DNA of 64,000 nt from a virus, in IMG/VR virus record IMGVR_UViG_3300027896_000001, positions 110,650-174,649 of that record, one strand, 5' to 3'. The notes below the pieces were generated by a model. The model had not been told where the DNA came from and did not search any database. It was given only the letters and a program-made list of their open reading frames with translations. Position numbers and translations under genes: made by a program. Shown here piece after piece: positions 1 through 64,000 of the stretch (the stretch's first letter is position 1; the number at the start of each line of letters is the position of its first letter).

Positions 1-414
1 AGTGATATTGAATTAAGAAAAAGATATAAATCGTATATTCAGCAACAACCGTCTTTCGATTATTTTACAAAAGAAGCTGCCAGAGGAAGAGGGCTTGCAA
101 GAGGAGTCGGCAGTATAATTGGCGGTACAGCACGACTGGGAGGAAAAGTAGTCAGAACGACATTGGGAGCATTAAATCCATTTGTGCCTAAAAAAATGCC
201 ATTAGGAAAAAAAGTTTTTAGATATACTGTACAGGGCGCTGCTGCGGGAGGTGTGGGTTACGGGATGGTCAACGCCGGCCGCGCCATAACAAGGCCAGGT
301 TCTCAAGGAGATTATAATACGCATTTAAGAAACAACCTTCTTGCTGGAAACATATCTCCAAATGAAATTTCTCCTATGGAACAACGAGGGGTTGCTGAAC
401 TGGGGACAAGATGA
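1..414 (+). CDS. Partial (5'-truncated) putative internal virion protein
   Basis: Frame is open from base 1 to the TGA at 414; contains the TKEAA (K-x-A) motif and Gly/Ala-rich segments like its neighbours. Confidence 0.6.
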   Translation, partial: SDIELRKRYKSYIQQQPSFDYFTKEAARGRGLARGVGSIIGGTARLGGKVVRTTLGALNPFVPKKMPLGKKVFRYTVQGAAAGGVGYGMVNAGRAITRPGSQGDYNTHLRNNLLAGNISPNEISPMEQRGVAELGTR

Positions 415-665
415 AAATAAAATACTGGTTACCATTTTTCAGAAATGAACTTGAAAAAATAGCCATACCAATGATGCCTGTTCTTATGGGAGGCCTCACG
501 GTAATGCAGACAAAAGGCGATATAACTGAAACAAGAAAACAAAACAAACTTGAACCATTAAGGCAGAAAGAGCAATCTTTACAAACACCAGGATCAAATC
601 AGTATCAATTCGAAGGTGGAAAAAGAATTGACAATCAAGCAGCCACAGCTGCAAACTTATATTAA
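411..665 (+). CDS. Small putative head protein
   Basis: ATGA overlap with the previous gene; ELEKIA motif. Confidence 0.65.
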   Translation: MKIKYWLPFFRNELEKIAIPMMPVLMGGLTVMQTKGDITETRKQNKLEPLRQKEQSLQTPGSNQYQFEGGKRIDNQAATAANLY

Positions 666-676
666 AGGGAGACACT

Positions 677-1225
677 ATGTCAAACGGAATAAAAGAAGCA
701 GCAGACACTCTTTTAAAAAGTGGAAAAATCACGAAGGAAGAATATGATTCTCTTGATTTCGAAAAGGTGGCTGTAAAACTTAATTCACTTGAACGTTATG
801 GAAAATTTGTAAAAACATTGTGGCCGATACCGGTTACTATAGGAGCAGGTGTTCTTGCTAAAGAACTCATTGTTGATCCAATAGTCGCTAATCAACAAAT
901 AAACGCTTCTTACAAATCACTTGCAGAAAAAACTCCGCAATTAGCCGGAGAAGATCAGGCAAAAATAAGAGACTATTTTGATGTTGTAAGAACATATTCT
1001 CCTCATTCAGCGGCAAATCCTCTTGTGGCTGGCGCGCTCGTTAATAAAATGATTCAATTTGGCGGCGTCGATCATAAGTTGATACAGGATATCATAGCAA
1101 TACAAGAAGGCAAATCAGCTCTCAATGTTCTTCCTCCTGTTATAACTGAAGGGGCGAAAACTCTTGCAAAAGCTTCGGGTGGAGGAGATAAAACAACATC
1201 TATAATTAATAAAATATATCCATAA
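677..1225 (+). CDS. Putative internal head protein
   Basis: SD AGGGAG; IKEAA and FEKVA motifs. Confidence 0.7.
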   Translation: MSNGIKEAADTLLKSGKITKEEYDSLDFEKVAVKLNSLERYGKFVKTLWPIPVTIGAGVLAKELIVDPIVANQQINASYKSLAEKTPQLAGEDQAKIRDYFDVVRTYSPHSAANPLVAGALVNKMIQFGGVDHKLIQDIIAIQEGKSALNVLPPVITEGAKTLAKASGGGDKTTSIINKIYP

Positions 1226-1227
1226 TT

Positions 1228-1563
1228 ATGAATACAATAAAAACACTTCGAATAGCAATGGAAAAAGACGCATCTCTTCCAGGAGATATGGCTAAGGGTG
1301 TTTATAATTTTGTAAAAAAACAAAACCCTTGGGTTGTATTAGGTGGAACGGCAGGGTTAATAGGAGCCGGCGCATTAGCGACATATGCGGCTAAAAAAGT
1401 TCTTCCTACATTTCTTATATGGGATCAAAGCCGAAAAAACGAAGCAATGGATTACCAAACAATGCTATTAAGACAAATAGCTGATTCTGTAGAAAAGCCC
1501 GCGGCCTTACAGCCTCCAGGGACAGTTCCGGCGCAAAAATTACTGGTTGAACCTTTAGAATAG
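1228..1563 (+). CDS. Putative internal head protein with a hydrophobic Gly/Ala segment
   Basis: MEKDA motif; tightly packed in the operon. Confidence 0.65.
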   Translation: MNTIKTLRIAMEKDASLPGDMAKGVYNFVKKQNPWVVLGGTAGLIGAGALATYAAKKVLPTFLIWDQSRKNEAMDYQTMLLRQIADSVEKPAALQPPGTVPAQKLLVEPLE

Positions 1564-1566
1564 AAT

Positions 1567-3528
1567 ATGATTAAATTCGTTGAATACGAAGCGTTTGATG
1601 AACATGGACAACATATTGTTCCTGTGAACAGTTTATATCATATGAACAAGGTTGCCTCTGGTTCATATTCTCCAGAATTAATGAAAGTAATTCTGAATAT
1701 GAAGCGTAGACAGGATCGGTACTATGTTGTCATTAACGCATTAGGTTCGTATGAAATATGGGGGTGCAATAGAAATGGTGATGCATTTCCTGAAATAGGA
1801 TTAACTCATAAATCCTTAAGAACAGATATGGGAACACCAAATGATTATGGATATAAAACTTTTGAATATTACGCAAGACTTTACAAGCATCATGTAAATA
1901 AAGATCCTAATAATTCTTTCGGAGAAATAGTATTTGCACACTGGAATCCCGTCACGCATCGAGTTGAGCTTATTGTTGCTATTAACATGGAGAATGGAAA
2001 AGATATTATAGACGCCCTTGAAAAGCAACAACAAGTAGCTGTGTCGATGGGATGTAAGGTAAAATGGGACCGATGCAGTATATGCGGAAACAAAGCGGCT
2101 ACGAGAGAAAAATACTGCAAGCATCTCAAAGACTATATGAGAGAAGTTGTTGATAAGGATTTGTCTGAAATATGGTCAACAGAAACTGGTCGAAGAATTA
2201 TTCCTGGAATGCAGGTTTTTGCCTACAATGATTTTCCAAGATTTTTTGATATATCCAGAGTCTATATCGGCGCAGACAGAACATCATACATACTTGGAAA
2301 AGCGGCGTCAAAGGGATATACCGCCTATTCAGCAGACATTGCCGACGCATTAGGCGTCACTGATAAAATGATTGATAAATTAGCAATAGTCGGGAAACAA
2401 GGTGAAATAGAAAAAGAACTTGGCGGAGCTGTCAGCGAAAGCGACATTGATAAGCCTGACACTGACGGTTCAGTTTCAAATATCGAGGAAATGAATGTAA
2501 TAAGAAAAGCCCTTGATGAAAAAATAAGACACACAATAGCCGCAGAACCGAAACTTCCAAATAATTTACTGGATTCGATGTCTGCGTCTTTACCTTTAGA
2601 AACAATTTTTTCTACTTTATTCGGACTCGGAATACACCCGAAACCGGTTGAATTCCAAAGAATCATCCTTGTAAAAATAAACCAAAAACCTCTTGCTGAT
2701 GAACTTGAGGAAAATAATACGGTTTTTGATTACAATGATGATTCAGAAACCACTCCTATTGAGTTGTCTAATTCTGATTTCAGCGACACTCTTGGGAAAG
2801 CGCTCACTCCATTTCTTCAGGAGAGAAGTTGCTTTCCAAGCATGCTTGGACCAAGAATACGCGCTGTTATCATCAAGACAGCTCAATTAAATAGGAATGG
2901 CCAACCTTGGCCGGAAACGGAAAAAAAGGAAATGAGAATTGATCCTAGGCTTGCTGCTCTGGGAGGGTTAGCTGCACTATATTCTGGATTAAAATTAAAG
3001 GCGCTCGGTTATGGAGCAAAGGATTTGGCAGCAATTTTTGCCAATAAACCTTGGTTAAGAACTCTTTTTGGCGGAAGTGTAATGTGGAAAATTTATGATG
3101 AAATTGATAAGGGAAATATAGAAAATCAAGCATTACCTTCTGCAACCGCTTACGCCAATATTTTACAGAATACAAATCTTTCAGGGCATATTGTTAAACA
3201 AGCAGCTCGTTTTATCAAGCCTAAATTCAGGACAGACCTTGGCAATTCTTTAGGATATGGGCTCCTTACAAGCGCAGTTGCGCTTCCATCAGCCTATGTC
3301 GCAAACGCCTGGAATCAGAAGTCAATGTATGAAAAAGGTGTTGAAGTCTTTCCAGGCGCAAACAAATTAACATCCAATCCCATAAGCACCGCCATAGTTG
3401 GCGGAGGTGGAATTGCAGCGGCTCATTATGGTGGAACTAAAATGATTGATAAGATAATGGGGCCCAAATTTGTAGACAGGGCTGGAAAAGTAATTAAGAG
3501 CGGAATAAAGAATGTCTTGAAAAGGTAA
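1567..3528 (+). CDS. Prohead (capsid maturation) protease-like protein with Zn-finger insert and C-terminal extension
   Basis: NRNGDAF, HH.NKD and VSMGC.V..D.CSICG...C.H motifs typical of large-phage prohead proteases; lies upstream of scaffold and capsid genes. Confidence 0.7.
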   Translation: MIKFVEYEAFDEHGQHIVPVNSLYHMNKVASGSYSPELMKVILNMKRRQDRYYVVINALGSYEIWGCNRNGDAFPEIGLTHKSLRTDMGTPNDYGYKTFEYYARLYKHHVNKDPNNSFGEIVFAHWNPVTHRVELIVAINMENGKDIIDALEKQQQVAVSMGCKVKWDRCSICGNKAATREKYCKHLKDYMREVVDKDLSEIWSTETGRRIIPGMQVFAYNDFPRFFDISRVYIGADRTSYILGKAASKGYTAYSADIADALGVTDKMIDKLAIVGKQGEIEKELGGAVSESDIDKPDTDGSVSNIEEMNVIRKALDEKIRHTIAAEPKLPNNLLDSMSASLPLETIFSTLFGLGIHPKPVEFQRIILVKINQKPLADELEENNTVFDYNDDSETTPIELSNSDFSDTLGKALTPFLQERSCFPSMLGPRIRAVIIKTAQLNRNGQPWPETEKKEMRIDPRLAALGGLAALYSGLKLKALGYGAKDLAAIFANKPWLRTLFGGSVMWKIYDEIDKGNIENQALPSATAYANILQNTNLSGHIVKQAARFIKPKFRTDLGNSLGYGLLTSAVALPSAYVANAWNQKSMYEKGVEVFPGANKLTSNPISTAIVGGGGIAAAHYGGTKMIDKIMGPKFVDRAGKVIKSGIKNVLKR

Positions 3529-3539
3529 TGCCGAGGTTT

Positions 3540-3549
3540 TATAATTAAA
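3540..3549 (+). promoter_or_regulatory. Putative late promoter TATAATTAAA (one of about 7 copies)
   Basis: (T/G)ATAATTAA(A/T) recurs upstream of structural genes at 1201, 3540, 5008, 7310, 8820, 10981 and 29047. Confidence 0.5.
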
Positions 3550-3633
3550 TTGCGTCCTGGATATTATCTAAGTTATATTATTAACTGTTGAAACTGTTTA
3601 CAACCTTTTTTTCCTAAATAATGGAGGATCCAA

Positions 3634-4536
3634 ATGGAACGCAGAACCAGTCATTTTGAAGACCATCTCAGTGTCGTCGAAGCCGGCCACGAAAAAACCG
3701 CATCGAAACTCTCAGCAAAAGGACAAAATACAACCCTACTCGCCAAACTCGCCGCAGAACTCGGGCTTGAAGGCAATCCGCCAGTAGCAGAAGGACAGAA
3801 AGAACTTCCAGGACGCGAACCTTCAGAGGCCAGTACCGAAGTCGCTGCCGCAATGGACGGTGTCGCGAATCCGCAGCTTGTCGCGGCAGGGACAGACGTC
3901 GCGGCCCAGGCAATAGGAATGGAACCCAAGGTCGTCGGTGAGACCGATCCAGTCCTCATTGCGACAGGCGAAGGCGAAGTGACCGATGCCGAAAATCTGA
4001 ACCGTACCGAAGAGGCTGTCGCGGCCGCCGGTCGCGGAGCAGGCGGGGCGCAGGAAGGAAAACTTGAAACGGCGGCTGTCAATGCTCCTGAAAAAGCGGA
4101 AGCCGAAAAAGTCGGCCAGCTTATCGCCAGATCATTCCAAGCAACGTTGGAAAAAGACGCCGCGGATATCGAGTACACGGAAGCGCTCAATTTCCTCGCT
4201 GACAGGGGTATGCTGGACAATTATACGATTCGGGATCCCGGCCTCGAAAAAGTAGCATCGGAAGAAGTTGATGCACTCGAGAAAATCGCAAGCGGTCAGC
4301 CGCTTACGAGGGATGATGTCATCGCTGCCGCTGCCCAATATATCGAGGTCGAAAAAATCGCCGAAGAGGCAGATGCTCAAGGCCGCGCGGAAGCGCACGA
4401 GCTTGTGGAACAGGTTGCCGAGGAAGAGAAGCTTGCAGAGCTTGAGAACGAAGAGCAGGAAAAAATCGCCGAGCTTATGCAGGACGAGAACGTAGTCGCC
4501 GCGGTGAAGGTTCTGAAACAGTACAACCTCCTGTAA
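3634..4536 (+). CDS. Scaffold-like acidic head protein
   Basis: Acidic and helical, at least seven EKxA motifs, strong SD GGAGG, located between protease and capsid genes. Confidence 0.65.
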   Translation: MERRTSHFEDHLSVVEAGHEKTASKLSAKGQNTTLLAKLAAELGLEGNPPVAEGQKELPGREPSEASTEVAAAMDGVANPQLVAAGTDVAAQAIGMEPKVVGETDPVLIATGEGEVTDAENLNRTEEAVAAAGRGAGGAQEGKLETAAVNAPEKAEAEKVGQLIARSFQATLEKDAADIEYTEALNFLADRGMLDNYTIRDPGLEKVASEEVDALEKIASGQPLTRDDVIAAAAQYIEVEKIAEEADAQGRAEAHELVEQVAEEEKLAELENEEQEKIAELMQDENVVAAVKVLKQYNLL

Positions 4537-4561
4537 TCACTCGTTGATATAGGAGCGTTCG

Positions 4562-5065
4562 ATGTTGATGAAAGAAACAAATATCGGCCGCCTTATCCTG
4601 GAAAATATCCCAATGGTTAAGGTGGCCGATAAAAATAAAAATTTCGACCCTTCCAGGGCTGTTGTAATCGCACAGGGATTGGCCAAGGTCGCATCATATC
4701 AGTACAATGAAAAGGTGTACCAGTCAGTCCAAGAAATGATGAAAATAGCCTCGGAATGTCTTGTCAATCTCAAATCCGCGTTCGACGAGGCAATGGAGAA
4801 AAATGCTCAGCTGCGCAAGGCGGCTGAAGTTCAATGCATCATAGAGGACATGATGCTTAATGGCCTTGTTGGAGAACACGAAGTTCAAGAGAAGGTCGCC
4901 GAACTTATGGGCAAAACTCCTGAAAAGCTTGAAATAATGAAAGAGGCTGTCAAGCTTGCCAGTGGCGGAAAGAGTGGAAATATTTTTTCATTGGAAGCGG
5001 ATTCTCCTATAATTAAAACCGCTTCTCAGAAACCTGGTATTTTTGATTCGGTAATTCCACAGTAA
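4562..5065 (+). CDS. Scaffold/internal head protein
   Basis: Seven K-x-A motifs in 167 aa; helical. Confidence 0.6.
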   Translation: MLMKETNIGRLILENIPMVKVADKNKNFDPSRAVVIAQGLAKVASYQYNEKVYQSVQEMMKIASECLVNLKSAFDEAMEKNAQLRKAAEVQCIIEDMMLNGLVGEHEVQEKVAELMGKTPEKLEIMKEAVKLASGGKSGNIFSLEADSPIIKTASQKPGIFDSVIPQ

Positions 5066-5086
5066 TCACAAACAAAGGAGTATCAC

Positions 5087-5608
5087 ATGTTGGAAATTCT
5101 TACCCCACTTAATAAGTGCGAACGCGTATCTCGGCAGATCGCCCCTGCAACATTTGTTGCAAAACCGGGCGAATGGGCTCAGGTTGAGTCCGACGGTTCA
5201 CTGATCAATGTAGAGGCCGGCGTAAATGCAAAAATCAACAAACTCGTTATTGGCAGTGCATCATCGAACCAATACGAGTCTCATGACGTTGAGGTGGGGC
5301 GCATCACCTCGATGGAAAGCCATGGAATCCGCTGCAAGGTCGATACTGTTGGTTTTCACGATGTTGTTTCCCAGGGCGACGAACTCGTCGTTTCGAGCGC
5401 GTCGGATTCCCTTGGCAAACTGATGTCGGTCAACAGGGCAGCTTCGGGAACATACGAGGTTGTTGCAAGGGCAGAAGAAGTGAATCTCACAACCGGCTAT
5501 CTCATTTTCAGAACCGTGTCTCCGTATATGAAGGCCGTTTCTCACGCAAGTACGAGCGCGAGTGCTTCGGCCAGCCCGTCGGCAAGTGTGTCGGCGAGTC
5601 CTTCCTAG
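5087..5608 (+). CDS. Capsid decoration/cement-like protein with C-terminal Ser/Ala/Pro tail
   Basis: Small beta-rich protein directly upstream of the MCP; ends [22 protein letters not shown]; paralog of 8105..8821. Confidence 0.6.
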   Translation: MLEILTPLNKCERVSRQIAPATFVAKPGEWAQVESDGSLINVEAGVNAKINKLVIGSASSNQYESHDVEVGRITSMESHGIRCKVDTVGFHDVVSQGDELVVSSASDSLGKLMSVNRAASGTYEVVARAEEVNLTTGYLIFRTVSPYMKAVSHASTSASASASPSASVSASPS

Positions 5609-5709
5609 TCAATAAAAAGGTTGGGGCCGTACCTTTAAATCGGCCCACGTTTAACTGAACGAAATCAGTAAAACTAAAAGTTTCTAAACCAAATTAAAAG
5701 GAGCCAAGT

Positions 5710-6738
5710 ATGTTGCGAGATCTTTCTGCGGTCCAGTTTAACGAGGCCTTCCTCGAAAAAATTGCGACCATTGAAGGGCAGGCGCAACTTACAGAGGCCG
5801 GTCGTCAATACGTCAAGACCGAGCTTCTGGAAGCTGCGTTTTCGCGCGCGATAATTCCCCAGGAACCAGTCACGACATCTGATTGTCAGAGGAACATCAA
5901 CGACAATTCCCTGTACATCATTCGCGACATCGAACCCGAGGCAGCGGCCGTCGGCGTCGACAACCTGGGTGAGCCCAATGGCAAATACGTGAAGGGTGAA
6001 AGGTACATCATCCCGATCGTGAACTTTGCCACAAACCGGTTCCAGATCACCGTGGAAGACCTTCGTGCGTACCAGTACAAAATCACGAAGCGTATCGAGG
6101 ACAAATCGGTGCCAGTCCTCGAAAAATTGGAAGACAAGTTCTTCCTTCGTCTCGTCGGCGCCGCTGTTGGTGTTGCCTCTGCCGGTTCCCAAAAAGCCGT
6201 TGCATACGCGGCCGGCGACAACACTCTGGAAATTTCGACACGCGACATCGTCAAGATCAAGAACACTCTCGCGTCTGGCATCAATGGCAGCGATGCAAAG
6301 CGCAAAGAGGTCGGCTGCATTCTCATGTGCCAGGAAGCATTCGAAACCGCAGTCATTCTGCCGAGTGCCGGCGATGACTTCGGTAAGGACCGTGTTCTGA
6401 ATGGTATCTCTTCGGATACCCTCTTCGGAACAAAGGTCGTTCGGACAATCAAGAGCGATGTTCTGCCGCGCGGCCACATGTGGGCCTTCACGACCCCGGA
6501 CTTTTTCGGCCACAATTTCGCATTGGGCGATCCCAATTTCGAAATCAAGTCGAACTTCGGGCTCATCGAATGGCAGACGAAGGAATCAATCGGAATGGGT
6601 ATCGGGAACGCCCTTTCCGCAGCGCTTATGACTCTCAAGGGTTCCGTGAATCCGGGCGGGTCGACCCCTCTCGTGGTTACATCAGACGGAACAGTTCCTC
6701 AGGCAATTCTGGATTACTACGCTTCTCTAAAGGTGTAA
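5710..6738 (+). CDS. Major capsid protein (HK97 fold likely)
   Basis: 342 aa, strong SD, strongly biased C-ending codons, followed by a strong terminator; position after protease, scaffold and decoration genes. Confidence 0.8.
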   Translation: MLRDLSAVQFNEAFLEKIATIEGQAQLTEAGRQYVKTELLEAAFSRAIIPQEPVTTSDCQRNINDNSLYIIRDIEPEAAAVGVDNLGEPNGKYVKGERYIIPIVNFATNRFQITVEDLRAYQYKITKRIEDKSVPVLEKLEDKFFLRLVGAAVGVASAGSQKAVAYAAGDNTLEISTRDIVKIKNTLASGINGSDAKRKEVGCILMCQEAFETAVILPSAGDDFGKDRVLNGISSDTLFGTKVVRTIKSDVLPRGHMWAFTTPDFFGHNFALGDPNFEIKSNFGLIEWQTKESIGMGIGNALSAALMTLKGSVNPGGSTPLVVTSDGTVPQAILDYYASLKV

Positions 6739-6764
6739 GCCTGAAAGAAAGCGTATCGTTGGCG

Positions 6765-6799
6765 AAAAAAAAGGCCTGGCCCATCGGCCGGGCCTTTTT
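6765..6799 (+). terminator. Rho-independent terminator after the MCP (bidirectional form)
   Basis: A8-GGCCTGGCC-loop-GGCCGGGCC-T5. Confidence 0.85.
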
Positions 6800-6822
6800 G
6801 ACAAGAAATAAGAAGGTTTATT

Positions 6823-7314
6823 ATGGCACTATCATTAAGCGAATATAGAGATGCGTTGCGCACGTTTCTTAAGGATAGCCCTGAACTAAATAGATTGTTA
6901 AAATTTGAAAAAGAAAACACAGATCCTCAATTGGATCTTTATTTAAATATGGCAATTGGTTTCTTGAATTCAATTCCACCTTACATAGGGCCGTTTAGTT
7001 GGGAAAATTTTCCGATACCAAATCTTGTAATACATCAAGCCACAATTGAATCTTTAATATCAAATAGTATTGTTCAGGCAAGAAATGAATTAACTTATAA
7101 TAACGGCGGCGTCACTCTTAAAGTTGCAGACGGCGCAAGATACGTCACGATTATTCAATTAATATATCGCGCAACCGATCAGGAAATAAGCGCATTGAAA
7201 AACATAAAAATAGCCATCAATATTCAACAGGGATATGGCGGCGTTTCAAGCCCATATTCCTATTTGCATGGAAGATCAGCAATTCTTAATCCCAATTCAA
7301 TATTGGCTGGATAA
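6823..7314 (+). CDS. Putative head-tail adaptor/neck protein
   Basis: Position after the MCP, size and helical character. Confidence 0.5.
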   Translation: MALSLSEYRDALRTFLKDSPELNRLLKFEKENTDPQLDLYLNMAIGFLNSIPPYIGPFSWENFPIPNLVIHQATIESLISNSIVQARNELTYNNGGVTLKVADGARYVTIIQLIYRATDQEISALKNIKIAINIQQGYGGVSSPYSYLHGRSAILNPNSILAG

Positions 7315-7330
7315 TTAAAAAGGAGTATTC

Positions 7331-8071
7331 ATGGAACAGACAACTCTTAAAAAACAGGCTTGTGATGCAGGCAGAAGAGCAGCTTCTGCAGCTAAAAAAA
7401 GCATGCCTATGAAAAAACTCGCCCAAGGAGATTCAACAGCTTTTGACGAACGTGTTCCATCAAACGATGTAGGAATGCAAATGTCAGAAACTCAAGGTCA
7501 ACCCCAGCCAATGAAAGAAGCTGACCTTGCTCCTGGTTCAGATCAATATGCAGCCGTTCCAAACGCAGAAGGATTTCAAAATGCGGAAGGAATGGATGAA
7601 GGATTGCCGGCTGCGCCCCCGGAGATGATAGGGGCGGCCCATTCGTTTTTAGGCCCGGATGTCATGCAGGCCGCAATAGGAGGCGACCCAAACGCTCAGG
7701 ACCTCATAGCGCGAACAGCAGCGCAGGTAGGAAGCGCTTTCATGACTATGTCTGCCAATACCCAGCCTCAGCAGGATATGGGCGCACAGCCAGGCATGGA
7801 GGGCATGGAAGGTCAGGAACAGGCTCAGATGGCTCCGCCAGCAATTACCTCTCCTGAAGAGGATTTGGCGGCCGAACTGGTGCCAAATGTGATTTCTCCA
7901 GTCCCACAGGCCGGAATGAATCAAGGGATGGCAGAACCAATTCCTGGTCAGTCCGCTCCAGAAGGGGCAGCTCCTGCCGAAGGAGAGCCAGAAGGTGAAG
8001 GAGAAAATCAGAAAGTCGATATAGGAACTGTTGCAAAATTAATCAATCTTGCGAAAGCAGGAAAAATTTAA
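7331..8071 (+). CDS. Acidic Pro/Gln/Met-rich putative internal head protein
   Basis: Low complexity; KKQA, KKLA and KEA motifs; SD AGGAG. Confidence 0.6.
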   Translation: MEQTTLKKQACDAGRRAASAAKKSMPMKKLAQGDSTAFDERVPSNDVGMQMSETQGQPQPMKEADLAPGSDQYAAVPNAEGFQNAEGMDEGLPAAPPEMIGAAHSFLGPDVMQAAIGGDPNAQDLIARTAAQVGSAFMTMSANTQPQQDMGAQPGMEGMEGQEQAQMAPPAITSPEEDLAAELVPNVISPVPQAGMNQGMAEPIPGQSAPEGAAPAEGEPEGEGENQKVDIGTVAKLINLAKAGKI

Positions 8072-8104
8072 TCTGAATTTTCAATCAACTTAAAGGAGAA
8101 ACCT

Positions 8105-8821
8105 ATGGCAGATTCACCGTCAATCAGCCCGTCAGCTTCTGAAAGCACATCGGTAAGTCCCTCAGGGTCAGCCAGCGCATCGGTAAGTCCCTCAGGGTCA
8201 GCCAGCGCATCAGTAAGCCCCTCAGGGTCAGCCAGCGCATCAGTAAGTCCCTCGGGGTCGGCCAGCGCATCAGTAAGTCCTTCCGGATCGGGAAGTCCTT
8301 CCGGATCAAAAAGCCCGTCCGCGTCACCAAGCGCTTCGCCGTCTGCGGCAATACCGGAAAAACCCATGCTCGAAATTTTAACACTGATGGAAAAGATCGA
8401 AAGGGTTTCCCGGTCGATAGAGTCAAGTTTTGTGGCCTACCCAGGACTCTGGGCGGTACTCAATAATGACGGCTCGATCGAAAACATCACAGAAGGGTCG
8501 AATGCGAAGGTTAATAAACTCGTTATTGGATCCAAGTCATCCAGTGTCTACGAGTCGCATGACACCGCGGTCGGAAGAATAACGACCATGGAAAGTCATG
8601 GCACAAGATGCAAAGTCAATTCCGGCGGATTCTACGGCAAAGTAAACCAGGGCGACAGGCTTGTGGTTTCGAGCTTTGCCAATTCACTCGGCAAGCTTGT
8701 ATCCGTTGAAGAAACCGCAGAAACAGGAGATCATGAAATAGTTGCGCGGTGCGAAGAGGTCGATCCAAACGGCGATTGGATCGTCTTCAGGACAATGTCG
8801 CCAACAATCGTTTCTCTTTGA
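8105..8821 (+). CDS. Second decoration-like protein with N-terminal SPSGSASASV repeats
   Basis: Region from MLEILT onward aligns by eye with 5087..5608 (NAK.NKLVIGS, YESHD, GRIT.MESHG.RCKV). Confidence 0.7.
   Translation: MADSPSISPSASESTSVSPSGSASASVSPSGSASASVSPSGSASASVSPSGSASASVSPSGSGSPSGSKSPSASPSASPSAAIPEKPMLEILTLMEKIERVSRSIESSFVAYPGLWAVLNNDGSIENITEGSNAKVNKLVIGSKSSSVYESHDTAVGRITTMESHGTRCKVNSGGFYGKVNQGDRLVVSSFANSLGKLVSVEETAETGDHEIVARCEEVDPNGDWIVFRTMSPTIVSL
8144..8290 (+). repeat. 30-bp tandem repeat, about 5 copies, encoding SASVSPSGSA
   Basis: Near-identical units AGCGCATCGGTAAGTCCCTCAGGGTCAGCC. Confidence 0.9.
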
Positions 8822-8846
8822 TAATTAAAACATTTTTAAAGTCCAT

Positions 8847-8885
8847 AGAGGCAATAATACTATTTATCGTACTATTGCCTCTTTT
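8847..8885 (+). terminator. Rho-independent terminator
   Basis: AGAGGCAATA/TATTGCCTCT stem followed by a T run. Confidence 0.6.
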
Positions 8886-8905
8886 GGCTTAATAAGGTAG
8901 ATAAG

Positions 8906-9670
8906 ATGCGTTTGACAATAGGTATGCCAAGTTATAATAATTTTTCTGAAGTCTGGTTTACCATTCAGGCTTTAAGAATGTATCATAACTTAAAAGATTG
9001 TGAAATACTTGTAGTCGATAATTTTGGTGAAAAAAACATGGAAAAATTTATAAAACAAAATGGTAAAGGAATAGTTAGATATGAAAAATTTGTAGATCGC
9101 GTAGGAACAAGTTGTGCTAAAAATAAGATATTCGAACTGGCAAAAGGCGAAATGGTTATTTGCATGGATTCTCATGTTTTACTTAAACCCGGGGCTCTTG
9201 ATAATATTCCTGTTACAGATGACTTGATCCATGGCCCATTAATATACGCCAGTACAAATTATTATTGTTGTGAATGGCTGCCGGTATGGCGCGGGAATAT
9301 GTGGGGAATATGGGGAAAAAGTGTTACAAAACTGCCAGACAAACCATTCGAAATATGGGGAATGGGGTGTGGATTTTTTTTAACAAAAAAAAGCAGTTGG
9401 CTTGGTTACAATAAAAACTTTAAAGGATTCGGAGGAGAACAAGGATATCTTCACGAAAAATACAGAAAAGCAGGAAGAAAAGTATGGTGCTATCCTCAGT
9501 TCGTATGGATGCACATGTTTGATAGAAAAATACCTTATCCATTAGATATGTCATTAAGAGTGAGGAATTACATTATAGGATTTCAAGAATTAGGGCTTGA
9601 TACCACTCCAATAAAACAGCATTACGGAGAAAAACTTTTTACAGAAGCAATGGCTAAAATAAATGGATAA
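8906..9670 (+). CDS. Glycosyltransferase family 2
   Basis: LTIGMPSYN, EILVVDN, AKGE..ICMDSH, FKGFGGE. Confidence 0.85.
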   Translation: MRLTIGMPSYNNFSEVWFTIQALRMYHNLKDCEILVVDNFGEKNMEKFIKQNGKGIVRYEKFVDRVGTSCAKNKIFELAKGEMVICMDSHVLLKPGALDNIPVTDDLIHGPLIYASTNYYCCEWLPVWRGNMWGIWGKSVTKLPDKPFEIWGMGCGFFLTKKSSWLGYNKNFKGFGGEQGYLHEKYRKAGRKVWCYPQFVWMHMFDRKIPYPLDMSLRVRNYIIGFQELGLDTTPIKQHYGEKLFTEAMAKING

Positions 9671-10394
9671 ATTAATAAGCGCGCTTTGCATTACTTATGG
9701 AAGGCCCAAATTGCTGGAAGAAGCAATTGAAAGCTTTCTCAGGCAGGATTATGCAAACAAAGAAATGGTCATTGTAAATGATCTTCCTGAACAGGAATTG
9801 GTTTTCGATCATCCTCGAATAAGAATTTTTAATCTTAAAAAACGGGTTGAAACAATAGGGGAAAAAAGAAATATCGCCGTTAAGCTGGCAATGGGAAGCA
9901 TCGTTATTTGCTGGGATGATGACGATATAAATCTTCCATGGCGGATGTCTCAGGTTATGAATGTATTTAATTCTGATAAAAACATTAAATATTTTAATTT
10001 AAAAACAAAATGGTTATGGAGAAAAAACAATCTATCATTTAAACAAAGTTTGTGTGTTGGATTGCCGGCAATAGATAAAAAAACTCTTTTATATATTGGT
10101 GGATATAATTCATTAATAAGGGGAGAAGATACCGATTTAAATAAAAGAATAGCATTCAATTTGTTGTCACAAAATATTAAATTAATAGCTTTTTCAAAAG
10201 AAGAATGCCCAATTATTTATCGACAACATACAGGGTATTATCATCTTTCTTCAGTAAGCCACAAACCTGATGCAATGAAAATTATAGAAGATTCTGTAAA
10301 ATCAAAACCAATTAGCGAGATAGTTGTTCTTAACCCTCATTGGGAACAGGACTGGTTGCAATTAACCAAGGAGGCGACATGTTATCAAAAATAA
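9663..10394 (+). CDS. Glycosyltransferase family 2
   Basis: ITYGRP.LLEEAIES..RQDY, EMVIVND, KRN, WDDDD, GED. Confidence 0.9.
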   Translation: MDKLISALCITYGRPKLLEEAIESFLRQDYANKEMVIVNDLPEQELVFDHPRIRIFNLKKRVETIGEKRNIAVKLAMGSIVICWDDDDINLPWRMSQVMNVFNSDKNIKYFNLKTKWLWRKNNLSFKQSLCVGLPAIDKKTLLYIGGYNSLIRGEDTDLNKRIAFNLLSQNIKLIAFSKEECPIIYRQHTGYYHLSSVSHKPDAMKIIEDSVKSKPISEIVVLNPHWEQDWLQLTKEATCYQK

Positions 10395-10960
10395 CACAAA
10401 ATTTTTTCTACAATGAATTTCGTCCAGCTGGTGCTCCTGTTACGTGGATGCCAATTTCTGATTATCAAAATATATTGATCACAATGCTGGCAAACAACCT
10501 GCAAATAGTACGGTCATCTATGCCTCCAGGGTCCACTATGACAATTTCATGTGGAGTAAGAGTTCTGTCAGATTTTAATCGTTTAGTAAGTCAGGGATAT
10601 CATCCGTCTCCTACGAGCGATCATTTTTGTGGAAATGCTGTGCCGGTAGATTCTATTTCAGATAAATTCAAAAGGTATGGTCCTGTATATTATTTTTCAG
10701 TAGGAGCCGCGGATATAATTCCAAACGGAATGGATAACGATTTATTATTCAGAATGGCAGTGCAAATGACATTAAGAGGAGTATGCAGATTCGGACAGAT
10801 AATTAATGAACAGGATATTAAAAAAGGCACAAAATGGGTCCACTTCTCAAATGATTATTCGAGTATATTCTCATCTGATATGGTTAAGTTTCTTAATAAA
10901 CAGCCTTTTTTAACAACAATCGATGGAGGACTTACTTATACGCCATATCTTCCGGTATAG
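10379..10960 (+). CDS. Peptidase M15-like Zn peptidase (possible endolysin or virion hydrolase)
   Basis: S.G.R...N, S.H..G, GAADI and WVH.S motifs; start taken at the ATG after SD GGAGG. Confidence 0.7.
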   Translation: MLSKITQNFFYNEFRPAGAPVTWMPISDYQNILITMLANNLQIVRSSMPPGSTMTISCGVRVLSDFNRLVSQGYHPSPTSDHFCGNAVPVDSISDKFKRYGPVYYFSVGAADIIPNGMDNDLLFRMAVQMTLRGVCRFGQIINEQDIKKGTKWVHFSNDYSSIFSSDMVKFLNKQPFLTTIDGGLTYTPYLPV

Positions 10961-11009
10961 ATTTTTACTCTGTTAATTTGTATAATTAAAATAAACGCTT
11001 GGATCAACT

Positions 11010-12581
11010 ATGCAATTCACATCTGTAGACGTTGTAAAAACAAAAGAAAATTTTTATTATATTGAATGGGGATTTGCTCCAACAACCACGACTCCAGTTC
11101 CAACAACAGAGGCCCCTACAACTCCAGAACCGTTGGTTACCACTACCCCAGAACCGCATCATCCAGGCGGATTGCCTACCACTACCACCATGCCCCCGCT
11201 GTTTGATACAACGACTACGCCTGCGCCGGAATCTCCATCAACATCTCCATCAAGCAGCGCATCATCATCTGCCAGCCCTTCTCCTCCTCCAGAATCAGTT
11301 GATGATTATAATTTCCAAATATGGTGGAGCAGGGATCCTATTTCAGGATTTCTTGCTGTTCAAGATGTTAATGGGGATCCAATTGTAATAGATGGCGCGG
11401 TAGGTCCGCTTTGTTATACGCATCAAATACGTCAATACGATTTTAATCAAGATAATTATTATAAAATTCTTGCTATAAAAAAAGTTGAATTAACTCAATT
11501 TTTCTCTGAAACTGTTTTTATCGGAATGTTCAGCGACGGCATTCATGAGGTAATGAAATACAATGAAGAACTTCTTTACCAGCATTATCAAGGCGAACCA
11601 TGTCTTATAATCAAAAGAAAAAGCTTTGGCGCGCGTTGCCCTGTATGCTGGTCTAAAGAACGCCAACAAATGATAAGATCTCATTGCGATACATGTAAGG
11701 GAACCGGATTTGTTACAGGATATTATCAAGCAATTAGAGAACAGGTTTCCTTTGATTCGGATCCTAAAAAATCTGATTCTCAAAAAGAATGGGAAAATGT
11801 ATATGACACAATAAGGGCAAGGTTATCAAATTATCCTTTAGTGAGGCCAAAGGATTTAATTGTAAATCTTGACAATAATAAAAGATTCGTTATCACTCAT
11901 GTTGAAACAACAAAGCTTCCAAAATTAAGCGAAAGCAAACAGGTACTTTCAAAACAAAATTATATTTTAAGTCAATTACTCACCCTCGAAGAACTTAATC
12001 CGGATGATAATGAATATTTCATAGATGTGGACCATATTCCTGAAGTTCCGCAAGGGGATGAAGGTGGAACAGGAAGCACTATTCCGTTTTTTAATGATCA
12101 TCTTCCGGTAACGGTTGATCCTCCATTATCAATTACAGACAACCATCAACATGTAGTTTTAAATTACAGTTCGGATGATTTTAAATTAATAAATGGAATA
12201 CTGGCTCTTAAAAACAGCACCGGATCGATAGGCACGGAAAGTTATATAGCCGCAGAGGTAATAGCGCCCGCTCTGAAAGTAGTTATTACAAACGGAGATG
12301 GAACAATATCTATTGCAGATTCTTCAGACAAAACGCAGGTTGATAAAGTTGTAGGAATAACATTGAGTGAAGCGGCTATGGGAGGATTGGTTGTTGTTCA
12401 AAAACTTGGAAAACTTGTGAATGTATCATGGAATTGGACAATAGGAAAAGGAATATTTTTTGATGATAATGGCAATTTAACCCAAACAGTTCCAGTAGGA
12501 GGTTATTGGATGAACATCGCAAAAGTGATAACTCCAACTATAATAGAGATTCTTTTACGACTTCCGGTAATACGGGTTTAG
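11010..12581 (+). CDS. Neck/head-closure-like protein with Zn finger, Thr/Pro/Ser-rich insert and C-terminal beta domain
   Basis: RC.VCW...HC..C.GTGF..GYY motif seen in large-myovirus neck proteins; PTTT and SPSS linker; cement-like C-terminal domain. Confidence 0.55.
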   Translation: MQFTSVDVVKTKENFYYIEWGFAPTTTTPVPTTEAPTTPEPLVTTTPEPHHPGGLPTTTTMPPLFDTTTTPAPESPSTSPSSSASSSASPSPPPESVDDYNFQIWWSRDPISGFLAVQDVNGDPIVIDGAVGPLCYTHQIRQYDFNQDNYYKILAIKKVELTQFFSETVFIGMFSDGIHEVMKYNEELLYQHYQGEPCLIIKRKSFGARCPVCWSKERQQMIRSHCDTCKGTGFVTGYYQAIREQVSFDSDPKKSDSQKEWENVYDTIRARLSNYPLVRPKDLIVNLDNNKRFVITHVETTKLPKLSESKQVLSKQNYILSQLLTLEELNPDDNEYFIDVDHIPEVPQGDEGGTGSTIPFFNDHLPVTVDPPLSITDNHQHVVLNYSSDDFKLINGILALKNSTGSIGTESYIAAEVIAPALKVVITNGDGTISIADSSDKTQVDKVVGITLSEAAMGGLVVVQKLGKLVNVSWNWTIGKGIFFDDNGNLTQTVPVGGYWMNIAKVITPTIIEILLRLPVIRV

Positions 12582-12592
12582 GAGAGTGACAC

Positions 12593-13474
12593 ATGCCAAA
12601 AACCAGTGTTATCATACCATCCAGAAATGAAAGATTTCTACAAAAAACAATTGATGATATTCTTTCAAAAGCTACAAAAGATATTGAGGTCATAGCTGTT
12701 CTTGACGGCTATTGGCCAAATCCAGCATTAAAAGAACATAAAAATTTAATACTAATCCATGTAACAGATCCGAGGGGAATGAGGCCGGCAATCAATTCTG
12801 CCGCTCAAATAGCGCGTGGAAAATATTTAATGAAACTAGATGCTCATTGTATGGTCGATAAAGGGTTTGATGAAAAATTAATGGCGGACTGTGATGACAA
12901 CTGGATTGTCGTTCCAAGAAGATACAGTCTTGAGCCGGAAAAATGGGAAATAGCTAAAACTGGAAAAGCCCCTGTTGATTGTCATTATCTTTCTTATCCA
13001 TATCTGAAACCGGAAGAAATCGGAATGCATGGAGTCCCATGGACCGAAAGAGCTAAGGCAAGGATTGATATTTTAATAGACGAAGAAATGTCCTCTCAAG
13101 GTTCTTGCTGGTTCATGCGCAAAGATTATTTCTGGAAATTTGGCGGAATGAGCTGTGAGGGATATGGAAATTTTGTTCAAGAGGCTCAGGAGCTTGGATT
13201 GAGAGCGTGGCTATCTGATGGAAAAATGATGGTTAATAAAAAAACATGGTACGCGCATCTTCACAAGGGGAAAACATATGGAAGAGGATATTATATATCA
13301 CAACCTAAAATGGTTGCAGGCGCAATATATTGCGCAAATTTTTGGATGAGCAATAAATGGAAAGAAAGAAAACACGATATGGAATGGTTTATAAATAAAT
13401 TTTGGCCCGTTCCAACGTGGCCTGAAAACTGGAAAGAACTTCGATTTAATAAGGAAACAAATGAATACTCTTGA
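12593..13474 (+). CDS. Glycosyltransferase family 2
   Basis: SVIIPSRNE, EVIAVLDG, GKYLMKLDAH. Confidence 0.88.
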   Translation: MPKTSVIIPSRNERFLQKTIDDILSKATKDIEVIAVLDGYWPNPALKEHKNLILIHVTDPRGMRPAINSAAQIARGKYLMKLDAHCMVDKGFDEKLMADCDDNWIVVPRRYSLEPEKWEIAKTGKAPVDCHYLSYPYLKPEEIGMHGVPWTERAKARIDILIDEEMSSQGSCWFMRKDYFWKFGGMSCEGYGNFVQEAQELGLRAWLSDGKMMVNKKTWYAHLHKGKTYGRGYYISQPKMVAGAIYCANFWMSNKWKERKHDMEWFINKFWPVPTWPENWKELRFNKETNEYS

Positions 13475-14123
13475 TCGCTCAGAATGGGATAAAGGAAGGG
13501 TTGGAGAATTAGGGTTTTGGAGAAATTTTCTTAATAATAAATCTAAAAAATATTTAATTAATAGACTTCTTCATCCTAGACTTCATTTTATGCTGGGGGA
13601 TAAAAAGGAAGTCAGTATCGCCGATATTGGCGCCGGAGCGATATCTATTATAGGAAACACTTATGAAGGCGTCAAACTCAATATAACTCCTTCTGATTTT
13701 TTAGCTGACGAATACAAACAATTATTAAACGAATTAAATATCCATCCTTTAATTTATACTGAAAAACAGGACATGGAAAAACTAACTTATGACAATAATA
13801 CTTTTGATATAGTTTATTGTCAAAATGCTTTAGATCATTGTTTTGATCCTAAAAAAGCAATATTGGAAATGATACGAATTTGCAAATCTAATGGATGGAT
13901 ATATTTTCGGCATTTTCCGCATGTGGCAAAACATCATAGATATCGTAATTTTCATCAATGGAATATTGACAAAACAAATAATAATGATTGCGTTGTCTGG
14001 AACAGACAGGAACAATTTTTATTATCAAGTTTGGCAAGTGGTTTTAATACTGAAACAGAAACAGGACGCATAGGGATGGTTGTAACAACAGGTAAAAAAG
14101 AAAATCTAAAGGAGGTGTCGTGA
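13461..14123 (+). CDS. Class I SAM-dependent methyltransferase
   Basis: IADIGAG, DME.L.Y...TFDIV...NALDH, E..RI. Confidence 0.85.
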   Translation: MNTLDRSEWDKGRVGELGFWRNFLNNKSKKYLINRLLHPRLHFMLGDKKEVSIADIGAGAISIIGNTYEGVKLNITPSDFLADEYKQLLNELNIHPLIYTEKQDMEKLTYDNNTFDIVYCQNALDHCFDPKKAILEMIRICKSNGWIYFRHFPHVAKHHRYRNFHQWNIDKTNNNDCVVWNRQEQFLLSSLASGFNTETETGRIGMVVTTGKKENLKEVS

Positions 14124-14737
14124 ATTTAATTGAATGCTTGTCGCAAAAATATTCTTTTGATTTGTCTCAAAAATCACCTATACAGCTTCCATTAACGCGA
14201 AACGATCTTACAAAAATATTTAAGGAATTGGGATTTAAAACAGGAGTTGAGATAGGCGTTCAAGAAGGAATTTATTCCGAAATTATATGCCAAAACAATC
14301 CAGAAGTATCTTTGTTTTGTGTTGATCCATGGAAAGCTTATCGTCGATATCGGGATTTTGTAAGTCAAGAAAGACTTGATAAATTTTATGAAACAGCGAA
14401 AAAGAGATTAGAACCTTATAACTGTACATTTATAAAAAAATTTAGCCTGGATGCGGCTAAAGATTTTGCAGATAAAAGCCTAGATTTCGGTTATATAGAC
14501 GGAAATCATGAATTCAGATATGTAGTAGACGATACCGATGAATGGATAAGAAAAATAAAAAAAGGCGGTATCATGGCTGGGCATGATTACAAACGATCAA
14601 AAGGCGATGCTCCATATCATGTAGTTGATGCTATTTCTGCTTATACTTATTCACATAAAGTGAAACCGTGGTTTATTACAACAGAAACAGATCATGATTT
14701 ACCTAGGTCTTTTTTCTGGGAGAAACAATGGATTTAA
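14120..14737 (+). CDS. Class I SAM methyltransferase (Methyltransf_24-like)
   Basis: GVEIGV..G, VDPW, YIDGNH, GG..AGHDY. Confidence 0.88.
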   Translation: MNLIECLSQKYSFDLSQKSPIQLPLTRNDLTKIFKELGFKTGVEIGVQEGIYSEIICQNNPEVSLFCVDPWKAYRRYRDFVSQERLDKFYETAKKRLEPYNCTFIKKFSLDAAKDFADKSLDFGYIDGNHEFRYVVDDTDEWIRKIKKGGIMAGHDYKRSKGDAPYHVVDAISAYTYSHKVKPWFITTETDHDLPRSFFWEKQWI

Positions 14738-15423
14738 CAATATTATTTTACACATCAAATTATATAAACGAATCCTTCGCCAAGGAAATAAGGGATCAGT
14801 TAATAAGAGCTTCCGAAGGAATTCCTATAATAAGTATTTCTCAAAAACCAATGGATTTCGGAGAAAACATATGTGTTGGAGATATTAGCAGATCTCATCT
14901 TAATATTTATAGACAAATTTTAATAGGAGCAAAAGCAGCCACAACGGAGTATGTTGCATTGGCTGAAGATGATGTATTGTACTCTCCAAGCCACTTTACT
15001 TCATTTCGTCCAGACGGAGATACATTTGCATATAATTTAAATAAATGGAGTATTTTTACATGGGTAAATCCTCCAACATTTTCTTATATACCGCGAATGG
15101 TTATTAATGCATTAATAGCCCCAAGAAAACTTCTTGTTGAAGCTTTAACAGAAAGATTTACAAAATGGCCTGATGATACAAAAACACCTGTTAAATATTG
15201 GGGAGATTTAGGTCGTTATGAAAATTATCTTCATGTTACAGTTAGAAAAACAACAACTTTTAATTCTTCTCAATGTAATATTGTGTTTTCGCATACAGAT
15301 GCGTATGGATATCTTGGATTAGGAAATAGAAAAAAAATGGGAGATCAAAGAGTAACAGAATTAGACGGTTGGGGAACCGCATCGGATATAATAAAAATCT
15401 TCAAGGAAAGAAACCATGAATAA
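14728..15423 (+). CDS. GT-A fold glycosyltransferase-like protein
   Basis: VALAEDDVLY (DxD-like); paralogous to the C-terminal half of 17269..18882. Confidence 0.65.
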   Translation: MDLTILFYTSNYINESFAKEIRDQLIRASEGIPIISISQKPMDFGENICVGDISRSHLNIYRQILIGAKAATTEYVALAEDDVLYSPSHFTSFRPDGDTFAYNLNKWSIFTWVNPPTFSYIPRMVINALIAPRKLLVEALTERFTKWPDDTKTPVKYWGDLGRYENYLHVTVRKTTTFNSSQCNIVFSHTDAYGYLGLGNRKKMGDQRVTELDGWGTASDIIKIFKERNHE

Positions 15424-15949
15424 TATAGAAGATATAATATTTACAAATAAAGGTAAATGGCTCATGAAAATGAGCGAACGGTTAATGATATGCGGAATGG
15501 CTTCATTACTACATCCTGCCAGTATTTTAGAACTTGGGGTTTATCTTGGAAAATGTTCTGAGCAACTTTCAAAATTAACACCTATAGTTTATTGTGTCGA
15601 CCCAATGAGGCATGAAGAATTAGCATTACCTTCAAATTGTTATTTTATACAATTAACAAGCGATGAGTTTTTCAAGTGTGTTGCTAAAAACAATACATAT
15701 GATTTGATTATTGTCGATGCGGATCATACAGAGGAAAATGCGTACAGGGATTTAAAAAATTCTATTCAATATGGAAAGTACATTTTAATGCATGATAGCG
15801 CGAATCCTGAGTGCAGGCAAGGATACAAAAAGGCCATACGTGAATGCGGGGATAAAATAAAATTTAAAAATCTCGATTTGCTACCATGTTCATATGTTTC
15901 CACAAAAAATGTTCAATGGGGCGGATTAGGAATAGTAGTAACAAAATGA
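15416..15949 (+). CDS. Class I SAM methyltransferase (Methyltransf_24-like)
   Basis: ILELGV..G, CVDP, DLIIVDADH, ILMHD. Confidence 0.82.
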   Translation: MNNIEDIIFTNKGKWLMKMSERLMICGMASLLHPASILELGVYLGKCSEQLSKLTPIVYCVDPMRHEELALPSNCYFIQLTSDEFFKCVAKNNTYDLIIVDADHTEENAYRDLKNSIQYGKYILMHDSANPECRQGYKKAIRECGDKIKFKNLDLLPCSYVSTKNVQWGGLGIVVTK

Positions 15950-16587
15950 TACCTAAAATTATACATACAGCATGGACATCTAATGATTCTTTTAAAAAAA
16001 AGTATCATAAGTTCAGAGAGTCATGGATAAGATTCAATCCAGATTGGTCGTTTTATTTTTGGGATCAGCATAATTTTCCATGGGGGAAATTTGACAATAT
16101 ATCAAAAGAGTTATTATCGTCAAACAAGGTTCATTACGTTGTTAAATCAGATGTAATCAGGTATGAAATATTAAGACTGTATGGGGGAATCTATGTCGAC
16201 TGTGATGTTGAATGTTTAAAATCGTTTGAACCATTATTAATATACGAATCGTTTGTAGGATATGAAAGATATCCTGATATTATAAGTAATTGTATTATCG
16301 GTGTTGAAAAAGACAACCCAATTATAATAGATATTTCCAGAACATTAAATGAAAAAATTCTAAATCATCGCGATTACAGCAATAAACATCCTCATGTTTA
16401 CGGGGTAGGTTTCGCCGGCAGTAAATTAAAAAATCTATCTATGGTTCTTCCTCAAAACGCGTTCTGTCCATTTTTAGGAGAAAGTCGTCCTAAAAATGTC
16501 AATTCTAAAAATTATCCAGATGCCTATGCTATTCATCATTTTTCAGGAATGGATGATGATGGATGGGTTAAAAACAGAGAGGTATGA
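15946..16587 (+). CDS. GT32/OCH1-like glycosyltransferase
   Basis: MIPKIIH..W, SD..RY..L..YGGIY.D.D, YAIHH. Confidence 0.9.
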   Translation: MIPKIIHTAWTSNDSFKKKYHKFRESWIRFNPDWSFYFWDQHNFPWGKFDNISKELLSSNKVHYVVKSDVIRYEILRLYGGIYVDCDVECLKSFEPLLIYESFVGYERYPDIISNCIIGVEKDNPIIIDISRTLNEKILNHRDYSNKHPHVYGVGFAGSKLKNLSMVLPQNAFCPFLGESRPKNVNSKNYPDAYAIHHFSGMDDDGWVKNREV

Positions 16588-16590
16588 TTC

Positions 16591-17253
16591 ATGAAAGTTG
16601 CTTTGATATCTGCTAATCTTGGAAAATTCTGCAACCATAATGAATGGGAAAAACAGGAAATAAATCCTGATATCGAATTATCGATATTTAGATTGGATGA
16701 TAATAATTTTCCTCCCAGAGATAAATCTCTTACTTCAAGGATGCAGGCGAAAATACCCAAAGTATTTGGATGGCAGATGTTTCCAGGATTTGATTATTAC
16801 ATATGGATAGATGCGCGCTTCGAGGTAAAAAAAGGATTTGTACAATGGATGGTTGATCAAAATAAAAATTTTGATTGTTCGTTCTTTACTCATCCATGGA
16901 GACATTCGATAAAAGAAGAAGCCGACATGATGAATATTGCATTAAAATCAAAATTTCATAATCATTATGATTATATTCAATCAAGATATACTGGAGAATT
17001 TATAGATGAACAACTAGAAATAATTTTCAAAGACAAATCTTATAAAGACAATTACCTTCTTGCGGCGACAACTTTTATTTATAAAAATAACGATGTCATG
17101 AAAAACATATTATCAGAATGGTGGCTTCACATTTCAAGATACTGCATCATGGATCAGTTTATTCTTCCTTATTTATTGAGACAATATAAATGCAATCTTA
17201 ACATTATTCAAGACGATGTTTTTCATGCTAAACATGCTAAATACATCAAATGA
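16591..17253 (+). CDS. TOD1/MUCI70-like (DUF616) glycosyltransferase-like protein
   Basis: K.PK, YYIWIDA, F.HP.R.SI.EE, W......DQ..LPY. Confidence 0.7.
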   Translation: MKVALISANLGKFCNHNEWEKQEINPDIELSIFRLDDNNFPPRDKSLTSRMQAKIPKVFGWQMFPGFDYYIWIDARFEVKKGFVQWMVDQNKNFDCSFFTHPWRHSIKEEADMMNIALKSKFHNHYDYIQSRYTGEFIDEQLEIIFKDKSYKDNYLLAATTFIYKNNDVMKNILSEWWLHISRYCIMDQFILPYLLRQYKCNLNIIQDDVFHAKHAKYIK

Positions 17254-17268
17254 AAGGACATCAAAATC

Positions 17269-18882
17269 ATGGACCTGTCAATAGTAATTCCTGCCCGTAA
17301 TGAAGAATTTTTGCAACAGACAATTGATTCTATTGTAAAAGGAATCAAAGCTGATACAGAAGTAATTGCCGTTCTTGATGGGTATTGGCCGGTAGGGGGA
17401 ATTAAAGATCATCCGAGAGTAAGGCTTATTCACCATTCTGAATCAATAGGACAAAGAGCCGCCACCAATGAAGGGGTAAGATTAAGCGAAGCAAAATATA
17501 TAATGAAGATTGATGCGCATTGCGCCATCGATGAGGGTTTCGATGTAAAATTAATGGCTGATATTCAACATGATTGGACCGTTATCCCAAGGATGTACAA
17601 CCTTCATGTGTTCGACTGGAAATGTCAAAAATGCGGAAATAAAACTTATCAGGGCCCAAAGCCAATAAAATGCGAAAAATGCGATAATAAAACTGAATTT
17701 GAAAGAATAATCGTCTGGACTCCACGCTGGAATAGAATGTCGGATTTTGCCAGGTTCGACAGCACTCTTCATTTTCAATACTGGGGAGAGTACAAGCGTC
17801 GCCCTGAGGCGCAAGGCGACATATGCGATACCATGTGTCAGATAGGCGCATGCTGGATGATGGAAAGAAACAGATATTGGGAAATAGGAGGACTTGATGA
17901 GAATCATGGATCTTGGGGACAAATGGGTGTGGAAATTTCCTGTAAATCATGGCTATCAGGAGGAAGGCAAGTAGTAAATAAAAAAACGTGGTTCAGTCAT
18001 CTTTTCAGAACACAGCCCGGTTTTGGATTTCCTTATCCCAACCCAGGAGTAAATAAAGCAAGAGAATATTCAAGACAATTATGGATGGAAAATAAATGGG
18101 ACAAAGCAATACATAAACTTCCATGGTTAATAAAAAAATTTGCCCCGGTTCCTGATTGGCCAAGCGAAACCGATAAAAAAATATCAAAAGGCGTAGTGTA
18201 TTATACCGACAATCTTTGCGATCCAATGATAAGAGATGTTGTTCAAAAAAATCTTAAACAACGTTGTAATGGTTTTGATGTAGTATCCGTGTCTCTTAAG
18301 CCAATTGAATTTGGAAGGAATATTGTTCTTCCTCTTGAGCGTGGAATCCTTACAATGTTCAAACAAATATTGGCAGGGCTGGAAACCAATACTGCTGAAA
18401 TAATTTATTTATGTGAACACGATGTTATTTATCATGAAAGTCATTTTGATTTTATTCCACCAAGAAACGATACTTATTATTATAATGAGAATACATGGAA
18501 GGTCGACGCTACAACAGGACAAGCTTTATTTTATTATTGTAAACAAACATCAGGACTTTGTGCTTATCGCACTCTTCTCATAGAACATTATAAAAAACGT
18601 ATTGCAAGAATGGAAAAAGAAGGAAGGTATGAAAGAAGTGTTGGTTTTGAACCTGGAACTCATAAATTTCCGCGCGGCATTGATGAACACGGGGCTGAGA
18701 AATATTTTTCTGAATTACCAAATATAGATATAAGACATACGACTAATTTGACAAAAAACCGTTGGAGTCAGGATGAATTTCGAAACAAAAATTCATGTCT
18801 TGGATGGAAAATGTCGGATGAGGTTCCGGGGTGGGGAAAATCAAAAGGAAGGTTCAAAGACTTTTTACTGGAGGTGTTATGA
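17269..18882 (+). CDS. Two-domain glycosyltransferase (GT2 plus second GT-A domain) with Zn-ribbon insert
   Basis: LSIVIPARNE, KIDAH, CQKC...CEKC, second domain with EHDVIY. Confidence 0.85.
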   Translation: MDLSIVIPARNEEFLQQTIDSIVKGIKADTEVIAVLDGYWPVGGIKDHPRVRLIHHSESIGQRAATNEGVRLSEAKYIMKIDAHCAIDEGFDVKLMADIQHDWTVIPRMYNLHVFDWKCQKCGNKTYQGPKPIKCEKCDNKTEFERIIVWTPRWNRMSDFARFDSTLHFQYWGEYKRRPEAQGDICDTMCQIGACWMMERNRYWEIGGLDENHGSWGQMGVEISCKSWLSGGRQVVNKKTWFSHLFRTQPGFGFPYPNPGVNKAREYSRQLWMENKWDKAIHKLPWLIKKFAPVPDWPSETDKKISKGVVYYTDNLCDPMIRDVVQKNLKQRCNGFDVVSVSLKPIEFGRNIVLPLERGILTMFKQILAGLETNTAEIIYLCEHDVIYHESHFDFIPPRNDTYYYNENTWKVDATTGQALFYYCKQTSGLCAYRTLLIEHYKKRIARMEKEGRYERSVGFEPGTHKFPRGIDEHGAEKYFSELPNIDIRHTTNLTKNRWSQDEFRNKNSCLGWKMSDEVPGWGKSKGRFKDFLLEVL

Positions 18883-19361
18883 GTTTTGTAGTTGTATTCA
18901 GTAAAGCAACCGGTAGAATACGTTCGATTTTTGTTCCTGATGATGATGAACAAATAAAAAATCTTAAATATTTGGACGGAGAAGATCATGTTATTTTAGA
19001 TGATAAAGATAAACTTCCACTTCCTGAACTTCAGGAATTAATTAATAAACAAACAGGAATTATCCCAAAAGACGACAGATATGCGGTAGTAGATGCGGCA
19101 GGAGAAGTAAAAGCTGTAATAATTGCCGATCCGTTATGTGGAGATGAAATAAAAGATCATGAATTAATTACTTCAACAGAAGCTGAGGTAGGACACACTT
19201 GGGATAAAGATGCCCATGTATTTGTTCCTCCAGTAAAGGCGGCAACAACAACTCCTGCGCCAACAACTTCTGTTCCAACAACTCCTGCCCCAACAACCAA
19301 AGACCCTTCAATTAAAGATGATTTAATAGAGGATTTTGTCCCTTCAGCGGGACCAGAATAA
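18879..19361 (+). CDS. Fibre-associated/assembly-like protein with TTPAP tail
   Basis: YAVVD..G.V..VI ... G..WD...FVPP pattern often found next to Gly-rich fibre genes; start at the ATG after GGAGG. Confidence 0.5.
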   Translation: MSFVVVFSKATGRIRSIFVPDDDEQIKNLKYLDGEDHVILDDKDKLPLPELQELINKQTGIIPKDDRYAVVDAAGEVKAVIIADPLCGDEIKDHELITSTEAEVGHTWDKDAHVFVPPVKAATTTPAPTTSVPTTPAPTTKDPSIKDDLIEDFVPSAGPE

Positions 19362-19392
19362 TAAATACATTTTTAATTATGCGAAATAAATT

Positions 19393-31876: not shown

Positions 31877-32707
31877 ATGGCATCACCAAAAATAGAATTA
31901 CAGAGTCTCATCGATCAGACTGGTGGATGGGATTGGGAAGATAAGCACGTAACAAACGCTTTTTCTACTCCCAGCGGTCCGCAATACAATACGCATGGAA
32001 TCGGCATCAGTGACATAATCGAATCAGGAACAGTGCTGATTGCCGCAGGCCCCGCCGATCTTGACAAGGCAAGCGAGAATATTGACGATGCAAACGGCGC
32101 TGGCGGATTCAGAGTAGTCCCGATCGGCCTTGTTGAAACGGCGCAAATCAGTCTTAACAAGCCATTGAGTAGAATTTTTGAAATCGGATCAAAACTCAGT
32201 TATATCATTCCAGGCCGAACGGTTGGCGGGATCAGCCTAAGCAGAGTTTTCTTCGATGGCCCCAGCATCCTGAAAGCGCTGTATTACGGCGAAGTGAAAA
32301 TGGACGCCGCCACCGCAAATAAAAAATATGCCAAATTCATGTCGGATCCAAACGGCGAAGCAGATGCTTACAGGAAACTTGCGAATATCGGTTCCGGCGA
32401 TCTGGCAATGAACCTGGCTTCTTCATTTTTCGATCAACCGATGGGCCTTGCTTTCTTCTTCAAGAATCATCAATTCAACACGGTCGGAGAAACATATTTC
32501 GAAGGTTGCAGGATCAGTACATATAATCTCGGAATTTCTGCCGGCATGAACGTTCTCACAGAATCTGTGAATATCGAATTCACACGAGTTCGTCCAATCC
32601 TCACATCAGATTCAAGAAGTACAGAAATCGGCAAAGATATTTCTGATCTTAACATTGTTTCCAATTCCGTTAACTGGTCAACAGAGATTGGAAACGATGA
32701 GGGGTAA
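31877..32707 (+). CDS. Tail tube protein
   Basis: Follows the sheath; PIG.V, RIFEIGS, PGRT.G.ISL.R, YFEGC.I, V..E.V motifs. Confidence 0.75.
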   Translation: MASPKIELQSLIDQTGGWDWEDKHVTNAFSTPSGPQYNTHGIGISDIIESGTVLIAAGPADLDKASENIDDANGAGGFRVVPIGLVETAQISLNKPLSRIFEIGSKLSYIIPGRTVGGISLSRVFFDGPSILKALYYGEVKMDAATANKKYAKFMSDPNGEADAYRKLANIGSGDLAMNLASSFFDQPMGLAFFFKNHQFNTVGETYFEGCRISTYNLGISAGMNVLTESVNIEFTRVRPILTSDSRSTEIGKDISDLNIVSNSVNWSTEIGNDEG

Positions 32708-32729
32708 AATCAATATTCAAATGATAGGT

Positions 32730-32760
32730 AAAAAAAAAGCCCCTACCGAGGGGCTTTTTT
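32730..32760. terminator. Bidirectional terminator at the junction of the convergent genome halves
   Basis: A9-GCCCCT-ACCG-AGGGGC-T6. Confidence 0.9.
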
Positions 32761-33411
32761 AGTAACAGTTATAAGCTTGCCTATATTCCAAGAACACCAC
32801 GCTTTGGGATGACGAGCTTTTATTTCTTTATTACTTATCCACATTAAGGAAAGAACATTCCAAATTGCATGATGTAAATGCAGGTAGCCTGATTCATCAT
32901 CGAATCTTGATTTTGATCGTACTGTTTTAAAATGCCTTAATAGCGCAGAAATATAACGCTGTTTTGAAACATTCTGCCAATTATTATCTGCATATAATTT
33001 TGCGCCATAAGTATAAACATCCACCACTTTTTGAATTTCATTAATATCAAACAAGTCCCAGCGAAACATCGCCTTAGACGCGTTTATTTCTTCGGTAGTA
33101 TATGGTTTTCCTCTTAACATATAAAACATGAGATAGCCAGTCATTATAAGATCAAATTGATTCTCATGCAGTATATATTCTGTAATATGGTGCATTGTAA
33201 TATTATAAATATCATTCATATTAAACATCGTTAATTCATAAGAAAGACCATTATTAATTAACGTTTGTGGAACAGAAATTATAGTTTTCAATTCGGTCAT
33301 TGGAACTAAATCCCATCTGGATTTTCCTCCATCAAATTTTAATCCGAATTTTCTTGGATCATCTTTTGGGTTGTTTCCTTGAGGAAATTCCTTTTTCTTT
33401 TTACTTGGCAC
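32743..33411 (-). CDS. dATP/dGTP diphosphohydrolase-like protein (DUF5664)
   Basis: G.K.D.GK.RWDL, YGA..Y...NW, A..RH, D.ESG..HL.HA. Confidence 0.8.
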   Translation of the reverse strand: MPSKKKKEFPQGNNPKDDPRKFGLKFDGGKSRWDLVPMTELKTIISVPQTLINNGLSYELTMFNMNDIYNITMHHITEYILHENQFDLIMTGYLMFYMLRGKPYTTEEINASKAMFRWDLFDINEIQKVVDVYTYGAKLYADNNWQNVSKQRYISALLRHFKTVRSKSRFDDESGYLHLHHAIWNVLSLMWISNKEIKARHPKAWCSWNIGKLITVTKKAPR

Positions 33412-33437
33412 AATACCTCCTGAATGTTAATAAAAAA

Positions 33438-33518
33438 AAGCACAGCACACAAATCCACATTGATAGAAAGCGATTGTATCAGGTCTCTTCCTATCATTTG
33501 AATGAGTGTGCTGTGCTT
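33438..33518 (-). ncRNA. Rod-shaped structured RNA candidate
   Basis: 13-bp perfect terminal stem AAGCACAGCACAC/GTGTGCTGTGCTT, inner TGATAG/CTATCA helix, then a U run. Confidence 0.5.
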
Positions 33519-33734
33519 ACACTAACTGAGTTAGAACGCGACGTTCCCCCTGTCCCAGCGTTCGCCGAGCTCAGGATCCTGGGCCCGGAGCCCGCGGCGC
33601 CGCGCGCACGCCGGCCCGACATGACCGGTCGTCCGCCGAGGGGCGGCCGCCGTCTCCCGTCGCGGGGACTCCGCCCTCTGGGCGGAGAGGATCTACGCCT
33701 GCCGAATCAACAGGCATCCCCTCATCTTAGTGTA
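33518..33734 (-). ncRNA. Very GC-rich multi-hairpin element
   Basis: Closed by TACACTAA/TTAGTGTA; several internal hairpins, one with G-U pairs on the - strand. Confidence 0.45.
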
Positions 33735-34067
33735 TTTTTAAAATAACTGTAAACAACTTATCAATCAATATTTTTTTTTTTATCCTCTCTCTCAACTATT
33801 TTGAATGTGCGCACTCCACCTCCCAGAAGGCTCTTAATACTCTTCCTTCTGGAGATGTAATTCTAAGTAACATATCACTGCTTTTCCTCACTTTTCGAGG
33901 TATTACTATCGAAATTCGACGAATTTCGCAGGATACCACGGGTCTCGGGCGTGCGCCGCCGGCACCTGAAGATCTGAATTCTAAATTCAAAAATATCCCA
34001 AGTTGGAATATTTCAAGATTAGAATCTTAGGACCAAGCTTCTTTAAATTCACATCACATATAATTCG

Positions 34068-34176
34068 CACATTCCCGGTGATTCGCTACCGCCGGCGAAG
34101 CCGTGCGGTATGTCGCCGCAGGCCGGACCCGAAGGGTCCGAGGTCCGAGGCGACAAGAAGAACAAAAGGGAATGTG
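34068..34176 (+). other. Branched hairpin element with C(GAA)G triloops (possible ssDNA/origin signal)
   Basis: CACATTCCC/GGGAATGTG closes two hairpins, CGGC-GAA-GCCG and GGACCC-GAA-GGGTCC. Confidence 0.4.
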
Positions 34177-34231
34177 AATTAAGAATGGCGGAACACCATT
34201 CCGATTTTTCACAACTTGAGAAAGAAGAACA

Positions 34232-34543
34232 TTACTTTAAGTATTTTAAATATCTTTCTACTGTATGTCTTCCGATAAGTCTGTCTTTTATAATACCTTC
34301 CTTATAAAGCAAAACTGTAGGAAGGTATTCAAGACTATATTTTTGAATAATTTTTATTTCATCATCATCTATATTGACAATAATAATTTCTATTTCATTC
34401 GGATCAGGCAAGGCATCGGAAATCACTTTTTCAAGACCTACGCAATTACGGCAATCCTTTTCTGAAATAAAGATTACAAAAGTATATCCCCAATAGTGAT
34501 TTACGAATGCCTGCATTTCATCTTCAAACAGCCGGCGTATCAC
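34232..34543 (-). CDS. Thioredoxin-fold protein
   Basis: CRNC active-site motif, VNID, LPTVLLYK.G. Confidence 0.75.
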   Translation of the reverse strand: MIRRLFEDEMQAFVNHYWGYTFVIFISEKDCRNCVGLEKVISDALPDPNEIEIIIVNIDDDEIKIIQKYSLEYLPTVLLYKEGIIKDRLIGRHTVERYLKYLK

Positions 34544-35072
34544 GTTTAGCCGCCGCGGTTGCTATTTTTTTTCCTCTATTTTTTCCAACCCCGTGACCTA
34601 TAAAAGCTATTATTATTCCTCCTATAGAGGTAATTAACGATTCTAAAATTTTTAATAAAAAATTTGAATTATCTCTTTGATGTTTATATGCGGTTTGAAG
34701 GTTTGTTACTATGAACAATAATTTATTGTATTTAATTTCTATTTGTTGAACTTCATCCATTATAAGAAAATCTTGATTTTCAGTAGCAGTATAATTACGT
34801 TTATTTTTAGAACGACGATTTTTGGTTATTATTTTTGATTTTAAATTTTCTGTTGGCATTGGTTCTGGAAGGGAAACCACGGATGTATCAGCCTCGTTAT
34901 ATTCTCCAGCTGGATATTTTGCTGGAGCTGCCTTTTCAGATTTTTCAATAATAAAACCCTTTAACGAAGGCTCTTCCTGCATTGTTTTGCTTTGCATAAC
35001 CATTGAATCGATATTCATTGTTTGTGAAAAGCCAAGGACAGAAAGAATGGTAATTAAAAATAATGTTTTCAT
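34524..35072 (-). CDS. Hypothetical protein with signal peptide and C-terminal transmembrane helix
   Basis: MKTLFLITILSVLGFSQ; IGGIIIAFIG. Confidence 0.6.
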   Translation of the reverse strand: MKTLFLITILSVLGFSQTMNIDSMVMQSKTMQEEPSLKGFIIEKSEKAAPAKYPAGEYNEADTSVVSLPEPMPTENLKSKIITKNRRSKNKRNYTATENQDFLIMDEVQQIEIKYNKLLFIVTNLQTAYKHQRDNSNFLLKILESLITSIGGIIIAFIGHGVGKNRGKKIATAAAKRDTPAV

Positions 35073-35273
35073 TTAGCCTTCTTTCTTTGGCATTAGAGTT
35101 AATTTGGTAAAGGCTGGTGAAGCCATTTGATTCATTGTTTCAAGAAGCGCGGCAAGAAGAAGATCCTGATCATCAACCTTCTCTCCTTCGACTCCGCTTT
35201 TAAGAAGTTCCTGTCGCGTTTCCTGCATATTGGAAAAAATCTTAGCGACTTTTTCCAAACCTTCTTTGCTCAT
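35073..35273 (-). CDS. Hypothetical protein
   Basis: SD GAAAGGA; packed in the operon. Confidence 0.6.
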   Translation of the reverse strand: MSKEGLEKVAKIFSNMQETRQELLKSGVEGEKVDDQDLLLAALLETMNQMASPAFTKLTLMPKKEG

Positions 35274-35286
35274 ATATTTTCCTTTC

Positions 35287-35571
35287 CTAAAAACAATACT
35301 TGAAAAAACATCCCGATTTCATAGAGTGAAAAATGAAATTTTCGGGAAAAGCGGAAAAACGCTTTTCTCCGATAGTTCTTCTTGAACCATCGATTTCATT
35401 TTCAATATGGAATTTTTTATTCTGCTTATCGTATGAAATATGTTTTGATGATCGAACTCCAAAATTAAGAAGAACAAAAAATGATTCTCCGCCATCTTTA
35501 CTAGCGTATTTTTTTAATTCTTTTATAGTTTTTACAGGTTTCGCTTTTTTAAGAATCGAAGAAACAGCCAT
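35287..35571 (-). CDS. Hypothetical protein
   Basis: SD AAGGA. Confidence 0.6.
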   Translation of the reverse strand: MAVSSILKKAKPVKTIKELKKYASKDGGESFFVLLNFGVRSSKHISYDKQNKKFHIENEIDGSRRTIGEKRFSAFPENFIFHSMKSGCFFKYCF

Positions 35572-35588
35572 GAAAATCCTTTCTAAAA

Positions 35589-35662
35589 TCGGAGTGATAG
35601 GATTTGAACCTACGACTACCTGCGCCCAAGGCAGGTGCCCTACCAGGCTGGGCTACACTCCG
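35589..35662 (-). tRNA. tRNA-Pro (UGG)
   Basis: Cloverleaf: CGGAGTG/CACTCCG, anticodon loop CTTGGGC, TTCAAAT T-loop; CCA not encoded. Confidence 0.95.
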
Positions 35663-35664
35663 AG

Positions 35665-36036
35665 TTATTCTCCAATTGCTTTCATTTCTATTACATGCGC
35701 TAAATGATCAAATCCCTCTTTGACAGAAACACTGAGAGCTTCTATAGCCCCCATTTCTGTGGCAGCATTTCCAGTACCAAGGCGATGAATTGCGCCAGCT
35801 AACGTATCGCGAATAAGTTCGCCAAACCCAGCCATTTGTTCATCAAAAATGTCACCATTATTAATATAAGCAGACGTTTTCCTTCGTAATTCTAATATCT
35901 TTGCACATTCAATAACATCTCTTATATTACAATCAGTTTCTTTAGATATTTCTTTACATTCTTCAACAAAATTTTGAATATCTTTTTGATCAATACGCAT
36001 CATACCTCTTGGACTTTGATTAAAAAGCGTTCCCAT
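35665..36036 (-). CDS. Hypothetical protein
   Basis: SD AGGAG. Confidence 0.65.
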   Translation of the reverse strand: MGTLFNQSPRGMMRIDQKDIQNFVEECKEISKETDCNIRDVIECAKILELRRKTSAYINNGDIFDEQMAGFGELIRDTLAGAIHRLGTGNAATEMGAIEALSVSVKEGFDHLAHVIEMKAIGE

Positions 36037-36049
36037 AAAATCTCCTATT

Positions 36050-36316
36050 CTATAAAGTAAGCTTAGTAGCCGTATTAATAATCACTTGTTTTTTACACTC
36101 GTGCAAAAATGGCCACGGAAGTTCAGAATATCTTTTAGCGCGTCGAATTCCAAAAACAAAAGTATGAAACGCGAGTTTTCCTTCAGGAGTATTTTTTTGA
36201 CAAACATCATAATGACGGATTGTTCCGCATTGTTCAGTATATCCAAAGCTAAACCATGTATCTGTTACTAAAGGATCTTCAGGAGACATCCAAAAATTTA
36301 ATACTTTTATTCCCAT
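36050..36316 (-). CDS. Hypothetical protein
   Basis: SD AGGAGG. Confidence 0.6.
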   Translation of the reverse strand: MGIKVLNFWMSPEDPLVTDTWFSFGYTEQCGTIRHYDVCQKNTPEGKLAFHTFVFGIRRAKRYSELPWPFLHECKKQVIINTATKLTL

Positions 36317-36352
36317 GAAGACCTCCTTTCTTTATTTCAGGTTTATTATTTT

Positions 36353-36424
36353 CTGGCGCCAACGGGCTCGAACCGCTAATAGGCAGGACCAAAACCTGCT
36401 GGCTTACCATTAGCCAAGGCGCCA
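36353..36424 (-). tRNA. tRNA-Gln (UUG)
   Basis: TGGCGCC/GGCGCCA, GCAGG-TTTTGGT-CCTGC, TTCGAGC T-loop. Confidence 0.93.
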
Positions 36425-36433
36425 ATAAAAATC

Positions 36434-36498
36434 CCTGCTCACAATCTGTAGGGCCGCGTGACAGCCTAGGACGCCCGGCGGTCGGTTTTGTGAGCAGG
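36434..36498 (-). ncRNA. Small structured RNA candidate (array A, unit 4)
   Basis: 11-bp terminal stem CCTGCTCACAA/TTGTGAGCAGG. Confidence 0.55.
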
Positions 36499-36505
36499 AA
36501 AAAGA

Positions 36506-36562
36506 TCGGGTGGGCAGGTGTCTCACCTGCATGGTATACCATCGGCTTTTCGCCCCAGCCCG
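36506..36562 (-). ncRNA. 57-nt tRNA-like cloverleaf (array A, unit 3)
   Basis: Acceptor-like stem, two short arms and a 5-bp arm with 7-nt loop (GCAGG-TGAGACA-CCTGC). Confidence 0.55.
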
Positions 36563-36566
36563 TAAA

Positions 36567-36670
36567 TTAACGGGGGTCTCCTCCAGGCCAAAGAGGGCTA
36601 CGCGCAACCGCGCAGTTTGCTGGCCCTAGGAGGACGCCAGCGTTCGGTCCTTCATAGAAAACCCCGTTAA
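36567..36670 (-). ncRNA. Pseudoknotted RNA candidate (array A, unit 2)
   Basis: TTAACGGGG/CCCCGTTAA closing stem; crossing helices GCTGGC/GCCAGC and TCCTCC/GGAGGA. Confidence 0.55.
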
Positions 36671-36780
36671 GGGCACGAAACGGCGCAACGCAGCCGGCCA
36701 TTATGCCTCGTTGTCCAGGATCGATCCATAAAAGCATAATCGGCTGACCATAGTATGGTTCTATACCGTTCAATGCCCTT
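36669..36780 (-). ncRNA. Rod RNA candidate with central bubble (array A, unit 1)
   Basis: AAGGGCA/TGCCCTT, AACGG/CCGTT, CAGCCG/CGGCTG, ATTATGC/GCATAAT nested helices. Confidence 0.55.
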
Positions 36781-37013
36781 TATATTTTATGATTTTCAAT
36801 ATCGATATATTGAGGAATATCGAAATGTCCCATTAGCCAATAGTCTCTTAAAAGACCTGATCCATGAATTATGGATTCTACATTTGCTCCGCATTTACAG
36901 AACATCTCATCTCTTGGTATTCTAGAAAAAGGCTTTCGAAACATTCCGATAAATTTATGTTTTGCAGGATTAAGTTCGTCATCATTGCAGGATATTCCGT
37001 TTATTAAAACCAT
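36780..37013 (-). CDS. Hypothetical protein
   Basis: SD AAGGA; CKCG and HW/GHFD.P.Y-like end. Confidence 0.6.
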   Translation of the reverse strand: MVLINGISCNDDELNPAKHKFIGMFRKPFSRIPRDEMFCKCGANVESIIHGSGLLRDYWLMGHFDIPQYIDIENHKI

Positions 37014-37082
37014 AAATTCCTTTCTTCTAATCGATCATGGGCGGCATTTCAGCCGCCCCTCCTTTTGTTAAGGTAAGAAAAA

Positions 37083-37482
37083 TGGAGCTAGAGGGAATCG
37101 AACCCTCGTCCGCAGCAAAGTCAAAACCAGTCTCTACGTGTGTAGAAGGATTGTATATTTCAGAATTACTAATCCTACAACCTTATTCTGAAATGCAAGA
37201 ATGTAACTTCGGGCCGTTTCTTTCTCCTGCGCTTCACGGATCCCTACTCCGTGTAAAATGTTTTCAGGCAAGCCACGGATCAACCTGAAAATGCGCCATC
37301 TTTAGTTAGATGGCGACTGCGGAACCGACTCCGCACATCTCCGCGAAGGAGAGGGCGAAATCAAGCCCCATGATACTACCCTGTTTGTTGGCAGTTATCG
37401 TTTCTCGTTTTTTACGAGGCCAACGAGAATCCTCGACACGCTGCTCGAATCCCCTTTGCTACGTCGAAACCAATTTAGCCCC
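37083..37482 (-). ncRNA. ssrA: tmRNA
   Basis: 5' GGGGCTAAATTGGTTTCGAC, 3' GACGAGGGTTCGATTCCCTCTAGCTCCA (Ala-like acceptor and T arm), pk1 (GAGG/CCTC, TCTCGTT/AACGAGA), ATAACT-GCC resume site. Confidence 0.95.
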
Positions 37483-37493
37483 ATGTCTGTAAA

Positions 37494-40493
37494 TTATATC
37501 GTACACTTTTCGGTATCGCAATATTTTTCTCCAACCGCATCTCCAGTCAATAAAGAATAATCCGCTGGCTTTATTTTTGAAATCATATCCTCATATCTTT
37601 CGGCAGAAATTTCTTCATAGACAGGTTGTTTATATGAATGCTCTTTTATAGGAAGCATCGAAATTGATTTTAATCTTGAATCAAATATTGAAAGGGCATT
37701 CACTATATCTCTGACTTCATCTTTTTTAAATGTGATTGTTATTGAAACCTGATTATCAGACCACACTTTTTGGTAGTCTGCTGCATTTAAAAATTGCTCC
37801 CACATAGTAACTTCATTTTTTCCTTTAACGAAGTATTTGGTATGAATGGGAAACTCTATTAATAATGCAGTTTTATCAGTGACACTTTTTACAACGTTAT
37901 ATCCGGCATCTTTCATTATCTTCGCAAGTGGCGAATCTACAGTCACAGTAACTCTGCGAATGTAATATTCAGAATGCGGATAATGAATTCCGGGACTTAC
38001 GTTTGCAAGAAGCGATACTGTTCCGCTTGGTTTGACTGAAGTAATCTTGATGCTCTTGGGAATGCATAGCCAATCAGCATAAATCGCATCAAGTTTTTTC
38101 AGATATGCATATCCTTTGTCACTCCATTCAAGAGTTGTTCTTCTTCCGTGTTTTGCAAATGAATCAATGATTCCTGATTGAGAAGTTCCTATTCGTCTGT
38201 TTCGCAACATGACAGCGTTGGTTTCTTCCCAATGAGTCGGTATAAGAGTGACTGTTTTTGCGTATAGATAAGCATATTTTAAAGTCAGTTGATATTCGTC
38301 ATAAGTTTCATGACGTGATGGAAAAGTCTCCACCAAGCAGCACAGTTCTTTGCTTTCAAGAGTTTGTTCTCCACATTGACCTGTTAAAATACCATTAAAC
38401 ATACCCAAATGTCTTTTATTCTCAGTAAAGCAAAAAGTATCATCTATTCTGTTTTCATCAGTAACAGATACTACTTTAATAAACTGAGAAGCATCTCTAT
38501 TCGGAGTATGATAATCATATTTTACTCTTTTTGGTCTCCATCCTAAGTCGTACAATTTTTTCAAACCATTTGATGTTACAATCAGCCTGTAACACGGGAG
38601 GCATTCATACTCTTTTAATTCTCTATTAGAATCGGGAAGAGTATGTAATCCACCATCTTTCATTAATGATACTTTACTATCAATACCTATAGTTTGAAGC
38701 ATCAGTCTTACTCTAAGTAAAAATTCTTTATTAACTGATGATACTTGAAGTACTGGATTTCCATCAGCTAATTGTATATGACCGTCACCATCACAAAGAC
38801 CAGCAAACCAATCAAGACGATCTTGAATTTTTATATCACAATAAGGAACAAAATACTTTGAATTCAAACCAGTGCATGTTATTTGAATTCTCATTCCATC
38901 TCCATACCCAACAGACAATTCTTTATACGATCCTTTGTTGTAATGAAGATTTTCTATAAGTTTCTTTTTCTCTTCAGAATACAACCATACATAGAAAGAA
39001 TCTTCATTAAATTGCTGTCCATCAGCACAACAAAATCCATGAGTATACGGATGTTTGAAATCTTTTATTCCATTGATAATTGGTAACTCGTATTTTATTA
39101 ACTTGTCACCTTCTTTGAGGTCTTTTGTTGCTTTAGTAACAACGTTTCCTCTATCTGTAAATCTATTTTGAATTTTAAACTCGTGCGTCTCTGTAACATC
39201 AAGAGATACTCCATTTGAAAATTCAACATGAAGTAGTTTTTTCTTCTCACCAGTTTTTCTAACAATAACTGAAGAGAACTCAAAACCGTTCCACACGTTA
39301 ACATACTTACCTTCAAGAGGAGCTATTTCTTTATACCCCTCATCTGTAAGTGTTAATGTTTCAGGAGCTACACACGGATTAACTCCATCAGCCTTATAAT
39401 CCAGGTCATTGGGCAAATCACCCATACGGCCGTATCTTCTTGCATTGTTGAGCCATACAACTCCCGGTTCTCCATTCTTTGCAATGCTCTCAGCTATAGC
39501 TAAATAATCTTGCCCAACTACCGCCTTAACACTATTGTTTGAAGCCCATCTGAAATTATTTAATTCTTCCTTGTGTAAAATCGGATCTTTGATTGTAAGA
39601 AAATCAATATCATCAATTTCCCCCAAAGAAAGAAGTGCGCTCCTGCGAACATTGCCGGAAACGACACACTTACCTATCATACAGCATAAATCCACTATAT
39701 CTGTGGATTTTATTTTTTCTCCAATTCTGGAAATAAAAAGTTTCTCAATTCCTACAATAAGTTCTATTAATGGTTCAGGTCCGCTGGCCTCTCCGCCGAA
39801 TCCACGAATAGAAGAACCTTTCGGTCTCACATTGCTGAAATCAAATTTCGGAATATCCGTTCCCAAAAGAAACCCGCTTAAAACAATAGCCATTGTTTCA
39901 ACCCATCCTTCACGTGAATCAGGGACTATAGCTATTCCGTCAATTTTTTTTGGTTCTCTTATATTGATTTTTTCAGCGCCAAGAGTATCGAACCCCACGC
40001 CAACACCAAGCATAGACATATCCATTATGAATTTGAAAGGACCGATTGTGTCCCATGCAAGATTTTTCGTGGATACGAATGCGCAGTTGTTGAGAGCAGC
40101 CCCGCCGTTTTTATCTATGTACTCGGTTCCCATCATCCATAGACCACGGCCTGGAGGAGAAAATTTAAGATTGAATATCAGATCGAACATTATCCTGGCG
40201 CTGTTCTGAGCTTTAGTATTGTTCCATGGCACCTTATGCGCCTGACAGTGTTTTTTTTGAATGTTAAAACACCCTTCCACAACACGGCGCACGCATTCAT
40301 GCCATCGTTCTTTTCTTCGTTTTCCACCTGATTCTATCCATCGTGAATAGGTGCGAAGAAAAGTAAATTCACTTATAGGGCTCCAATCAACCTTCTTATC
40401 TTCATATGATTTTATAAAATCATCTGATAGATAAAATGGAGTAATCTTCACCTCGCTTTTAGGTAGAAAAAATGCACTTTGTTCTACTTCCAT
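37494..40493 (-). CDS. nrdJ: Class II (adenosylcobalamin-dependent) ribonucleoside-triphosphate reductase with intein
   Basis: FLRTYSR, PPGRGLW, LNNC, GVGVG, GNVRRSA, NP|C.EQ.L, TSVKPSGT, C-terminal YCD...C. Confidence 0.92.
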   Translation of the reverse strand: MEVEQSAFFLPKSEVKITPFYLSDDFIKSYEDKKVDWSPISEFTFLRTYSRWIESGGKRRKERWHECVRRVVEGCFNIQKKHCQAHKVPWNNTKAQNSARIMFDLIFNLKFSPPGRGLWMMGTEYIDKNGGAALNNCAFVSTKNLAWDTIGPFKFIMDMSMLGVGVGFDTLGAEKINIREPKKIDGIAIVPDSREGWVETMAIVLSGFLLGTDIPKFDFSNVRPKGSSIRGFGGEASGPEPLIELIVGIEKLFISRIGEKIKSTDIVDLCCMIGKCVVSGNVRRSALLSLGEIDDIDFLTIKDPILHKEELNNFRWASNNSVKAVVGQDYLAIAESIAKNGEPGVVWLNNARRYGRMGDLPNDLDYKADGVNPCVAPETLTLTDEGYKEIAPLEGKYVNVWNGFEFSSVIVRKTGEKKKLLHVEFSNGVSLDVTETHEFKIQNRFTDRGNVVTKATKDLKEGDKLIKYELPIINGIKDFKHPYTHGFCCADGQQFNEDSFYVWLYSEEKKKLIENLHYNKGSYKELSVGYGDGMRIQITCTGLNSKYFVPYCDIKIQDRLDWFAGLCDGDGHIQLADGNPVLQVSSVNKEFLLRVRLMLQTIGIDSKVSLMKDGGLHTLPDSNRELKEYECLPCYRLIVTSNGLKKLYDLGWRPKRVKYDYHTPNRDASQFIKVVSVTDENRIDDTFCFTENKRHLGMFNGILTGQCGEQTLESKELCCLVETFPSRHETYDEYQLTLKYAYLYAKTVTLIPTHWEETNAVMLRNRRIGTSQSGIIDSFAKHGRRTTLEWSDKGYAYLKKLDAIYADWLCIPKSIKITSVKPSGTVSLLANVSPGIHYPHSEYYIRRVTVTVDSPLAKIMKDAGYNVVKSVTDKTALLIEFPIHTKYFVKGKNEVTMWEQFLNAADYQKVWSDNQVSITITFKKDEVRDIVNALSIFDSRLKSISMLPIKEHSYKQPVYEEISAERYEDMISKIKPADYSLLTGDAVGEKYCDTEKCTI
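38376..39374 (-). mobile_element. Intein (333 aa) with LAGLIDADG homing endonuclease
   Basis: Begins CVAPET, block B VTETHEF, GFCCADG and AGLCDGDG motifs, ends FNGILTGQ before the Cys of the NPCGE motif. Confidence 0.92.
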
Positions 40494-49390: not shown

Positions 49391-49594
49391 AGGTGGCCAG
49401 ACGTCTCCCACATAGCTTACGGAGTTGGGCGAATGACATCGCCGCTACCTGTACCGTATGCATTTAAACCCTGCCGCCTGCAATGCGCGCACCTACAAGC
49501 GGCGCTATTTGCATACCGCCATATATTTAAAATGGGTTCGTCGACATGCCTGTCTCCCCCAAGTCGTGGTATTTCACCGGCGACCCGACCACCT
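49391..49594 (-). ncRNA. About 200-nt RNA with a circularly permuted 23S rRNA L1-stalk-like module
   Basis: 10-bp terminal stem with G-U pairs; GTCGCCGGTGAAATACCACG and GTAAGCTATGTGGGAGAC resemble the two strands of 23S H77/H78. Confidence 0.65.
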
Positions 49595-49868
49595 AATTAA
49601 TATTCAATGTTATCATGATTTTCTTTTTAACAAGACAGTACATGTCTCGTGCGGCATTTGATTCCGGTGTATCAGTTTGAAGATTTTGCCAGTATCCCAG
49701 TTCCTGCATACATTCAGGCAACTCAGGAAATTTAAGAACAATCTGTTTAGCTTTTATTAAGCTTTTGATATAACCGTTTTTTACAACAGTCCTATGTAAA
49801 AATATGATAAGAATAAAAGGTATGAGATACAATATCGCTAATGAAATTATAATTATTTCAGGTTTCAT
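49593..49868 (-). CDS. Hypothetical membrane protein
   Basis: N-terminal transmembrane helix. Confidence 0.55.
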   Translation of the reverse strand: MKPEIIIISLAILYLIPFILIIFLHRTVVKNGYIKSLIKAKQIVLKFPELPECMQELGYWQNLQTDTPESNAARDMYCLVKKKIMITLNIN

Positions 49869-50197
49869 TTAGCCTCCCATTCAGTAAGATCATAATTATC
49901 TTCAATTTTATCAGTAATTTCTTGGACTTTATCCCATCCTATATTATGACCCTGATGCTCTTTATAACGAGCATCTTCAACAGCGTCATAATATTTTATA
50001 AGAAGTTTTAACACTTTAATTGCGTATCGTCTTTCATTTTTTAGAAATTTTATAGCATGCATACAATTTGCTATTTTTTCTTTGTATTTTATCATCCCGT
50101 ATTGAATGGCTGCAACCCATCCCTGCCGGGACAAAGTTTCCCGATCTTTCCAACGCTTATGACATCCTTTAATAATCCACCATTGACGATGATTCAT
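49865..50197 (-). CDS. Hypothetical protein
   Basis: SD AGGAG. Confidence 0.6.
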   Translation of the reverse strand: MNHRQWWIIKGCHKRWKDRETLSRQGWVAAIQYGMIKYKEKIANCMHAIKFLKNERRYAIKVLKLLIKYYDAVEDARYKEHQGHNIGWDKVQEITDKIEDNYDLTEWEAK

Positions 50198-50206
50198 ATT
50201 TTTCTC

Positions 50207-50641
50207 CTAAACTATTTCTGTATTAATAATTATAATGATTTTATCAATCAACCAGTTTTTTGATATTTCCCAAAATTCCTGTGTTGTATTAACTGGGTTA
50301 TGTTTGTATTTTGCATTACTGTCTCTATAAGTTCTGAACTTACCATCAGGATCCATTTTAAGACAATACCATTTTCCATTATCAAATTTTACAAGATCGT
50401 ATTGGCCATAATGCCCCATAAGTCTTCGTTCAGGAATAAAGAGACCTTTTTCTTTTTTTTCTTTAATATCCTGTTTATCTAAAGTTTTTCCACAACGAAG
50501 GCAATAATTAAATCTTTGCCAAACATATGTGAGAATATCATGTTCCATACCGATAACGCTTGTTGCCCTCATGTTTTCTCCGGTATAGGCTTTCATTACG
50601 TTTTTATGCCCCCAGAGAAAACAAATTAATTTTTTAATCAT
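50207..50641 (-). CDS. Hypothetical protein with DUF1660-like Zn site
   Basis: LIC.L.GH ... CLRCG. Confidence 0.6.
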   Translation of the reverse strand: MIKKLICFLWGHKNVMKAYTGENMRATSVIGMEHDILTYVWQRFNYCLRCGKTLDKQDIKEKKEKGLFIPERRLMGHYGQYDLVKFDNGKWYCLKMDPDGKFRTYRDSNAKYKHNPVNTTQEFWEISKNWLIDKIIIIINTEIV

Positions 50642-50853
50642 TAAAAAGCCTCCCAGTATTTTTTATTTACATATGGATGTATCGGGTAAGAGACTCCATC
50701 GGTGTCTTTATAAACACTACCCCATCCAAGACATACGTCACAATTTGAGGTGTCACCATATCCACGAGACAATCTGAATTCTCCACCGCATTGCCAACAT
50801 CTGTGCTTTATGTGAAACATGAATTGAATAAATTGTTTAATTTTTTTAAACAT
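50641..50853 (-). CDS. Hypothetical Zn-finger protein
   Basis: CWQCGG...CDVCLG.G. Confidence 0.6.
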   Translation of the reverse strand: MFKKIKQFIQFMFHIKHRCWQCGGEFRLSRGYGDTSNCDVCLGWGSVYKDTDGVSYPIHPYVNKKYWEAF

Positions 50854-50861
50854 AATCCTCC

Positions 50862-51068
50862 TTATATATCCAGTTTAAATAAATCTTCAAGACTCATTTG
50901 TAAAACTTTTTCACAATCAGATTCAGTGATTTTAACACTGTTCCCATATTGAGTAGCGATTCTAATAAGGTCTTCTTTTGTAATAGGTTTTTTTTCTGAA
51001 CGCAGTTCTCTTTGGGCTAATTCAAGACACCGATACGCGGCCCAAATTTTTTCATTAGAAGTTGCCAT
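50862..51068 (-). CDS. Hypothetical protein
   Basis: Operon packing. Confidence 0.55.
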   Translation of the reverse strand: MATSNEKIWAAYRCLELAQRELRSEKKPITKEDLIRIATQYGNSVKITESDCEKVLQMSLEDLFKLDI

Positions 51069-51069
51069 A

Positions 51070-51516
51070 TTAGCTTATTTCCGGATAATCGTCATTATAA
51101 ATCCATATACCGGCCTCTTTTGCTTCTTCATGCATTCCCATATCTTTGAAAAGTCTTTGAAGCATTTTAAGAATTCCATTGTTAGTTCCAATATCTTTTA
51201 AATCGTCTGAATCGAAATCTGCATCATTTGCACTATCCATTACAAATGAATTATTCATTGATATATCTTCGCCAGCTTGCATGGCTTTTACCATTTTATA
51301 TTGATAATCGTCTTCTGTATAATTGCCTAAATAATCTTCAAGTTCTTGAGCATCGTCTTGATATTCCAATACTTCATGCATTGGGGAATCATAATTTTCT
51401 TTTACTGTATCTTGGATAAAAAGTTTGCATCTGAACAACATATCCAGAAGGGTTCTTTTTATATCCTTTAGCATTCTTTTATTAACTTCAGATTCTGATA
51501 CAACTTGAGTGTCCAT
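51070..51516 (-). CDS. Acidic hypothetical protein
   Basis: Start reassigned to MDTQ after AAAGG; Asp/Glu-rich. Confidence 0.6.
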   Translation of the reverse strand: MDTQVVSESEVNKRMLKDIKRTLLDMLFRCKLFIQDTVKENYDSPMHEVLEYQDDAQELEDYLGNYTEDDYQYKMVKAMQAGEDISMNNSFVMDSANDADFDSDDLKDIGTNNGILKMLQRLFKDMGMHEEAKEAGIWIYNDDYPEIS

Positions 51517-51539
51517 GTTTACCTTTCTAAAAAGAAGAA

Positions 51540-51755
51540 TGGATGTGAAAGTCACTAAAATAAAAGACCAAGGCACTCTCGTACCCTACTAACGCAAAAC
51601 AGACAACACGACAACCTAAGACCGAAGAAAGGTTATCAATATCTTTTTGCTTATGTATTCTACCTTCCCTTGCGGAAAAGATAGCGCCATTATCCGTTTC
51701 TTCAGACGTAAGTCTTAGGAAACGGCAAGAGGACATTGTCGGGCTTTCACATCCA
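51540..51755 (-). ncRNA. About 215-nt structured RNA directly downstream of the DIP1984-like gene
   Basis: 12-bp perfect terminal stem TGGATGTGAAAG/CTTTCACATCCA; CCGTTTC/GAAACGG; pseudoknot CCTAAGAC/GTCTTAGG; GAGA-tetraloop hairpin. Confidence 0.6.
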
Positions 51756-51761
51756 AATTGG

Positions 51762-52202
51762 TTAAATTACGATATCTGTAGTGGCATTGAAAGTATCGAG
51801 TTCGTCGCTGATGTCGTTGATTTCCTGCTGACGGCCGGAAACGATTTCATTCTTGCGGACGCGGGTTAATTGAGAAACATATTCTATTGCGATGTCGTTT
51901 CTCCAGTTTTCCTGGACACCGTTTTTGGGTTCGAGTTCTCTATAGAAATCGAGCAGGGATTTTAGTTCTCCCATCTTAAGGATTTTTCCGAACACCCCAC
52001 CGGCGATGTTTGCTTTCATGACAGCTTCTTTAAGCCCCATCATTTCATTTGTTTTCGCGGCGAGTTCGGCATCAAGTGTATCGAAGAGTTCTTCAAAATC
52101 GTTTCCTTTTACGGTATTAAGAGAGCTTGAAATACGTTTCTTCAACTCTTTGATTTCGCCTTTCAATCTGGCGATCTTTTTTAGTGCTTTTACAATTTTC
52201 AC
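51762..52202 (-). CDS. DIP1984/DUF6847-like coiled-coil protein
   Basis: M....AL.....L...I..L..RI, L...I/V..AN, I..I...LD..NA.T.I pattern. Confidence 0.65.
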   Translation of the reverse strand: MKIVKALKKIARLKGEIKELKKRISSSLNTVKGNDFEELFDTLDAELAAKTNEMMGLKEAVMKANIAGGVFGKILKMGELKSLLDFYRELEPKNGVQENWRNDIAIEYVSQLTRVRKNEIVSGRQQEINDISDELDTFNATTDIVI

Positions 52203-52411
52203 GATTCCTCCTTCTTTAATTGTTTTTGTAATAATTCTTCAAGTTTTGTTGCATTTGGTTCACCTATATTTTTCCATTCACATGTGTTGTCTAAAACTGA
52301 TTCGACAAGGTGCTGCCAATCATGGCAGTATTTACAATAACGATAATGAGCATTTAGTCTCCAATAGAACCAATAATGAATCCCAAACAGTTTGCATAAT
52401 AACCATCTCAT
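52199..52411 (-). CDS. Hypothetical protein (DUF1660-like)
   Basis: LLCKLFG.H.W...R.C..C. Confidence 0.55.
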   Translation of the reverse strand: MRWLLCKLFGIHYWFYWRLNAHYRYCKYCHDWQHLVESVLDNTCEWKNIGEPNATKLEELLQKQLKKEES

Positions 52412-52656
52412 AAATGCTCCATTTGATTTTTTAATTTTGAAGAAATTATATCAACAAATTGAGGATTTAATTCCATTTTTTGTTCTTCTTTTTTTAATTC
52501 TATTTTATGTTGTAATCTTTCAATTTCGGCTTTAATAATCGCTACGCTGTCAGGATTCGTAAAACACATCTGCCAAAGAAAACAAGCGGAAGCCTTGGGA
52601 AGGCTGCATTCATTTTCAACAAATTCGCTAGTAGGATAGTCTTTATCTATGTTCAT
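52408..52656 (-). CDS. Hypothetical protein
   Basis: Overlapping start/stop coupling. Confidence 0.55.
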   Translation of the reverse strand: MNIDKDYPTSEFVENECSLPKASACFLWQMCFTNPDSVAIIKAEIERLQHKIELKKEEQKMELNPQFVDIISSKLKNQMEHL

Positions 52657-52873
52657 CTTCGACTCCTAATTCTTGCGCCAATTGCGCCAGTAAAGTCTGT
52701 CTTTTTGGATTTTCTACAAATTTCTTAATTCCCTCTTCAGTAATTTTTATAATTGATTTAGAAGGTTCACCTAAAACAAATTGCCCCGGTTTGATTACGC
52801 AGTCAAGCCCTGAATGATAACCATATGCTCGCCCGCAATTAGCGCATATATCGATCAACCTATAAGCTGCCAT
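52643..52873 (-). CDS. Hypothetical Zn-binding protein
   Basis: CANCG..YG.H....C. Confidence 0.55.
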   Translation of the reverse strand: MAAYRLIDICANCGRAYGYHSGLDCVIKPGQFVLGEPSKSIIKITEEGIKKFVENPKRQTLLAQLAQELGVEDEHR

Positions 52874-52889
52874 ATTTTTCCTTTCAAAT

Positions 52890-52921
52890 AAAAAAAAGGC
52901 CAGCTGTTACGCTGGCCTTTT
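52890..52921. terminator. Terminator after the RRM gene
   Basis: A8-GGCCAGC-loop-GCTGGCC-T4. Confidence 0.85.
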
Positions 52922-52945
52922 CACTGTCTATATAAACCGAGACGT

Positions 52946-53236
52946 TTATCTGCGGTTGCTTCCCTGGTATTCTTTTTTGGGACGTTCGCGGGCTTCGTTG
53001 ACAGTAAGCGCTCTGCCCGCCACTTCTTTTCCGTTCAGCCCATCGGCAGCAGATTCGGCGTCTGCTATCTTTTCGAACTCCACAAAGCCGAACCCTTTGC
53101 TCTTGCCGCTTTCGCGATCCGTTATTACTTTGGCCGACTTCACGGTCCCAAAGGATGAGAACAACGAAGACAGACCTGCATCATCTACGCTATAGGGAAG
53201 ATTCCCCACATACAATTTTGGCTTATCCATTGACAT
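52946..53236 (-). CDS. RRM (RNP-1) RNA-binding protein
   Basis: KLYVGNL (RNP2), KGFGFVEF (RNP1), L.VNEA. Confidence 0.95.
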   Translation of the reverse strand: MSMDKPKLYVGNLPYSVDDAGLSSLFSSFGTVKSAKVITDRESGKSKGFGFVEFEKIADAESAADGLNGKEVAGRALTVNEARERPKKEYQGSNRR

Positions 53237-53342
53237 TTCTCCTTTTAAATGATTGACAAAAACAGGTGAATTAAATTATTGTTTGGTTCTACTGATATCA
53301 ATTCCTCCATTCTTCAGCAGGTTAAAGATTTATATAAAATAA

Positions 53343-53720
53343 TTAATGTTGTTTCTGTTCTTCGAATAAATCTAATTGAGATCCGTCCTTTTCTCCCGCA
53401 ACGGCAATATGGACTTTAAATACCTGCCCTATATTGCGTTTGTAATATTTATAATCTTGCAGGAAGAATTTGCGAAGTTTTGTGAATAAATCAAGGCTTC
53501 TTGCCTGATGAGCATGAGTGGGTTTCAAGAATATCAACATCATGCATTTTCCGCCAGACGGCAGTCTTATATTACCCTCATCACTTTCGTAAGTAAGAAA
53601 GTATTTAGACAAGTCAGCCTTGTCCACCAGAATCACATCCAGGAGCCTTGCCTCCTCCACTGTCTTTCCTGATTCGTCCCATAATTTCCGACAAGCCTTG
53701 CTGAAATTTATCCTTTCCAT
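53343..53720 (-). CDS. Hypothetical protein
   Basis: SD AGGAGG; overlaps the upstream ORF by about 107 nt. Confidence 0.55.
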   Translation of the reverse strand: MERINFSKACRKLWDESGKTVEEARLLDVILVDKADLSKYFLTYESDEGNIRLPSGGKCMMLIFLKPTHAHQARSLDLFTKLRKFFLQDYKYYKRNIGQVFKVHIAVAGEKDGSQLDLFEEQKQH

Positions 53721-53919
53721 CTGTAATAGCACCTCCTGTAATTTCTTTGATAAATTCTCCCGGATCTTTAGCCATTACTAACATAATAGAACATTTAAGG
53801 TCTTCAGGAATCATATCCGAAATTCCAAGTTTTGCCAATAGTTTTAATAGAGAAGAAAGTGATGCATGGTATAAAGCGCATGTATCACATTGAATGTCTT
53901 CTATTTTCTTTAGTTCCAT
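53614..53919 (-). CDS. Hypothetical protein
   Basis: SD AAGGAG, downstream of a promoter-like motif. Confidence 0.55.
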   Translation of the reverse strand: MELKKIEDIQCDTCALYHASLSSLLKLLAKLGISDMIPEDLKCSIMLVMAKDPGEFIKEITGGAITDGKDKFQQGLSEIMGRIRKDSGGGKAPGCDSGGQG

Positions 53920-53984
53920 AGTTAAAAATCTCCTTTCTATATTAGTTATTTCATAAAATAGTTATTATTAACATAAAAAAAAGA

Positions 53985-54024
53985 ATGCGCGTAACGAAAC
54001 GGTGCATGAAAAAATTACGCGCAC
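53985..54024 (-). terminator. Hairpin and U run after tRNA-Met (terminator or small RNA)
   Basis: TGCGCGTAA/TTACGCGCA with 20-nt loop. Confidence 0.5.
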
Positions 54025-54029
54025 TCCTG

Positions 54030-54101
54030 CTGCAAGAATCCGATTCGAACGGACATCTATGGGTTATGAGCCCAATCGACATACCATTAGTCCACCTTGC
54101 A
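54030..54101 (-). tRNA. tRNA-Met (CAU), initiator-like anticodon stem
   Basis: TGCAAGG/TCTTGCA, GGG-CTCATAA-CCC, TTCGAAT. Confidence 0.88.
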
Positions 54102-54111
54102 ACATCGTTTA

Positions 54112-54516
54112 TTATTTCGCCCGCCTGTGAATGAACATGCATAGGTTTGCCACGTCCACACATGCGTCTTCAACGTTTTTACCTGCATCCATCTCAGCCA
54201 GATTGGATTCGATATTGGTCCTGAAACTCCATGCAGGATCGGTGTCCCAGCCTTTTTTGCCGGCAATGACTTTTTCAGCCAATGTCGATTTCATTTCTTT
54301 GGCAAATGCGTTCACTTCCCGATTAAGCCGTTTGATTTCAGACTCCTGTTCAGGCGTGACTTTTGCTGTCTGTTTTTCTCCGGCTTTTTCAATCTCTTCC
54401 GGAGAAAGACCGCAATGGCCGCATTTTCCTTTTGAATCCAGAGCGACTTCGCCGTCTGTTATATAGCACGGCGCCAACAGGTTCTTTTTCCTTGGACATG
54501 TCTTTTCCTTTGCCAT
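54112..54516 (-). CDS. Hypothetical protein with Zn site and MazG-like C-terminal helices
   Basis: C..CG; FA..M...L..K...GK.GW, DVAN..M; SD AGGAGG. Confidence 0.6.
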   Translation of the reverse strand: MAKEKTCPRKKNLLAPCYITDGEVALDSKGKCGHCGLSPEEIEKAGEKQTAKVTPEQESEIKRLNREVNAFAKEMKSTLAEKVIAGKKGWDTDPAWSFRTNIESNLAEMDAGKNVEDACVDVANLCMFIHRRAK

Positions 54517-54538
54517 TGTCAATCCTCCTTGGATTGGG

Positions 54539-54661
54539 TTAAGATTCGTTGTATTTTTCTTCGTATTGGATAGTATTGTCCCATCCGCAATTCGGGCATG
54601 TCGGGCCATCTTCCCACGGATAGGTATGCCCGCATTCTGAACAAACCATATCTGCCGGCAT
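54539..54661 (-). CDS. 40-aa Zn-ribbon protein (not in the ORF track)
   Basis: MPADMVCSECGHTYPWEDGPTCPNCG...; SD GGAGG. Confidence 0.7.
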   Translation of the reverse strand: MPADMVCSECGHTYPWEDGPTCPNCGWDNTIQYEEKYNES

Positions 54662-54662
54662 C

Positions 54663-54959
54663 TTAAGCCTCCGTTTCTAAATCTATAGCAGCTTTAAGTT
54701 CTGCTTCTTCTGCAGCTTTTTTTTCTGCATCTTTTTTATCTTTGTGTCTTTTTCTTCGAAGTTTTTCATTGTCCACCGTTTTAATTATCGCTTCGAGATT
54801 GTGAGGAACATTAAGCTTTTTGCAAATATTGATTATATCGGTAATGGCTTTTTGTGCAGCCTCAATTCGCATTTCATCGCCTGGTTTTGAAATATATTCA
54901 TCAAGATTTTTACGGCGACGAACACAAGCGTTTTGCTGCCTTGCTAACCTTTTATTCAT
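54663..54959 (-). CDS. Hypothetical protein
   Basis: Coupled to the upstream gene. Confidence 0.6.
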   Translation of the reverse strand: MNKRLARQQNACVRRRKNLDEYISKPGDEMRIEAAQKAITDIINICKKLNVPHNLEAIIKTVDNEKLRRKRHKDKKDAEKKAAEEAELKAAIDLETEA

Positions 54960-55177
54960 TTTATATCGTATTCTCCTTTCCTTTCTTTACTTAATTCATT
55001 TGTCATAAGATTCAATGTTTCGAGAAACAACGGGTCTTTCGGATATTTTCTGGCCCACTTATCAAGAAGATTTATCATCTTTAGGGCTGTTTCTCTGAAT
55101 CGAATAATAATTTCACACGCTTTGTCAAATTTATTTTCAGGTTCAATAACCTGAGTTTCGTCATCTTTTTCAGCCAT
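54956..55177 (-). CDS. Hypothetical protein
   Basis: SD GAGG. Confidence 0.6.
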   Translation of the reverse strand: MAEKDDETQVIEPENKFDKACEIIIRFRETALKMINLLDKWARKYPKDPLFLETLNLMTNELSKERKGEYDIK

Positions 55178-55838
55178 GTTTTTTCCTCATTTTAAAATCT
55201 TTAGGAAGCAGATTCGGATATTCCTTATCAACTTCTTCCAAGACTTCCTCCATAAATTTAGTTGTTTTTTCAGGAGGATCAGTGATAAATTTTTCAGGGA
55301 CAAGTTCTTTTCTCTGAAGAATATCGATTATCAAAGATGAGGCAAAACCCTGAGCTACCGAATCTTTAATAAACCCTTCAACTGGAACAGGGTCGTTTTC
55401 CATTTTTTTAGATATTATTACTTTTTTATTTTTTATTTTATAAGGAATTACTATCAGCCTTTCGTTATTGACATTCTTAAAATCAATAACAGAAATAACC
55501 AACGCTTCTTGTTTTTTATTGGGTGGAGATTTTTTGAATTTTTCCCAATGTTCCATAACGTATTGAGCGTCTTTTTTATTTGAACATTTTGTAAGGAATG
55601 AGTCAGAAACAAATATTATTTGATGCGCTTTTTTATCATAAGTAAGTTTCCCAATTTGTTTACACATATTTTCTTTTTCTTCATCGCCCATAAATGGAGT
55701 AAAAACAACACTTATTTCTTTTTCGCTTAATATATTAAAATTAGTAGCAAATTTTTTGTTTTTTTCCCTTGTAACAATCAAGCCTTCAGTAGAGGCTTTT
55801 ACAATATCATTTATTATATCAGTTGTTATTTCCGGCAT
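55170..55838 (-). CDS. Hypothetical protein
   Basis: 222 aa, SD AGGAGG. Confidence 0.7.
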   Translation of the reverse strand: MPEITTDIINDIVKASTEGLIVTREKNKKFATNFNILSEKEISVVFTPFMGDEEKENMCKQIGKLTYDKKAHQIIFVSDSFLTKCSNKKDAQYVMEHWEKFKKSPPNKKQEALVISVIDFKNVNNERLIVIPYKIKNKKVIISKKMENDPVPVEGFIKDSVAQGFASSLIIDILQRKELVPEKFITDPPEKTTKFMEEVLEEVDKEYPNLLPKDFKMRKKHG

Positions 55839-55866
55839 TTACACCTCCTATTAATATGAATAGATC

Positions 55867-56025
55867 TTATTTTAATAAATCATCAACAATCTTCATATGC
55901 AATATATTATTTAACTTTTCAAAAAATAGAAATATAATGCATTTTTTTTCTTCCGCTTTCCACCATTGACATTTATCCTCGTCACAATCAAAACCTTTTT
56001 TAAGCGGACAAGTTTGCGCTGGCAT
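55867..56025 (-). CDS. Small Cys-rich protein
   Basis: CPL....C....C.WW......C; SD AAGGAG. Confidence 0.6.
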   Translation of the reverse strand: MPAQTCPLKKGFDCDEDKCQWWKAEEKKCIIFLFFEKLNNILHMKIVDDLLK

Positions 56026-56064
56026 AAAACTCCTTTTGTTAAAATAAATACCGCTCTTATTATT

Positions 56065-56195
56065 GATGCTGCCCCGGCGGGGTTTGGACCCCCGCAGGGC
56101 TGGCATCCTGTAATTTTTTTGGGCGAGCCTCTTTGTTCCCGAGGGTAGCCGTTACCGGCAGAAGCGGCCACAGACTGTATGCGGGTTAGACAGAG
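56065..56195 (-). ncRNA. Two adjacent structured RNA candidates
   Basis: GATGC..GCCC..GCGGGG/CCCCGC..GGGC..GCATC hairpin (56065-56107) and GTGGCCG/CGGCTAC plus CCTC/GAGG unit (56121-56195). Confidence 0.4.
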
Positions 56196-56209
56196 AAGAT
56201 TTTGTTTTA

Positions 56210-56809
56210 TTAGGCAAGCCCCTTATCTTTAAATCTTTGATACGCATCTATCATGTCTTTATTAGATGGGTAAAAATACCAGTTTGTCATATCAGAAAAT
56301 TTTACAAGAAGTTGGTTTGATGGACTTCCAGAAAACCATTCATAAAGCTGTATCATAAAATGGTTTTCTGGAGCTTTAGACAGAACCTGGCCTTGCCACT
56401 TTACCTTTCCATTTTCATGGAAAGATAAAAACCATTTTCCAACTATATGATCTTCAGGTTGTTTTGGATTTAAATAATTCATAAAAATATTAAATAAATC
56501 CTCAGCAAGATTTTCTGCATTTTTAAAATCTCGGGTTAATGGTATTTTAGTCCATCCTACAAATGTACTGCTCTTACTACTCATATGTATAAATTGTTTT
56601 AATTCTAATATTTTTCTTATTTCAAAATTAATTTCTTCACGGTTATTATGAATCACTTGGCGCCTGCCAGGTGACAATGTTATACAATCCCAGTGAACTT
56701 CCGCGAATGGTCTTTTTGTTTTATAAATTGTTATAACCGGGATATCTTTCTTTTCTGCATCATTAAAAGCTTCAGAATCTTCATTCTTTTTTTTTATTAT
56801 ATAATACAT
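56210..56809 (-). CDS. Hypothetical protein
   Basis: 199 aa, SD GAGG. Confidence 0.65.
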   Translation of the reverse strand: MYYIIKKKNEDSEAFNDAEKKDIPVITIYKTKRPFAEVHWDCITLSPGRRQVIHNNREEINFEIRKILELKQFIHMSSKSSTFVGWTKIPLTRDFKNAENLAEDLFNIFMNYLNPKQPEDHIVGKWFLSFHENGKVKWQGQVLSKAPENHFMIQLYEWFSGSPSNQLLVKFSDMTNWYFYPSNKDMIDAYQRFKDKGLA

Positions 56810-56823
56810 AAAATCCTCTCTGT

Positions 56824-57165
56824 TTAAATGAATTTAATCCGTACTTCGCAAACACGGCGTCCCCATCCTTTTACTTCCTTTATTTTCGCAAGGACATTGT
56901 AAACGCCGTCGCCAACGCCTGTTGACACCAATACGCCAAGTCCTGGATGTCCTGCAGGGTAGTTAAACTGCATAACAGTAGGGCCTTTTGAATAATCGAT
57001 CCTGTCACAAAACTCAGACCAATTATGCCCAAGGACCTTTGCGTTTGCTTCTTTTTCCGCGCCTTCTTTATGAAGGATATAACACGGATCGCCGATCCAG
57101 CAAAGACCGGCATCTACGCCGATAACGCCAATTTGTTCAAAGCCTTTTTCCATATATTCCTCCAT
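56824..57165 (-). CDS. DUF4241-like hypothetical protein
   Basis: IGVDAG...IGDPCY, STG.GDG.Y.V. Confidence 0.65.
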   Translation of the reverse strand: MEEYMEKGFEQIGVIGVDAGLCWIGDPCYILHKEGAEKEANAKVLGHNWSEFCDRIDYSKGPTVMQFNYPAGHPGLGVLVSTGVGDGVYNVLAKIKEVKGWGRRVCEVRIKFI

Positions 57166-57344
57166 GAGTTAAATATGATTCGTTTTGTTTTGCATAAGAA
57201 TATTCTTAAAGGAAGGTATTTGGAAATACGCACATACTTAACCTTGCGCCATGTTCCGTCTGGAAATTTTTCTATTCCAATCATCCTGTTTTTATTTATT
57301 ATACATAAACGACTTTGTGAATAAACCTCGTTTATCTTATCCAT
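57114..57344 (-). CDS. Hypothetical protein
   Basis: Operon packing. Confidence 0.4.
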   Translation of the reverse strand: MDKINEVYSQSRLCIINKNRMIGIEKFPDGTWRKVKYVRISKYLPLRIFLCKTKRIIFNSWRNIWKKALNKLALSA

Positions 57345-57655
57345 TTTATTTCTTCAGGACATAGAGATTTCGCAATAACATCAGCGATATAATCGCACAT
57401 ATTGTATCTTTTTTTTCTTCGCGCAAATTCATGCGCATCGCATAAATAATGTCCAAATAAATGCGCTGCATGCCATTTGCTTGTTATTCCACGAACAGGC
57501 CTTACACGTATCTGATGTATTGAAGTTACGTCGCATCTGTCTGTTGTAAAAAATTTAACTATTCGTGGCGTCCCCAATGTTATGGAAGTTTGATAACTGA
57601 AATGTTTACCAAAGAGTTTTCTTAATTCTTTTTTAACCTCTAAGTATGACGACAT
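57332..57655 (-). CDS. Hypothetical protein (possible HxxGH metal site)
   Basis: AAHLFGHY; SD AAGGAG. Confidence 0.55.
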   Translation of the reverse strand: MSSYLEVKKELRKLFGKHFSYQTSITLGTPRIVKFFTTDRCDVTSIHQIRVRPVRGITSKWHAAHLFGHYLCDAHEFARRKKRYNMCDYIADVIAKSLCPEEIKWIR

Positions 57656-57676
57656 GAAGTTCTCCTTTAATTGAAG

Positions 57677-57750
57677 GGCCGGCCGCACCGCGCCCTTATC
57701 GTGCATTCGCAGTAGTGGTTATACGTTTGCACTTTACGGTACGACCAGCC
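57677..57750 (-). ncRNA. Hairpin RNA candidate (array C, unit 7)
   Basis: 15-bp stem GGCTGGTCGTACCGT/GCGGTGCGGCCGGCC with four G-U pairs; inner GTGCA/TGCAC. Confidence 0.6.
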
Positions 57751-57766
57751 GGATAAATAAAAAAAG

Positions 57767-57840
57767 GCCAGGTGCAACAAAGTTAAACCACATCCTGCAA
57801 GGACTGGTACAGCCTCAAGATATGGCAAAATGCACCTGGC
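57767..57840 (-). ncRNA. Three-way junction RNA candidate (array C, unit 6)
   Basis: GCCAGGTGCA/TGCACCTGGC; U run. Confidence 0.6.
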
Positions 57841-57857
57841 ACATGTTTTGTAAAAAA

Positions 57858-57933
57858 ATCGGCTGCATACTGCCGGTGGGGCGGTGACTGCGTGCGCTGG
57901 TAAGAAGCGCCGTTGGTCACGTATGCAACCGAT
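57858..57933 (-). ncRNA. Three-way junction RNA candidate (array C, unit 5)
   Basis: ATCGGTTGCATAC/GTATGCAGCCGAT; GTGAC/GTCAC; GCGCT/AGCGC. Confidence 0.6.
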
Positions 57934-57940
57934 AATTTTA

Positions 57941-58026
57941 ACAGGGGCGGGGCATACATTTGGACGATCTGCACAATCTCGCCATAAAAATTATGCCCTT
58001 ACTAGTTGTGCAACTCTTGCCCCTGT
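57941..58026 (-). ncRNA. Pseudoknotted RNA candidate (array C, unit 4)
   Basis: ACAGGGGC/GCCCCTGT; TGCACAA/TTGTGCA crossing GGGCATA/TATGCCC. Confidence 0.6.
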
Positions 58027-58037
58027 CGATTAGATAA

Positions 58038-58159
58038 GACCTTATTCTGACGGGCGCGATTGTTTTGCCATATTCAGCACCGGTAGAGATATGGCGCAGG
58101 GTGGTCTACCAACAGTTTCTAGAAAACTGTCCGCTCTGGCGGGACCGCCAGAATAGGTC
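58038..58159 (-). ncRNA. Pseudoknotted RNA candidate (array C, unit 3)
   Basis: GACCT(A)TTCTGGCGG/CCGTCAGAATAAGGTC; ACAGTTT/AAACTGT; H-type knot GGTAGA/TCTACC plus GCCATAT/ATATGGC. Confidence 0.6.
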
Positions 58160-58180
58160 ATAATTTACTGAAAATAGTCA

Positions 58181-58213
58181 GGGCCCAGGTTTTATTGCAA
58201 TCTACCCAGGCCC
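58181..58213 (-). ncRNA. Short hairpin (array C, unit 2)
   Basis: GGGCCTGGGT/ACCTGGGCCC, perfect only with G-U on the - strand. Confidence 0.4.
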
Positions 58214-58228
58214 CAACCAATCGTATCA

Positions 58229-58342
58229 AGACAGGCTCACCGCCCGAGGTTACCGGGCGAGTAGCGTCACGAGTAACGCCGGCAGGTTTTTAAAACACCT
58301 CTCGTAAGATGTTCGATTATCCCTACCTCGCTTCGCCTGCCT
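58229..58342 (-). ncRNA. Pseudoknotted RNA candidate (array C, unit 1)
   Basis: AGGCAGGC/GCCTGTCT; CGCCCG/CGGGCG; GCGTTAC/GTGACGC; long-range CGAGGT/ACCTCG and TACGAG/CTCGTG. Confidence 0.55.
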
Positions 58343-58351
58343 CTACACAAT

Positions 58352-58558
58352 TTACTTTCTATCGAGCAGTTTATATAGCGTTATTGACTGCCCGGTATTA
58401 TTGTCCTTAATCGTGATTTTCTCTCGGAAGCTCACGTCGTCCTCCGTGAGCTCTTTGTGTCCTAACAATACTATTTCCTCACCTTTGCGGACTTTATCCG
58501 CTTTGGTTTGGAAAACCTTCCACCAACCTACCTTCTCCATGACAGCGTAAAACGCCAT
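58352..58558 (-). CDS. Hypothetical protein
   Basis: SD AAGGA, preceded by the leader hairpin. Confidence 0.6.
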   Translation of the reverse strand: MAFYAVMEKVGWWKVFQTKADKVRKGEEIVLLGHKELTEDDVSFREKITIKDNNTGQSITLYKLLDRK

Positions 58559-58574
58559 GGTGATTCCTTTCTAT

Positions 58575-58594
58575 GCCCGTGCCGTAGCGTGGAC
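58575..58594 (-). promoter_or_regulatory. Repeated pre-SD leader hairpin, copy 1
   Basis: GTCC-AC-GC(TACG)GC-AC-GGGC just before the SD. Confidence 0.6.
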
Positions 58595-58600
58595 GGTGAG

Positions 58601-59410
58601 TTAGCATCTCTCTACATGAATCCGCGGTGAAACCTTACCATCGGCCCTGCCATGATTATAAACATCAACCAGCAAATCCAACCACTCTTGATCGCGGTCA
58701 CACCCACTGATTCCATGAATCATATTAGCGCACTGTTCGGTTTGCTCCATCATGGATGAGTGGTTGTAATGGTAATCGTTAATCAGTTGAAATGCCGCGC
58801 GTAGAAAGGCTCGCGAACTGATAGAAGTGGGAAACTTCGGAACCAAATCCTTTATTTGTTTGATAAAGGATATATAGACCCGGAAATCCGTTTCCTTGAA
58901 TTTATCATTCAATTCGCCACGCTGGAATGGAGTCCAGTCTTCGTTTTTGCGCCCTGCGCCTTGATGCATTAGGATGAGGCCAAAATCAATCGATATTGAA
59001 TTCTGGGTGATAAATTTCCCAAATTTCATATATCCCTCGAAACCCCAATCCACATAGGCCGCCAGGAAATCCCCGGACGTCCAAGGCTTTCTCAAACACT
59101 GTCGTTGAGCTAAATCGAGAATAGTAGGCTTTTTATCCACCAACACAAATCGTATCGGCAGACCATACGAGCTCAATGCGTATGACCTGTTCTGGCCGTC
59201 GATAATCCATAATTTCCGACCGTCCCAGAAACAATCGGCAGGGGAAAATTCGGCCCCCTGTTTCAATGCCGCTACGAGCTTGTTGACAAACGGCATATTA
59301 ATCAAACGATTCCATGAGAGTTGATTGAAATCGTTCCATTCTCGGGTTTCGTAAATATAACCCGAGACCTTGACTCCAAGACTATTCTTTTCCTTTTCCG
59401 TAAGAATCAT
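58601..59410 (-). CDS. ParB-N-like domain protein
   Basis: NR.IN...V..L, IIDGQNR..A, W...D. Confidence 0.65.
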   Translation of the reverse strand: MILTEKEKNSLGVKVSGYIYETREWNDFNQLSWNRLINMPFVNKLVAALKQGAEFSPADCFWDGRKLWIIDGQNRSYALSSYGLPIRFVLVDKKPTILDLAQRQCLRKPWTSGDFLAAYVDWGFEGYMKFGKFITQNSISIDFGLILMHQGAGRKNEDWTPFQRGELNDKFKETDFRVYISFIKQIKDLVPKFPTSISSRAFLRAAFQLINDYHYNHSSMMEQTEQCANMIHGISGCDRDQEWLDLLVDVYNHGRADGKVSPRIHVERC

Positions 59411-59426
59411 TTTAATCCCTTTCTAT

Positions 59427-59448
59427 GCCCGTGCCACATGGCGTGGAC
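59427..59448 (-). promoter_or_regulatory. Repeated pre-SD leader hairpin, copy 2
   Basis: GTCC-AC-GCC(ATGT)GGC-AC-GGGC. Confidence 0.6.
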
Positions 59449-59455
59449 AGTGAAG

Positions 59456-59743
59456 TTATATGATATTGTGACGCTTTCCGATCGTCACGTATTCCTGGTA
59501 TTCAGTTTCAGTAATTTTCTTTCCAAGTTGCCTTTCCAATGCTTCCCGAAATCCGTCAATAACTTTGTGTTTTCTCTGTTTGCGCTCGGGAATAGCGCCG
59601 GCCAAGGCTTCCATGTAACCGTCAAGAACTGCACAGTCTTTTTTAAATACCTTGTTCGCCTGCTCTAGTTCTTTTGTATTTCCACTTAAACAGTGGTGAA
59701 TCTCTGCTATACGTTCGTCTAAGAACGCTGAATTCTGATTCAT
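59456..59743 (-). CDS. Hypothetical protein
   Basis: SD AAGGAG. Confidence 0.6.
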   Translation of the reverse strand: MNQNSAFLDERIAEIHHCLSGNTKELEQANKVFKKDCAVLDGYMEALAGAIPERKQRKHKVIDGFREALERQLGKKITETEYQEYVTIGKRHNII

Positions 59744-59754
59744 AATATCTCCTT

Positions 59755-59787
59755 GCCCGTGCCGTAGCGTGGGCTTGGTTTAGGTTA
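59755..59787 (-). promoter_or_regulatory. Repeated pre-SD leader hairpin, copy 3, with upstream TAACCTAAACCAAG
   Basis: GCCC-AC-GC(TACG)GC-AC-GGGC; upstream 14-mer shared with 61462-61475. Confidence 0.6.
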
Positions 59788-59832
59788 AAGTACATAACAA
59801 AATAGTTATCTCAGAATACAAGGTCGAATAAC

Positions 59833-60043
59833 AAGGGCAACAACGGAGTATCGGCAGCCATCCCGACATCTCAAGAGCCGTCCCCAAAATATCAGCTCTG
59901 CCTGGCTACTTCCCTGAACTCCAAGCCACCAGGATAGCGACTCGGCATGGGGCCTTGCCCCTTCAGGTTGGAACGAATCGCTCCAGCATACCAGCACCTT
60001 AGCCCGCTGGGAAAACGAGCCATTCAGTCACGTTGTCGCCCTT
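59833..60043 (-). ncRNA. About 210-nt multi-branch RNA candidate
   Basis: 13-bp terminal stem AAGGGCGACAACG/CGTTGTTGCCCTT (G-U on -); many inner helices with crossing pairs. Confidence 0.6.
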
Positions 60044-60048
60044 TTATT

Positions 60049-60495
60049 TTATTTTTTATCTACCGGAGTTCTTTCTTTATACTCCGACACATCAACGTAA
60101 TGAATGTCACGGCAATGATAACAATGCATCTTGTCGTATGCCGCTTGCACCACATCGCAAAACTTCTTGTCATACTGTAATTCATTATTATTGAAATACC
60201 CAATGTCTTCAACCAGGACAGCGTTAGCGTCTGACTCGTCGCCAATTTTTGTTATTTTTGATACGACAATCCCAGTGTTTTGGCTGTCATGATTGCCGGA
60301 AACGATATGATATCCAACCTCTATTGCGAAAATTGCATGAGGTTGATCGAACCTCGGTTTTGGCAGGAAGAGTGGTTTCAGGCGCTCTCCTTCTGGTCCG
60401 CACAGGACTTGGGCATGTCCTGTGTTGGTATACCCGGTTCCGATTTCGCAGAGTGTTGCGAGTCCGCTGCGGCTTCTGTCACATTTAAATTGCAT
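60049..60495 (-). CDS. Hypothetical protein
   Basis: SD AGGAGG; E.G.G.TNTG, G.RLKP, CYHCR..HY. Confidence 0.65.
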   Translation of the reverse strand: MQFKCDRSRSGLATLCEIGTGYTNTGHAQVLCGPEGERLKPLFLPKPRFDQPHAIFAIEVGYHIVSGNHDSQNTGIVVSKITKIGDESDANAVLVEDIGYFNNNELQYDKKFCDVVQAAYDKMHCYHCRDIHYVDVSEYKERTPVDKK

Positions 60496-60902
60496 ACATC
60501 CTCCTTGGCCGCGCTTTTGCCTGGCCGTGGGTTGCGTCCAAACCGGGGAAGCCGGTTCTGAACAGTTTTTAATATTTCATTTAATTCAAGACCTTCGCCA
60601 TAATTATCTATTGCACGATTTATTGCGCTCTCGTTAAGGAACCCAAGTTGGACAGCACGTAACACCGCGAGGAATAATGTAAGTTCCTCATGGCAGACGT
60701 CTTTATACAACATCCATACCCTTTCGGCGTAAATTCCGTGCGAGTCCAAGGCAAGGATATGAAGAAATGGATCCGCCGCGTCAGGATCGATTACGGCAGC
60801 ATCCAACAGAATATCAAAGCATATACGCAAGGCTCCTGGATTCCCTTGTCCTATTTTCTTTATTGCGGAATCCATACTGTCTTTTAACGTGATTCTTGGC
60901 AT
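60378..60902 (-). CDS. Conserved phage hypothetical protein
   Basis: GNPGAL, LD..GIY...VW.LYKDVC; start reassigned after the SD. Confidence 0.7.
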   Translation of the reverse strand: MPRITLKDSMDSAIKKIGQGNPGALRICFDILLDAAVIDPDAADPFLHILALDSHGIYAERVWMLYKDVCHEELTLFLAVLRAVQLGFLNESAINRAIDNYGEGLELNEILKTVQNRLPRFGRNPRPGKSAAKEDVCNLNVTEAAADSQHSAKSEPGIPTQDMPKSCADQKESA

Positions 60903-61015
60903 TGTGCAATCCTTTCTTGGCCGCGCTATCTGCATGGCCGGGAATAAAGAACAAAGAAAAATAAAAGAAACCCGGCGAGAGGATTTCTCCTCCCGCCGGT
61001 CTGACTTTAGCGAAA

Positions 61016-61426
61016 TTACTTCGACATCCGCTTGAGCTCTTTCTCGATAGCTTTGAAACGCGGAATCCAGCGTGTCTTAATACGTTTGTCGAGTTTCTTG
61101 TCGATAACCTCCATGATTTTGTTCGAGCGCTTTAGGCTGGGTTCCATGCGCTTGACGAGTTTCTTCGTCAGCGGCTTTATAGCAGCCTGAAGGTCATTCA
61201 TGATGGGTTCCGCCGTAAGGTACAGTTCAGCGATCGCATCAGCATTGTCGTAAATAACTTTGCCGAGTTCAGCGATAGCCGGCTTCGTTTCCTCGCATAC
61301 CACCTTGAAAGCATCTGCGAGTGCATCGGCGCCTGTTTGCCCGGCTACATAACCGATCCTTGAAATTTTGCGAATCTTGGCCGCAACGATCTTTTTCTTC
61401 AGCGCGTCAACGATTCTGATACTCAT
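61016..61426 (-). CDS. Amphipathic all-helical hypothetical protein
   Basis: SD GGAGG; apolipoprotein-like periodicity. Confidence 0.65.
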   Translation of the reverse strand: MSIRIVDALKKKIVAAKIRKISRIGYVAGQTGADALADAFKVVCEETKPAIAELGKVIYDNADAIAELYLTAEPIMNDLQAAIKPLTKKLVKRMEPSLKRSNKIMEVIDKKLDKRIKTRWIPRFKAIEKELKRMSK

Positions 61427-61501
61427 ACAATCCTCCCTGGCCTTACGTTTTCACGCGTGGCCTTGGTTTAGGTTAGAAACACAGACATTAAAGCATTCAT
61501 A

Positions 61502-61513
61502 ATAGTTATACCA
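61502..61513 (-). promoter_or_regulatory. Putative early promoter TGGTATAACTAT (one of about 5 copies)
   Basis: ATAACTAT on the - strand in intergenic gaps at 41113, 53958, 59802, 61502 and 62930. Confidence 0.5.
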
Positions 61514-61615
61514 GATTTTAGGCCTTTCTAACTTATCAATAATAGCTAAAAAAAAGGGCGCTTACAACGCCCTTAGCCATATCGGAGGCCTGCCGACATC
61601 AGAATTAAAAACTTT

Positions 61616-62800
61616 TTATTTTGTTATAATAAACTCACTATGATTACCAGAAATTGACATTAGATAAGCGCCTGTTGATAATCCCGATATTGGAAGATTC
61701 AGGATTCCGTTTTGGGCCAGATGTGTGGCTGAATAAATTCTTTTTCCAACAACATTGAACAGTTCAACCGTTAAAAGTCCGCCAGAAGCTTCCGGCAATA
61801 ATACGGTAACGTATTTTTTATTTACATTAATTCTGCATTTGCCGGAAATAGATTGGTTGAGATTGGACTGGCTAACACCGGTAATATCAAACTTTGAAGT
61901 CAGGATATCAGAAGGTCCAACGGCTACAAATACACCATCACTACAAGCTATAGACATTAACGCTCCGGTGGTATTTGAATTTTCCGGTATCCACACCATA
62001 CCATCGGAAGATGACAAAATAACGCCCTGATACCCCACTGCAACAAACTTACCATTACCAGCAGTAATAGAATTAAGACCTATAAGCGTTCCCGAATTTT
62101 GTTGTGTCCAAGTTTTAGCGTCTGGAGATGTTAAAATCGATCCACGAGTTCCAACGGCAACAAATTGCTTATAGTAATAAACTACTGATTGAAGAATGCT
62201 GTTTTTAATTGACGTATTTTGCGTAGTCCAGGTTATACCATCAACGGATGTCGCTGTTACGCCAAATGCGTATTGGGAAGGAGCGTTGCCATAAAGGGAA
62301 TCACCAATCCCCACTGCGACAAATTGTCCGTTACCATAACATATAGCTTTAAAATTATTGGTAGTATTAGTGTCTATTAAATTCCATGAAGTTCCGTTAC
62401 CATTAGTGGAAATTGCAAGAACTTCACGGCCAATAGCAACACACTTACCGCTGGCGCAAACCGCAGTACAAAGAGGGCGTTTTTTTTGATGCCATCTGAC
62501 GATCCAATCGCTGGTTATAGTGGCGCGTGTATATATTCCACTATCTCCACCAAAGACTATATAACCATTAGCACAACAAACTAATCCTGCAATTCCCCAT
62601 GAAAAAGGTATTGGTTCACAATACACCCAATTTATACCGTCATTAGAAGATTCCGCATGGCTATCCCCAAGAGCCATAAATTCATTATCATGAGCAACAA
62701 ATTTTAATTGATGAGTAGGGCTTTGTCTTTGCCATACGGTTTGCCCAAAACACATCGATACAAAAGCCAACGATAAAATGATTAGAATTGAGTTTTTCAT
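61616..62800 (-). CDS. Secreted beta-propeller (BNR-like repeat) protein with T9SS-type C-terminal sorting domain
   Basis: Signal peptide ending ...CFG|Q; L.SI..G.G.FVAVG..G.IL.S.DG..W repeats; VELFN..GK.I ... LSTG.Y...I C-terminus. Confidence 0.75.
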   Translation of the reverse strand: MKNSILIILSLAFVSMCFGQTVWQRQSPTHQLKFVAHDNEFMALGDSHAESSNDGINWVYCEPIPFSWGIAGLVCCANGYIVFGGDSGIYTRATITSDWIVRWHQKKRPLCTAVCASGKCVAIGREVLAISTNGNGTSWNLIDTNTTNNFKAICYGNGQFVAVGIGDSLYGNAPSQYAFGVTATSVDGITWTTQNTSIKNSILQSVVYYYKQFVAVGTRGSILTSPDAKTWTQQNSGTLIGLNSITAGNGKFVAVGYQGVILSSSDGMVWIPENSNTTGALMSIACSDGVFVAVGPSDILTSKFDITGVSQSNLNQSISGKCRINVNKKYVTVLLPEASGGLLTVELFNVVGKRIYSATHLAQNGILNLPISGLSTGAYLMSISGNHSEFIITK

Positions 62801-62945
62801 AAAGCCTCCTTGACCTAAGTTTACACTATGGTCGTGGTTAAGTAATTAAATAAATAGAAAGGGCCAGCACTTTCGTACCAGCCCTACAGAAAGGAATAAG
62901 CGTGTCATCGTTAAATGAACGCGCTCAATATAGTTATACCATATT

Positions 62946-63200
62946 TCAGGGGTTTATAACACCCGTCTTTTCAGGCCCTATTTTGTGATTTTCGAGATAT
63001 TTGAATACATCTTCAAGTTTTTTAAATCCTGTTGCCTCTTCATCTTCAACTGTAATTTCGTATTCATCTTCGATACTCATCCAGAATTCAACCTGATCAA
63101 GTGAGTCCATTCCCATAGATTCAGGCGTAGCATCTTTGGTAATTTTCTTTGGATCCACCCCTGTTCTTTCGATTAAAATTTCTTTGATTGTTTTAGCCAT
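62946..63200 (-). CDS. acpP: Acyl carrier protein
   Basis: G(M)DSLD.VE....IE..Y.I...DEE phosphopantetheine-site motif. Confidence 0.85.
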   Translation of the reverse strand: MAKTIKEILIERTGVDPKKITKDATPESMGMDSLDQVEFWMSIEDEYEITVEDEEATGFKKLEDVFKYLENHKIGPEKTGVINP

Positions 63201-63421
63201 TCGTGCACCTTCTTTCTAAAAAACAATATGTAGCCCCAGCGGAAAATATTGTATGAAACTACACACCCTATGGTTATTATTAAAGCATAAATGATTTTAT
63301 AGTTTATTTGTTCTGAGAAAACAACCGAAAGAAATATACCAAAAAATGCACATGCAATTGATGGTATAATCCAGAGAAAACCTATTTCAATTATTTTCTG
63401 CATTGTTTTCATGTTTTCCAT
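63173..63421 (-). CDS. Two-transmembrane hypothetical protein
   Basis: Two hydrophobic helices. Confidence 0.6.
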   Translation of the reverse strand: MENMKTMQKIIEIGFLWIIPSIACAFFGIFLSVVFSEQINYKIIYALIITIGCVVSYNIFRWGYILFFRKKVHEWLKQSKKF

Positions 63422-63603
63422 TTCCCTTTAACTGAATCGAAATTTTTGAGTTCCTTTTTTAACATTTTTAATGTGTATTCACTTACTTCAAAAGACCTTA
63501 AGTTATTTACAGCAAGTTTAAGAGCGGCATCAACCATATACCTTGCTGAATAAAACACCTTCTGCATTTCATCCACAGCTTCTTTTGCAGTCAAAACATC
63601 CAT
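63409..63603 (-). CDS. Hypothetical protein
   Basis: SD AAGGAGG. Confidence 0.6.
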   Translation of the reverse strand: MDVLTAKEAVDEMQKVFYSARYMVDAALKLAVNNLRSFEVSEYTLKMLKKELKNFDSVKGKWKT

Positions 63604-63612
63604 TAAACCTCC

Positions 63613-63804
63613 TTATTTTTTTTTCCTTTTTTTAATTGTTTTTTTAGGATTTTCTGTTTCTTTTGCCGGAAGAAATAAAACCATATCTATTTTTCCAGCC
63701 TTAATTGTTATTTTCTGTATTTCAAATGAAGTATAAAGGTTAAATCGCTTTTCACTTAATTGAAGTTCTTTTGTAACAGAACTATAAGACAAAAATATTT
63801 GCAT
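63613..63804 (-). CDS. Hypothetical protein
   Basis: SD AAGGAGG. Confidence 0.55.
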   Translation of the reverse strand: MQIFLSYSSVTKELQLSEKRFNLYTSFEIQKITIKAGKIDMVLFLPAKETENPKKTIKKRKKK

Positions 63805-64000
63805 ATTTCCTCCTTTAATGATTTCTCATCCAGCCAAAATTTGGAATACTTCTATAACTTCCATTACCCATATAATTACCATTGTATTGTATAGGAAAAT
63901 AAAATCTACAAGAACTTATAAAACGTTTTCCAATTTGCATACTTTCAGGAAACAATCCTGATCTTTCAATTACAGGATCTTGAGGAATTTCTGTTGCTGA

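Follow-up and report, generated by a model that had tools for sequence, protein, structure and literature searches.

Genomic context and coding capacity of the locus

The window analysed here is a 64,000-nucleotide stretch comprising bases 110650-174649 of a 174,649-bp IMG/VR virus record from an uncultured phage; positions refer to this window unless the genome is named. The record's direct terminal repeat spans only 127 bp (genome 1-127 and 174523-174649) and probably arose where the assembly of a circular or circularly permuted genome overlaps itself, so that true phage ends are unlikely; the closeness of the locus to the end of the record therefore carries no meaning. Within the last 35 kb, the minus strand holds 64 of the 74 crude gene calls, and the locus itself is a 695-nt gap (57656-58351) between two minus-strand genes. 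The surrounding genes, from upstream to downstream, are the following.

58601-59410, minus strand: ParB-like gene (269 aa), two genes upstream of the array; matches phrog_12305 with E = 5e-15
58352-58558, minus strand: orphan gene (68 aa) upstream of the array, with a strong Shine-Dalgarno sequence; the array starts directly past its stop codon
57332-57655, minus strand: orphan gene (107 aa) downstream of the array, with a strong Shine-Dalgarno sequence, AAAGGAG, at 57662-57668

The ParB-like gene probably shares a transcription unit with the array. The 20 nt preceding the start codons of the 68-aa and ParB-like genes are nearly identical (GGGCAUAGAAAGGA/G...; 58560-58580 and 59411-59431, minus strand), and the ParB-like protein carries DGQNR at a position where 30 aligned homologues have a nearly invariant DGQHR. 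In one public gene call the downstream gene starts at 57706 and is 124 aa long, an extension (57656-57706) that would overlap the last structural unit of the array; the 107-aa start, with its strong Shine-Dalgarno sequence, is the better call. The neighbouring proteins had no match in Pfam, PADLOC, NCBIfam or PDB sequences, and PHROGs contributed only the 'ParB-like' label. A feature search of the ESM Atlas yielded only sub-threshold leads, for the 107-aa protein.

The gap had been described from its letters as lacking a credible ORF, and closer analysis agrees with this description. None of the internal ORFs, which encode 32-63 aa, is preceded by a Shine-Dalgarno sequence, and their codon-usage scores are low, as are those of the flanking genes; a homologue search with the longest internal ORF found none.

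Strand-specific folding into seven modules

When the whole region was folded as RNA, the minus strand reached -284.2 kcal/mol (z = -11.8) and the plus strand -231.8 kcal/mol (z = -3.2), whereas with DNA parameters the two strands were equivalent (z = -7.0 and -6.2). An asymmetry that is seen with RNA but not with DNA parameters points to G-U pairs as its source, U1 below being one example, and an asymmetry based on G-U pairs in turn indicates a minus-strand RNA, neither a DNA element nor a plus-strand RNA. When the entire genome was scanned on both strands with RNALfold z-scores, the locus ranked second among 700-nt windows, behind only a retron-like array at genome 73.7-77.4 kb, and structures with z <= -4 covered 482 nt of the locus on the minus strand as opposed to 185 nt on the plus strand. 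The minus strand resolves into seven closed units, given here as U1 to U7 in 5' to 3' order with z-scores from 200 dinucleotide shuffles per unit.

58220-58351, minus strand: U1, 132 nt, a 16-bp closing stem around three hairpins, starting 1 nt past the 68-aa stop codon; MFE -59.4, z -5.9 on the minus strand versus -0.7 on the plus strand; 12 of 47 pairs are G-U; mean pair probability 0.94
58175-58219, minus strand: U2, a 16-bp hairpin with a 13-nt loop; z -3.9 on the minus strand, -1.8 on the plus strand; 5 of 16 pairs are G-U; pair probability 0.98
58037-58159, minus strand: U3, 123 nt, a 15-bp closing stem around four hairpins; z -4.9 on the minus strand, -3.6 on the plus strand; contains one arm of an 11-nt complement (58063-58073)
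57940-58027, minus strand: U4, 88 nt, with a 9-bp closing stem; z -3.7 on the minus strand
57859-57933, minus strand: U5, 75 nt, with a closing stem of 12-13 bp, followed by UUUUUUU (57852-57858); z -6.1 on the minus strand; pair probability 0.98
57767-57840, minus strand: U6, 74 nt, with a perfect 10-bp GC-rich closing stem, followed by C and UUUUUUU (57759-57765); z -6.1 on the minus strand, -3.3 on the plus strand; contains the other arm of the 11-nt complement (57820-57830)
57677-57750, minus strand: U7, 74 nt, with a 15-bp G-U-rich closing stem; -36.9 kcal/mol, z -2.3 on the minus strand, plus strand unfolded (z +1.1); pair probability 0.99
58160-58174, 58028-58036, 57934-57939, 57841-57857 and 57751-57765, minus strand: AU-rich linkers, predicted to be single-stranded

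All seven closed units proposed in the initial annotation were thus recovered on the minus strand, with z-scores of -2.3 to -6.1, each individually significant against its dinucleotide shuffles, and with spacers of 0-17 nt between them. In the ensemble, the mean probability of the MFE pairs is 0.85-0.99 across units, 93% of the expected base pairs fall within units, and no pair between units exceeds p = 0.36; the suggestion that the region folds as one large RNA consequently gains no support from secondary structure. The partition is also visible in base composition, with a GC content of 54% in the modules (610 nt) versus 15% in the linkers (62 nt). All seven units differ: no similarity among them and no copies elsewhere in the genome were detected, Tandem Repeats Finder at a minimum score of 30 reported no tandem repeats, and self-blastn gave no direct repeats longer than 11 nt. 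Resting on one sequence and thermodynamic models, the analysis indicates that the gap very probably holds a real minus-strand structured RNA region built of insulated modules.

The 13-nt loop of U2 contains a perfect 8-nt palindrome, AUUGCAAU, at 58193-58200, through which two copies of the hairpin could form a loop-loop (kissing) homodimer. A palindrome of 8 nt in a 13-nt loop has a chance probability of about 2%, before correction for the number of loops examined.

Searches for relatives and for known RNA kinds

No relative of the locus was found in any database searched. A blastn search of the locus against a phage collection gave no match, and exact 17-mers from U1, U2 and U4 had only chance matches in IMG/VR. 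Searches anchored on the neighbouring proteins were comparably empty: scans with the ParB-like protein, alone or aligned with its 40% homologue, led to no related locus, and in a search of 5.8 billion protein clusters the only matches of the ParB-like and 107-aa proteins were to themselves. An exact-sequence cluster look-up placed the ParB-like, 107-aa and 68-aa proteins only on the phage's own contigs, which are the same sequences in two assemblies with differing start calls for the 107-aa protein. An exhaustive HMMER search did return distant homologues of the ParB-like protein, 1922 in all, of which the closest is encoded on a 780-bp ENA contig and shares 40% identity. Fragments of related phages (31.7 and 39.6 kb) were found at 70% identity through the phage's reverse transcriptase (RT), and additional distant fragments through a 999-aa protein; the locus is absent from all of them. 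Host inference through a T9SS-like protein in GTDB genomes gave no result.

Comparison with Rfam at the gathering threshold identified only tRNAs and a tmRNA in the window, with no match in the array region. The tmRNA (37080-37482, minus strand; 137 bits to RF00023) has an unusually long tag peptide, and genes for tRNA-Pro, tRNA-Gln and tRNA-Met lie on the minus strand at 35588-35663, 36352-36425 and 54029-54101, respectively. A cmscan of 57400-58700 at E <= 10 produced four chance-level matches to unrelated families, with no GOLLD, ROOL or tRNA among them, and aragorn detected nothing tRNA-like at 95% or 80% of its default thresholds and noise alone at 70%.

Several further candidates were tried and rejected. 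Mimicry of rRNA was set aside after the best blastn match to the E. coli rrnH operon scored 22.1 bits, which is chance level given the best matches of 100 shuffles (median 20.6 bits, 95th percentile 25.3 bits); a 9-nt sarcin-ricin-loop-like sequence in U1 (UACGAGAGG) and an 11-nt 16S-like sequence in U6 (AUGUGGUUUAA) were likewise at chance level against shuffles. Integron attC sites and REP/MITE-like repeats were dismissed by eye, the units being unique and the core-site motifs absent.

Terminator-like units and the probable transcription of the array

Two of the seven units carry features of transcript ends. The closing stems of U5 (12 bp) and U6 (10 bp) are each followed directly by a run of seven T, and both units look like elaborate terminators in the predicted fold. 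A consensus terminator scan misses them because the hairpins hold approximately 50 nt of internal structure. A promoter scan found no sigma-70-like promoter within the array. The last unit, U7, stops 8 nt short of the Shine-Dalgarno sequence that precedes the 107-aa gene, for which it is probably the 5' leader; additionally, the U-run after U6 can pair weakly with this Shine-Dalgarno region in the ensemble (p 0.25-0.36).

Closed minus-strand units of 74-88 nt with runs of 7-9 U directly behind them also occur at 33440-33516, 45728-45815 and 45976-46060, and the recurrence of the design at these three sites implies that the phage uses it repeatedly. The unit at 45728-45815 directly precedes the Shine-Dalgarno sequence of another gene. 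A further closed unit with a U-run was observed at 61557-61672 (minus strand), and with U5 and U6 included the set spans 74-116 nt with GC-rich closing stems of 9-12 bp. The recurring units have branched interiors that are mutually unrelated and carry U-runs 7-9 long; elaborate termination is one possible role for them, and marking the 3' ends of stable RNAs is another.

Proposed function of the modules

The analysis above shows on which strand the structure lies, that it is modular, that its modules are insulated from one another, where the U-runs stand and that coding capacity is lacking. The reading that is tentatively preferred, as the best fit to the strand, the modularity and the U-runs, is that the locus is an operon-end multi-module RNA whose modules would act in trans as protein-binding RNAs, either whole or cleaved at the AU-rich linkers. 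In the proposed sequence of events, one minus-strand transcript would cover the ParB-like gene, the 68-aa gene and the gap downstream of them, where it would form a chain of seven different, autonomously folding modules on short AU-rich single-stranded linkers. Within this chain, U1-U4 would be complex multi-branch modules, U5 and U6 would be module-sized hairpins whose runs of seven U end or attenuate the transcript and shield its 3' end, and U7 would serve as the leader for the 107-aa gene. The AU-rich linkers might be cut by a host enzyme of the RNase E type, or the chain might be left whole, and in either case stable small RNAs could result that bind proteins in trans during infection, acting as sponges, decoys or scaffolds. 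No particular binding partner is indicated for the modules. Efficient termination at U5 and U6, if it occurs, would leave the transcription model incomplete, since the 107-aa gene has no visible promoter.

Cis roles as stabiliser, attenuator and translational control would be enough to account for U5-U7, with no need for a function in trans, and the most serious alternative extends such roles to the entire array, which would then be a long 3' UTR plus a 5' leader. Under that alternative, U1-U4 would guard the upstream mRNA from 3' exonucleases, U5 and U6 would be tandem terminators or attenuators timing read-through into the 107-aa gene, and U7 would control the translation of that gene. The position of the array between same-strand genes agrees with this, as do the runs of seven U directly after U5 and U6, the lack of a detectable internal promoter, the placement of U7 8 nt before a Shine-Dalgarno sequence, the weak pairing of the U-run with that sequence, and the similar unit and U-run that stand directly before another gene's Shine-Dalgarno sequence at 45728-45815. 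However, the approximately 390 nt of multi-branch structure in U1-U4 exceed what mRNA protection would need in a densely packed genome, and the standard terminator scan calls neither U5 nor U6. A purely cis-acting array is accordingly regarded as somewhat unlikely.

Under a second alternative, the region would be a single large 'ornate' RNA like GOLLD and ROOL, its modules packed together by tertiary or kissing contacts and possibly assembling into homo-oligomers. The array resembles GOLLD and ROOL in its size of about 0.6-0.7 kb, its phage origin and its density of structure (PMC12286853), the palindrome in the U2 loop offers a possible self-kissing contact, and the same strand carries a tRNA-Met gene 3.6 kb downstream. 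The initial annotation had also reported an exact 11-nt complement between U3 and U6, through which the units might interact. The complement itself exists (57820-57830 and 58063-58073), but the proposed pairing between units does not appear in the ensemble, where its probability is approximately zero. A match of equal length occurs in only 3.6% of shuffles (P about 0.04, marginal), part of the complement stems from a 9-nt direct repeat, AGATATGGC, plus a local hairpin, and both arms are paired in local helices of their own units.

The clear pseudoknots described in three units were not confirmed by a two-layer fold, which yields second-layer helices of 4 bp in U3 and U4 only and none in U1, U2, U5, U6 or U7. 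The helices in U3 and U4 were equalled by 5-6 of 150 shuffles. A possible 8-bp crossing helix in U4, UUGCACAA/UUGUGCAG, would contribute -8.8 kcal/mol and must replace approximately 11 kcal/mol of nested helices, which makes it energetically unfavoured. With no Rfam match at E <= 10, no long-range helices in the predicted fold, hardly any GNRA loops, the arms of the 11-nt complement buried locally, and internal runs of seven U that would tend to shorten the RNA, a single ornate RNA is considered improbable.

The ParB-like gene two genes upstream and the richness of the region in inverted repeats recall a DNA-level element, such as a centromere or binding region for the ParB-like protein, a replication origin or a packaging site. 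The inverted repeats all differ, however, and provide no repeated binding-site consensus, while the strand asymmetry obtained with RNA parameters alone and the heavy use of G-U pairs speak for an RNA; this reading is very improbable.

The phage genome also encodes an RT (PF00078, E = 1.7e-19), and the long closing stems of the modules resemble the a1/a2 closure of retron RNAs, so the modules could be conceived as extra templates for this retron-type enzyme. Five units of the retron-like array (genome 74631, 75294, 75581, 76230 and 77374, minus strand) share a hairpin of 5-8 bp with a UGUUUCG loop, which the phage RT may recognise; a CGUUUCG variant of the loop occurs at genome 90896. A genome-wide pattern and stem scan showed this hairpin to be absent from the array locus (genome 168306-169000), and the array has neither sequence nor k-mers in common with the retron-like array, the RT-proximal RNA or the orphan RNA. 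The signature hairpin, shared sequence and any long msd-like hairpin are thus all missing from the array. Templates are additionally disfavoured by the reliance of the stems on G-U pairs, since a cDNA copy would bear A-C mismatches and fold worse. The role of RT template is therefore highly doubtful.

Least credible of all is the reading that grew out of the initial anti-defence hypothesis, in which the array mimics type III antitoxins in the manner of pseudo-ToxI and neutralises ToxN-type host toxins: the succession of a non-coding RNA, terminator-like hairpins and a small gene superficially recalls type III loci and phage pseudo-ToxI is a precedent (PMC3475682), but the array has no tandem repeats or recurring units, its 45-132 nt units are dissimilar, its pseudoknots are not established, and no ToxN/AbiQ/CptN-type or other defence-family protein was found nearby with Pfam, PADLOC, NCBIfam and PDB, a partner in the host being possible. 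The broader idea of an anti-defence decoy, for which the type III analogy served as the specific basis, may still hold.

Significance of the locus

As far as the predicted structures allow, the orphan RNA locus appears to be real and striking, and its novelty is plausible. A more far-reaching version of the multi-module RNA reading, which is judged rather unlikely, is that the array constitutes a phage 'aptamer cassette' in which unrelated modules on one transcript would each neutralise or redirect a different host protein or, relatedly, that it represents a new self-assembling class of ornate RNA. The targets of such a cassette could include, for example, a defence nuclease, an RNase or a translation factor, and the cassette would then be the RNA counterpart of the small anti-defence protein clusters in phage accessory regions. 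To our knowledge, phage counter-defence is known almost wholly through proteins; the examples made of RNA are pseudo-ToxI and RNA anti-CRISPRs (Racr), both of them simple mimics of repeats. If real, a cassette of seven different folded RNAs would broaden the roles presumed for phage non-coding DNA and would be a source of natural protein-binding or self-assembling RNA modules. With a retron-type RT and a retron-like RNA array, a tmRNA and other structured loci, the phage appears to be unusually rich in RNA, and such an RNA-rich phage is a good target for transcript mapping.

Comparison with known systems

The individual features of U5 and U6 invite comparison with intrinsic (Rho-independent) terminators, which they resemble in that a run of seven U comes immediately after a GC-rich closing stem. 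The usual loop of an intrinsic terminator is 3-8 nt long. In contrast, the hairpins of U5 and U6 span 74 nt with a branched interior of approximately 50 nt and depart from the rule on loop size; furthermore, the two units stand in tandem with a gene immediately downstream that has no visible promoter.

Within the same genome, the nearest comparison is the retron-like array, which lies on the same strand and also has long closing stems; the two are the most structured loci of the genome. The array studied here differs in having neither the UGUUUCG-loop hairpin nor long msd-like hairpins, and in a structure that needs G-U pairs at the RNA level.

Among RNAs proposed to counter defence systems, ToxI consists of near-identical 36-nt repeats in tandem, which ToxN processes, and phage pseudo-ToxI is a known precedent for its mimicry (PMC3475682). 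The present array resembles ToxI and pseudo-ToxI as a phage-borne non-coding RNA array for which a role against a defence system has been proposed, and is unlike them in having no repeats and no toxin gene, with units of 45-132 nt that are all different.

ROOL and GOLLD are RNAs of phages and prophages that are often located near tRNA islands and that use kissing loops and A-minor contacts (PMC12286853). Like these RNAs (RF03087 and RF01998), the array is phage-encoded, non-coding, densely structured and within the range of 0.6-0.8 kb, and its genome contains tRNA genes. Unlike them, it has no covariance-model match at E <= 10, no long-range helices and no supported pseudoknots. Whereas ROOL and GOLLD each form one interlocked fold, the array strings insulated modules together through AU-rich linkers and has U-runs in its interior.

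A different kind of comparison is provided by polycistronic stable-RNA clusters of large phages, of which the T4 tRNA cluster with the small stable RNAs C and D is an example. No unit of the present array is tRNA-like, the nearest tRNA gene is 3.6 kb away, and the release of its modules by host RNases would be by analogy with T4-type clusters. The two nevertheless have their architecture in common, with several different compact RNAs placed head to tail on one strand and separated by short spacers, and the genome studied here likewise carries tRNAs and a tmRNA.
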